Below, piece after piece: positions 1 to 64,000 of a stretch of DNA of 64,000 nt. Origin of the DNA: an uncultured Anaeroplasmataceae bacterium (lineage in GTDB: Bacteria; Bacillota_I; Bacilli_A; Acholeplasmatales; Anaeroplasmataceae). Each line of letters starts with the position of its first letter. Position 1 is the first letter of the stretch. The DNA lies in assembly GCA_910579215.1 (NCBI GenBank), contig CAJTTN010000006.1, forward strand, positions 57,376 to 121,375. Reading direction: 5' to 3'. The notes under the pieces were generated by a model that had not been told where the DNA came from, made no database searches, and saw nothing but the letters and a program-made list of their open reading frames with translations. A program made the translations under genes and the position numbers.

Positions 1-9948: not shown

Positions 9949-10965
9949 ATGATTAAATTAGCAATAGATGCCAATGGTGGCGATTATGGTGTAAATACTA
10001 CGGTACTTGGTAGTATGATGGCCATTCAAAAATTTAAGGATTTAGAAATAATACTATATGGAGATGAGGATAAAATAAAGCCTCTTTTGAAGGATTCCAC
10101 AAGAATTCAAATTGTACATACTCCTGAAGTAATTCCTATGGGAGAGCATGATCCAGTTAAAGCAATACGTACTCTAAAGAATGCTTCCTTATGTTTAGCA
10201 ATGAAAGCTTGTAAAAATGGAGATGCCGATGCTTGTGTGACAAGCGGTCCTACACAATGTGTTGTTGTAGGGGCTCATTTGTTAGTTCGTAGATTACCTC
10301 AAATGGAAAGAGTTGCGTTATGTCCTTTTGTTCCAAATTTGGATGGGCATCCAAGATTGTTATTGGATGTTGGAGCTAATGTGGAATTAAGAAAGGAGCA
10401 TTTAGGTAGCTTAGCCATTTTTGCCTCCGTTGTTTCAAAAGAGGTTTTAAAGGTTCAAGAGCCTAAAGTGGGATTGCTTAATATTGGATCAGAGCCTGGT
10501 AAAGGTAGGGAAATTGAAAAAGAAGCCTATGATTACCTGAATGACTTAAAGGAAATTAATTTTTATGGAAATATTGAACCTACAGAGATGATAAATTGTC
10601 CATGTGATGTTGTTGTTACGGATGGATTTTCAGGTAATATTTGCTTGAAATCCATTGAAGGAACTGCAAAGGGGATGGCTACTATGCTATCCGAAGAAAT
10701 CAAATCCTCCTTGGGTGGAAAAATAGGCTATTTATTTATGCGTAAAAATTTAAAAAGATTTAAAAAGCGTATGAGTACTAAGGAGGTTGGAGGTGCTATG
10801 CTATTTGGTCTTTCAAAGATTGTAGTAAAAGCACATGGTAACTCAGATCCTTTTGCTTACTTTCATGCCATACGCTTAGCCTATGAAATGGCTTCTGCTA
10901 AAATCATAGAAAAGGTAGTAGAAAAATTGCCTAAATTTGAGGAGAAGAATGAAGAAACGATATAG
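9949..10965 (+). CDS. plsX: Phosphate acyltransferase PlsX
   Basis: MIKLAIDANGGDYGV N-terminus and overall PlsX architecture; 338 aa. Confidence 0.85.
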   Translation: MIKLAIDANGGDYGVNTTVLGSMMAIQKFKDLEIILYGDEDKIKPLLKDSTRIQIVHTPEVIPMGEHDPVKAIRTLKNASLCLAMKACKNGDADACVTSGPTQCVVVGAHLLVRRLPQMERVALCPFVPNLDGHPRLLLDVGANVELRKEHLGSLAIFASVVSKEVLKVQEPKVGLLNIGSEPGKGREIEKEAYDYLNDLKEINFYGNIEPTEMINCPCDVVVTDGFSGNICLKSIEGTAKGMATMLSEEIKSSLGGKIGYLFMRKNLKRFKKRMSTKEVGGAMLFGLSKIVVKAHGNSDPFAYFHAIRLAYEMASAKIIEKVVEKLPKFEEKNEETI

Positions 10966-11704
10966 AGTTTTAATATATATTGGATTAATTTTATATGTTA
11001 TTGGTGGATTTTTACTTACGGCGTATACAAAAAATATTATCTATATTATTATTGTATTTGCTAGTTTTTTCGTCCTAGCAATTTTGGCAACTCCTTTATA
11101 TATTATTAGAATTCGAAAGGAATTTAAAAGACAAGAAAAACTCTCTGTTGATGAGGCTATTGAGGAAATTAACGATAAAGAGGGATACAATCAATTGGAA
11201 TATAGTGTGCATCAAATCAAATCTGTGGTCGATACCTGGAAGCTTAGCAGTAAGGCTGATATTATAAAAGGTCTATTGTTTTTGATTTTCTTTATAGGTT
11301 GTATAATTGCTTTTGTCATCTTTATGTCTATGGAGAAGTTTGTTCTTGGGATTGTATTTTTTTGCTTGGCGGTAGGAGAAATTTTATGTGCTTTTATTGT
11401 GGTAAAGATTTTGGAAACGAAAGCCATTCTTCCTAAGAAAAAGGAAAAGCTTAGAAATGATATTGCTGTTGTGTTAGGCACAACAATATCAAGTCAATCC
11501 TCTACAGGAAATAGACATCATACTATTGGAGATACTACCTATAAGGTGTTTCTAAAAATAGGGGATCAAAGATTTGTTACTTATAGCAAAGAATATTATG
11601 AAATTGGAGATAAACTAAGGGTTTGTATAAATATAAAGAATGCGAAAAAAGTTTATATCGTAGAAAAAATAAAGGATATAGTAGATATTGAAGAAAATTT
11701 TTAG
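10949..11704 (+). CDS. Hypothetical 4-TM membrane protein with a C-terminal soluble domain
   Basis: Hydrophobic helices; RBS ggagaag before the ATG at 10949; occupies the position where fabD/fabG/acpP sit in Bacillus. Confidence 0.5.
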   Translation: MKKRYRVLIYIGLILYVIGGFLLTAYTKNIIYIIIVFASFFVLAILATPLYIIRIRKEFKRQEKLSVDEAIEEINDKEGYNQLEYSVHQIKSVVDTWKLSSKADIIKGLLFLIFFIGCIIAFVIFMSMEKFVLGIVFFCLAVGEILCAFIVVKILETKAILPKKKEKLRNDIAVVLGTTISSQSSTGNRHHTIGDTTYKVFLKIGDQRFVTYSKEYYEIGDKLRVCINIKNAKKVYIVEKIKDIVDIEENF

Positions 11705-11707
11705 GAG

Positions 11708-12382
11708 ATGATAAAGATGGATTTATCCGAATTAGAAAATAAATTGCAGTATCAATTTCATAATCTTGATTTATTAAAGACAGCTTTAACACATTCCTCT
11801 TATGCAAATGAGCATGGAGTGGAATGTAATGAACGACTAGAGTATTTAGGAGACGCAGTTTTACAGCTATGCATGTCATATTTTTTGTATCAAAATCTTC
11901 ATTTGGATGAAGGAGCATTATCTAAGACAAGAGCAAAGGCTGTATGTGAGGAAGCACTAAATATTTATGCGGAAAAATTAGATCTTTCCCAATATTTATC
12001 CTTGGGAAATGGTGAGGAGCATAGCGGTGGACGTAATCGACCTGCTATTATAGCTGATGCCTTTGAGGCGATGCTTGGAGCTATTCTTTTAGATTCTAAT
12101 TTTGAGGTAGTTTATAAAATATTTAATCATATTGTTCTTCCCTATAAGGATATAGTTTTAAAATTTAAGGATTATAAGTCTACGTTTCAGGAAAAGGTTC
12201 AAGCAGATAAGCGAACACTTCATTATGAAATAGTTCATGAGGAAGGACCAGCGAATGATAAAACCTATGAGGCAGTTGTTTATATGGATGATATTTTAAT
12301 GGGACGTGGAAGAGGTAAAACAAAGAAAGAAGCAGAACAAAATGCTGCAAAAGAGGCTTTAAAGAAGGAAGCAAGAAGCTGA
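11708..12382 (+). CDS. rnc: Ribonuclease III
   Basis: RNase III signature ERLEYLGDAVL; C-terminal dsRBD; 224 aa. Confidence 0.85.
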   Translation: MIKMDLSELENKLQYQFHNLDLLKTALTHSSYANEHGVECNERLEYLGDAVLQLCMSYFLYQNLHLDEGALSKTRAKAVCEEALNIYAEKLDLSQYLSLGNGEEHSGGRNRPAIIADAFEAMLGAILLDSNFEVVYKIFNHIVLPYKDIVLKFKDYKSTFQEKVQADKRTLHYEIVHEEGPANDKTYEAVVYMDDILMGRGRGKTKKEAEQNAAKEALKKEARS

Positions 12383-12412
12383 ATCCTTTCATATAATACA
12401 TTGGTGATGTAT

Positions 12413-13042
12413 ATGCAAATGGCCATTATTGGTATTTGTGGAAAGATGGGAAGCAATGTATATGAATATTATAAAGAGGAATTTGATATTGTAGGTATAG
12501 ATGTTAAGCAGCATCCTAAGGTTAAAACGTTTCATTCTGCTAAAGAAATTTTAGATAAGGTAGATGTTGTTGTAGATTTCTCTTCTCCAGATGCCTATGA
12601 GCTGTTGATAGAGTCTATGAATTTAGGGTGTCCTATTCTAAGTGGTACAACGGGCTATAGCTTTGCTCAAATTGAGCAGCTTTATGAGCTTGCAAAGCAA
12701 AAGGAAATTTCTTTTTTGTGGAAAGCAAACTATGCTAAAGGAATAGATTTATTTACTAAGCTACTGAAGGAGTGTCATAAGGAGTTTGAAATTTTAGATT
12801 TTGTAGAAATTCATGCTACGTCAAAGAAAGATGCACCTAGTGGAACAGCAAAGGTTTTAGCCCGTAGCTTAAATATATCAGAAGATAAAATCCAATCCTT
12901 ACGATTAAATCAGGCGCCTGCAATTCATGAAATTATCTTTTCCTCTTTGGATGAACGTGTTTATCTACGTCATGAAATTTTAAATAAAAAAGCCTTTTTA
13001 ACTGGATTTGATGAGGAATTAAGGAAAAGACTTAGGAGTTGA
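12413..13042 (+). CDS. dapB: 4-hydroxy-tetrahydrodipicolinate reductase (DapB)-like, short form
   Basis: N-terminal Rossmann MAIIGICGKMGS; DapB motif EIHATSKKDAPSGTA. Confidence 0.55.
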   Translation: MQMAIIGICGKMGSNVYEYYKEEFDIVGIDVKQHPKVKTFHSAKEILDKVDVVVDFSSPDAYELLIESMNLGCPILSGTTGYSFAQIEQLYELAKQKEISFLWKANYAKGIDLFTKLLKECHKEFEILDFVEIHATSKKDAPSGTAKVLARSLNISEDKIQSLRLNQAPAIHEIIFSSLDERVYLRHEILNKKAFLTGFDEELRKRLRS

Positions 13043-13647
13043 TGTATATGTTAGAAAAACTATATAAAAAGGGATATTTGAATTATGAGAAGCTTATTTT
13101 AGAAAATGCCAAGGCATTAGGTCTAAATGCAGAAGAAGGTTTTTTATTAATTCATATTTTAAAGAATTATTTGATAACAAATACATTAGCTATTTCTGAT
13201 ATAGCAAAGCAGGTATTGCTTACCCCTGCAAAGCTGGACAAGCTTATTGCCTCCTTAATGGAGCGAGGATATTATGAGGTTTATTTATCCTATGATAATG
13301 GGAAGGGAACAGAATGTATTTCTTTTCAACCTTTGTTTAAGAAATTAGAATATCTTTTAGAACAAAAAACAGTACCTGATACTTATAATATAGAAAAAAC
13401 AATACAGTACATTACAGCTAAAATGAATCGAGTGTTGATTGCATCTGAATTAGAAGCTTTACAGAGTCTTATGATGGAGGATCGTTATTCCTATGATCAA
13501 ATTGCTGCAGTGGTGGATTCTATTATTGCTTCTAAAAAAACTTTATCTATGAAAAGTATTTTACAGGGACTTTCTAATAAAGTATATGATGTTCATCCAT
13601 CTAAGGAGGCACCCCAAGCCTTTAAGGATTTTATAAAGAGGATATAA
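13039..13647 (+). CDS. dnaD: DnaD-like replication initiation/membrane attachment protein
   Basis: LGLNAEEGFLLIHIL resembles the B. subtilis DnaD N-terminus; lies directly upstream of nth as in Bacillus. Confidence 0.6.
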   Translation: MMYMLEKLYKKGYLNYEKLILENAKALGLNAEEGFLLIHILKNYLITNTLAISDIAKQVLLTPAKLDKLIASLMERGYYEVYLSYDNGKGTECISFQPLFKKLEYLLEQKTVPDTYNIEKTIQYITAKMNRVLIASELEALQSLMMEDRYSYDQIAAVVDSIIASKKTLSMKSILQGLSNKVYDVHPSKEAPQAFKDFIKRI

Positions 13648-13649
13648 AT

Positions 13650-14279
13650 ATGAATCAAGTGTGTTCTAATGAAATTTTAAATGAAATACGTAAAATTATC
13701 CCTAATCCAAAATGTGAGCTTAAGTATTCTAATTTATTTGAATTACTTTGTGCAGTTATGATTTCTAGTCAGACGACAGATAAGCGTGTGAATCAAGTAA
13801 CACCAACTTTATTTTTAAAATATCCTACGCCTCAGGCTTTATCCATGGCAAAGTATGAAGAGGTTTATGAGATTATTCAATCCTTGGGCTTTGCTAAAAT
13901 GAAAGCAAAAAATCTAATTGCAATGGCTAATCGCCTACATACAGTTTATAAGGATGAGGTTCCTAAAACCTTAGAGGAGCTTCAAACCTTAAATGGTGTA
14001 GGAAGAAAGACTGCCAGTGTCATATTAGCAGAAGGATATAAAATTCCTGCCATGCCAGTAGATACTCATCTAGAGCGTATGGCAAAGCGTTTTGGGTATA
14101 CAGATGAAACAGCAACTGTAGTGGAAGCAGAAGCAGCATATCGCAAATATATACCTGAAGAGGAATGGATTGAGGCCCATCATCTTTTGTTATTGTTTGG
14201 AAGGTATTATTGTAAAGCCTTGCATCCTGCATGTGACTCCTGTACATTAAAAAAATATTGTAATAAAATTGATAAGTAG
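13650..14279 (+). CDS. nth: Endonuclease III (DNA glycosylase/AP lyase)
   Basis: HhH-GPD motif LNGVGRKTASVIL; C-terminal 4Fe-4S Cys cluster C..C..C..C. Confidence 0.85.
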   Translation: MNQVCSNEILNEIRKIIPNPKCELKYSNLFELLCAVMISSQTTDKRVNQVTPTLFLKYPTPQALSMAKYEEVYEIIQSLGFAKMKAKNLIAMANRLHTVYKDEVPKTLEELQTLNGVGRKTASVILAEGYKIPAMPVDTHLERMAKRFGYTDETATVVEAEAAYRKYIPEEEWIEAHHLLLLFGRYYCKALHPACDSCTLKKYCNKIDK

Positions 14280-14335
14280 AAGAGGATTCTACTTTTTTTT
14301 CTCTTAATAGGTGATATGCTCATATTGGTGATTTT

Positions 14336-14509
14336 ATGAAAGCAAAATTATTTGATTTTGAGCATGAGGCTGATTTAGAAGAGGCCTTGAATAAATTTTT
14401 TTCCGAGCATCCGAAAATGGAGATAAAGAACATATCCTACCAAACCAGCCATTTTGCTATCAATGGAGAACAAATTTATTCTTTTTCCTGTTTATTGGTT
14501 TATAAGTAA
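14336..14509 (+). CDS. Small 57-aa protein (Cse60-like), not present in the ORF track
   Basis: MKAKLFDFEHEADLEEALNKFF...NGEQIYSFSCLLVYK; ATG at 14336, stop at 14507-14509. Confidence 0.35.
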   Translation: MKAKLFDFEHEADLEEALNKFFSEHPKMEIKNISYQTSHFAINGEQIYSFSCLLVYK

Positions 14510-14619
14510 AATAAATTCAATAAAAAATTATTATTTTATCAAAACTTTTTTTCTTTTCTTCCCAATTTAATCAAGATATAATAGAAGTGCTAAAAAAGTG
14601 GGTAAAAAGGAGAATAAAA

Positions 14620-15801
14620 ATGAAGAAAAATATTTTTATTGATGAAATAAAACGTAGAGGAAAAGTAGATGAAAATGCCTATAGTATGATAGGGACAGAG
14701 TTAAAAAGAGTTAGAACAAGTCAATCTCAAACCCTATCTTCTATTGCAGGTGATTTATGTTCAGTATCCTATTTATGTAAAATAGAAAAGGCACAGTTAA
14801 AGCCAAATCGATACATGTTAAATGAGATATGTAAAAAATTGCATTTAGAATCTCCTAAATTAGATTTATTATTTGAATTAAAGAACTTGTTATTAAAACT
14901 TGTAAAATATTACTATGCAAGAGATTTTGAAGAAGTAAAAAAACTTTATGAGACCTGTAAGGATTTAGATAATTATAGAACCAAGCTTATTTTCTTAATC
15001 TATTATATAACCTTTTATATGCTTCAAGAGGCAAATGAGGTTTCAAAGGAATTGTTCAAAATAACTAGCGAAATGCTAGATGATGAGCTTAGTATATTTT
15101 TAGTTTTTTATTCTATTCTGAAATATTATGATGAATGTTATAATGAAACCATTGATAATCTTAAGCAGCTAAGCTCTATATATTATCTTGATGATACCTT
15201 AGGAAAAATAGCCTCTGTCCTGTGTTTGGAGTGCTATGTTAAAATCAATAGTCCAATGACCTTGCTTCATAGTCAAAAGCTTTTAGATTTGTTTTTAAAA
15301 TCATCTGAATTCTCAAAGGCTGAGTATGTTCGATATTTACAAACATTATATATGATTCATAATTCAATGCTTGAAAGTGCTGTTGTAGAGCTAGAATTTA
15401 TCAAGGATAAAGAATTTAAAAATACATTAGAGTTTTATTATGATATTAAAAATCAAACTCTACAAAATAAAGAGCATTATAAAAATTTACGACCCTTTGC
15501 AAGACTCATCTATATTCACTTGTTTGAGCCGAAAAAATATATAGAGGCATTTTTTAATCAAAATAAAAATGATTTTTATATGTGTGATTTTAGCTATAAT
15601 ATTGCAAACTATTTTACTTTTAGTGATGATAAGGAAAGGTATAAGGAATTAACGGATGTAATCATCCCTAATATATTGCAGACAAAGGATTATATTGATA
15701 AGCTCTTTTTTTTACGTGAATTTTGTCGAATTAGCAAGAAATATGGGAGATACAAATGCTTTTGTAACGCATATTCAGATTTAGAGGGAGAAATTTTATA
15801 A
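14620..15801 (+). CDS. XRE-family HTH regulator with a long helical (TPR-like) C-terminal domain, RNPP/Rgg-like
   Basis: HTH_XRE IGTELKRVRTSQSQTLSSIAGDLCSVSYLCKIEKA; ~390 aa helical C-terminus; RBS aaaggag before the ATG at 14620; stop overlaps the next ORF start (ATAATG). Confidence 0.6.
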   Translation: MKKNIFIDEIKRRGKVDENAYSMIGTELKRVRTSQSQTLSSIAGDLCSVSYLCKIEKAQLKPNRYMLNEICKKLHLESPKLDLLFELKNLLLKLVKYYYARDFEEVKKLYETCKDLDNYRTKLIFLIYYITFYMLQEANEVSKELFKITSEMLDDELSIFLVFYSILKYYDECYNETIDNLKQLSSIYYLDDTLGKIASVLCLECYVKINSPMTLLHSQKLLDLFLKSSEFSKAEYVRYLQTLYMIHNSMLESAVVELEFIKDKEFKNTLEFYYDIKNQTLQNKEHYKNLRPFARLIYIHLFEPKKYIEAFFNQNKNDFYMCDFSYNIANYFTFSDDKERYKELTDVIIPNILQTKDYIDKLFFLREFCRISKKYGRYKCFCNAYSDLEGEIL

Positions 15802-17243
15802 TGAAAAAACTTTTATGTTTATTGATATTTTTACCTTTATTATCCTCAATAAAGGCTAATGCTTCCAATTGGAAGTTTATATGGGATGATACAACTACCA
15901 CTATAGAAATTCCTTTAGGAGATAATCTACAAAGCTACATTTTCACTCCAAAGGCAACCTTATATAGGGATGGAATTCCATTAGAGGATGCAGAAATTCA
16001 CTATGTGAGAACGGGAGACTGGCTATATTTATTGACAGATGTTGATACGCATAAAGAAGGGGAATATTTTGTTTGGTATAAAGCTACAGAACAAAAATAT
16101 AAGCCTGGACAATGTCAAGGATATAAAGTGTTAATTACTTTTAAAGTTGTTGATCAAACCAAGCCTGTCATTTTGGAATGTCCCTCAGAGGTAACGTATT
16201 GGATTGGAACGCCTATACCAGATTACAGTGCACTTATTATAGCTACTGATAATAGTGGATTTTGTGAAAAAGAAACAGATTTATCTTTGGTTAACTTTGT
16301 AATACCTGGAGAATATCAAGCCATTGCTCGAGCCAAGGATCGCCATTTTATTACGGAGCAATCTTTCACAATTTTTGTGAAGGATCCTATTGGACCAGTT
16401 GTAACCTTTTTAGGAGAAAACAAAAGAATTATACTTCCTAAAGGAGAGCCTCCTAGTTTGATTTCTTACTTTAAAGCTATAGATAAAACAGATGGAGATG
16501 TGACAGACTCCATTTCATATCCTGATTTTTCTACAGATGAGGAACAAAGCTTTGAACTTGAAGTTTCTTTTTCAGACAAGAATCAAAATATATCAAAAAT
16601 TAAAGTTTGGATAGAAATTGTTGATCAAGATGAAATCGTTATTGAACTATATAAATCCACCTTACTTTTAGAATTTAATAGTAATTTTGAAGAAGCCATC
16701 TTAAACAATATAAAAAGAGCAACGCATGGTAATATAAATATTTTTGATGAAATAAAAATAGATAGTGCGAAATTAGAAAATAAGGTAGGTAGCTATAAAG
16801 TTTTTTATCTTTATCAGCAACAGGATAAATTTAAAAAAATTGAATGTGAAGTCAAGGTGTTAGCTAGTCAGGCTCCAGTTTTATTAGTTGAAAATATAAC
16901 GACTAAGCTAAATGAAAAAGTAAATATTTTATCCTACATTATTGCGCAAGATCCTTCTGATGAAGAAATAGATAGAAAGGTAGAATATGATGACAGCCTA
17001 GTAGATTATACGAAACCTGGGGTGTATCCTGTTCGGATAAGTGTTACTAATTCATCTGGTCTATCCACAAGTGAAACACTTTTAGTTACAGTCTTTGAAG
17101 ATACCCAATCCAAATGGGAGCAAGTTCAGCCAATATATTATCTTCCAATGATTCTAGGTAGCTTAGGAATTATAGGTGGAGTTGTGTTATTTTTGTATAT
17201 AAAGAAAAAGAGAAATTGCAAAGCTGAGGAAAATCAACTATAA
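15801..17243 (+). CDS. Secreted, C-terminally membrane-anchored surface protein of unknown function
   Basis: Signal peptide MKKLLCLLIFLPLLSSIKANAS; C-terminal TM LPMILGSLGIIGGVVLFLYI followed by KKKRNCK. Confidence 0.55.
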   Translation: MKKLLCLLIFLPLLSSIKANASNWKFIWDDTTTTIEIPLGDNLQSYIFTPKATLYRDGIPLEDAEIHYVRTGDWLYLLTDVDTHKEGEYFVWYKATEQKYKPGQCQGYKVLITFKVVDQTKPVILECPSEVTYWIGTPIPDYSALIIATDNSGFCEKETDLSLVNFVIPGEYQAIARAKDRHFITEQSFTIFVKDPIGPVVTFLGENKRIILPKGEPPSLISYFKAIDKTDGDVTDSISYPDFSTDEEQSFELEVSFSDKNQNISKIKVWIEIVDQDEIVIELYKSTLLLEFNSNFEEAILNNIKRATHGNINIFDEIKIDSAKLENKVGSYKVFYLYQQQDKFKKIECEVKVLASQAPVLLVENITTKLNEKVNILSYIIAQDPSDEEIDRKVEYDDSLVDYTKPGVYPVRISVTNSSGLSTSETLLVTVFEDTQSKWEQVQPIYYLPMILGSLGIIGGVVLFLYIKKKRNCKAEENQL

Positions 17244-17278
17244 TATAAGAAAGTATTTATAGAATAGGGGTGCAGCTA

Positions 17279-20215
17279 ATGAAGGGCTTTTTATATGGTC
17301 AAACAGAATATAATTTATTAAATAATTCTATTCATTTAAAGGATTATATAGAGGCTGCTAAGGCTGCCAATTTTACTTTTCTTTCAATGACTGATAAATA
17401 TATGTATGGTAGCTATAAATTTTATCAGGAGTGTGTGAAAAATAATCTTAGTCCTATTATAGGTATTGAAATCGAATATATGGATGAGGATAGTCTTATC
17501 AGCAAGCTTTTAGCCTATGCTATGAATGAGGAAGGATACAAGAATTTATTGAAAATAAGTTCCTTTCTAGCTATAAATGAAAAACCTTTTGGATTGGATT
17601 TTCTTTCCTCCTACAAATCAGGTTTATCCTTTATAATGGTATTTAATGAGTCCATATTAGAAAGGTATCTGTATTCCAAGGCAACGAATGAACTGAAAAA
17701 TAAACTTATAAGCTTAAATCAAAGTTTTTCCTTTTATGTGGGATATTCCTATACAAATCGTTTGGATCGATTAAATGAGAATCAAAGCATATGCAAAATA
17801 GCTTTGGAGTTAGGTGTAAAAACTATTCCTTTGCATAATTGTCGATATTTGATTGAAGAGGACATTCAGGTTTATGAGGCTTTAACTCAAATAGGTGGAC
17901 ATGCTAAAGAAATTAAGGATTATGAAGATTATAGCTTTGATAATCACCCGTTAATAACAGAAGAGCTTACTAATTTTATTAATCAAATTCACTTGAATTT
18001 GTATCCTAAAAAATTTTATTTGCCCTCTTATCCGAATACAAAAGGAGAAAGTGCCATATCCTATTTAAATGCTTTATGTGCAAAGGGACTATACCGTCGA
18101 TGTCAAGGAAGAGTAAAACCAGAATATCAAAATAGATTAAATTACGAGCTTTCTGTAATTGAAAAAATGGGATTTAGTGATTATTTTTTAATCGTTTGGG
18201 ATTTTATTCGTCATGCGAAAAAAAATAATATTTTGGTGGGTCCTGGTCGTGGTTCTGCGGCAGGCTCCTTAGTATCCTATTGCTTAGGCATCACGGATAT
18301 AGATCCTTTAAAATATGATTTATTGTTTGAAAGGTTTTTAAATCCAGAGCGTATTAGTATGCCAGATATTGATACAGATTTTCCTGATACTTACCGCGAT
18401 GAAATTATTCAATATGTTAACCAATTATATGGAGCTAAGCATGTATGCTACATTTCAGCTTTCAATACATTTCAAATTAAATCCTCTATTCGTGATTTAG
18501 GTAGAATTCAGAAGATTGATACCTCAAGATTAAATGAAATTATTCGTATGGTTGAAGCTAATCCTAATTATGACGAGCTTTTACAGCAATTTATTTCAAG
18601 ACCAGAGCTTTATAAATTTCTCTATATTATTCGTGGATTAGATGGGCTGCCAAGGCATATCTCTACCCATGCTGCTGGTATTATTATTTGTTCTACACCA
18701 CTAGATGACATTATCCCTTTACAGTTAGGCTTGAATCATGTTTATCAATCTCAATTTGAAGCTACAGATTTAGAAAAAATCGGTTTGTTAAAGATGGATT
18801 TTTTAGGAATTCGTAACCTGACTATAATTGATGAAATTCTTAAGAATATTCCAGATTTTACTATGGAAAGACTTAGGGCTATTCCCTTAAATGATAAAAA
18901 TACATTTACATTGTTACAAAAAGCAGATACACTAGGGGTATTTCAATTAGAATCTGAGGGGATTCGTCGTGTATTATTAAATTTAAAACCTGAACGATTT
19001 GATGATATAGTAGCTGTTTTAGCTTTATATCGACCAGGACCGATGGAGAATATTGATGAATTTATTGCAAGGCGACATGGTAAGCCATTTACTTATGAGC
19101 ATCCAGTTTTAGAGCCTATTTTAAAAAGTACTTATGGCATTATAGTTTATCAAGAACAAATTATGCAAATTGCTCAAAGTTTTGCTAATTTTACACTAGG
19201 TCAAGCTGATTTGCTACGAAGAGCAATTTCTAAAAAGGATGAAGCTCAGCTAAAGGCACAAGAAACAGCATTTCTTAATGGAGCTATGAATCGTGGGCAC
19301 TCTTTAGAAACAGCCAAGCAAATCTACAGATATTTCTTAAAATTTAATAACTATGGGTTCAATAAATCTCATGCTGTTGCGTATGGTTTGGTTTCCTATC
19401 AAATGGCCTATTTGAAAGCAAATTACTTTAAAATTTTCATTTCTAAAATATTGAATAATGTCATAGGTGCTACTAAAACTATGGTAAGCTATATTCAATA
19501 TGCTAAGGCACATCATGTTATAACCTATAAGCCGAATATAAATATTTCTACGAATCAATTTGAGGTAACAAAATTAGGGATGTTTATGCCCCTGCAGGCA
19601 ATTCATTCTATAGGAGAATCAACTACTCAAGAAATTGTTAGAGAAAGAAAGAAAAATGGTTTATTTAAAAACATTTCAGATTTAAGGGAACGTACAAATA
19701 TCAATGAATCCATAATGGAAGCATTAATTTATAGTGGAGCCTTAGATGGGTTTGGTATGACGAAAAAGCAAATGATAGAGGCTAAGGATTCATTGAATGA
19801 AATTTTTGCAAGACATTTAGAAGATAAAATTGAAGATGTGACAGAATTTGAGTTTTCCCATCTGCAAAAAATGGAATTACATTATTTGGGCTTTAATTTG
19901 TCTTATGACATATTCATAAATTTAGAGCCTTTACAAAGAAGCTTTCAAGCAGGATATTTAAATCAAAAAACGGGGCGTGCTATTGGCGCTTTTGAGGATT
20001 CTAAGCAAATCATGACAAAAAAGAATGAACCTATGCTTGTTGGTAAATTTAAAGATAGCTTTTCTGTTTTAAATGTTGTAATATTTCCTACGGAATATAA
20101 AAGGCTGCAGTTTGAAATAAAGGAGAATAAATTATATTGTATAGACTATACTATTCGGTTAGATGAAAAGACAAAAAAAGAACAGCTTATTATTAAAAAT
20201 GTGATAGAGTGCTAG
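17279..20215 (+). CDS. dnaE: DNA polymerase III alpha subunit (DnaE-type), compact, with degenerate PHP domain
   Basis: Pol III alpha palm/fingers motifs (PDIDTDF, GLLKMDFLGIRNLT, YRPGPM); 978-981 aa; the N-terminal PHP His ligands are replaced. Confidence 0.8.
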   Translation: MKGFLYGQTEYNLLNNSIHLKDYIEAAKAANFTFLSMTDKYMYGSYKFYQECVKNNLSPIIGIEIEYMDEDSLISKLLAYAMNEEGYKNLLKISSFLAINEKPFGLDFLSSYKSGLSFIMVFNESILERYLYSKATNELKNKLISLNQSFSFYVGYSYTNRLDRLNENQSICKIALELGVKTIPLHNCRYLIEEDIQVYEALTQIGGHAKEIKDYEDYSFDNHPLITEELTNFINQIHLNLYPKKFYLPSYPNTKGESAISYLNALCAKGLYRRCQGRVKPEYQNRLNYELSVIEKMGFSDYFLIVWDFIRHAKKNNILVGPGRGSAAGSLVSYCLGITDIDPLKYDLLFERFLNPERISMPDIDTDFPDTYRDEIIQYVNQLYGAKHVCYISAFNTFQIKSSIRDLGRIQKIDTSRLNEIIRMVEANPNYDELLQQFISRPELYKFLYIIRGLDGLPRHISTHAAGIIICSTPLDDIIPLQLGLNHVYQSQFEATDLEKIGLLKMDFLGIRNLTIIDEILKNIPDFTMERLRAIPLNDKNTFTLLQKADTLGVFQLESEGIRRVLLNLKPERFDDIVAVLALYRPGPMENIDEFIARRHGKPFTYEHPVLEPILKSTYGIIVYQEQIMQIAQSFANFTLGQADLLRRAISKKDEAQLKAQETAFLNGAMNRGHSLETAKQIYRYFLKFNNYGFNKSHAVAYGLVSYQMAYLKANYFKIFISKILNNVIGATKTMVSYIQYAKAHHVITYKPNINISTNQFEVTKLGMFMPLQAIHSIGESTTQEIVRERKKNGLFKNISDLRERTNINESIMEALIYSGALDGFGMTKKQMIEAKDSLNEIFARHLEDKIEDVTEFEFSHLQKMELHYLGFNLSYDIFINLEPLQRSFQAGYLNQKTGRAIGAFEDSKQIMTKKNEPMLVGKFKDSFSVLNVVIFPTEYKRLQFEIKENKLYCIDYTIRLDEKTKKEQLIIKNVIEC

Positions 20216-20245
20216 GCTCTATCATATTTTTAATTAGGTGATAAA

Positions 20246-21334
20246 ATGGAAACTTGCTATGTTTATCGAAAAGAACTTTCTCATGAGGAATTGTTGCACA
20301 TTTATGAAACCAAGCTTCATGAAAATCCTAAATTTTCATATGAATTTGAGGCAAATCATATATCTATTGCACAAGGATTCTGGGTATATCCCATATTTGA
20401 TGCAAGTATTAAAAATTTACAATATCTAACCTTGAGAAATGGGAAACAGCAATCGGGAGTAATTGATATAAATTGTAATATGGTTTCGAGAGACTTTTTA
20501 ATTAGAGAATTATCAACAAAACAATTTACAATGGAAGAACATGCTATTCAAGAGTATGTTATTTTTAACCTGAAGGATGTTGAGGAGTATGAAAAAGAAT
20601 TTATCAATCGTATTCTTGAAAAGGCTAAAAAATCAATTTGCAAAAGACATAATTTAATTTATACCGATAGAGCTAATGATATGGATATTTCTCCTATTAA
20701 GGATTTTAAAATTTTAGATAAGAAATACATGTTAGAAGAAATCTATTGTATAGATTATTTTGAGAAGGGAAAGAAAAAGCCCTGGAAAAGCTTTTATTCT
20801 ACAATCCATGATGATTTCTATAGTTTAGATTATTGTAAATCAAAGGAATTTGAACTCTATTACAAAACCTTTAAAAGACCTGTTGTCTATATTCCTAAGG
20901 ATTACTATGATCTCTATTATGATTTATCTTTTCAGGTATATTTAGAAACTACAGAGGAACTCAAATATATCAAAACCTCTCAACTACTATCCAAGCTTAG
21001 AAAAAATGTAAAATTTAAAGAATATACAAAATATAAGGATTATTTAAATCAATTAATTTTTTATTATCGTAAAAAGGAGTACTTAAGAGAATTTCAAAAT
21101 CCTTTTACAGACTTTAGAGGTGAAATATTTTATTATTATTTGACTTTAAAATATAATTCGTTAAGTGGATATAAATTAGCTGAATTAGTTTCTAGTCATG
21201 TATTAGAGGATAATTATTTAAAATTATTAGAGATTTCTGCTAGACAGGAAAATACGCTAGCTAAAAAAACTCTTTTTGAATACTATTCAGAGCCGTATAG
21301 CTATAGTGATTATCAATTGAGACGCTATTCTTAG
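20246..21334 (+). CDS. Hypothetical cytoplasmic protein (Tyr/Lys-rich, 362 aa)
   Basis: Long ORF with no recognisable motif. Confidence 0.45.
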   Translation: METCYVYRKELSHEELLHIYETKLHENPKFSYEFEANHISIAQGFWVYPIFDASIKNLQYLTLRNGKQQSGVIDINCNMVSRDFLIRELSTKQFTMEEHAIQEYVIFNLKDVEEYEKEFINRILEKAKKSICKRHNLIYTDRANDMDISPIKDFKILDKKYMLEEIYCIDYFEKGKKKPWKSFYSTIHDDFYSLDYCKSKEFELYYKTFKRPVVYIPKDYYDLYYDLSFQVYLETTEELKYIKTSQLLSKLRKNVKFKEYTKYKDYLNQLIFYYRKKEYLREFQNPFTDFRGEIFYYYLTLKYNSLSGYKLAELVSSHVLEDNYLKLLEISARQENTLAKKTLFEYYSEPYSYSDYQLRRYS

Positions 21335-21362
21335 GTATTGCATATATTAAAATGGTGGTTCT

Positions 21363-21578
21363 ATGAAAATTACATATTTTATTTTTTGTCTAATTTGCTT
21401 ATTTCTTTTTATTTTTATAAATATGTTTCATCCATATTTTGTAATTCAGCGTATGCAAAGAAAAGTTTTACGGAAAGAATATCAATATAAGTGTATAATC
21501 CTTTTACCGAGTTTTATATTATTTTTCATGCTAGAGTGCCTGTTTATTTTTTTACTTATTTTAGAATTTTTTAAATAA
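21363..21578 (+). CDS. Possible small 2-TM membrane protein
   Basis: 71-aa hydrophobic ORF; weak support. Confidence 0.25.
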   Translation: MKITYFIFCLICLFLFIFINMFHPYFVIQRMQRKVLRKEYQYKCIILLPSFILFFMLECLFIFLLILEFFK

Positions 21579-21717
21579 GGTGAAAGAAAAAAAGAAGAAG
21601 GTAGAAAAAATAATTTTTTGTAATACGCTTTCTAATAATTTTATTTGAAATAAAAGCATAATAATGATATAATGAAGTGTAAAAAAAATAGCTTTATTTT
21701 TGGAGGAATAATTAAAT

Positions 21718-22908
21718 ATGGCTAAAAAAATTGTATCAGATTTAAATGTAAAAGGAAAAAAAGTTTTAATTCGTGTGGATTTTAATGTTCCAATGAAGGA
21801 TGGAGTAATCACAGATGACACACGTATCCGTGCAGCTTTACCAACGATTGAATATGTAGTAAATCATGGCGGTAAGGCAATTGTTTTCTCTCATTTGGGA
21901 CGCGTTAAAGAAGAAACTGATTTAGCAAAAAATGATTTGACCGTAGTAGCAAAAAGATTAGAAAGCTTATTAAACAAGCCTGTGAATTTTGTAAATGCGA
22001 CTCGTGGAAAAGCCTTAGAGGATGCAGCTTCTAAGCTTGGTGAGGGTGAAATATTAATGTTCCAAAACACCAGATATGAGGATTTAGATGGCAAGAAGGA
22101 ATCTAAAAATGACCCTGAGCTAGGGAAATATTGGGCTTCTTTAGGTGATGTATTTGTTAATGATGCGTTTGGTACTGCTCATCGTGCTGCTGCATCAAAT
22201 GTTGGTATTGCAGCAAATGTAAGTGAGACTGCAGCCGGCTTCCTTCTTGAAAAGGAAATTAAATATATTGGCGGTGCTGTTGATGAACCTGTTCGTCCTT
22301 ACATTGCTATTTTGGGTGGTGCAAAGGTTTCTGATAAGATTGGTGTTATTGAAGCACTTTGTGAGAAAGCCGATAAGATTTTAATAGGTGGTGCTATGAT
22401 GTTCACCTTCTTAAAGGCTTTAGGAAAAAATATTGGTGCCTCTAAATGTGAAGAGGATAAGCTTGATCTAGCTAAGGAGCTTTTAGCAAAGGCTGGATCT
22501 AAATTGGTATTGCCAGTAGATACTGTATGTGCTAAGGAATTTGCAGATGTACCTGGAACTGTGAAGTCTGTTGATGCGTTAGCTGCAGATGACATGGGCT
22601 TAGATATCGGACCTAAAACATTAGAGCTATTTGCTTCTGTATTAGCTGGTGCTAAAACGGTAGTATGGAATGGACCAATGGGCGTATTTGAAATGAAGAA
22701 TTATGCTGCAGGAACCATAGGAGTTTGTGAATTACTTGCGAATCTTGAGGGTGCTAATACAATCATTGGTGGTGGAGATTCTGCTGCAGCAGCTGAAAGT
22801 CTAGGCTATGCAGATAAGATGTCACATATATCAACTGGTGGTGGTGCTTCTTTAGAATATTTAGAGGGAAAGGTATTACCAGGAATTGCTTGTGTTGATG
22901 AATTATAA
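21718..22908 (+). CDS. pgk: Phosphoglycerate kinase
   Basis: Full-length PGK motifs ([15 protein letters not shown]); 396 aa. Confidence 0.9.
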
Positions 22909-22929
22909 AAAATAAGGAGAAATGGAAAA

Positions 22930-23178
22930 ATGCAAAAACAAATTGTAGTAAAAAGCACGGTAGGTTTACATGCGAGCTTGGCTGCGAAGGTGGTTCAGGC
23001 AGCATCTAAATATTCTGTAGATATTAATTTACATTATCATAATAAGGTAATAGATGTAAAATCAATATTGGGATTGATGTCTTTGGCTATACCTAGAGGA
23101 GAAAATGTTGTAATTGAGGCTACAGGGGATCAGGCTGAGGCTGCAATTCATGATATTGCATCTATCCTTGAAAAATAA
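22930..23178 (+). CDS. ptsH: Phosphocarrier protein HPr
   Basis: 82 aa; His14 in GLHASLA (His15 equivalent); Ser in VKSILGLMSL (Ser46 region). Confidence 0.65.
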   Translation: MQKQIVVKSTVGLHASLAAKVVQAASKYSVDINLHYHNKVIDVKSILGLMSLAIPRGENVVIEATGDQAEAAIHDIASILEK

Positions 23179-23199
23179 TAGATTTAGAGGAAATAAGTT

Positions 23200-23955
23200 A
23201 TGAGAAAACCCGTAATGGCTGGAAATTGGAAGATGAATAAAACGCGTGACGAGGCTTTAGAATTCATTTATGCCGTAAGTGATAAGTTGCCAAGTCAGAA
23301 GCAATTAGATTCTATCATATGTGCTCCAGCAGTCATTTTAAGAGATTTAGTTAAAAGAAAGGGAGATTCATTAAAAATAGGCGCTCAAAATGTTCATTTT
23401 GCAGAAAGTGGTGCCTATACTGGTGAAATTTCACCTGCTATGCTTACAACTACAGGTGTAGAATATGTAATTATAGGACATAGTGAAAGAAGGGCCTATT
23501 TCAATGAAACAGATGAAACTGTAAATTTGAAAATAAAGGCAGCTTTAGCTAATGATTTAAAGCCTATTGTTTGTTGTGGAGAATCCTTAGAGGAAAGAGA
23601 AAGTGGTCAAACACATGAGGTGTTGAAAAGACAAATCTCTAAAGCCTTAGAAGAAATTTCTAGCGAAAGCTTAAGTAATGTTATCATTGCTTATGAGCCA
23701 ATTTGGGCGATTGGAACAGGAAAGGTTGCATCTGATGAAATGGCTGATGAAGCTTGTGGCTATATTCGTTCCTTGATTGCTTCCTTATATTGTGCAGCAT
23801 GTGCAGAAGAAATACGTATCCTTTATGGAGGGTCTGTATCTACAAAAACAGTAAGTGGTCTTATGGCACAGCCAAATATTGATGGTGGCTTGGTTGGTGG
23901 AGCTTCTCTTAAGGCAGATAGCTTTATAGAGCTTTGTGCAAAAGCAGCTGAATAA
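23200..23955 (+). CDS. tpiA: Triosephosphate isomerase
   Basis: AGNWKMN, IIGHSERR, AYEPIWAIGTG. Confidence 0.9.
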   Translation: MRKPVMAGNWKMNKTRDEALEFIYAVSDKLPSQKQLDSIICAPAVILRDLVKRKGDSLKIGAQNVHFAESGAYTGEISPAMLTTTGVEYVIIGHSERRAYFNETDETVNLKIKAALANDLKPIVCCGESLEERESGQTHEVLKRQISKALEEISSESLSNVIIAYEPIWAIGTGKVASDEMADEACGYIRSLIASLYCAACAEEIRILYGGSVSTKTVSGLMAQPNIDGGLVGGASLKADSFIELCAKAAE

Positions 23956-23963
23956 AAATATAA

Positions 23964-23998
23964 GTCTAGTGTAGAAATGCACTAGATTTTTTTTATTG
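23964..23998 (+). terminator. Rho-independent terminator after tpiA
   Basis: ctagtg-loop-cactag hairpin plus T8. Confidence 0.55.
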
Positions 23999-24049
23999 AT
24001 TTTACTTAGAAATTTGCTATAATAAAAATAAGAAAGTAGGGAAATAATT

Positions 24050-26374
24050 ATGAAAAAAATAGGCATCCTTTGGATGATTTTTATGGGATTATTTTTTGTT
24101 GGCTGTACACAAAAAGGCTTTACTGTTCAATTTGAGACGAATGGTCATGGCACCTTAGTTCAACCTTTAGAGGAAGTAGTAGAGTTACCTGCTGATTTGC
24201 CTACATTAACCGAGGAAGGCTGGAATTTTGAAGGCTGGTTTTGGGATAATAATACCTTCCAAAATTCTGCTAAGCCAAATCAAAGGATAAATGCAAATAC
24301 AATAGTATATGCAAAGTGGGTAGAGGATATAAAAACCTATACGGTTACTTATGTTACGAATGGTCATGGAATAGCACCTACGATCTTAAGTGAAGTAACA
24401 GCATTGCCAGATCAATTACCAGTATTAGAAGAAACTGGTTGGAGCTTCGGTGGTTGGTTTATGGATAATGGTTCCTTTCAAAAGGAAGCTTCAGCTAATC
24501 AAATACTATCTCAGGATATAACTTTGTATGCCAAATGGACGCAAAGGACTTATACTATAAGTTTTGTAAATAATGGACATGGAGAAAATTTAGAAAGCTT
24601 AAAGGATGTAACTGCTGTTCCAGAGGAATTACCCGTTTTAACGGAAGAGGGTTGGAGCTTTGAGGGTTGGTATTTAGATAATGAATCTTTTCTTAAGCCT
24701 GTAGAATTACAACAAAAGCTAACTGGGGATTTAAAGCTATATGCCAAATGGAGCTGGGTAGATCCAGACTCTACGTTAGAGGGATATGATTCTATTAAAA
24801 TTTTAGATGCAAAAATAAAGAAAAATCTTTCTGTGGATGGGTATGCTCAATTTGGAATTGAGGATTTTAAGCAATATTTAAATACAGATGCTTATAGAGT
24901 AGTGTCTACACCATTAGAGTTTTTACAAGCTCTTTCTGATGCTAAATATGATTATACAAATACATGGGATGAGGAAACAAAGACAGTTACTCAAAGCTTA
25001 AATAAAGCAGGAAGTGTTCATGTAATTGAAATAGCGAATGATTTGAATCTGGGCTATTTTAAATTAGGAGCTTCAGAAAAGGCAACAAATCTAGTTACCG
25101 ACTTTGCGAGCAATATGAATAAATTGAGTTCCTCACTTTGTATGTCAGACATGCTAAAGGAGAATGGAATTTCTCAAATAAAGATTGAAAATACATCAAA
25201 TCTTTTAATTTATTCTAAACATGGTGCTAAATTAACGCATTGTGGCTTTAAACTAACAAGTGATACAAATGTAATCTTTAGAAATTTAGAATTTGATGAG
25301 CTATGGCAGTGGGAGGATGCATTTGTGAATACTGCATCCAAAATTGGAGATTATGATTGGTTTGGTTGGGCATATTTTAAAATTTCCTTTTGTGGATTTA
25401 TTTGGATTGATCATTGTACCTTTGGAAAATCCTATGATGGTCAGATTGATTATGCCAATCCCGTATATAATGCAAATGCAGGAACTGCATTTCGTGCACC
25501 ATATGGAGGGAATGGAGAAAATGGTCTTCATATTTCATGGTGTAAGTTCAATGCAGGAAGTGATGATTCTTCTGGTTATCTTTACAAGATGATGGAGCAA
25601 ATAGAAAAAGAGTATCAGGAGGGAAAAAAGAATTATTTGTATTATAATGCTTTAAGGGATGCGAATATCAGCTTTGAGGACATTTTATATGGGTTAGCAA
25701 TTCCTCAGAAAAAAGGATTCCTTTGTGGGGATGATGCTAAGTTCTCTGGCTCCTATGAAACGGCTGATGATTATAATTTTAATTTGAGACTTAAAGTTTC
25801 CTTTGCGAACTGTATTTTTAAAAATTTAGAGGATCGACTTCCTAAGCTTAGAGGAGGAAACGCCTATCTTTATAATTGCTTAGTTGATAGCTCAGAATAT
25901 TATGGATATAGAACTAAGCTATTAAATGCTAATGCTAGAGGCATTGTAACAAGGGTAAATAGTGGTTGGAAATGTGCTCTTGTTAGTCAGGGTATTGTCT
26001 GTGGAAATGGTGGAAGTGTACAAGCAGAAAATACAATTTTCCGTGGTATTGATACCTTAATTAAGCACAATGATACGAAGAATGTTTCACCCTATGTGGA
26101 TGGTGGCTTTAGAATAAAGAATTGTAGTTATCAAAGAACAAATAATTCTATTGTATATGTTGGTTCATCAGATGATCCAGGTACAGCTTTTATTTCAAGT
26201 ATTCCTTCAAAATTAAACACAGCCAATTTTTCTTGGAAAACAGAGGATGAGTTGCCTCCATATGAGGTTCAATGCTTTGAATTAAATGAATTAGAAGCAA
26301 TTTTAAATCATTCTATCTATGGTTGTGGAACAACAATAGCATTACAACAGATGCTTTTAAAAAAACAATATTAA
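24050..26374 (+). CDS. Lipoprotein with three Listeria-Bacteroides (Flg_new/InlB B-type) repeats and a C-terminal pectate-lyase-like right-handed beta-helix domain
   Basis: Lipobox LFFVGC; three ~72-aa repeats (TNGHG...EEGWSFEGW...LYAKW); WIDHCTF motif of PL1 pectate lyases. Confidence 0.6.
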   Translation: MKKIGILWMIFMGLFFVGCTQKGFTVQFETNGHGTLVQPLEEVVELPADLPTLTEEGWNFEGWFWDNNTFQNSAKPNQRINANTIVYAKWVEDIKTYTVTYVTNGHGIAPTILSEVTALPDQLPVLEETGWSFGGWFMDNGSFQKEASANQILSQDITLYAKWTQRTYTISFVNNGHGENLESLKDVTAVPEELPVLTEEGWSFEGWYLDNESFLKPVELQQKLTGDLKLYAKWSWVDPDSTLEGYDSIKILDAKIKKNLSVDGYAQFGIEDFKQYLNTDAYRVVSTPLEFLQALSDAKYDYTNTWDEETKTVTQSLNKAGSVHVIEIANDLNLGYFKLGASEKATNLVTDFASNMNKLSSSLCMSDMLKENGISQIKIENTSNLLIYSKHGAKLTHCGFKLTSDTNVIFRNLEFDELWQWEDAFVNTASKIGDYDWFGWAYFKISFCGFIWIDHCTFGKSYDGQIDYANPVYNANAGTAFRAPYGGNGENGLHISWCKFNAGSDDSSGYLYKMMEQIEKEYQEGKKNYLYYNALRDANISFEDILYGLAIPQKKGFLCGDDAKFSGSYETADDYNFNLRLKVSFANCIFKNLEDRLPKLRGGNAYLYNCLVDSSEYYGYRTKLLNANARGIVTRVNSGWKCALVSQGIVCGNGGSVQAENTIFRGIDTLIKHNDTKNVSPYVDGGFRIKNCSYQRTNNSIVYVGSSDDPGTAFISSIPSKLNTANFSWKTEDELPPYEVQCFELNELEAILNHSIYGCGTTIALQQMLLKKQY
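24117..24751 (+). repeat. Three tandem intragenic ~215-bp repeats encoding Flg_new-type domains
   Basis: aatggtcatgg recurs at ~24141, 24361 and 24574; protein repeats align residue by residue. Confidence 0.7.
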
Positions 26375-26380
26375 AATAGA

Positions 26381-26428
26381 AGCAAATCTTTTACTTGTAT
26401 TGTAGAGGATTTGCTTTTTCTTTTTTTT
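26381..26428 (+). terminator. Rho-independent terminator after the lipoprotein gene
   Basis: agcaaatc ... gatttgct stem plus a long T-run. Confidence 0.5.
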
Positions 26429-26452
26429 AAAATAACAAAATAAAATTTAAAT

Positions 26453-26471
26453 GAAACATAAATAATGTTAC
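26453..26471. promoter_or_regulatory. 7-5-7 palindrome gaaacat-aaata-atgttac upstream of the Y-family polymerase gene; possible SOS/LexA-type operator
   Basis: Imperfect inverted repeat (6/7) ~40 nt upstream of the ATG at 26508. Confidence 0.25.
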
Positions 26472-26507
26472 ATTTTTGGTTAGAATATAAGTGAAGGAGC
26501 TGGAATT

Positions 26508-27737
26508 ATGTATTTGTGTATTGATATGAAATGCTTTTTTGCCTCAGTAGAATGTGCAGAGCGTGGCTTAAATCCTATGAATACTCCTTTACTTGTAGCG
26601 GACCCAGTAAGAGGCAAAGGAGCGCTATGTTTGGCAGTTAGTCCTTATTTAAAACAATTGGGAGTGAAAAATCGATGTAGATTATATGATATTCCGAATC
26701 ATATTCCTTACATAACAGCTAAACCTCGCATGAAAAAATATATTGAATATGCGGTGCTTATTCATCGAATATTTTTAAGATTTGTGGAGGCTTCTGATAT
26801 TCATACCTATAGTATAGATGAGGCTTTTATTGATGTTTCAGACTATTTGCATTTATATAATGGCGTTTCTGATATAGCTTTTCGTATAATGCGGAGTATT
26901 AAAGAAGAATTAGGCATTACATCGACCTGTGGGGCAGGAGAAAATTTGTTTTTAGCAAAAATTTCCTTAGATTTATTGTCTAAAAATAAATATCCTTATT
27001 TTCATTTTCTTTCCTTAGAAGAATTTTATAATAAAGTATGGTATCATAAAAATTTGAAAGATATCTGGCAAATAGGAAATGGAATTCAAAAAAGATTACA
27101 TCGGATGGGTATATATACCTTACATGATTTGGCAATGACAGATGTGGAAATACTAAAGAAAGAGTTTGGTGTTATAGGGTTAGATTTATATGAGCATTCT
27201 TGGGGAAAGGATGCTACTACAATAGCCGATATTAAGGGCTATGAGCCTCTTTCTAAGAGCTTTTCAAGAAATCAAATTTTAATGAGAGACTATACAAAAA
27301 AGGAAGCTTGGACACCATTAATTGAAATGCTATTTGTTTTATCTATTGAACTTATTGCTAAAAAAATAAAAGCTAGGCATCTTTCAATTTATATAGGGTA
27401 TAGTCATAATCAAGAATCCTATCATAAGAGCACTACACTTTATTTTTATACGGATGACTATTATTTTTTAAAAGAAGAGTTAAAAAAATTATATGAGCCC
27501 GTACCTAAAGGCGAAATAAGAAGAATTGGGATTTCTTTTTCAGATTTTATACAAAAGGGCAAAGAGCAGAATACTTTATTCTTTGAGAATAATGTAAAGC
27601 ATGAGCGATTAGAAAAAACAATACAAGAGATATGGCAGAAGCATGGAAAAAATCAGCTAGTTTTAGGAACATCCTTGTGTGAAGAATCAACCTTATTCGA
27701 AAGAAATAAACAAATAGGAGGACATAACAGTGAATGA
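26508..27737 (+). CDS. Y-family DNA polymerase (UmuC/DinB-like, UvrX/YqjW type)
   Basis: N-terminus MYLCIDMKCFFASVE (IDMDAFFASVE-like); 409 aa. Confidence 0.75.
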   Translation: MYLCIDMKCFFASVECAERGLNPMNTPLLVADPVRGKGALCLAVSPYLKQLGVKNRCRLYDIPNHIPYITAKPRMKKYIEYAVLIHRIFLRFVEASDIHTYSIDEAFIDVSDYLHLYNGVSDIAFRIMRSIKEELGITSTCGAGENLFLAKISLDLLSKNKYPYFHFLSLEEFYNKVWYHKNLKDIWQIGNGIQKRLHRMGIYTLHDLAMTDVEILKKEFGVIGLDLYEHSWGKDATTIADIKGYEPLSKSFSRNQILMRDYTKKEAWTPLIEMLFVLSIELIAKKIKARHLSIYIGYSHNQESYHKSTTLYFYTDDYYFLKEELKKLYEPVPKGEIRRIGISFSDFIQKGKEQNTLFFENNVKHERLEKTIQEIWQKHGKNQLVLGTSLCEESTLFERNKQIGGHNSE

Positions 27738-28056
27738 TCGAGAAAGAAGAGCAGCAAAATATTTACCTTTTGATTCGTTAAAAGGACTAAAGGAAGCAAT
27801 AGATTTGGAGGACCATAAGTCCAATGGTAAGCTTAAGCTACCTACTATTACAGAAGAGGAAAAGCTTCAAATGAATCTTATTCTTTTTGAATGCTTCAGT
27901 AAAAATAGAGCGATACGGTTATTTTATTTGGAAGAAGGAGAGCTTTTAGAATATAGTGGAGTTATCAAAAATATAGATGTTTTAAATAAGCAAATTACAC
28001 TATTACCAAAAAAGAAATTTTCTATCGATTCTATCTATCGGTTAACCATAAAGTAA
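27730..28056 (+). CDS. YolD-like protein (UmuD-analog partner of Firmicutes Y-family polymerases)
   Basis: 108 aa; overlaps the polymerase stop; same arrangement as uvrX–yolD / yqjW–yqzH. Confidence 0.55.
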   Translation: MNDRERRAAKYLPFDSLKGLKEAIDLEDHKSNGKLKLPTITEEEKLQMNLILFECFSKNRAIRLFYLEEGELLEYSGVIKNIDVLNKQITLLPKKKFSIDSIYRLTIK

Positions 28057-28132
28057 GGACTCAAAAGAGTCCTTTTCTCTTGTAACTTTTTCAAAAAAAT
28101 GGTATGATAATGAACGATAGGAGCTGAGGGAT

Positions 28133-30016
28133 TTGTATGATGTTGTTGTTGTAGGTGGTGGTCATGCAGGCTGTGAAGCATGTTTGGCGACAAGCCAAAT
28201 GGGCTTTAAGACCCTACTAGTTACAGGTAATCTTAATATGTTGGGTTCCATGCCCTGCAATCCATCTATTGGTGGACCAGCAAAAGGAGTTGTGGTTCGT
28301 GAAATAGATGCACTTGGTGGATATATGGGGAAAAATGCAGATTTATGCCAAATCCAAACCAAAATGTTAAACAGCTCCAAAGGTCCTGCTGTGCGAGCAT
28401 TACGATTTCAAGAGGATAAGCTTTTGTATATGGAAATGATGAAAAAGCATTTAGAAGAACAAAAGCATTTGGAACTATTAGAAGGTATAGTAGAGGATAT
28501 CATTGTTGAAAATGATCAAGTTCAGGGTGTGGTTTTGGAAACAGGGAAAATAATACTTGCTAAAACTGTGATTTTAACTACAGGAACCTATTTAGATAGT
28601 CGCATTTTGCGTGGACATTGGACTTCTAAGGAAGGACCAGATGGGCAAAAGACCTCTAAAGGAATTTCTAATGCCTTACGTCGATTGGGATTTGAAATTC
28701 AAAGACTTAAAACAGGGACTCCACCACGTATTCAAGCCTCTTCTATTGATTTTTCAAAGGTCAAATTAGAACCGGGGGATGATAAGGTTTGGCAATTTAG
28801 TTTTGATAAGGGTTATCATTCTTTATTAAATACGAAAATCCCATGCTATTTAACCTATACTACTAAGGAAATTCATGACCTGATCATGAACAATTTGGAT
28901 CAATCAGCCATGTATGGAGGCATAGTAGAGGGAGTAGGTCCTAGATATTGTCCCTCCATAGAGGATAAGGTTGTTAAATTCAGTGATAAGGAAAGGCATC
29001 AAATCTTTTTTGAACCAGAATCTTTACAATTAGATCAAGAATATATACAAGGATTTTCAACTTCTATGCCTATAGAGATTCAAGATCAAATGATTCGCTT
29101 GCTTCCAGGCTTAGAAAACTGTAAGGTCATACGATATGCTTATGCAATAGAATATGATGCAATTAATCCTTTAGAAATCCATCCTAGCTTAGAAACAAAA
29201 CGAGTTCAGAATCTTTTTACTGCTGGACAAATCAATGGCACTTCTGGCTATGAGGAGGCTGCTGGTCAAGGGATAGTAGCGGGAATTAATGCAGGTAAAA
29301 AATTAAAAAATGAGGCTCCACTTATTTTGAAACGTGATGAAGCTTATATAGGTGTTATGATTGATGATTTGGTAACTAAGGGAACGAAGGAGCCTTATCG
29401 TTTGCTTACCTCTAGAGCAGAATATCGCTTATTATTGCGTCACGATAATGCGGATTTAAGATTAAGAGAATATGGATATGAGGCTGGTTTGATTAAAGAG
29501 GAAGACTTTCAGCTTCTTAAAAAAAAGAAGGCTTGTATTCTAAAGCTATGTCAAGAATTTAAAGTATTAAAAGTAAAACCTGTGGCTTATGTAAATGATA
29601 TTTTAAAAAGTGCTAATTCTGCACCTATTTCTGAAGGTGTTTCTCTTTATTCTTTATTAAAGCGTCCTGAAATATCCTATAAAATTATAGGAGAGCTTTA
29701 TCCGGAAATTCAGGTGGATTATCCTTATCCAGAGGAGGTCCTAGAGCAAGTGGAAATAGAAATTAAATATGAGGGGTATATCTCTAAATCCTTACTTCAA
29801 GCTCAAAGAATGCATAATTATGAAAGAAAAATAATTCCTGAAGATATTGATTATGATCTTGTAGATAATATCGCGATAGAAGCAAAAGAAAAGCTTAAAA
29901 AAATAAGACCCGTAACCATTGGACAGGCATCGCGAATAAGCGGTGTAAATCCTGCGGATATTTCTGTTTTGGTTGTTTATATAGAGCATTGGAAAAATCA
30001 AAGAGAGGCAAAATAG
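28133..30016 (+). CDS. mnmG: tRNA uridine 5-carboxymethylaminomethyl modification enzyme MnmG (GidA)
   Basis: FAD motif YDVVVVGGGHAGCEA; 627 aa; TTG start with RBS gagctgaggg. Confidence 0.9.
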   Translation: MYDVVVVGGGHAGCEACLATSQMGFKTLLVTGNLNMLGSMPCNPSIGGPAKGVVVREIDALGGYMGKNADLCQIQTKMLNSSKGPAVRALRFQEDKLLYMEMMKKHLEEQKHLELLEGIVEDIIVENDQVQGVVLETGKIILAKTVILTTGTYLDSRILRGHWTSKEGPDGQKTSKGISNALRRLGFEIQRLKTGTPPRIQASSIDFSKVKLEPGDDKVWQFSFDKGYHSLLNTKIPCYLTYTTKEIHDLIMNNLDQSAMYGGIVEGVGPRYCPSIEDKVVKFSDKERHQIFFEPESLQLDQEYIQGFSTSMPIEIQDQMIRLLPGLENCKVIRYAYAIEYDAINPLEIHPSLETKRVQNLFTAGQINGTSGYEEAAGQGIVAGINAGKKLKNEAPLILKRDEAYIGVMIDDLVTKGTKEPYRLLTSRAEYRLLLRHDNADLRLREYGYEAGLIKEEDFQLLKKKKACILKLCQEFKVLKVKPVAYVNDILKSANSAPISEGVSLYSLLKRPEISYKIIGELYPEIQVDYPYPEEVLEQVEIEIKYEGYISKSLLQAQRMHNYERKIIPEDIDYDLVDNIAIEAKEKLKKIRPVTIGQASRISGVNPADISVLVVYIEHWKNQREAK

Positions 30017-30017
30017 T

Positions 30018-30722
30018 ATGGATTTTGTAAAAGAAATAGAAGCATTAGGTATGACGATAACTAAAGAAAATTTAGAAAAATTTTCTATTTATTATGAAAC
30101 TTTAATTCAAGTAAATCAGGTTATGAATTTAACAGCTATTACGGAAAAGGATGAGGTATATCGTAAGCATTTTTTAGATTCCTTAGAAATTAAAAGAGTT
30201 TTACCAACCACTCCCTATTCCTTATGCGATGTTGGAAGTGGTGCTGGCTTTCCCTCAGTACCTTTAGCTATTTTAGATTCTAATATAAAAGTTACAATTA
30301 TTGATGCCTTAAATAAAAGAATTCAATTTTTAAATACATTAACTGAAAAATTAGATTTGGCGCATGTTTGTGCTATACATGCGCGAGCAGAGGATTACGT
30401 AAAAGAGAAAAGAGAAGCCTTTGATGTTGTTACTGCTCGGGCAGTTGCACGTCTTTCTATATTAGCTGAATTATGTCTTCCATTAACTAAGGTTGGTGGA
30501 CTATTTATAGCTATGAAGGGCTCTTCTGGAGAAGAAGAAATGAAAGAAGCTAACAGAGCTATTGAGCTACTAGGAGGAAGAGTAAAGGAAATAGTTTCCT
30601 TTACGTTACCTGATGAAGAAGAGATGCGTCAACTCATTGTAATAGAAAAGATTAAAGCAACACCACTTAAATATCCTAGAAGTTATGGAAAAATTAAGGA
30701 GAAACCATTATGTACGCTTTAA
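30018..30722 (+). CDS. rsmG: 16S rRNA (guanine527-N7)-methyltransferase RsmG (GidB)
   Basis: SAM-binding motif CDVGSGAGFP; directly follows mnmG. Confidence 0.85.
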   Translation: MDFVKEIEALGMTITKENLEKFSIYYETLIQVNQVMNLTAITEKDEVYRKHFLDSLEIKRVLPTTPYSLCDVGSGAGFPSVPLAILDSNIKVTIIDALNKRIQFLNTLTEKLDLAHVCAIHARAEDYVKEKREAFDVVTARAVARLSILAELCLPLTKVGGLFIAMKGSSGEEEMKEANRAIELLGGRVKEIVSFTLPDEEEMRQLIVIEKIKATPLKYPRSYGKIKEKPLCTL

Positions 30723-30874
30723 ATGATATTATTAAGACAAGGAAGCCTCATGTCTGTGGGTGTAATAGCTGGAGAGTTCTACGTATTGGTGCTGATATAA
30801 AGCTAGAATGCTGTGAATGTAAAAGGGTGATTATGCTTGCCTCTTATGAGCTAGATAAAAGGATAAAAAAGTAA
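30710..30874 (+). CDS. Small 54-aa zinc-ribbon-like protein (DUF951-like), not present in the ORF track
   Basis: MYALNDIIKTRKPHVCGCNSWRVLRIGADIKLECCECKRVIMLASYELDKRIKK; overlaps the rsmG stop; Cys pairs CGC/CCEC. Confidence 0.4.
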   Translation: MYALNDIIKTRKPHVCGCNSWRVLRIGADIKLECCECKRVIMLASYELDKRIKK

Positions 30875-30893
30875 AGGTGTCAAGAAAAAATAC

Positions 30894-30921
30894 TTGACAC
30901 CATTTTATTTTATGTTATAAT
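30894..30921 (+). promoter_or_regulatory. Sigma-A promoter for rpsP (ttgaca-16-tgttataat, extended -10)
   Basis: -35 ttgaca at 30894-30899; extended -10 TGtTATAAT at 30913-30921. Confidence 0.5.
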
Positions 30922-30958
30922 ATATAACGTATATTGAAAAAGAAGGAGTGTAATTATC

Positions 30959-31207
30959 ATGGTAAAAATTAGATTACAAAGATTTGGTGCACATAAGGCT
31001 CCTAAATATCGTATTGTTGCTGCTGATTCCAGATCACCTCGTGATGGTAAATTCCTAGAAATTTTAGGAACTTATAATCCATTAACTGAACCTGCAACAA
31101 TCACATTGGATGCTGAAAAGGTAACTAAATGGTTAGCAAATGGTGCACAACCAACAGTCACTGTAAAAAATATATTAGAAGCAAACAATATCAAGACTAC
31201 TAAGTAA
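30959..31207 (+). CDS. rpsP: 30S ribosomal protein S16
   Basis: [32 protein letters not shown]. Confidence 0.9.
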
Positions 31208-31217
31208 GAGGTGGGCG

Positions 31218-31463
31218 ATGATAAAGTTTGAAGAGTTAATTAAGAATTTAATTCTTCCTTTGGTAGCTTATCCTGAAGATGTTGAAATTATTAAGGTGAA
31301 AGATGAAGCAGAAGATCTTGAATTTCAGGTGAAGATTAACCCTAATGATTTTGGTAGAGTTATTGGTAAGGATGGCTATATAGCAAGAGCAATTCGTACA
31401 ATTCTTTATGCAGGCGCTTCAAAAGAAGGAAAAAGAATTCACTTAGATATTAATAGTAAATAA
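31218..31463 (+). CDS. KH-domain RNA-binding protein (YlqC-like)
   Basis: 81 aa; GxxG KH motif VIGKDGYIARAIR; conserved position after rpsP. Confidence 0.75.
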   Translation: MIKFEELIKNLILPLVAYPEDVEIIKVKDEAEDLEFQVKINPNDFGRVIGKDGYIARAIRTILYAGASKEGKRIHLDINSK

Positions 31464-31494
31464 AAATAGGTATATATTTTTAAGAAGATTAGGT

Positions 31495-31529
31495 TCACTT
31501 TGGATAAAGTGGGCTTTTTCTTTTTTTTA
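31495..31529 (+). terminator. Rho-independent terminator after the rpsP–KH operon
   Basis: cacttt-ggat-aaagtg hairpin plus T-rich tail. Confidence 0.45.
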
Positions 31530-31560
31530 CTAATTATTGCTAAAATAAGAAAGGTCAAAA

Positions 31561-31590
31561 AAATCTTTATAAATCTTTATAAATTTTTAT
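31561..31590. repeat. Direct decamer repeats (aaatctttat x2, then aaatttttat) in the promoter region of the following operon
   Basis: Seen directly; precede a tatataat -10-like element. Confidence 0.5.
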
Positions 31591-31650
31591 GAATTTTGTT
31601 GAATTTTTATTAATTATCGTATATAATACCATTATAAGGAGGTAAATAAT

Positions 31651-32028
31651 ATGCTAGAATTTTTCGAATATGATGATTCTAACGGTTATGCAAGTGTTTA
31701 TGATAGTCATATTACCCTTAATAAAACACTTCTAAAATATCTTAAGGATGCATATCGTGTTAGAGTAGCAGTAGATAAGGTTAAGGATAATATTCATATT
31801 TATGTGATCAATAAGGATTATGCATTAAGTGGTGAATTAAAGGAATCCTCTTTATTACCTGTTTCTATTTCTAAATCCTATGCAAGAATCTGTTCTAGAC
31901 CATTAATAGAGTATATTTCTAATGTTTTTGGCCTAACGATTGCTAAAAAAGAATTTAAAAGATTTAAGGCGTGTTATGATGATGTAAAACAGGTTATACT
32001 AATAGATATGAAAGGAGAGGTATCCTAA
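31651..32028 (+). CDS. Hypothetical 125-aa protein, first gene of the NfeD–SPFH operon
   Basis: ORF with RBS aggaggtaaataat; no recognised motif. Confidence 0.45.
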   Translation: MLEFFEYDDSNGYASVYDSHITLNKTLLKYLKDAYRVRVAVDKVKDNIHIYVINKDYALSGELKESSLLPVSISKSYARICSRPLIEYISNVFGLTIAKKEFKRFKACYDDVKQVILIDMKGEVS

Positions 32029-32471
32029 TGGAAGCTTATATGGTTTGGATTTGGCTGAGTGCCTTTATTATCACTCTTGTTATAGAATCCATAACACAGG
32101 ATTTAGTAGCAGTGTGGTTTTCTCTAGGTTCAATTATTGCTTTAATATTATCAGCCTTTCCAGCAATTGATTGGTATATTGAGGTCGTTGTTTTTGCTGT
32201 GGTTTCTTTCTTGTCTTTAGGCTTGACTAGACCATTTGCTAAAAAATTATTATTTAATGCTACTAGATATACTAATGTTGATGAATTTGTAGGGAAAAGG
32301 GTAAAGGTTATTTCTGACATTTCAAAGTATGAGAATGGAGAAGTAAAAATTCATGATATTATTTATAATGCAAGTCTAATGGAGGAAGAGACGGAAACCA
32401 TTCATAAGGATGAAATTGTAGAAATTGTGACCTTGAAGGGGAACAAAGTAGTAGTAAGAAAAATTCAGTAA
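32028..32471 (+). CDS. NfeD-family membrane protein (short YuaF-like form)
   Basis: N-terminal TM helices plus C-terminal OB-fold-like soluble domain; upstream of an SPFH gene, as is typical. Confidence 0.6.
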   Translation: MEAYMVWIWLSAFIITLVIESITQDLVAVWFSLGSIIALILSAFPAIDWYIEVVVFAVVSFLSLGLTRPFAKKLLFNATRYTNVDEFVGKRVKVISDISKYENGEVKIHDIIYNASLMEEETETIHKDEIVEIVTLKGNKVVVRKIQ

Positions 32472-32492
32472 AGGAAAGGAATAGTTTAATAT

Positions 32493-33434
32493 ATGAATAC
32501 AGGAATTATTGTTGCTATTGTATGTAGTGTAATTTTAGTTGTTATTGTTATTTTATTGATTACGAGAATAAAAATTGTTCGTCAAACACAGAAGTTGATT
32601 GTTGAGCGTTTAGGGGCCTATCACGCTACGTGGTCTGTAGGATTTCATTTCTTGGTACCATTTATTGATCGTGTAGCTCAGGTAGTATCTATGAAGGAGC
32701 AGGTTAACGATTTTGATCCACAGCCTGTGATTACAAAAGATAATGTTACTATGCAAATTGATACCGTGGTTTTCTTTCAGGTTACAGATCCAAAGCTATA
32801 TTCCTATGGTGTAGAAAATCCAATTGCCGCTTTAGAAAACTTATCTTCTACAACTTTACGTAATATTATTGGTGAATTAGATTTGGATGAAACTTTAACT
32901 TCACGAGATATTATAAATACAAAGATGAGATCTATTCTAGATGAAGCAACAGATCCTTGGGGTATTAAGGTTAATCGTGTAGAGGTTAAAAATATTTTAC
33001 CACCAAAGGATATTCGAGATGCTATGGAGCGTCAAATGCGTGCTGAGCGTGAACGTCGTGAGAAAATTTTGCTTGCAGAAGGTGAAAAAAGAAGTCAAAT
33101 ACTTCAAGCAGAGGGAGAAAAAGAATCTCAAATCTTAAGAGCAGAGGCAGAAAAGGAAGCCACAATTAAAAAGGCAGAAGCAGAGGCAGCTGCAATTCTT
33201 AAGGTAAGAACAGCAGAGGCTGAAGGTGTTAGACTTACTCGTCAGGCACAAGCAGAAGGATATAGAATGCTAGTAGATGCAGGCTTAACAAAAGAGGTTT
33301 TAGCAATTAAATCCTTTGAAGCTCTAGAGAAGGTTGCTGATGGGCAGTCTACTAAACTAATCATTCCATCTGATATGCAAAATTTAGCTGCTACTATTGC
33401 AAGTTTAGCAGAGGTTGTTAAGGATAAGAAATAA
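32493..33434 (+). CDS. SPFH/band-7 (stomatin/flotillin-like, FloA-type) protein
   Basis: N-terminal TM then SPFH core; EA-rich coiled coil; 313 aa. Confidence 0.75.
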   Translation: MNTGIIVAIVCSVILVVIVILLITRIKIVRQTQKLIVERLGAYHATWSVGFHFLVPFIDRVAQVVSMKEQVNDFDPQPVITKDNVTMQIDTVVFFQVTDPKLYSYGVENPIAALENLSSTTLRNIIGELDLDETLTSRDIINTKMRSILDEATDPWGIKVNRVEVKNILPPKDIRDAMERQMRAERERREKILLAEGEKRSQILQAEGEKESQILRAEAEKEATIKKAEAEAAAILKVRTAEAEGVRLTRQAQAEGYRMLVDAGLTKEVLAIKSFEALEKVADGQSTKLIIPSDMQNLAATIASLAEVVKDKK

Positions 33435-33442
33435 GAAATCAA

Positions 33443-33476
33443 ATGATGCCAAGTGTAAAACCTGGCATTTTTTTGT
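33443..33476 (+). terminator. Rho-independent terminator after the SPFH gene
   Basis: gccaag...ctggc hairpin plus T7. Confidence 0.4.
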
Positions 33477-33512
33477 CTTTAAAAACTTGTATTATTTATT
33501 TTTGACAAAAAA

Positions 33513-33527
33513 TGGTAAAATTTACCA
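33513..33527. promoter_or_regulatory. Perfect 15-bp palindrome TGGTAAAATTTACCA abutting an extended -10 (TGaTATAAT); operator-like site upstream of the ibrA-like gene
   Basis: tggtaaa / tttacca are exact reverse complements around a central a; the -10 lies at 33533-33541. Confidence 0.45.
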
Positions 33528-33569
33528 ATTTATGATATAATGAATAACATAAATCATAAGAGGTCAAAA

Positions 33570-34892
33570 ATGAAAAAGAAATATTTAGAACTAGATGTCT
33601 ATGAAAGCCTAATGAATAGATTAAAATTTATATTTGAAGAATTTGAAAATATTTTTGTTTCTTTTTCTGGTGGAAAGGATAGCGGACTTTTATTAAATTT
33701 AGTTTTAGATTATAAAAGAAAGTATTATCCAGAACGTGTAATAGGTGTTTTTCATCAGGATTTTGAAGCACAATATGACTATACAACTAAATATGTAGAA
33801 AGTACCTTTGAGCGAATAAAAAATGAGGCAGAGCTCTATTGGGTTTGTCTTCCAATGGCTACTAGAACGGCGCTAAGTAGCTATGAAATGTATTGGTATC
33901 CTTGGGATGATAGGCTTCAAGACATTTGGGTAAGACCTCTACCTCAGCATGAATATGTTATTTCATTAGAAAACAATCCTATTACGACTTATAAATATAA
34001 AATGCATCAAGAGGATTTGGCAAAGCAATTTGGAAGATGGTACCGCGCAGTGCATGGAGAAACGTCTACAATATGCTTATTAGGAATTCGTGCTGATGAA
34101 TCCCTACATCGTTACAGTGGATTTTTAAATAAAAAAAAGGGATATAAGCATAAATGCTATATCACACAGCAATTTAAAAATGTATGGTGTGCCTCTCCTT
34201 TATATGATTGGAGTGTTCAGGATGTTTGGCATGCAATAGCGATGCTAGGATATGATTATAATCCTTTGTATGATATTTTTTATCAGGTTGGACTTAAGCC
34301 CTCTATGATGAGAGTTGCCTCTCCATTTAATGATTATGCAAAGGACAGCCTGAATTATTATAGAGTTATTGAACCTGAGACCTGGACAAAGCTTTTAGGT
34401 CGTGTACAGGGTGTTAATTTTGCAGGTATTTATGGTAGAACTAAGGCCTTAGGGTATAGGAGTGTTACCTTACCTGAAGGACATACTTGGGAATCCTATA
34501 CAAAGTTTTTACTTGCCACCTTACCAACAAGAATTAGAAATGGATATTTGAAAAAATTTAAAACCTCTATCGATTTTTGGCATAATGTTGGTGGAGGCTT
34601 AGAAGAATCCACCATTCAAGAATTAGAGGAAAAAGGATATAATATTCAAAGAAATGGTGTTTCAAACTATACTATATTTAAAAATACTAGAATAATTTTT
34701 ATAGGTAAAATACCTGACCATACCGATGACATCAAATCCTCTCGTGATATACCTTCGTGGAAAAGAATGTGCTATTGTATTTTGAAAAATGATCATTTAT
34801 GTAGAAGTATGGGATTTGGTTTGACTAGAGATCAACAAAGAAATTTAGATGTTATAAAGCAAAAATATCTTGCTTTGGAGGAAATAGAATGA
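33570..34892 (+). CDS. PAPS-reductase-family (PP-loop ATP pyrophosphatase) protein with DUF3440-like C-terminal extension, IbrA-like
   Basis: PP-loop SFSGGKDSG; ~440 aa; RBS aagagg 6 nt before the ATG at 33570; stop overlaps the next gene (ATGA). Confidence 0.65.
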   Translation: MKKKYLELDVYESLMNRLKFIFEEFENIFVSFSGGKDSGLLLNLVLDYKRKYYPERVIGVFHQDFEAQYDYTTKYVESTFERIKNEAELYWVCLPMATRTALSSYEMYWYPWDDRLQDIWVRPLPQHEYVISLENNPITTYKYKMHQEDLAKQFGRWYRAVHGETSTICLLGIRADESLHRYSGFLNKKKGYKHKCYITQQFKNVWCASPLYDWSVQDVWHAIAMLGYDYNPLYDIFYQVGLKPSMMRVASPFNDYAKDSLNYYRVIEPETWTKLLGRVQGVNFAGIYGRTKALGYRSVTLPEGHTWESYTKFLLATLPTRIRNGYLKKFKTSIDFWHNVGGGLEESTIQELEEKGYNIQRNGVSNYTIFKNTRIIFIGKIPDHTDDIKSSRDIPSWKRMCYCILKNDHLCRSMGFGLTRDQQRNLDVIKQKYLALEEIE

Positions 34893-35455
34893 GTTCAAAA
34901 AGTCCAGTTTATAAAATTAAGGCAGTTCCAATAGAGAAAATTAATCCTAATTCCTATAATCCTAATTCTGTGGCACCACCAGAAATGAGATTACTTTATG
35001 ATAGTATCAAAGAGGATGGGTATACGATGCCTATCGTTTGTTACTATAATCCAGAGGATGATACATATATCATAGTCGATGGATTTCATAGATATAGAGT
35101 TATGCTTGATTATAAGGATATTTATGAGCGAGAGGGAGGCTGTCTTCCTGTAACTGTAATAGATAAGCCCTTAGATAAACGTATGGCTAGTACAATTCGA
35201 CATAATCGTGCAAGAGGCTCTCATAATGTTGATTTGATGAGTAATATAGTTAGTGAATTGCATGAATTGGGAAGATCTGATGCTTGGATATGTAAGCATT
35301 TAGGTATGCAAAAAGATGAGGTTTTAAGACTAAAACAAATTACAGGATTAGCATCTTTATTTAAGGATATAGACTTTAGTAAGGGCTGGATTCCAGAAGA
35401 TGATTTTGAAACGGAATTTAAGCAATTGGAAGCAGCGTATGTAAATAGAAAATAG
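34889..35455 (+). CDS. ParB/Srx-like nuclease-domain protein, IbrB-like
   Basis: ParB N-terminal-domain motifs (PIEKINPNSYNPNSV; IVDGFHRYRV; HNRARGSH); translationally coupled to the upstream PAPS-reductase-like gene. Confidence 0.65.
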   Translation: MSSKSPVYKIKAVPIEKINPNSYNPNSVAPPEMRLLYDSIKEDGYTMPIVCYYNPEDDTYIIVDGFHRYRVMLDYKDIYEREGGCLPVTVIDKPLDKRMASTIRHNRARGSHNVDLMSNIVSELHELGRSDAWICKHLGMQKDEVLRLKQITGLASLFKDIDFSKGWIPEDDFETEFKQLEAAYVNRK

Positions 35456-35584
35456 TTTATTTCTTAAATTAAATTTTAATAAGGTTATCTATAGTGAACC
35501 CAATTATTTTTATCTTAAGGAATTAAGAGAAGATAATTGTGATTTTATAATGTAGGGAACAATAGAAAATAAAGCTAATAAAAA

Positions 35585-35607
35585 CAAAAAAAGCCAATCA
35601 TCTGGCT
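35585..35607 (-). terminator. Terminator of the tRNA-Asp/tRNA-Arg transcription unit
   Basis: agcca-gatgat-tggct hairpin followed by a T-run on the minus strand. Confidence 0.4.
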
Positions 35608-35618
35608 ATTATTAACTA

Positions 35619-35694
35619 TGGCGCACCCTAGAGGATTCGAACCCCTAACCTTTTGATCCGTAGTCAAACGATCTATCCAATTGATCTAAGGGTG
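35619..35694 (-). tRNA. tRNA-Arg (anticodon ACG)
   Basis: Reverse complement gives GCACCCTTAGATCAATTGGATAGATCG-TTTGA-CTACGGA-TCAAA...GGGTGCGCCA; cloverleaf folds with ACG in the anticodon loop; encoded CCA. Confidence 0.8.
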
Positions 35695-35709
35695 CATATG
35701 ATTTATTTT

Positions 35710-35785
35710 TGGCGGTTCGGACGGGACTTGAACCCGCGATCTCCAGTGTGACAGACTAGCATGTTAACCACTACACCACCGAACC
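35710..35785 (-). tRNA. tRNA-Asp (anticodon GTC)
   Basis: Reverse complement GGTTCGGTGGTGTAGTGGTTAACATGCTAGTCTGTCACACTGGAGATCGCGGGTTCAAGTCCCGTCCGAACCGCCA; anticodon loop CTGTCAC. Confidence 0.85.
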
Positions 35786-35894
35786 ATATCTGTAACGCTT
35801 GATTATTATATCACAAATATAGACAGAAAAACAAGTACTTTTTTTCTTTTTTTAAAAAGCGTATAATTAGAATCATAGGAAAAGAGGGATATTT

Positions 35895-36932
35895 ATGGAT
35901 ATGAATTATATTAGAGATATTGCTATGCAGTTGTTTCTTTGTGATTCTCCAACAGGATATAGTAAAGAGATTAATTTACTTTTACTAAAATTTCTTAATG
36001 AGCTTGGCTATCAAGCAGAATTAACTAATAAAGGAAATGTTAAACTATTCATAGAAGGAAGGAGTCATGAAAAGCGAATTGCCACTAGTGCTCATGTAGA
36101 TACCTTAGGTTTAATGGTACGTTCTATAAATGGAGATGGGACTCTAGCTATTACTAATGTTGGAGGACCTAGTATTCCAACATTAGATGGAGAATATTGT
36201 AAAATAGTAACCAGAGAAGGAAAAGTATTTACAGGAACAATTTTATGTAATAGTTCCTCTGTGCATGTGTATGAGGATGCAAAAAATAAGCCTAGAACGT
36301 TAGATTCTATGTTTATTAGAATAGATGAAAAAGTGCATTCTAAAGAGGATGTTAAAATTCTTGGAATTGAGCATGGAGATTATGTATGTATAGATCCTAA
36401 AATAGTTTTTACAGAGCAAGGCTTTTTAAAAAGTCGTTTTATTGATGATAAGGGAAGTGTATGTGCTATTTTAGGTGTATTAAAGGAACTTAAGGATAAG
36501 AGTATTTTACCTACCTATGATACCTATGTTTATTTTGTTAACCAAGAAGAAGTTGGACATGGGGCAGCAGCTGTTGATATAAGCATTGATGAATTTGTTA
36601 CAGTTGACATGGGATGTATTGGTAAGGATTTAGCCGGAAATGAATTTAATGTATCTATTTGTGCAAAGGATTCAGGAGGTCCCTATAGCTATGAATTAAC
36701 CTCAAAATTGATAAGCCTAGCTAAGGAGAATCATATTGGGTATGTAGTGGATATTTTTCCTTTCTACGGCTCTGATATTGGAGCTGCATGGAGAAGTGGA
36801 GTAGATTGTGCAGGCGCATTAATTGGACCTGGTGTGCATGCTAGTCATGGAATGGAACGTACACATTTAGATGCTATTGAAAATACAATGAAACTATTAT
36901 TTTTATATTTAACTACAAAAGGAGAAGCGTAA
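35895..36932 (+). CDS. M42-family metallopeptidase (glutamyl aminopeptidase/FrvX-like)
   Basis: AHVDTLGLMV metal-binding motif; ~345 aa. Confidence 0.6.
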   Translation: MDMNYIRDIAMQLFLCDSPTGYSKEINLLLLKFLNELGYQAELTNKGNVKLFIEGRSHEKRIATSAHVDTLGLMVRSINGDGTLAITNVGGPSIPTLDGEYCKIVTREGKVFTGTILCNSSSVHVYEDAKNKPRTLDSMFIRIDEKVHSKEDVKILGIEHGDYVCIDPKIVFTEQGFLKSRFIDDKGSVCAILGVLKELKDKSILPTYDTYVYFVNQEEVGHGAAAVDISIDEFVTVDMGCIGKDLAGNEFNVSICAKDSGGPYSYELTSKLISLAKENHIGYVVDIFPFYGSDIGAAWRSGVDCAGALIGPGVHASHGMERTHLDAIENTMKLLFLYLTTKGEA

Positions 36933-37756
36933 TGAAACGAGTATTAACAATTCAAGATATTTCTTGTGTGGGACAATGTTCCTTAACAGTTGCCCTTCCT
37001 ATCATTTCATCCTTTGGTATTGAAACTGCGGTAATTCCTACGGCAGTTCTATCAACACATACTGCCTTTACAGGGTTCACGTTTGCTGATTTAACAGAAG
37101 AACTACCAAAGATAGAAAAGCATTGGGAAAAGGAAAAGATAAAATTTGATGGCTTTTATACGGGCTATATTGGTTCAATCCGACAAATTGAGTATATCAT
37201 TTCCATTATGAAACATTTAGGAAATGACAAAGCTTTAAAGGTTGTTGATCCATGCATGGCGGATCATGGAAAGCTTTATACTGGATTTTCTAAGGATTTT
37301 CCAAACTATATGCTTGCTCTATGCAAGGAGGCAGATGTCATTCTTCCTAACCTTACAGAACTATGCTTATTACTAGACCTACCTTACAAGGAATACTCAA
37401 AATTGGAGCTTGAGGGTATGGTAAAACAAATTAGTACTATCACAGGAGCCTCTGTCGTATTAACTGGAGTGAGCTTTAAGGAAGATGAATTAGGAGCAAT
37501 GACCTATGATAAAACAAAAGATGAATTAAGCTATTTTTTTACAGAACGAGTTCCAATGCTTTTTCATGGTACTGGGGATTGTTTTGCAAGTGCCTTTTTT
37601 GGAGCTGTACTCAAAGGGTACACCTTTGCAAAAGCGGCTGAAGTTGCTTGTACATTTACATATTTGTCTGTTAAAAATACTAGAGAGGATGCAAAGGAAC
37701 ATTGGTATGGTGTGCATTTTGAATCAGCTTTAGGCTATCTCAATAGTTTAACTTAA
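36932..37756 (+). CDS. Pyridoxal/pyridoxamine kinase (PdxK/PdxY ribokinase superfamily)
   Basis: N-terminus VLTIQDISCVGQCS; GTGD-type motif HGTGDCFASAF. Confidence 0.6.
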   Translation: MKRVLTIQDISCVGQCSLTVALPIISSFGIETAVIPTAVLSTHTAFTGFTFADLTEELPKIEKHWEKEKIKFDGFYTGYIGSIRQIEYIISIMKHLGNDKALKVVDPCMADHGKLYTGFSKDFPNYMLALCKEADVILPNLTELCLLLDLPYKEYSKLELEGMVKQISTITGASVVLTGVSFKEDELGAMTYDKTKDELSYFFTERVPMLFHGTGDCFASAFFGAVLKGYTFAKAAEVACTFTYLSVKNTREDAKEHWYGVHFESALGYLNSLT

Positions 37757-37866
37757 AATTATCGATTTTTATTGGGAAATTATTTATAATTTCCTTTTTT
37801 TATTGTATAATAGATTTAGCATTATAATTATATATAATTTTAAAAAAGGAAAAGAGGTTGATTTTT

Positions 37867-39381
37867 ATGGAATTCCCAATACTTATTACAATTATAGTAG
37901 TGGCAGTAGTAATTTTTTTAGTGATTCTTTTCGCTTTATCTTATGTTAAGGCAGGTCCTGATACGGCAATTATGGTAACAGGAGCAGGAAAAAAGAAAAT
38001 TTTAATTGGTAAGGCGGGCTTTAGAATACCCTTTTTTCAAAGAACCGATTCCCTTTCTTTAAAAGCCTTTCAAGTAGATATTAAAACAGAGGAAGCCATT
38101 CCAACTAAGGAATTTATAAACATTAATGTAGATGGTGTAGCTAATTTAAAAATATCTTCTGATACGGAGATGCTAGAAAAGGCATTTGAATCTATTTTAA
38201 ATATGGCTGAATCTGAGCTTCAAAATCAGCTCCAGCAGGTATTGCAGGGAAACATGCGTGAAATTGTTGGTACAGTTGAAATTAAAGAGCTAGTAAGAGA
38301 TCGTCAAGGAGTTGCAAATAAGGTTAAGGAAAATGTTGTACCTGATATGGCTAAGCTTGGAATAGAGGTTGTAAACTTCAATATACAGTCCTTTTCAGAT
38401 GATAATAAGGTTATTGAAAATCTAGGTATAGATAATATTAGTCAAATTTCTAAGGATGCCTCAATAGCTAGAGCGAATGCTGAGCGAGATGTAGCTATTG
38501 CCTCAAGTGCAGCAAGTGAAGCAGCTAATAAAGCTAAAGTAGAATCTCAAATGAAGATTGTGCAGCAAAATACAGATTATGAGCTTCAGGCTGCAGCATT
38601 GAAGCAAAAATCAGATACGGCAAAGGCTGTTGCAGATGCTGCCTATGATATTGAAAAGCAGAAGCGTTTAGAACAGATTAATGTTGCCGAGGTGAACGCA
38701 AATATTGCTAAACGCGAAAGAGAAGTTGAGCTTGGAAATCGTGAAGTTGAATTAAAGGAAAAGAAGCTTCAGGCTGAGGTAAATAAGGTAGCAGATTCAA
38801 AAAAATATGCTGACCAAATGGCTGCAGAAGCGGATTTATTCACGCGTCAAAAGGCTGCAGAAGCAAAGAAATATGAATTAGAACAAGAAGCAGAAATGCA
38901 AAAGATAAAAGCAGAAGCAGATAAAATTGCAAGACAAAAATCAGCAGAGGCTTTTAAGATTCAAGCAGATTTAGAGGCTGCAGCGCAAATTGCGAGAGCA
39001 AACGCAGCTAAAGAAGCAGCTTTAGCTGAAGCCCAGGGAATAGAGGCTAAGGGTAAAGCAGAAGCGGATGCAATACGTGCTAAAGCAGAGGCTATGAAAC
39101 AATATGGAGAAGCTGCAACCTTACAGTTAATTTTAGATTCAGGTGTACTTCCTGAAATGGTTAAGGCTTATGCAGAACCAGTGGCTAGTGCAATGAGTAA
39201 GATAGATAGTATTACTATGTATGGAGAAGGAAATACAGCTAAGCTTACGGAGGAGATATCTAAAAATGGAACCCAAATTTTTGCAGGACTTGAAAAGGCA
39301 ACAGGACTAGATATAAAATCCTTACTTGCAGGTTTTTTGGGTGGTAAGCTGATAGAAAAAAGCAAATCTGACAAAGAATAA
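37867..39381 (+). CDS. Flotillin-like SPFH protein (FloT/YuaG-type) with long EA-rich coiled coil
   Basis: N-terminal TM, SPFH domain, ~250-aa Ala/Glu/Lys-rich repeats; RBS aaagagg before the ATG at 37867. Confidence 0.75.
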   Translation: MEFPILITIIVVAVVIFLVILFALSYVKAGPDTAIMVTGAGKKKILIGKAGFRIPFFQRTDSLSLKAFQVDIKTEEAIPTKEFININVDGVANLKISSDTEMLEKAFESILNMAESELQNQLQQVLQGNMREIVGTVEIKELVRDRQGVANKVKENVVPDMAKLGIEVVNFNIQSFSDDNKVIENLGIDNISQISKDASIARANAERDVAIASSAASEAANKAKVESQMKIVQQNTDYELQAAALKQKSDTAKAVADAAYDIEKQKRLEQINVAEVNANIAKREREVELGNREVELKEKKLQAEVNKVADSKKYADQMAAEADLFTRQKAAEAKKYELEQEAEMQKIKAEADKIARQKSAEAFKIQADLEAAAQIARANAAKEAALAEAQGIEAKGKAEADAIRAKAEAMKQYGEAATLQLILDSGVLPEMVKAYAEPVASAMSKIDSITMYGEGNTAKLTEEISKNGTQIFAGLEKATGLDIKSLLAGFLGGKLIEKSKSDKE

Positions 39382-39454
39382 AATCAGTTGAGGAAGCCAT
39401 AACGCTTCCTTTTTGTTCCTTTAACGAGTATAGGTATTTATTATTAAGGAAAGG

Positions 39455-40549
39455 ATGAAGAATATGTTAAAATCGTTGATTTTGGAAAATGAAAATAAAA
39501 TAGAAACCTTTGATATCTCCTATTATGAGGCACAAAGGAATCATCCTGTAATGGCAGCTATTTCTGCCCTTGAGACAACCAATGAAATTCAAAAGTGCTA
39601 TTTTGATTTAGAGGACTCTAGTTTGGACTTTAATGCTTTAAAATTGTATGCCTTACTTCAAAGCCTATTTGTCTCTGTTGACTCCTTATATGCTTTATCC
39701 ATCTCCTTGACTAAGTCTAAAAATTTAATCAATATAAATAGAAATCCTGTATTAAGAGAATTAAAATACATAAGAAATGATGTGGTTGGACATCCTGCAA
39801 ACAGGATGTTTAATTCTACAACCTTGGCATATTGCATTTTAGATATAGAGAGTATAAATAAATATGAATTCTCATATAATATTTTTTCTGGACAAGGAAT
39901 AGAAAGAAAAAAAATAAATCTTACAGAGCTTGTAGAAAACTATTATATAGAATGTAATAGCTTTTTAGAGGAACTTCATCGTGTAGAAGTTAAAGAAAGA
40001 CAAACCTCAAATTTTTCTAAATTATCCTTGGAGGCATTAAATCTTTTTGATATGAGAGGAGATTACTATGCTTGCTTAGCTAAATTGAAAAAGTTATATT
40101 TAAAACATTATCCAACAGCGACGCCAAGTCAGCATAGGTTTTTATGGAGAATGGAGCTGATTGATGAGCTTAGAGACTTTTCCTACCAAGATTTTGATAT
40201 TCAGGATTTAAAAGAGTATGCCATAGGGCTGGAAATAATAAAAATATATCAGTCCTTTTCGGGGAAGGAATATTCTGTATTTTTAGGTAGACGAAAGCCA
40301 TCGCTAATCTCAGAATTTTACCGTTTTTTAAAGAAAAATAAAAAAAGCTTACCATTGATTGATAAAATTAATGATATAAAGCAGCCCTTATTAAAGGATT
40401 CCTTAAATCAGCTATTTCAATTAGCAAAAGAAAAGAATGCCCATGGGGTTATAAAGTATTTAAATTTTTTGAAAACATTATATGATAATAAGGAAGCTAC
40501 CTTATTATATGCCTTTGCTTTGCCACTCAAAGATTATAAAAATAAGTAA
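39455..40549 (+). CDS. Hypothetical 364-aa protein with R-N-x4-H (HEPN-like) motif; possible Abi/toxin-like RNase
   Basis: LKYIRNDVVGHPANR matches HEPN R-x4-6-H with the Asn typical of Abi_2/Swt1-type HEPNs; no other recognisable domain. Confidence 0.35.
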   Translation: MKNMLKSLILENENKIETFDISYYEAQRNHPVMAAISALETTNEIQKCYFDLEDSSLDFNALKLYALLQSLFVSVDSLYALSISLTKSKNLININRNPVLRELKYIRNDVVGHPANRMFNSTTLAYCILDIESINKYEFSYNIFSGQGIERKKINLTELVENYYIECNSFLEELHRVEVKERQTSNFSKLSLEALNLFDMRGDYYACLAKLKKLYLKHYPTATPSQHRFLWRMELIDELRDFSYQDFDIQDLKEYAIGLEIIKIYQSFSGKEYSVFLGRRKPSLISEFYRFLKKNKKSLPLIDKINDIKQPLLKDSLNQLFQLAKEKNAHGVIKYLNFLKTLYDNKEATLLYAFALPLKDYKNK

Positions 40550-40613
40550 GATTTCTATAGATATATGCTTTATTTTGGTGTATAATTAGGTTTGTTTTGT
40601 TGGAGGTTATTTT

Positions 40614-42446
40614 ATGGATATAAGAAATATTGCAATTATAGCACACGTTGACCACGGAAAAACCACTTTAGTAGATAAGCTTTTGAGAAGCTCACACACC
40701 TTTAGAGATAATCAAGTGGTAGAAGAACGTGTAATGGATTCTAATGCTTTAGAGAAAGAGCGAGGAATTACCATTCTAGCAAAAAACACGGCAATTACCT
40801 ATAAGAATACAAAGATAAATATTTTAGATACTCCAGGACATGCTGATTTTTCTGGGGAAGTTGAACGAATCATGAAGATGGTTGATGGTGTTGTCTTAGT
40901 TGTAGATGCATATGAGGGGACTATGCCACAAACTAGATTTGTTCTAAAAAAAGCCTTTGAAGAACATTTAAAGCCTATTGTAGTTATTAACAAGGTGGAT
41001 AAACCCTCTGCTAGACCACTTGAGGTTATTGATGAGGTCTTAGAGCTATTTATAGATTTGGGATGTGATGTGGAAGAATTAGATTTTCCTGTTTGTTATG
41101 CCTCAGCAGTTAATAATACCTGTTCCTTATCCAGTGATTTGGCAACACAGACTAATGGGATGGAGCCATTGCTAGATATGATTATAAAATATATCCCTGC
41201 TCCTAATATGGATAAGGAAGCTCCTTTACAGCTCCAGCCTGCATTATTAGATTATACAGATTTTGTTGGACGTATAGGAATTGGTAGAATAGCTAGAGGA
41301 ACGATTCATACGGGAGAGGTTGTTTCATGTTGTCGTGTAGATGGCTCCATTAAATCCTTTCGCGTACAAAAGCTTTATGGATTTTTAGGGTTGGACCGTA
41401 TAGAAATCAAAGAAGCATCTGCTGGAGAAATAGTTGCTGTCTCTGGCTTGGGAGACATTTCTGTAGGAGAAACGATTTGTACGTTAGGGCAAGAAGAACC
41501 ACTAGAAAAAATACACATTTCTGAACCAACTGTACAAATGACCTTTGGAACAAATACCTCTCCTTTTTGTGGAAAAGATGGGAAAAATGTGACTGCAACC
41601 AAAATTGAAGAACGCCTTTTTCGTGAGGTTCAAAAGGATGTTTCCTTAAGAGTGAAACGTCTTGAGGCTTTAGAGGAATGGTTAGTATCTGGTAGGGGAG
41701 AGCTTCATTTAGGGATTTTAATAGAAACTATGAGAAGAGAGGGCTATGAGTTTCAGGTATCTAGACCACAGGTTATAATGAAAGAAATTGATGGAGTTCT
41801 TTGTGAACCTTATGAATATTGTGTGATAGATGTTCCTAATGAATCCGCAGGAGCTATCATTGAAATGATGGGAAATCGTCATGGAACTATGGAAACCATG
41901 AGTAATACAGAAACACAGACGAGATTGATTTATAAAATGCCGTCACGTGGATTGATAGGTTTTAATACAAATTTTATGACCTTGACAAAAGGCTATGGAA
42001 TAATCAATCATAGCTTTCTAGAGTATAGACCTGTTGAGTCTATTAATATTGCAGAACGACCTACAGGAGTTTTAGTATCTATGGCACAGGGACAATCTAC
42101 GGCCTATTCTATTGGGGCATTGGAGGATAGAGGCTCTATGTTTATTGCTCCAGGAGAAGAAATTTATGAAGGTATGATAGTTGGAGAGGCAAATAAGCCC
42201 CTAGATCTTGCTGTTAATGTTGTAAGAGCAAAACAGCAAACAAATACACGCTCCTCAAACAAGGATATGACAGTTGTATTGAAAACACCAAGAGTTCTTA
42301 CCCTAGAAGCATGCTTAGAGTTTATTAATGAAGATGAGCTTGTGGAAATCACACCTAAAAAAATAAGATTACGTAAAAAGATTTTAGATACGGTAGAACG
42401 CAAGAAATATGATGCGAAAATGAGAGCTTCTAAGGAAGAAAGTTAA
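40614..42446 (+). CDS. typA: Translational GTPase TypA/BipA
   Basis: AIIAHVDHGKTTL; DTPGHADF; NKVD; 610 aa. Confidence 0.9.
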   Translation: MDIRNIAIIAHVDHGKTTLVDKLLRSSHTFRDNQVVEERVMDSNALEKERGITILAKNTAITYKNTKINILDTPGHADFSGEVERIMKMVDGVVLVVDAYEGTMPQTRFVLKKAFEEHLKPIVVINKVDKPSARPLEVIDEVLELFIDLGCDVEELDFPVCYASAVNNTCSLSSDLATQTNGMEPLLDMIIKYIPAPNMDKEAPLQLQPALLDYTDFVGRIGIGRIARGTIHTGEVVSCCRVDGSIKSFRVQKLYGFLGLDRIEIKEASAGEIVAVSGLGDISVGETICTLGQEEPLEKIHISEPTVQMTFGTNTSPFCGKDGKNVTATKIEERLFREVQKDVSLRVKRLEALEEWLVSGRGELHLGILIETMRREGYEFQVSRPQVIMKEIDGVLCEPYEYCVIDVPNESAGAIIEMMGNRHGTMETMSNTETQTRLIYKMPSRGLIGFNTNFMTLTKGYGIINHSFLEYRPVESINIAERPTGVLVSMAQGQSTAYSIGALEDRGSMFIAPGEEIYEGMIVGEANKPLDLAVNVVRAKQQTNTRSSNKDMTVVLKTPRVLTLEACLEFINEDELVEITPKKIRLRKKILDTVERKKYDAKMRASKEES

Positions 42447-42501
42447 ATTTTTCTTGTAATACATAAGAGTTTGATGTAGAATAGAATTGGAGGGAAAGGC
42501 T

Positions 42502-42831
42502 ATGGAAAAGAGAGACATTATAGTTGTAATTTTGTTAGGTCTATTTACCTGTGGTATCTATTCCATTTATTGGTTCTATGTAAATGCTGAAGCTTTAAAT
42601 AAAGAAGTAGAGGATGACGAGCCATTAATGAATTATATACTAGCTGTTCTATTAGGAATGGTAACTTGTGGCATCTTTATGCTATATTGGTTATATAAAT
42701 TCTATCTTAAAGTGGATAAATATACAGGTGAAAATAATGCCATTTTAAATTTCTTGCTAGGTATTATTGCTACACCTATTGTTGGAATGGCTATCGCACA
42801 AAATTCAATTAACAAAAAATTAGAAAATTAA
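42502..42831 (+). CDS. DUF4234-like small membrane protein (duplicated TCGIYxxYW motif)
   Basis: Two repeats GLFTCGIYSIYWFY / GMVTCGIFMLYWLY. Confidence 0.5.
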   Translation: MEKRDIIVVILLGLFTCGIYSIYWFYVNAEALNKEVEDDEPLMNYILAVLLGMVTCGIFMLYWLYKFYLKVDKYTGENNAILNFLLGIIATPIVGMAIAQNSINKKLEN

Positions 42832-42835
42832 AAAA

Positions 42836-42877
42836 AATTCACTTGCTTGGTTTGGCAAGTGAATTTGTTTCTTTTTG
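42836..42877 (+). terminator. Rho-independent terminator
   Basis: 10-bp stem attcacttgc / gcaagtgaat followed by a T-rich tail. Confidence 0.5.
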
Positions 42878-42898
42878 GGGAAAGGAGGAGGTAAGGGT

Positions 42899-43330
42899 AT
42901 GAAAAAACCTTTATTAAACATAATGAGTTTTATTAGTAGATTTAATATTCCAATCTGTTTATTTGGACTTTATGTATTCCTTACACGTGCAATGGAAATT
43001 CAAAATTGTGTTATTAAGTGGATAATAGGATACCCTTGTCCAGGCTGTGGCATGACAAGAGCAGTCTTTTCCCTAATCCAATTTGATTTTATTCAAGCTT
43101 TTAGATATAACCCCTTTGTCTATCTTTTACCCTTTCTTTTTCTTGGTATAGCCTTTCAGCACATAGACTTTGTAAAAAAAATCATTTCAAACAAATGGTT
43201 GGCCATTGGTATAGCTTCCTTGATTTTAATTGCTTATATTTTACGTTTTGTATATATCTATCCTGCTCCCCCTATGGATTTTTATGAGCATAACTTACTT
43301 TCTTATATTTTAAAACTGTTTAGTTCTTAA
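42899..43330 (+). CDS. DUF2752-like membrane protein
   Basis: CPGCGMTRA motif; RBS aaaggaggagg before the ATG at 42899. Confidence 0.5.
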   Translation: MKKPLLNIMSFISRFNIPICLFGLYVFLTRAMEIQNCVIKWIIGYPCPGCGMTRAVFSLIQFDFIQAFRYNPFVYLLPFLFLGIAFQHIDFVKKIISNKWLAIGIASLILIAYILRFVYIYPAPPMDFYEHNLLSYILKLFSS

Positions 43331-43342
43331 TGTATTAAAACA

Positions 43343-43368
43343 GCCTGAATTTTTTCAGGCATTTTTTT
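43343..43368. terminator. Bidirectional terminator between convergent genes
   Basis: gcctgaa-tttttt-caggc with T-runs on both sides; overlaps the pepT stop codon. Confidence 0.5.
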
Positions 43369-44572
43369 CTATTTTAGCAATTTCTATTAAAATTTTTGTA
43401 ACTAGTTCCATTTCTTCTAAACAAGCAAACTCATAAGGACCATGACAATTATATCCGCCTGTTCCTAGATTGGGAGTTGGAAGTCCCATAAAGGTTAATC
43501 TTGCACCATCTGTTCCTCCACGAATAGGAGAAGTAGTAGGAGCAAGATTTAATCTTTCCATTGCCCTTTTTGCTTGTTCTACACAAACGGGATGCTTAGT
43601 TATAATATCAGACATATTTTTATAAGAATCTTTTATTGTTACAGATATTGTAGTTTTTCCATATTTTTGATTTAAATAGACTTCTGCCTCTTTTAAAAGT
43701 TTTTTCTTGGTTTCTAATAAGGATTTATTATGATCTCTTATAATATAGTGTAATGTAGCTTCCCCAACAGCTCCCTCTATATTTGTTAGATGGATGAAAC
43801 CTTCATAGCCTTCTGTATATTCAGGCTTTTGTTCCTTAGGGAGCATGGAGGCAAATTCCATTGCTATTTCGCTTGCATTTTTCATTTGATTTTTTGCGGA
43901 ACCAGGATGAATATCTAAGCCTTTTATTTTGACAGTTGCCGAAGCTGCATTAAAGTTTTCATAATTTATATCATGATATGCTCCTCCATCTACTGTATAA
44001 GCATAGGAGCAAGGAAATTTGGATAGATCAAAATGCTCAATTCCACTCCCTATTTCCTCATCAGGTGTAAAGGCTACATGAATTTCAGCATGGGGAGCTT
44101 CTGTAGTGGTATAATACCAAAGCATAGTCATTATACACGCAATTCCAGCCTTATCATCAGCTCCAAGAACAGTGGTTCCATCTGTAGTGATTAAAGTTTT
44201 CCCCTTTAATGTCTTTAAAACAGGAAATTGCCTTGGGTTTAATTCAATAGAGTTTAAGGAAATTGTTTTTCCATCATAATCGTTAATTACCTGTGGATTA
44301 ACATTTGTGCCACTGAAGTCAGGGATTGTATCCATATGAGCAATAAAGCCTATGGCGTCACTAGTGTCCTTCGTATTTGCAGGTAGTGTAGCATAAACAA
44401 AGCAATCCTTAGATAGGTAGACATCCTTTAGTCCTAGCTCTTTTAGTTCTTCACATAAAATTTCTGCCAATTGAAATTGCTTTTCTGTGGAGGGAGTTTT
44501 TGCTATACTATCATCTGACATAGTATCTATTTTTACATATTTTAAAAAATTATGGAGTAATTTAGTTTTCAT
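43355..44572 (-). CDS. pepT: Peptidase T (tripeptide aminopeptidase, M20B)
   Basis: N-terminus MKTKLLHNFLKYVKIDTMSDD; M20 metal ligands; 405 aa. Confidence 0.8.
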   Translation of the reverse strand: MKTKLLHNFLKYVKIDTMSDDSIAKTPSTEKQFQLAEILCEELKELGLKDVYLSKDCFVYATLPANTKDTSDAIGFIAHMDTIPDFSGTNVNPQVINDYDGKTISLNSIELNPRQFPVLKTLKGKTLITTDGTTVLGADDKAGIACIMTMLWYYTTTEAPHAEIHVAFTPDEEIGSGIEHFDLSKFPCSYAYTVDGGAYHDINYENFNAASATVKIKGLDIHPGSAKNQMKNASEIAMEFASMLPKEQKPEYTEGYEGFIHLTNIEGAVGEATLHYIIRDHNKSLLETKKKLLKEAEVYLNQKYGKTTISVTIKDSYKNMSDIITKHPVCVEQAKRAMERLNLAPTTSPIRGGTDGARLTFMGLPTPNLGTGGYNCHGPYEFACLEEMELVTKILIEIAKIEKNA

Positions 44573-44663
44573 AAACGTTCCGCCTTTCTATAAGATATTA
44601 TAACGCAATCCTTTAAAATTTTCACTAAATCATGGTAAATTTAACCAAAAAATAAGAAAATTC

Positions 44664-44692
44664 TTGCCTGTTTACAATTTCTGCGTTATAAT
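44664..44692 (+). promoter_or_regulatory. Sigma-A-like promoter for the cold-shock protein gene (ttgcct-17-tataat)
   Basis: -35 at 44664-44669; -10 at 44687-44692. Confidence 0.35.
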
Positions 44693-44724
44693 CTATATGT
44701 AGAAAAGTTTGAAAGGAGTCTCTG

Positions 44725-44922
44725 ATGAAGGGTAAAGTTAAATGGTTTAATGCTGAAAAAGGCTACGGCTTCATTGTATCTGAAGAAGGCAAAGAAGTTT
44801 TTGTTCACTTTAGTTCAATCTGTGCTGATGGTTATAAAACATTAAATGAAGGCGAAGAAGTTACCTTTGACGTAGTTGAAGGTGAAAAGGGTCAGTTAGC
44901 AAAGGAAGTTTATAAAGCTTAG
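44725..44922 (+). CDS. Cold-shock protein (CspA family)
   Basis: RNP1/RNP2 motifs [16 protein letters not shown] and VFVHF. Confidence 0.9.
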
Positions 44923-44929
44923 TCATCCT

Positions 44930-44961
44930 AAGGAGATTTTAGTATCTCCTTTTCTTTTTTC
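44930..44961 (+). terminator. Rho-independent terminator after csp
   Basis: aaggagat-tttagt-atctcctt hairpin plus T-run. Confidence 0.55.
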
Positions 44962-44985
44962 TTCATATTATATATTGGTGATAAA

Positions 44986-45861
44986 ATGTTAAAAGGAAGT
45001 ATTGTTGCTCTTATAACTCCTTTTACTGAGCAAAATGAAATAAATTATGATGAGCTTTCAAAGTTATTAGACCATCATATTGAAAATAAAACAGATGGAA
45101 TTTTATTGTTGGGAACTACTGCAGAGGCTGAAAGTCTTTCAGATGAAGAAAAGGTTTCTTTAGTTTCTTTTTCTTTAAATTATTTGAATGGAAGAATCCC
45201 TGTCATGATAGGGATTATTTCTAATCATCCAAAAAAAGTGGTAGAATTAGCTAAACTTTTTGAAAATTTTGAGTTTGATAGTTATCTTGTGAGTGCTCCT
45301 TTTTATATTAAAGGCAATACAGAGGGTATCCTTGGGCATTTTCGTTATATAGCTGATCATGTTGATAAGCCGATTGTCTTATACAATGTTCCTAAAAGAA
45401 CTGGTATGGAGATTCCATATGAGGTTGTAAGAATTTTATCTTATCATCCTAATATAATTGGAATTAAGGAAGCTTCTGGTGACATAAGCTATCAAACGAA
45501 AATCGCTTCTCTATGTAAAGAGGGATTTGTACTATATGGGGGAGATGACATGACAATGCTTGCCTCTTTAGCCTTAGGTGCTCAGGGTATGATTTCTGTT
45601 ATAGCAAATGCATATCCAAAAGAGGTTAAGCTTATTTTAGATTCCTTTTTAAAAAATATAGAAATTTCTCGTCTAGTCTTTCATAGACTTTTAATTTTAA
45701 CAGAGGATATCTTTAAGGAGACATCTCCTATCCCTGTAAAATATCTTCTTTATTTACAAGGCTTTCAAACAAAAAAGCTTAGACTACCTTTAGCAGAAGC
45801 CTCCATCCAATTAAGAAGAAAGCTTGAAGAGGATTATTTGCTTTATCAAGAGGAAGAATAA
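44986..45861 (+). CDS. dapA: 4-hydroxy-tetrahydrodipicolinate synthase (DapA)-family lyase
   Basis: N-terminus GSIVALITPFTE; class I aldolase fold; 291 aa. Confidence 0.6.
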   Translation: MLKGSIVALITPFTEQNEINYDELSKLLDHHIENKTDGILLLGTTAEAESLSDEEKVSLVSFSLNYLNGRIPVMIGIISNHPKKVVELAKLFENFEFDSYLVSAPFYIKGNTEGILGHFRYIADHVDKPIVLYNVPKRTGMEIPYEVVRILSYHPNIIGIKEASGDISYQTKIASLCKEGFVLYGGDDMTMLASLALGAQGMISVIANAYPKEVKLILDSFLKNIEISRLVFHRLLILTEDIFKETSPIPVKYLLYLQGFQTKKLRLPLAEASIQLRRKLEEDYLLYQEEE

Positions 45862-45886
45862 TAATAACTATATAATGTATACTTTT

Positions 45887-45922
45887 TGTGATAAGATGCT
45901 TTATTTTATCACATTTTTTATT
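45887..45922 (+). terminator. Rho-independent terminator after the dapA-like gene
   Basis: tgtgataa-11 nt-ttatcaca hairpin plus T-run. Confidence 0.45.
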
Positions 45923-46136
45923 ATGAAAAAGAAAGAATAAATGTGTTAAAATTTAGAAGAAAAAATTATAAAGTTTATAATAAAATAATTTGTTTAATTT
46001 CTCTTCTAAATAAAGAAATAGTGCTTTACTAAGTAAAAAAGAGTGTAGCATAAAGTAGAAAATTGTAAAACGTTTTTAATTATGATAAAAAAGTTACAAA
46101 AAAACAAAAAAAATTGGTTAGTTCGTTGGTTATTAG

Positions 46137-46165
46137 TTGATAAATCATATTAAAAAGATTATAAT
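46137..46165 (+). promoter_or_regulatory. Sigma-A promoter for PFOR (ttgata-17-tataat)
   Basis: -35 at 46137-46142; -10 at 46160-46165. Confidence 0.45.
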
Positions 46166-46205
46166 AGAGACGTATGAAAATATTTTATCTCATTAGGAGG
46201 AAATT

Positions 46206-49200
46206 ATGAGTGAGAAAAAGAAAAGAATGGCGATAGATGGTAACTATGCTGCCGCATATGCATCTTATGCGTTTACAGAGGTTGCAGGAATCTATCCTAT
46301 TACTCCATCATCACCAATGGCGGAGTATACTGACGAATGGGCTTCTCAGGGTAAGAAAAACTTATTTGGAATGCCTGTTAAAGTTGTTGAAATGCAATCT
46401 GAAGGAGGAGCTGCTGGTACAGTTCATGGTTCACTACAGGCTGGTGCTTTAACTACAACTTATACTGCATCTCAAGGTTTATTATTAAAAATTCCTAACA
46501 TGTATAAGATTGCAGGTGAATGCTTACCTGGTGTAATTCATGTATCTGCACGTACGTTAGCTGCACAATCTCTATCTATATTTGGTGATCATCAGGATGT
46601 TATGGCATGTCGTCAAACAGGTTTTGCAATGCTATGTTCTGGTTCTGTTCAGGAGGTTATGGATTTAGGTGGTGTTGCACATTTATCTGCAATTGAATCT
46701 AGTATTCCATTCCTACATTTCTTTGATGGCTTTAGAACTTCTCATGAAGTAAATACGATTGAGCCAATTGATTATGAAGTGTTTGATAAGCTGCTTGACC
46801 GTGAGGCTGTAGCTAGATTTAGAGAAAATGCTTTGAATCCTGCGCATCCTAAAACACGTGGAACTGCACAAAACGATGACGTTTATTTTCAAACTAGAGA
46901 GCTTCAGAATTTTAAATATGAGGGCTTATATGATGTAGTAGAAAAATATATGAAAGCTATATCTAAGGCTACTGGACGTAAATATCAACCTTATACTTAT
47001 TACGGAGCAAAAGATGCTAAATATGTAATTGTTGCTATGGGTTCTGTAACAGAGTGTGCTGAAGAGGTTGTAGATTTCTTAACAGCAAGAGGAGAAAAGG
47101 TTGGTATCTTAAAGGTTCATCTTTATCGTCCATTTGTTGTAGATAAGTTCTTAAAGGCTATGCCAAAAACTGCAAAGAAAATTGCTGTTTTAGATAGAAC
47201 TATTGAGCAAGGTGCTTTATATGAGCCATTATGCTTAGATGTTAAGGCTGCATATTTTGGCGCAAAAGATGCTCCTGTGATTGTAGGTGGACGTTATGGT
47301 CTATCTAGTAAGGATACTACACCAGATATGGTTAATGCTGTATTCTCTAATTTAAAGAAATCAAAACCAAAGGATCATTTCACTCTTGGTATTTATGATG
47401 ATATTAAGTATACATCTTTAGATGTGACTGAGAAGATTGATGTTGCAGATGCAACTACAACAGAATTATTGTTCTTTGGATTAGGATCTGATGGTACTGT
47501 TGGTGCTTGTAAGAATATTTCAAAGATTGTAGGAGATTATACCTCTTTCTATTCTCAAAGCTATGCTGCATATGATTCAAAGAAGTCAGGTGGTTCTACA
47601 AGATTACATTTACGCTTCTCTAAGAATCCAATTCGTTCTACTTATTTAGTAAATAAGCCTCACTTTGTATCTTGTTCTTTAGATGCTTATCTTGATAAAT
47701 TTGATATGATTTCAGGCTTACGTGATGGTGGTACATTCTTATTAAATACAGTTGTTGATGCGAAAAATATTGAAAAGCGTCTTCCTAACCGTTATAAGAG
47801 ATTATTAGCAGAAAAGCATGCTAAATTCTATATTATTGCTGCAAATGCTGCCGCAAGAGAGTGTGGCTTCCGTCCAGGCTTAGGTGTAAATACAATTATG
47901 CAATCTGCATTCTTCAAATTAAATGAACAAATTATGGATTATGAAGAAGCAAAAGAGCATATGAAGGAATTTGCTACTAAGACCTATTTAAGAAAGGGTC
48001 AAGAATTAGTAGACCAAAACCATAAAGCAATTGACATGGGTGGTACTAAGCTAGTTGAAGTTGAGGTAAAACCTGAATGGGCTGCTTTAGAGGATGAAGA
48101 GAAGAAGGTTGATATGAAGAGACCTGCTTTCGTAAGAGAAATTGCAGATGTTATTAATGCAATTGATGGAGACTCTCTACCATTATCTGTATTTGCTAAG
48201 TATGGGGATGACTGTCATATGCCTCAAGGAACTGCTGCATATGAAAAGCGTGGAGTTGCAACCGATGTACCTCTATGGAATTCCGAAAATTGTATTCAAT
48301 GTAACCAATGTGCATTTGTATGTCCACATGCATGTATTCGTCCTTTCCTTTGTACAGAGGAAGAAGTTGCTAAAGCTCCTAAGGGTGCTCAATTCTTAGA
48401 CGCAACTGGATTTAAGGGATATAAATATACCTTACAGGTATCTACTTTAGATTGTACAGGCTGTGGTGTTTGTTTATCCGTTTGTCCTGGTAAGAAGGTT
48501 AAGGATGAGACAGGTGCTATGGTACAACGTCCTGCGTTAACTTCTCATTCTATGGCTGAATCTAACAAAAATAAAGAAGCAAAGGTTTGTGAGTATTTCT
48601 ATAATAAGGTAAGCTATAAGGGCGATTTAGCAGGAACTAATAATGCTAAGAATGTACAATTCTCTAAGCCTTTATTTGAATTCTCAGGAGCATGTGGCGG
48701 ATGTGGTGAAACTCCTTATGTTAAGGCAGTTTCTCAGTTGTTTGGAGATCGTATGCTAGTTGCTAATGCAACAGGATGTACCTCAATCTATTCTGGTTCT
48801 TATCCATCTAGTCCATATACAACAAATGCGGAAGGACGTGGACCAGCTTGGGCAAACTCTTTATTTGAAGATAATGCTGAATTTGGCTTTGGTATGCGTA
48901 TGGCTGTTGAAACCTTACGTGATAGAATTCAAAATGTTATGGCACTCAATATGGAAGAAATGCCTGTTGCAGCACAGAAGCTATGTACTGAGTGGATGGA
49001 GAATAGAACTTCTGGTGCTAAAACAAAGGAATTAGCTCCTAAAATTGTAGAAGCGATGAAGGGGATTGATGCTCCTTATGCAAAAGAAATTCTATCTTTA
49101 AAGGATTATCTAGTTAAGGTAAGCCAATGGATTATCGGTGGCGATGGTTGGGCTTATGATATTGGCTATGGTGGACTTGACCATGTTATTGCTAACAACG

Positions 49201-49784
49201 AAGATGTAAATATTTTGGTTGTTGATACTGAGGTTTACTCAAATACAGGTGGACAATCCTCTAAGTCTTCAAGAACTGGTGCTATCGCTAAATTTGCAGC
49301 TGCAGGTAAGCCAACCTTCAAGAAGGATCTAGCTTCCATTGCGATGTCCTATGGACATGTTTATGTTGCGACAGTATCTCATGGATATAATCAAAATCAA
49401 GTGATTAAGGCTTTAAAGGAGGCAGAGGCTTACAATGGACCATCTATTGTAATCTGCTACTCTCCTTGTATAGCACATAATATAAAGAAGGGCTTATATA
49501 TGAGTCAAATGGAGGCTAAGAAGGCTACAGAATGTGGATATTGGCCAACCTTCAGATATAATCCTGATTTAGCTAAGGAAGGTAAAAATCCATTCACAAT
49601 GGATTCTAAGGAGCCAGATTGGACAAAGTATAATGATTTCTTAATGAATGAGGGACGTTATGCACAATTGGTAAAGATAAATCCTGAAAAAGCACAGGAA
49701 TTACTTGAAATGAATATGAAGGATGCTCAAAAGCGTTTTGCAAATTATACACATTTAGCAAATATTGAATATCCTAATAAGTAA
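46206..49784 (+). CDS. por: Pyruvate:ferredoxin (flavodoxin) oxidoreductase, single-polypeptide type
   Basis: 1192 aa; ferredoxin-type Cys motifs (CIQCNQCAFVCPHA; CTGCGVCLSVCP); TPP-binding domain GGDGWAYDIG. Confidence 0.9.
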   Translation: MSEKKKRMAIDGNYAAAYASYAFTEVAGIYPITPSSPMAEYTDEWASQGKKNLFGMPVKVVEMQSEGGAAGTVHGSLQAGALTTTYTASQGLLLKIPNMYKIAGECLPGVIHVSARTLAAQSLSIFGDHQDVMACRQTGFAMLCSGSVQEVMDLGGVAHLSAIESSIPFLHFFDGFRTSHEVNTIEPIDYEVFDKLLDREAVARFRENALNPAHPKTRGTAQNDDVYFQTRELQNFKYEGLYDVVEKYMKAISKATGRKYQPYTYYGAKDAKYVIVAMGSVTECAEEVVDFLTARGEKVGILKVHLYRPFVVDKFLKAMPKTAKKIAVLDRTIEQGALYEPLCLDVKAAYFGAKDAPVIVGGRYGLSSKDTTPDMVNAVFSNLKKSKPKDHFTLGIYDDIKYTSLDVTEKIDVADATTTELLFFGLGSDGTVGACKNISKIVGDYTSFYSQSYAAYDSKKSGGSTRLHLRFSKNPIRSTYLVNKPHFVSCSLDAYLDKFDMISGLRDGGTFLLNTVVDAKNIEKRLPNRYKRLLAEKHAKFYIIAANAAARECGFRPGLGVNTIMQSAFFKLNEQIMDYEEAKEHMKEFATKTYLRKGQELVDQNHKAIDMGGTKLVEVEVKPEWAALEDEEKKVDMKRPAFVREIADVINAIDGDSLPLSVFAKYGDDCHMPQGTAAYEKRGVATDVPLWNSENCIQCNQCAFVCPHACIRPFLCTEEEVAKAPKGAQFLDATGFKGYKYTLQVSTLDCTGCGVCLSVCPGKKVKDETGAMVQRPALTSHSMAESNKNKEAKVCEYFYNKVSYKGDLAGTNNAKNVQFSKPLFEFSGACGGCGETPYVKAVSQLFGDRMLVANATGCTSIYSGSYPSSPYTTNAEGRGPAWANSLFEDNAEFGFGMRMAVETLRDRIQNVMALNMEEMPVAAQKLCTEWMENRTSGAKTKELAPKIVEAMKGIDAPYAKEILSLKDYLVKVSQWIIGGDGWAYDIGYGGLDHVIANNEDVNILVVDTEVYSNTGGQSSKSSRTGAIAKFAAAGKPTFKKDLASIAMSYGHVYVATVSHGYNQNQVIKALKEAEAYNGPSIVICYSPCIAHNIKKGLYMSQMEAKKATECGYWPTFRYNPDLAKEGKNPFTMDSKEPDWTKYNDFLMNEGRYAQLVKINPEKAQELLEMNMKDAQKRFANYTHLANIEYPNK

Positions 49785-49801
49785 TTAAATAAGAGAATAA
49801 A

Positions 49802-49836
49802 AATGCTATTGGAGAGATCTAATAGCATTTTTTTCT
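49802..49836 (+). terminator. Rho-independent terminator after PFOR
   Basis: atgctatt-loop-aatagcat hairpin plus T7. Confidence 0.55.
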
Positions 49837-49973
49837 TAAATGTATGAATGTCTTTCTTTTGTAAAATATAAAAATGAAGAAGCAGATCATAGAATGCTAA
49901 AAATAAAAACATTCTTTGACAAATTTATTCTTTTTTATAACAAATTATGATAAAATAAAAATTGGTGATTCGT

Positions 49974-50564
49974 ATGAAAATACTTTTAACTGGATTTAAG
50001 CCATTTGGTAAAAATAGTAGTAATCCAACATTAAAATTAATAGAAGAATTGAAAAAAAGAAGAAAAGAAAATATAGATACACTTAATCTTGAGGTTGTAT
50101 ATGGATTAGACGGAGAAAAGGCTGTGGAAAGAATAAGAGATACTCAGCCTAATCTTGTTCTTTCCTTTGGCTTGGCTGGTGGACGCGAAGCAGTTTGCTT
50201 AGAAACTCGGGCTGTAAATTCACGAGATTCTCATATGAGAGACAATCAAGGACAAATCTTTACAAATGAAAAGATTAGTGATGGCCCCTTATTTTATGAG
50301 ACAAATTTAAATGTTGAACATTTGCAAAAAAGTATAAATCTGAGAAACTTTATGATTTCTACTTCTGCAGGAACATACGTTTGTAATGATGTTTATTATC
50401 AAGAGCTTGATTACATCTATCAAAATCATTTAAATATTCTTTGTGGGTTTATTCACATTCCATATATTGAATCCAATAATGGAATGCCGTTTCTTGAGTT
50501 TGAGATAGTTTATCAATTGGTTTCTACTATAATAGATTTAATTTTGGAGGAATATGATGTTTAA
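49974..50564 (+). CDS. pcp: Pyroglutamyl-peptidase I (pyrrolidone-carboxylate peptidase)
   Basis: MKILLTGFKPFG N-terminus; catalytic Cys in GTYVCN. Confidence 0.75.
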   Translation: MKILLTGFKPFGKNSSNPTLKLIEELKKRRKENIDTLNLEVVYGLDGEKAVERIRDTQPNLVLSFGLAGGREAVCLETRAVNSRDSHMRDNQGQIFTNEKISDGPLFYETNLNVEHLQKSINLRNFMISTSAGTYVCNDVYYQELDYIYQNHLNILCGFIHIPYIESNNGMPFLEFEIVYQLVSTIIDLILEEYDV

Positions 50565-51390
50565 AATAGGATGTCACTTATCTATAGCGAATGGATTTTT
50601 AAAAGCTGGGAAAAATATAATGGAGTTGGGTGGAAATACATTTCAGTATTTTTCTAGAAACCCTCAAGGAGGCAGAGCTAGACCATGGGATCAAAAGGAT
50701 TTTGAGGGCTTTATGCAATATGCTTCTTTTGTGGGGATAGAGGGGTTACTTTGTCATGCACCATATACCTTAAATGCCTGTTCTGCAAATCCACAAACGC
50801 GTGAATTTGCTAGAATGGTTTTTAAATCGGATTTGGAAATGTTAGAACATTTTCCTAATGCTTTATATAATTTTCATCCTGGCAGTCATACAGGACAAGG
50901 TGTTGAGATTGGGATTAAGCAAATTGTAGAAATTTTAAATGAGGTTATTACTCCCGATATGTCTACTACCATTCTTTTAGAGACTATGTCAGGAAAGGGA
51001 AGTGAAGTGGGTAGAAGCTTTGAAGAGCTTGCAGAAATTATTTCTTGTGTAGAGCATAAGGAAAAGCTAGGTGTTTGTTTAGATACCTGTCATGTTTATT
51101 CGGCAGGCTATGATATTGTAAATCATTTGGATGATGTTTTAGAGGAGTTTGATTCTATCGTTGGGCTTGAAAAATTAAAGGCAATTCATTTGAATGATTC
51201 TATGATGCCCTTTGCATCGAATAAAGACAGACATGCAAAGATAGGTGAGGGCACAATTGGATTAGATGCAATCGTTAGAATCATAAATCATCCCAAATTA
51301 AAGGATTTACCTTTTTATCTAGAGACTCCGAATGAGGATGAGGGCTATAAAAAGGAAATTACATTATTGAAAAATTGTCGAACCTATTAA
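50554..51390 (+). CDS. nfo: Endonuclease IV (AP endonuclease family 2)
   Basis: FKIGCHLSIANG N-terminus; TIM-barrel metal motifs HAPYTLN, LETMSGKG, LDTCH. Confidence 0.8.
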   Translation: MMFKIGCHLSIANGFLKAGKNIMELGGNTFQYFSRNPQGGRARPWDQKDFEGFMQYASFVGIEGLLCHAPYTLNACSANPQTREFARMVFKSDLEMLEHFPNALYNFHPGSHTGQGVEIGIKQIVEILNEVITPDMSTTILLETMSGKGSEVGRSFEELAEIISCVEHKEKLGVCLDTCHVYSAGYDIVNHLDDVLEEFDSIVGLEKLKAIHLNDSMMPFASNKDRHAKIGEGTIGLDAIVRIINHPKLKDLPFYLETPNEDEGYKKEITLLKNCRTY

Positions 51391-51469
51391 TTTTTGTGCA
51401 AATTTTTCCTTTTATTCTTTGGCATTTTTAACTATAATAATACTATATGAGAAAAGGAGGAGTTAGCCT

Positions 51470-53218
51470 ATGTTTAAATTTATTAAGAGCCTATGGTGGT
51501 TTATCTCTAAAAACTGGTATCATTATATTGCGATTTTAATTGTAGGGTTACTCCTACCAATTTTAAATCTTGCTCCAGCAGCAATAGTAAAACTATTAAT
51601 TGATGCAGTAGGTAAAGAGGATAATATCACAATGGCTTTTTTATTATGGTATATTATTCTTCCATATGCAGTAACGATGCTATTGATTTATGTAGTTGCA
51701 ACGACAAAGAGACTATTACAAAATCGCCTAAAGATTAAATTATATTATGCTTTACAGGTTCGCTATATGGAAAACATTTTAGTTCAGGATGCAACCTTTT
51801 TTGAACGATTCCAATCTGGAGACCTATTAACGAGAGCCTTAGGAGATGTTAAAAGTGTCAATTTTAGTGGAGGAAACCGTTTATTAAATATCATTTTGGA
51901 ATTTTTGACTGTTATAGTAACTCTAGTTGCCATGATTTGGATTGATCCTGTTTTGGCTGTATTATGCTTTATTCCTTTAAGTTTTATTTTTATAGCCAAT
52001 CTGATATTAAAGAGAAAAGTAAAAAGAAATTGGCAATTGGTAAGAGAAAAATCCTCTTTAATGGGAAATGTTATTTTAGAAAGTATAACAAATGTTCGGA
52101 CAATCCGTGCTTTTTCTAAAGAAGAAGAAAATTATCAAAAGAATTTAAAGTTTTCTAAAGATACCTATGATGTGGAAAAGGCAAATTTAAAGATAAATGT
52201 AATATTTCAGCCTATGTTTCAGTCAATTGTTGCTGTTGCGACGATCATTGCCTATGGTTTAGGTGCTTATTTTTGTTATTTAGAAAAGATAGAAATACCT
52301 GAGCTTGCTCAATTTATATTATATTTAAATCTTTTCCAAGCTCCGCTAACGAATATTGGCAATATGATCAATAATTTTTATCAATCCTTGATTTCTGCTG
52401 ATCGTATTAACGAAATCTATGATTCAAAGAGTAGCGTTATAGATAAAAGTGATGAGGAAGTGGAAGAAATTAAAACCATTGAATTTAAAGATTTTTCTTT
52501 CCGATATATGGGAGATAATGATGATGTGCTAAAGCATATTAATCTTACAATTAAGGAAGGTCAAACTTTAGGTATTGTGGGAAAAACAGGAAGTGGCAAA
52601 TCCACCTTAGTACGTCAGCTTGTTAGACAGCTTCCGATTGAAGAAGGTAAATTATTTATAAATGGAGAAGAGATTGAGTCCTATGATCAGCAAGATGTTC
52701 GTAAGCATATTGGATATGTTCCGCAGGAGCATATGCTATTTTCTCGTTCTGTATTAAAAAATGTGTTGATTGGAGATTCAACTGCCTCCTTAGAGGAAGT
52801 CAATGAGGCTGTTCTTATGGCAGATTTTGAAAAAGATATTGCTGAGCTTTCAAATGGATTTGAAACAGTTGTGGGAGAATATGGAGTTACCCTATCTGGA
52901 GGGCAGAAACAAAGACTTGCCATTGCGAGAGCTTTTCTTAAAAATGCAGATGTATTAATTCTAGATGATTCCTTGTCTGCAGTAGATGGTAAAACAGAAT
53001 CTAATATTATACATTCCTTACGTAAGTTTAGATCAAAGCGTACGAATATCATAGTAGCGCATCGTCTATCTGCGGTAATGAATGCGAATCTAATTATTGT
53101 ATTAGATCAAGGAAAGATAGTTGAACAGGGTACACATGAGGAGCTTATGCAAAACAAGGGTTGGTACTATGAGCAATTCTTAGCACAACAGATGGAAGAG
53201 GGTGAAGACCATGAGTAA
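51470..53218 (+). CDS. ABC transporter permease/ATPase fusion (type I exporter half-transporter, subunit A)
   Basis: 6-TM N-terminal domain; Walker A GKTGSGKST; signature LSGGQKQR; Walker B ILDD. Confidence 0.8.
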   Translation: MFKFIKSLWWFISKNWYHYIAILIVGLLLPILNLAPAAIVKLLIDAVGKEDNITMAFLLWYIILPYAVTMLLIYVVATTKRLLQNRLKIKLYYALQVRYMENILVQDATFFERFQSGDLLTRALGDVKSVNFSGGNRLLNIILEFLTVIVTLVAMIWIDPVLAVLCFIPLSFIFIANLILKRKVKRNWQLVREKSSLMGNVILESITNVRTIRAFSKEEENYQKNLKFSKDTYDVEKANLKINVIFQPMFQSIVAVATIIAYGLGAYFCYLEKIEIPELAQFILYLNLFQAPLTNIGNMINNFYQSLISADRINEIYDSKSSVIDKSDEEVEEIKTIEFKDFSFRYMGDNDDVLKHINLTIKEGQTLGIVGKTGSGKSTLVRQLVRQLPIEEGKLFINGEEIESYDQQDVRKHIGYVPQEHMLFSRSVLKNVLIGDSTASLEEVNEAVLMADFEKDIAELSNGFETVVGEYGVTLSGGQKQRLAIARAFLKNADVLILDDSLSAVDGKTESNIIHSLRKFRSKRTNIIVAHRLSAVMNANLIIVLDQGKIVEQGTHEELMQNKGWYYEQFLAQQMEEGEDHE

Positions 53219-54977
53219 ATCTAATAAAAGTTACTCTAAAACTACATTATTTAAAAAGACATTGCCTTATATCAAAAGAGAAAAATGGGTAGTCTTGTTA
53301 AGCTTACTCCTATCCATAGGAGTTGCTGTATTGACGACAATATCACCCTTGCTTACAAAACGAATTATTGATGAATTCATTCCAAATAATAATTTTGATG
53401 GTATATTAAAATATTTAATTCTTTATTTTGTGCTGATTATCATTGTTGTCATCATGCGTTATTTTGGACAATATTTTCAGACGCTTACAGGAATGCATAT
53501 TGAGCGACGTTTAAGAGAAGAGGCAATTCGTAAAATAGATTATCTACCAGTAGATTACTTTGCTTTAGAGCCAGACGGAAAAATTGTTGCTAAGATTACC
53601 TCTGATAGTAATGGAGTAAGAACCTTTTATATGACGATGTTTTCTATAGTAAACTCTTTATTAAATATAGCTATCGTCTATGTGGGCTTGATTATATTAG
53701 AACCAATTCTAGGCTTAATTATACTTGCAGTTGTTCCAATCATACTCATTTGGATTACAGTATATCGGAAAAAGGTTCATGGATATTATTTAGATTTGCG
53801 AGAAACAGGATCAAGAATTACAGGTAAATTGAATGAATTGATAAGTGGTGCCTTAATTATTCAGGATTTTAATCAAGAAGAAAATATGCTAAATGAATAT
53901 AAGGAGCTTGTGAATCGTTATAATTATAATGATAAGAAAGCTAATACAATAAATATATATTTTGGTTGGGAGCTATTGGTTGTTGTTAGAAGGCTTGCAG
54001 AGACAGGAATCTTATTTTTCTTAGGATTTCAAGCTACGCAAATAGGTGGTATTGTTGTTACTGCTGGTTTAATTACGACTTTTATAGATTATATAAGCAG
54101 AATGATTAATCCAATCAATGCAATTTTTAACAATTTAAATGAATTAGAGGATTCCTTAGTTGCTGCAAATCGCGTTTATATGTTTATGGATGAGGCTAAT
54201 GATACAAGAATTTTAGATGGTAAAGAGGCTCCAGAGACTATAGAGGGAGCTGTAGAATTTAAAAATATTAAGTTTGCATATATAGAGAATAATTATGTTT
54301 TAAAGGATTTATCCTTGAAGGTAGAAGCAGGGAAAAAGATAGGAATTGTTGGACATACAGGGAGTGGAAAATCCTCCTTAATGAATTTATTATTAGGCTA
54401 TAATGATTATCAAGAAGGAAGTCTTTTAGTAGATGGAGTTGATATTAAGGAATATAATAAAGCCTCATATCGGAAGAATCTAGGTATTGTTTTACAAACG
54501 CCAGCATTATTTGCAGGTACTATTCGTTCAAATGTAACTATGGAAAGAGATTGCTATACGGATGAGGAAATAGCTAAGGTTCTTGAAGAGGTTGGAGCTG
54601 GATATATGCTGCAAAAAAATGAATTAGGCTTAGACACGCCAATTTCATTTAAAGGAGATAACCTATCCTTAGGAGAAAAACAACTATTGTCTTTTGCAAG
54701 AATTCTCCTTAGAAAACCTAAAATTTTAGTATTGGATGAAGCGACAGCTAATATTGATAGTGAAACAGAAATAAGGATTAAACATGCTATGGATGTTGTT
54801 GCCAAAGGAAGAACAACATTTATAATCGCACATAGATTATCAACAATTAAGGATGCTGATGAAATAGTTGTTCTAGATCATGGCATTATCGCAGGACAGG
54901 GTAGTCATAGTTCATTATATCAAGAATGTCCTATTTATAAGGATATGTATGATTCACAATTTGAACAAAAATCATAA
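53211..54977 (+). CDS. ABC transporter permease/ATPase fusion (heterodimer partner, subunit B)
   Basis: Walker A GHTGSGKSS; LSLGEKQL; VLDEATA; translationally coupled to the upstream half-transporter. Confidence 0.8.
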   Translation: MSKSNKSYSKTTLFKKTLPYIKREKWVVLLSLLLSIGVAVLTTISPLLTKRIIDEFIPNNNFDGILKYLILYFVLIIIVVIMRYFGQYFQTLTGMHIERRLREEAIRKIDYLPVDYFALEPDGKIVAKITSDSNGVRTFYMTMFSIVNSLLNIAIVYVGLIILEPILGLIILAVVPIILIWITVYRKKVHGYYLDLRETGSRITGKLNELISGALIIQDFNQEENMLNEYKELVNRYNYNDKKANTINIYFGWELLVVVRRLAETGILFFLGFQATQIGGIVVTAGLITTFIDYISRMINPINAIFNNLNELEDSLVAANRVYMFMDEANDTRILDGKEAPETIEGAVEFKNIKFAYIENNYVLKDLSLKVEAGKKIGIVGHTGSGKSSLMNLLLGYNDYQEGSLLVDGVDIKEYNKASYRKNLGIVLQTPALFAGTIRSNVTMERDCYTDEEIAKVLEEVGAGYMLQKNELGLDTPISFKGDNLSLGEKQLLSFARILLRKPKILVLDEATANIDSETEIRIKHAMDVVAKGRTTFIIAHRLSTIKDADEIVVLDHGIIAGQGSHSSLYQECPIYKDMYDSQFEQKS

Positions 54978-55152
54978 TATGATTGATTAGTAAAAAGCTT
55001 ATTAACTATTTGTTAGTAAGCTTTTTAAAATTCTATTTTAAAAAAATAATGTCGATATTTGTAATTTTTTCGGATAAATAAAATGTTGAATATTACTATA
55101 ATTTCATATAAAATCATAGTAAAGGAATATTTATTTTAAGGAGGGCAGTACA

Positions 55153-56391
55153 ATGAAAAGAATTTGTTTGATATTTGTGTGTTTGTTATTTTTAGTATCT
55201 TGTCAAAGTTCTCAAAATAAGGATAATAGAACAAATAGTAATTATGGATCAGAAAGTAATGAAAAGGAAATTTTAACAAAACTTAATCAATTTTCGTTTC
55301 AAGCATCAGAAAAATATTTTAACGAAGTTAAAGAGGATAATGATGCATTTTCTCCATTATCATTTTATTTTAATTTGGCAATGATAAACTCAATGGCAAA
55401 AAATATAGTTTCAAAAGAAATTGCAGATGTTCTCTCCATGAGTCAAAATGATATTGAAATAATTGCTGAGAAATTTAAGAATAATAAACTGTTTTATGGA
55501 GATGAAATAAAAGAGTCAAATGAAGGAAAATTAGAAGCAATTGAAGAGGGATTTTTTGGGTTAGATAATAGTTTTTGGATAAATGAAAATCAGTCTATTA
55601 ATAACAAGATATTACCAAAATTAATCAATACATTTAATGCTAATGTTTATAAAATAGATTTTTCTAATCAAAAATTTTTAGAAGATTATACTCGAAATTT
55701 TATGAAAAACGATAAAATTATTCTTCCAAAATTTGATGTGTCCTCTATTTTTACAATTATGAATTTGCTAAGTTTAAAGGATGTATGGTCTTTCGGTGAC
55801 TTAAAGGAAAGTACAGAAGATTATCAATTCAATACGATTTCTTCAAAAATGCTATTAGGAAATTATGAAGATGGTAAAATATATGAAGAAGATGATTTTA
55901 AATCTTTCTATATTAATACTAAAAATGGATATATATTAACATTTATTCTTCCAAAAAATAATACGTCTTTGCAAGATGTAATGTCTAAAAAGACTATAGA
56001 AAAAGTAATTAACATCAACTATACTATGTCTAATGAAAAAACAAGTTATAAAACAAGATGTATTTTCCCTAAGTTTACTATTTCTAATTCTAAGTCTTTA
56101 AAAAAATTATGTCAAAACCTTGGAATAAAAGAAATGTTTCTTCCTTCTACAGATTTTTTAATTTTTAATGAAAATAGTAGCTTTGTCCATGATGTAATAC
56201 AAAATATTTATATTGAGGTTAATAAAAATGGTATTGACGCAGGTGCTATAACTTATACTTCATTTTTTGGGAATAATTCACAACAAACAGAGTATTTTGA
56301 TTTTGTTGTAGATCGTTCCTTTGGTTTTGTTATAACGGATGTTAAGGCTAATAATTTACTTTTTTCTGGCATAGTCCAAAATATAATTTGA
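55153..56391 (+). CDS. Serpin-family protease inhibitor, predicted lipoprotein
   Basis: Lipobox LFLVSCQ; serpin N-terminal FSPLSFYFNLAM; hinge NGIDAGAITYT; C-terminal signature FVVDRSFGFVITDVKANNLLFSGIV; 412 aa. Confidence 0.6.
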   Translation: MKRICLIFVCLLFLVSCQSSQNKDNRTNSNYGSESNEKEILTKLNQFSFQASEKYFNEVKEDNDAFSPLSFYFNLAMINSMAKNIVSKEIADVLSMSQNDIEIIAEKFKNNKLFYGDEIKESNEGKLEAIEEGFFGLDNSFWINENQSINNKILPKLINTFNANVYKIDFSNQKFLEDYTRNFMKNDKIILPKFDVSSIFTIMNLLSLKDVWSFGDLKESTEDYQFNTISSKMLLGNYEDGKIYEEDDFKSFYINTKNGYILTFILPKNNTSLQDVMSKKTIEKVININYTMSNEKTSYKTRCIFPKFTISNSKSLKKLCQNLGIKEMFLPSTDFLIFNENSSFVHDVIQNIYIEVNKNGIDAGAITYTSFFGNNSQQTEYFDFVVDRSFGFVITDVKANNLLFSGIVQNII

Positions 56392-56485
56392 TAGATTAAA
56401 TTTCTAAAAAATCTGTTCTTTTGTTTGTTCAACAATGAAAGCTTGGACTAGTGAAAAAGCAAGGTTAAAGAACTGTATGATAATT

Positions 56486-56520
56486 GGGCATTTCTTTTGA
56501 AGTGCCCTTTTCCTTTTTTT
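56486..56520 (+). terminator. Rho-independent terminator after the serpin gene
   Basis: gggcatttc-tttt-gaagtgccc hairpin plus T-run. Confidence 0.5.
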
Positions 56521-56588
56521 GCTTTTCTTGAATATACCTTTATTTTGTGATAAAATGTTAATAATATAGATATAGTGAGGTTTTATGT

Positions 56589-64000: not shown

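What the first reader, a model, noticed from the sequence alone, without database searches (positions are those of the whole stretch)
33513..35455. IbrA/IbrB-like PAPS-reductase + ParB-nuclease two-gene module with its own palindromic operator, beside tRNA genes
A translationally coupled pair sits between a flotillin operon and two tRNA genes, with a perfect 15-bp palindrome on its -10 element. The first gene is a PP-loop (SFSGGKDSG) PAPS-reductase-family protein with a long C-terminal extension; the second is a ParB/sulfiredoxin-fold nuclease-domain protein. This architecture matches the prophage-associated IbrAB co-activator pair, whose biochemical function is unknown. It resembles the DNA sulfur/base-modification modules (DndC/SspD-type PP-loop enzyme plus DNA-binding partner) used in phage defence. 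The location next to tRNA-Arg/Asp is typical of horizontally acquired islets, yet no integrase or other phage genes are nearby. This is a compact, autonomous, possibly autoregulated module of unknown function, and a candidate nucleic-acid modification or defence system.
Basis: partly seen in the sequence, partly recalled or inferred. Interest (0 to 1): 0.6.

Follow-up and report, generated by a model that had tools for sequence, protein, structure and literature searches.

The report
Conserved YbdN/YbdM (IbrAB) gene pair
This is a resident copy of a two-gene operon (an ATP-using PP-loop enzyme plus a ParB-like DNA-binding protein) that is conserved from E. coli to gut Firmicutes and phages and carries its own conserved operator; its biochemical function is still unknown, and it is not a recently acquired defence islet.

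Summary
Two translationally coupled genes (33570-34892 and 34889-35455) follow a terminator and have their own promoter with a 15-bp palindrome. Gene A is PAPS_reduct plus DUF3440 with a canonical SGGKDSG PP-loop. Gene B is a short ParB/KorB/Noc-like protein (nucleotide-binding N-domain plus HTH).

- **Family:** the IbrA/IbrB = YbdN/YbdM assignment is correct.
- **Origin:** the module is not an acquired islet. Its GC equals that of the flanks here and tracks host GC in 76 genomes (r=0.95). Relatives keep the same position, including the two tRNAs. Neighbours in 75 genomes are ordinary genes, with no integrase among the commonest families and no defence clustering.
- **Conservation:** it matches housekeeping genes. 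Against E. coli, B is 48% identical, like MnmG; A is 30%, like RsmG. ybdNM is present in 5421 of 5426 complete E. coli genomes.
- **Operator:** this is the useful result. The half-site TGGWAA, paired 9-11 bp apart, is 267-fold enriched just upstream of gene A across Firmicute classes. This supports autoregulation, probably by B.
- **Phages and Listeria:** the pair follows an SNF2 helicase there, which points to DNA as the target.

The chemistry remains unknown, and sulfur chemistry has no conserved cysteines to support it. This is a new member of a known family that has not been characterised.

The parts
33446..33476 (+). Hairpin plus T-run ending the upstream NfeD/Band7 operon. It isolates the module transcriptionally.
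   Evidence: The sequence ATGCCAAGTGTAAAACCTGGCAT is followed by TTTTTTTG. The terminator scan reported the same hairpin, but called it on the minus strand; the plus-strand reading rests on the T-run read from the sequence.
33502..33507 (+). TTGACA hexamer conserved in relatives. It lies 28 nt from the -10, too far for a standard -35, so its role is unclear.
   Evidence: Read from the sequence. TTGACA, TTGTCA or TTGATA occupies the same place in L001, L003 and L012.
33513..33527 (.). Operator: the 7-1-7 palindrome TGGTAAA-A-TTTACCA, made of two inverted TGGTAA half-sites 9 bp apart. It covers the -35 position and the spacer of the promoter.
   Evidence: It is conserved upstream of gene A in L001, L003, L006 and L012. 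Half-site and paired-site enrichment across Firmicutes is shown.
33533..33541 (+). Extended -10 element TGaTATAAT.
   Evidence: Read from the sequence. TGATATAAT or TGCTATAAT occupies the same place in relatives. This is a consensus match only; the transcription start was not mapped.
33558..33563 (+). Ribosome-binding site AAGAGG, 6 nt before ATG 33570.
33570..34892 (+). Gene A (IbrA/YbdN family, 440 aa). It has a PP-loop ATP-pyrophosphatase domain of the PAPS-reductase fold (about 33648-34283, with SGGKDSG at 33663-33683) and a DUF3440 domain (about 34290-34841).
   Evidence: Pfam and PHROG hits. P0001 is 100% identical over 440 aa. The N-domain model matches FMN adenylyltransferase, CysD, NcsA, LarE and CysH folds. 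Family invariants are listed.
34889..35455 (+). Gene B (IbrB/YbdM family, 188 aa). It has a ParB/Srx N-domain (DGFHR at 35078-35092, RHNRARG at 35198-35218) and a helix-turn-helix (about 35273-35344). It has no C-terminal dimerisation domain.
   Evidence: phrog_2159 at 3.8e-82. The model (pLDDT 72) matches Noc, KorB and ParB over both domains at E 2.5e-7. It is 48% identical to E. coli YbdM.
35619..35785 (-). tRNA-Arg(acg) and tRNA-Asp(gtc), convergent with the operon. These are conserved neighbours in close relatives and are not part of the module.

Best explanation
This is the Anaeroplasmataceae ortholog of the YbdN/YbdM (IbrA/IbrB) pair. It is a long-resident, strongly constrained two-gene operon, not a mobile islet.

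**Shown**
- Gene A is an ATP-binding PP-loop enzyme of the PAPS-reductase fold with an added DUF3440 domain.
- Gene B is a two-domain ParB/KorB/Noc-like protein (nucleotide-binding N-domain plus HTH).
- The two genes are almost always adjacent and often overlap.
- The operon has its own promoter.
- A cassette-specific cis-element made of paired TGGWAA half-sites, one helical turn apart, lies on or just after that promoter.

**Inferred**
- B binds this element and represses its own operon, as DndB and KorB do at their operons.
- B, loaded with a nucleotide, takes A to DNA.
- A uses ATP to adenylate a target on or near DNA (a base, a phosphate or a bound ligand).
- The outcome is a local change in DNA or chromatin that alters gene expression. 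This would account for the reported 'co-activation' of prophage genes in E. coli.
- In phages and in Listeria, an SNF2 translocase extends the action along DNA.

The chemical product is unknown. Sulfur insertion is not favoured, because no cysteine is invariant in either protein.
For: **Identity**
- DUF3440 2.4e-84, PAPS_reduct 1.5e-13, phrog_2302 1e-97 and phrog_2159 4e-82.
- YbdN is 30% and YbdM 48% identical.

**ATP use**
- SGGKDSG, GxRxxESxxR and YDW are invariant from E. coli to phages.
- The fold matches CysD, FMN adenylyltransferase, NcsA and LarE.

**B as a DNA binder**
- Foldseek matches to Noc, KorB and ParB cover both the N-domain and the HTH.
- The motif GM..E..RLK..G is invariant.

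**Obligate pair**
- A is followed by B in 79 of 80 genomes, and there is no conserved third gene.

**Operator**
- The palindrome is conserved in different contexts.
- The a-priori half-site TGGTAA occurs 31 times against 7.0+-2.7 in independent lineages, while five of six point-variant control hexamers are not enriched; TGCTAA (16 against 6.7) probably reflects -10 elements.
- Paired sites number 29 in 11.7 kb upstream of A against 8 in 863 kb elsewhere, a 267-fold enrichment.
- The positions, over the -35/spacer or just after the -10, are those typical of repressors.

**Resident status**
- GC tracking r=0.95.
- Synteny with L011 and L012, including the tRNAs.
- E. coli ybdNM is present in 5421 of 5426 genomes.
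- Listeria lmo1309-1310 is a core gene pair (PMC7020466); with the SNF2 gene lmo1311 it is specific to Listeria sensu stricto (PMC5736727).

**DNA as target**
- An SNF2 helicase (phrog_62, 2.7e-92) lies immediately upstream of A in 26 of 60 viral loci.
- The same trio occurs in S. thermophilus phage D4276, beside AcrIIA5, and in Lactobacillus phage CR28.
- B also matches the ParB-like N-terminal part of a phage DNA methyltransferase family (phrog_498, 4e-13).
Against: - No experiment or solved structure exists for this family, and the papers searched give no biochemical function.
- Binding of B to the TGGWAA element is inferred only from co-travel. A host regulator could bind it instead.
- The element is absent upstream of E. 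coli ybdN, which is repressed by CitR (PMC9068703), and from the phage loci. Yet the putative recognition helix of B is nearly invariant across these lineages, which fits poorly with a lineage-specific operator.
- The half-sites occur in direct, inverted and everted arrangements, which is unusual for one dimeric HTH protein.
- Only 28 of 78 loci have a strict paired site.
- The DUF3440 model is unreliable (pLDDT below 50), so nothing is known about the substrate pocket.
- The link to DNA rests on gene neighbourhood in phages and Listeria, not in this genome, where no SNF2 gene is adjacent.
Confidence: 0.5

Rival explanations
1. A purely regulatory pair with no covalent change to DNA. B would be a nucleotide-switched ParB-like regulator, comparable to KorB or to the anti-silencer VirB. 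It would load at specific sites and activate or de-repress other genes. A would act as an obligatory co-factor, for example by making or consuming the nucleotide ligand of B.
For: - B matches KorB, Noc and ParB over both domains.
- An operator sits at its own promoter.
- The family name comes from genetic co-activation of prophage eib genes in E. coli (from my own knowledge of Sandt et al. 2002; the paper was not read here).
- Annotations as 'co-activator of prophage gene expression' appear.
- Relatives of A in the same fold (CysD, FMN adenylyltransferase) transfer AMP to small molecules.
Against: - In B the ParB motif GERRYR is replaced by GFHRYR, so the glutamate of that motif (which I recall, without checking here, as needed for CTP hydrolysis) is missing.
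- Pairing of a large enzyme with a regulator in 79 of 80 genomes, together with the SNF2 linkage in phages, suggests catalysis on DNA.
- No second perfect operator exists in the 64-kb window. There is only one near-copy, at 44633.
Confidence: 0.25
2. An anti-phage defence or Dnd/Ssp-like DNA sulfur-modification module. A would thiolate DNA, and B would be its DNA-binding or nicking partner.
For: - Weak similarity of A to DndC (PADLOC 1.7e-8; NCBIfam TIGR03183 27 bits) and to BrxP.
- DndB is also a DGxHR ParB-like autoregulator (from my own knowledge).
- A NERD gene in L001 and a RhuM gene in L003 lie nearby.
Against: - DndC scores 27.3 bits against a cut-off of 290.4, and there are no DndA/D/E, SspA/B/C or restriction partners.
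- No cysteine is invariant in A or B.
- B has no PADLOC hit.
- Among 140 neighbours in 75 genomes, the 25 commonest Pfam families include no integrase or transposase, and the few PADLOC hits (4 to mad3, scattered ATPase-type models) show no defence clustering.
- The core-like distribution in E. coli and Listeria, with host-matched GC, is not the pattern of defence islands.
Confidence: 0.08
3. An RNA (tRNA or rRNA) modification enzyme. A would act like TilS, TtcA or NcsA on a universal RNA, and B would be an RNA-binding or activating subunit.
For: - Conservation at housekeeping level: B against YbdM is 48%, equal to MnmG; A against YbdN is 30%, equal to RsmG.
- The near-invariant 'recognition' helix of B across phyla would fit a universal target.
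- PP-loop tRNA enzymes are among the fold matches (NcsA, TilS).
- Two tRNA genes lie next to the operon in four related genomes.
Against: - The tRNA genes are convergent, and they are absent next to the cassette in the two more distant genomes checked (L013, L014).
- The SNF2 dsDNA translocase linkage and the location in phage early regions point to DNA.
- B has the architecture of a DNA-binding ParB.
Confidence: 0.1
4. A toxin-antitoxin pair, with B as the antitoxin and A as the toxin, as listed by guilt-by-association in TASmania.
For: Two overlapping genes with an autoregulated promoter. The Listeria pair lmo1309/1310 is listed as a candidate (PMC7020466).
Against: - At 440 aa, the conserved enzyme is unlike known toxins.
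- The gene order is enzyme first.
- The conservation is at housekeeping level, and the pair is carried by lytic phages in early operons.
- The listing was by neighbourhood only.
Confidence: 0.03
5. Ordinary sulfate assimilation (a CysH-type PAPS/APS reductase).
For: The Pfam name PAPS_reduct, and the usual annotation as 'phosphoadenosine phosphosulfate reductase'.
Against: - CysH TIGR00434 scores 19.1 bits against a cut-off of 165.1, APS reductase 17.2 against 235.3, and CysD 17.2 against 195.
- A keeps the ATP-binding SGGKDS loop.
- A lacks a conserved catalytic C-terminal cysteine.
- No cys genes are nearby.
Confidence: 0.01

Closest known systems
[quoted passage not shown]
   Same: The domain architecture, gene order and overlapping genes are the same. 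YbdN is 30% and YbdM 48% identical to the window proteins over nearly full length. The invariant motifs are shared. Both copies are chromosomal and core-like.
   Different: E. coli ybdNM is controlled by the adjacent LysR regulator CitR/YbdO (PMC9068703) and has no TGGWAA element upstream. YbdM carries a 40-residue N-terminal extension, and YbdN lacks about 40 residues of DUF3440. The function is unknown in both.
DndB/DndC of the DNA phosphorothioation system
   Same: It pairs a ParB/Srx-type DGxHR protein with a PP-loop enzyme of the PAPS-reductase fold. It may also be autoregulated by the ParB-like partner, as I recall for DndB.
   Different: The DndC model scores 27 bits against a cut-off of 290. 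No DndA, DndD or DndE is present. There is no invariant cysteine set for an Fe-S cluster. The DUF3440 domain is absent from DndC.
KorB, Noc and ParB (CTP-dependent DNA clamps that load at palindromic sites)
   Same: B has the same two-domain arrangement (N-domain plus HTH) by structure comparison, at E 2.5e-7. A palindromic site lies at its own promoter, as with KorB operators.
   Different: B has no C-terminal dimerisation domain. Its motif GFHRYR replaces GERRYR. The ParB TIGR00180 model scores 23.8 bits against a cut-off of 58.45, and Noc scores 26 against 315. B is partnered with an enzyme rather than with ParA or KorA.
Phage and Listeria SNF2-IbrA-IbrB trios
   Same: A and B are homologous. 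B is 50-80% identical, even where A is only 29-63% identical.
   Different: The trios are preceded by an SNF2 helicase and embedded in phage early or replication operons without the operator. The window copy has no SNF2 partner within 6 genes.

Membership tests
IbrA/YbdN family (PAPS_reduct + DUF3440) | A DUF3440 domain C-terminal to a PAPS-reductase-fold domain. | tested here: met
   PF11922 scores 282 bits (cut-off 25) and PF01507 51.6 bits (cut-off 22.5). phrog_2302 matches at 1.3e-97 over residues 11-444.
IbrA/YbdN family (PAPS_reduct + DUF3440) | Full-length homology to E. coli YbdN. | tested here: met
   BLASTP gives 30% identity over 435 columns, E 3e-62.
IbrB/YbdM family (short ParB-like protein with HTH) | Full-length homology to E. 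coli YbdM, which RefSeq annotates as 'IbrB-like domain-containing protein'. | tested here: met
   BLASTP gives 48% identity over 164 columns, E 2e-51. The annotation appears. phrog_2159 matches at 3.8e-82.
IbrAB system | A followed directly by B in one operon. | tested here: met
   The genes overlap by ATGA in the window. A is followed by B in 79 of 80 genomes.
IbrAB system | Activation of prophage (eib) gene expression, the phenotype that named the family. | not testable with these tools
   This needs genetics. No eib-like gene or prophage was looked for beyond the ORFs at 28-39 kb.
DndC / SspD (DNA sulfur modification PP-loop enzymes) | A score above the curated DndC equivalog threshold. | tested here: not met
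   TIGR03183 scores 27.3 bits against a cut-off of 290.4. PADLOC DndC scores 31.9 bits over 100 residues only.
DndC / SspD (DNA sulfur modification PP-loop enzymes) | Conserved cysteines for an Fe-S cluster or persulfide chemistry. | tested here: not met
   No cysteine is invariant across the family. C93, C401 and C411 are each missing in some members.
DndC / SspD (DNA sulfur modification PP-loop enzymes) | Partner genes (DndA/D/E or SspA/B/C). | tested here: not met
   No conserved third gene was found in 80 genomes. The neighbours are unrelated.
CysH / APS reductase / CysD (sulfate assimilation) | A score above the curated thresholds. | tested here: not met
   The scores are 19.1 against 165.1, 17.2 against 235.3 and 17.2 against 195.
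Canonical ParB/Spo0J or Noc | A score above the curated thresholds, and the GERRxRA CTP-binding motif. | tested here: not met
   TIGR00180 scores 23.8 against 58.45 and Noc 26.1 against 315. GFHRYR aligns to the GERRYR of Spo0J.
Known anti-phage defence systems (PADLOC) | Both proteins match the models of one system. | tested here: not met
   A has only weak DndC and BrxP hits, and B has none.

The most novel reading that the evidence does not exclude
The YbdN/YbdM (IbrAB) pair is a ParB-guided, ATP-dependent nucleic-acid modification system that has not been recognised as such. It would be a new kind of DNA mark, or of DNA-bound adenylylation. It would be kept as a near-housekeeping function from E. 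coli to Mollicute-like Firmicutes. Phages would have borrowed it, together with an SNF2 translocase, to protect or reprogramme DNA early in infection. The TGGWAA pair would be its loading or autoregulatory site.
Probability: 0.25. Interest if true: 0.8.

Novelty: new member of a known kind. Interest (0 to 1): 0.42.

Why it matters
The family is very common. Both protein searches returned thousands of homologs, listed by source names mostly as Lachnospiraceae and relatives. It is also a core pair in E. coli K-12 and in Listeria monocytogenes, and it occurs in dairy and gut phages beside an anti-CRISPR gene. Even so, no biochemical activity is known for it. This analysis makes three points:
- The usual labels ('PAPS reductase', 'partition protein', 'AMG for sulfur metabolism') are misleading.
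- The chromosomal copies are old residents under housekeeping-grade constraint. They are not mobile defence cargo.
- The Firmicute copies carry a conserved operator, which gives a direct experimental handle (EMSA, reporter fusions, de-repression to reveal the phenotype).

If the pair proves to modify DNA, it would add a new ParB-guided modification system.

Tried and rejected
- **Structure of A.** The alignment was shallow (22 sequences at 72-93% identity). The model had pLDDT 57 overall and below 50 across DUF3440, so only the known N-terminal fold could be matched.
- **Profile search of PDB with a diverse A alignment.** It returned only weak PP-loop hits and nothing for DUF3440.
- **Metagenome scan for the palindrome plus flank.** There were 90 hits, of which 80 were fetched and screened; only 2 of those lie next to ibrA. 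One of those (L208) is 100% identical to gene A and is probably the source contig. The remainder come from unrelated GC ranges, and their number is close to my rough chance estimate. The scan therefore says nothing about a regulon.
- **Search for the operator in phage loci and at E. coli ybdN.** It is absent there.
- **Fe-S or cysteine chemistry.** I rejected this because the six cysteines that are invariant among close homologs are not conserved family-wide.
- **Apparent fusions of B.** P0121 and P0122 are assembly duplications. The longer relatives are intein or homing-endonuclease insertions, or have unannotated extensions. None is a fusion to A or to a known enzyme.
- **Literature.** Nine searches found no paper with a biochemical function.
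- **Riboswitch or leader.** Rfam found only the two tRNAs.
Full report
**1. What is there**

Two genes lie on the plus strand between 33.5 and 35.5 kb. The ORF of gene A opens at 33540, but the probable start is ATG 33570. That start follows an AAGAGG ribosome-binding site and gives a 440-aa protein identical to a database entry. Gene B (34889-35455, 188 aa) starts inside the stop codon of A (ATGA).

Upstream, the NfeD/Band7 operon ends in a hairpin with a T-run at 33446-33476. Downstream lie tRNA-Arg(acg) and tRNA-Asp(gtc) on the opposite strand.

The palindrome TGGTAAA-A-TTTACCA (33513-33527) is perfect. The -10 is an extended TGaTATAAT at 33533-33541, and the palindrome covers the -35 position and the spacer. 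Rfam finds no leader or riboswitch.

**2. The proteins**

Gene A contains PAPS_reduct (1.5e-13) and DUF3440 (2.4e-84), and it matches phrog_2302 over its whole length. The following are invariant from E. coli YbdN to phage homologs:
- the PP-loop SGGKDSG;
- the GxRxxESxxR and YDW motifs;
- several tryptophans and arginines.

The modelled N-domain resembles FMN adenylyltransferase, CysD, NcsA, LarE and CysH. Because the ATP-binding loop is intact, A is better described as an ATP pyrophosphatase or adenylyl-transfer enzyme than as a reductase. That reading draws on my own knowledge of the fold.

A fails the curated thresholds for CysH, APS reductase, CysD and DndC by wide margins. Six cysteines are invariant among close homologs, but none is invariant family-wide. 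A universal Fe-S or persulfide mechanism is therefore not supported. DUF3440 could not be modelled (pLDDT below 50) and has no detectable relative in the PDB.

Gene B matches ParB_N only weakly in Pfam but matches phrog_2159 at 3.8e-82. Its model (pLDDT 72) matches Noc, KorB and ParB over both the N-domain and the helix-turn-helix. It matches sulfiredoxin, SbnI and serine kinase over the N-domain alone. Where ParB has GERRYR, B has GFHRYR. That is the DGxHR variant found in sulfiredoxin, serine kinase and, as I recall, DndB. The family-wide invariants of B are NxYNPNxVA, DGxHR, TIRHNRARGxH and the HTH signature GM..E..RLK..G.

**3. The pair elsewhere**

A scan of one genome per species found at least 547 loci. 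In the best 80, A is followed by B in 79, and no third gene is conserved.

The 140 immediate neighbours in 75 genomes fall into 146 Pfam families. None occurs more than four times. The 25 commonest families are all metabolic, transport or regulatory, with no integrase, transposase or phage family among them. PADLOC hits among the neighbours are few and show no defence clustering.

Cassette GC follows flank GC from 0.29 to 0.58 (r=0.95, mean difference -0.001). In the window the values are 0.331 and 0.326.

Three related Anaeroplasmataceae genomes keep the cassette between the Band7 gene and an M42 peptidase. In two of them the same two tRNAs follow directly. What varies is the other genes inserted around the cassette.

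Against E. coli, B is 48% identical to YbdM, the same as MnmG. A is 30% identical to YbdN, the same as RsmG. ybdNM is present in 5421 of 5426 complete E. coli genomes, often with extra copies. Listeria lmo1310-lmo1309 is a core pair (PMC7020466) and, with the SNF2 gene lmo1311, is specific to Listeria sensu stricto (PMC5736727).

These facts describe an old, resident, strongly constrained gene pair. They do not describe a recently acquired islet.

**4. The operator**

The palindrome recurs 55-63 nt upstream of gene A in Anaeroplasmataceae genomes where the cassette has different neighbours.

In Lachnospiraceae and other Firmicutes the exact palindrome is absent. Pairs of TGG(T/A)AA half-sites, 9-11 bp apart, lie just after the -10 element instead.

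As a control I used the half-site defined from the window alone (TGGTAA) and only lineages that lack the palindrome:
- The 150 nt upstream of A hold 31 copies, against 7.0+-2.7 in shuffles (maximum 16 in 1000).
- The density is 2.76 per kb there, against 0.52 per kb elsewhere in the loci.
- Five of the six point-variant control hexamers are not enriched; TGCTAA (16 against 6.7) probably reflects -10 elements such as TGCTAAAT.

Strict paired sites occur 29 times in 11.7 kb upstream of A and 8 times in the other 863 kb, a 267-fold enrichment. Two of those eight also lie upstream of A, at -172 and -297.

The only DNA-binding protein that travels with the element is B, so autorepression by B is the simplest reading. 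There are cautions:
- Only 28 of 78 loci have a strict pair.
- The half-sites occur in three orientations.
- The element is missing at E. coli ybdN and in the phage loci.
- A host regulator cannot be excluded.

**5. Phage copies**

In 26 of 60 viral contigs an SNF2-type helicase (phrog_62) lies directly upstream of A, within replication or early modules.

In S. thermophilus phage D4276 the trio lies in the lysogeny-replacement region, two genes after AcrIIA5. Lactobacillus phage CR28 has the same trio after the lysin gene.

B stays 55-80% identical in the viral loci where A drops to 38-63%. B also matches the ParB-like N-terminal part of a phage DNA methyltransferase family (phrog_498).

These associations point to DNA as the substrate, and in phages to an early or anti-defence role. 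They are neighbourhood evidence only.

**6. Mechanism**

*Shown:* an ATP-binding PP-loop enzyme, a ParB/KorB-like DNA-binding partner, obligate pairing, an autonomous promoter and a cassette-specific operator.

*Inferred:* B represses its own promoter. B brings A to DNA. A adenylates a target there, with an effect on expression. SNF2 extends the action in phages and Listeria.

I put about 0.5 on this overall picture. Within that, autoregulation is about 0.6 and covalent DNA modification about 0.35-0.4.

The rivals are a purely regulatory nucleotide switch (0.25), RNA modification (0.1), Dnd-like defence (0.08), toxin-antitoxin (0.03) and sulfate assimilation (0.01).

**7. Novelty and score**

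The family is known and named (IbrAB, YbdNM, DUF3440), but its function is unknown. This locus is a typical new member.

Three things may be new, as far as the papers I could search show:
- the conserved TGGWAA operator;
- the housekeeping-grade conservation;
- the evidence against mobility and defence.

Interest is moderate. The instance is ordinary, but the family is a widespread open problem, and it now has a concrete experimental handle.

Noticed in passing
window 44633-44647: TGGTAAATTTAACCA is a near-copy (1-2 mismatches) of the operator palindrome. It lies in the divergent intergenic region between a 405-aa gene (minus strand) and a 65-aa gene whose translation looks like a cold-shock protein (plus strand). 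It could be a second target site or a chance match.
   Followed up: partly
window 9821-9835: TGGAAAGGATTTCCA is the only other strict paired half-site in the 64-kb window. It lies inside ORF 7905-9899.
   Followed up: no
window 33435-33512, compared with L001 7106-7900 and L012 2727-5830: The gap between the Band7 gene and ibrA is a variable slot in relatives. It is empty here. L001 has a short-chain dehydrogenase there, and L012 has a 450-aa protein that looks like a radical-SAM enzyme plus two that look like membrane proteins (judged from the translations only). L001 also has a NERD gene between ibrB and tRNA-Arg.
   Followed up: partly
L053 (MAG labelled Prevotella sp.) and L057 (MAG labelled Alistipes sp.): These contigs carry cassettes 72-73% identical to the window. 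L053 has GC 0.31, and its ibrA upstream region is almost identical to that of an Anaeroplasma bactoclasticum MAG (L044). It is probably a mis-binned contig rather than a transfer to Bacteroidota.
   Followed up: partly
P0336, P0313, P0297 (relatives of gene B): Some IbrB homologs are interrupted by large insertions. In P0336 the insertion looks like an intein (DGY|CVEAD...AMHN|TQPIV) and lies inside the invariant DGYTxP motif; in P0313 a large unannotated insertion lies a few residues after that motif. P0297 has an N-terminal LAGLIDADG endonuclease domain.
   Followed up: partly
L112-L116, L118-L126, L128-L129 (viral contigs): A subgroup of viral contigs carries an IbrA homolog (45% identical) with no IbrB in the held flanks. 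Genes matching integrase and endolysin families lie nearby.
   Followed up: partly
L153 (Streptococcus phage D4276) 4978-8759: The anti-CRISPR gene AcrIIA5 lies two genes upstream of the SNF2-like/IbrA/IbrB trio, in the lysogeny-replacement region.
   Followed up: no
L208 (metagenome contig Ga0209694_1000286, 92 kb): It encodes a gene A product 100% identical to the window's and has the same operator. It is probably the source contig of the window, or a very close strain.
   Followed up: no
window 32493-33434 and 37858-39381: Two separate SPFH/flotillin-type genes lie within 6 kb of each other. The first is paired with NfeD; the second (507 aa) was judged flotillin-like from its translation only.
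   Followed up: no
L024 (Blautia MAG) 6001-7320: This is the only one of 80 genomes in which gene A has no gene B after it. The next gene is on the opposite strand.
   Followed up: no
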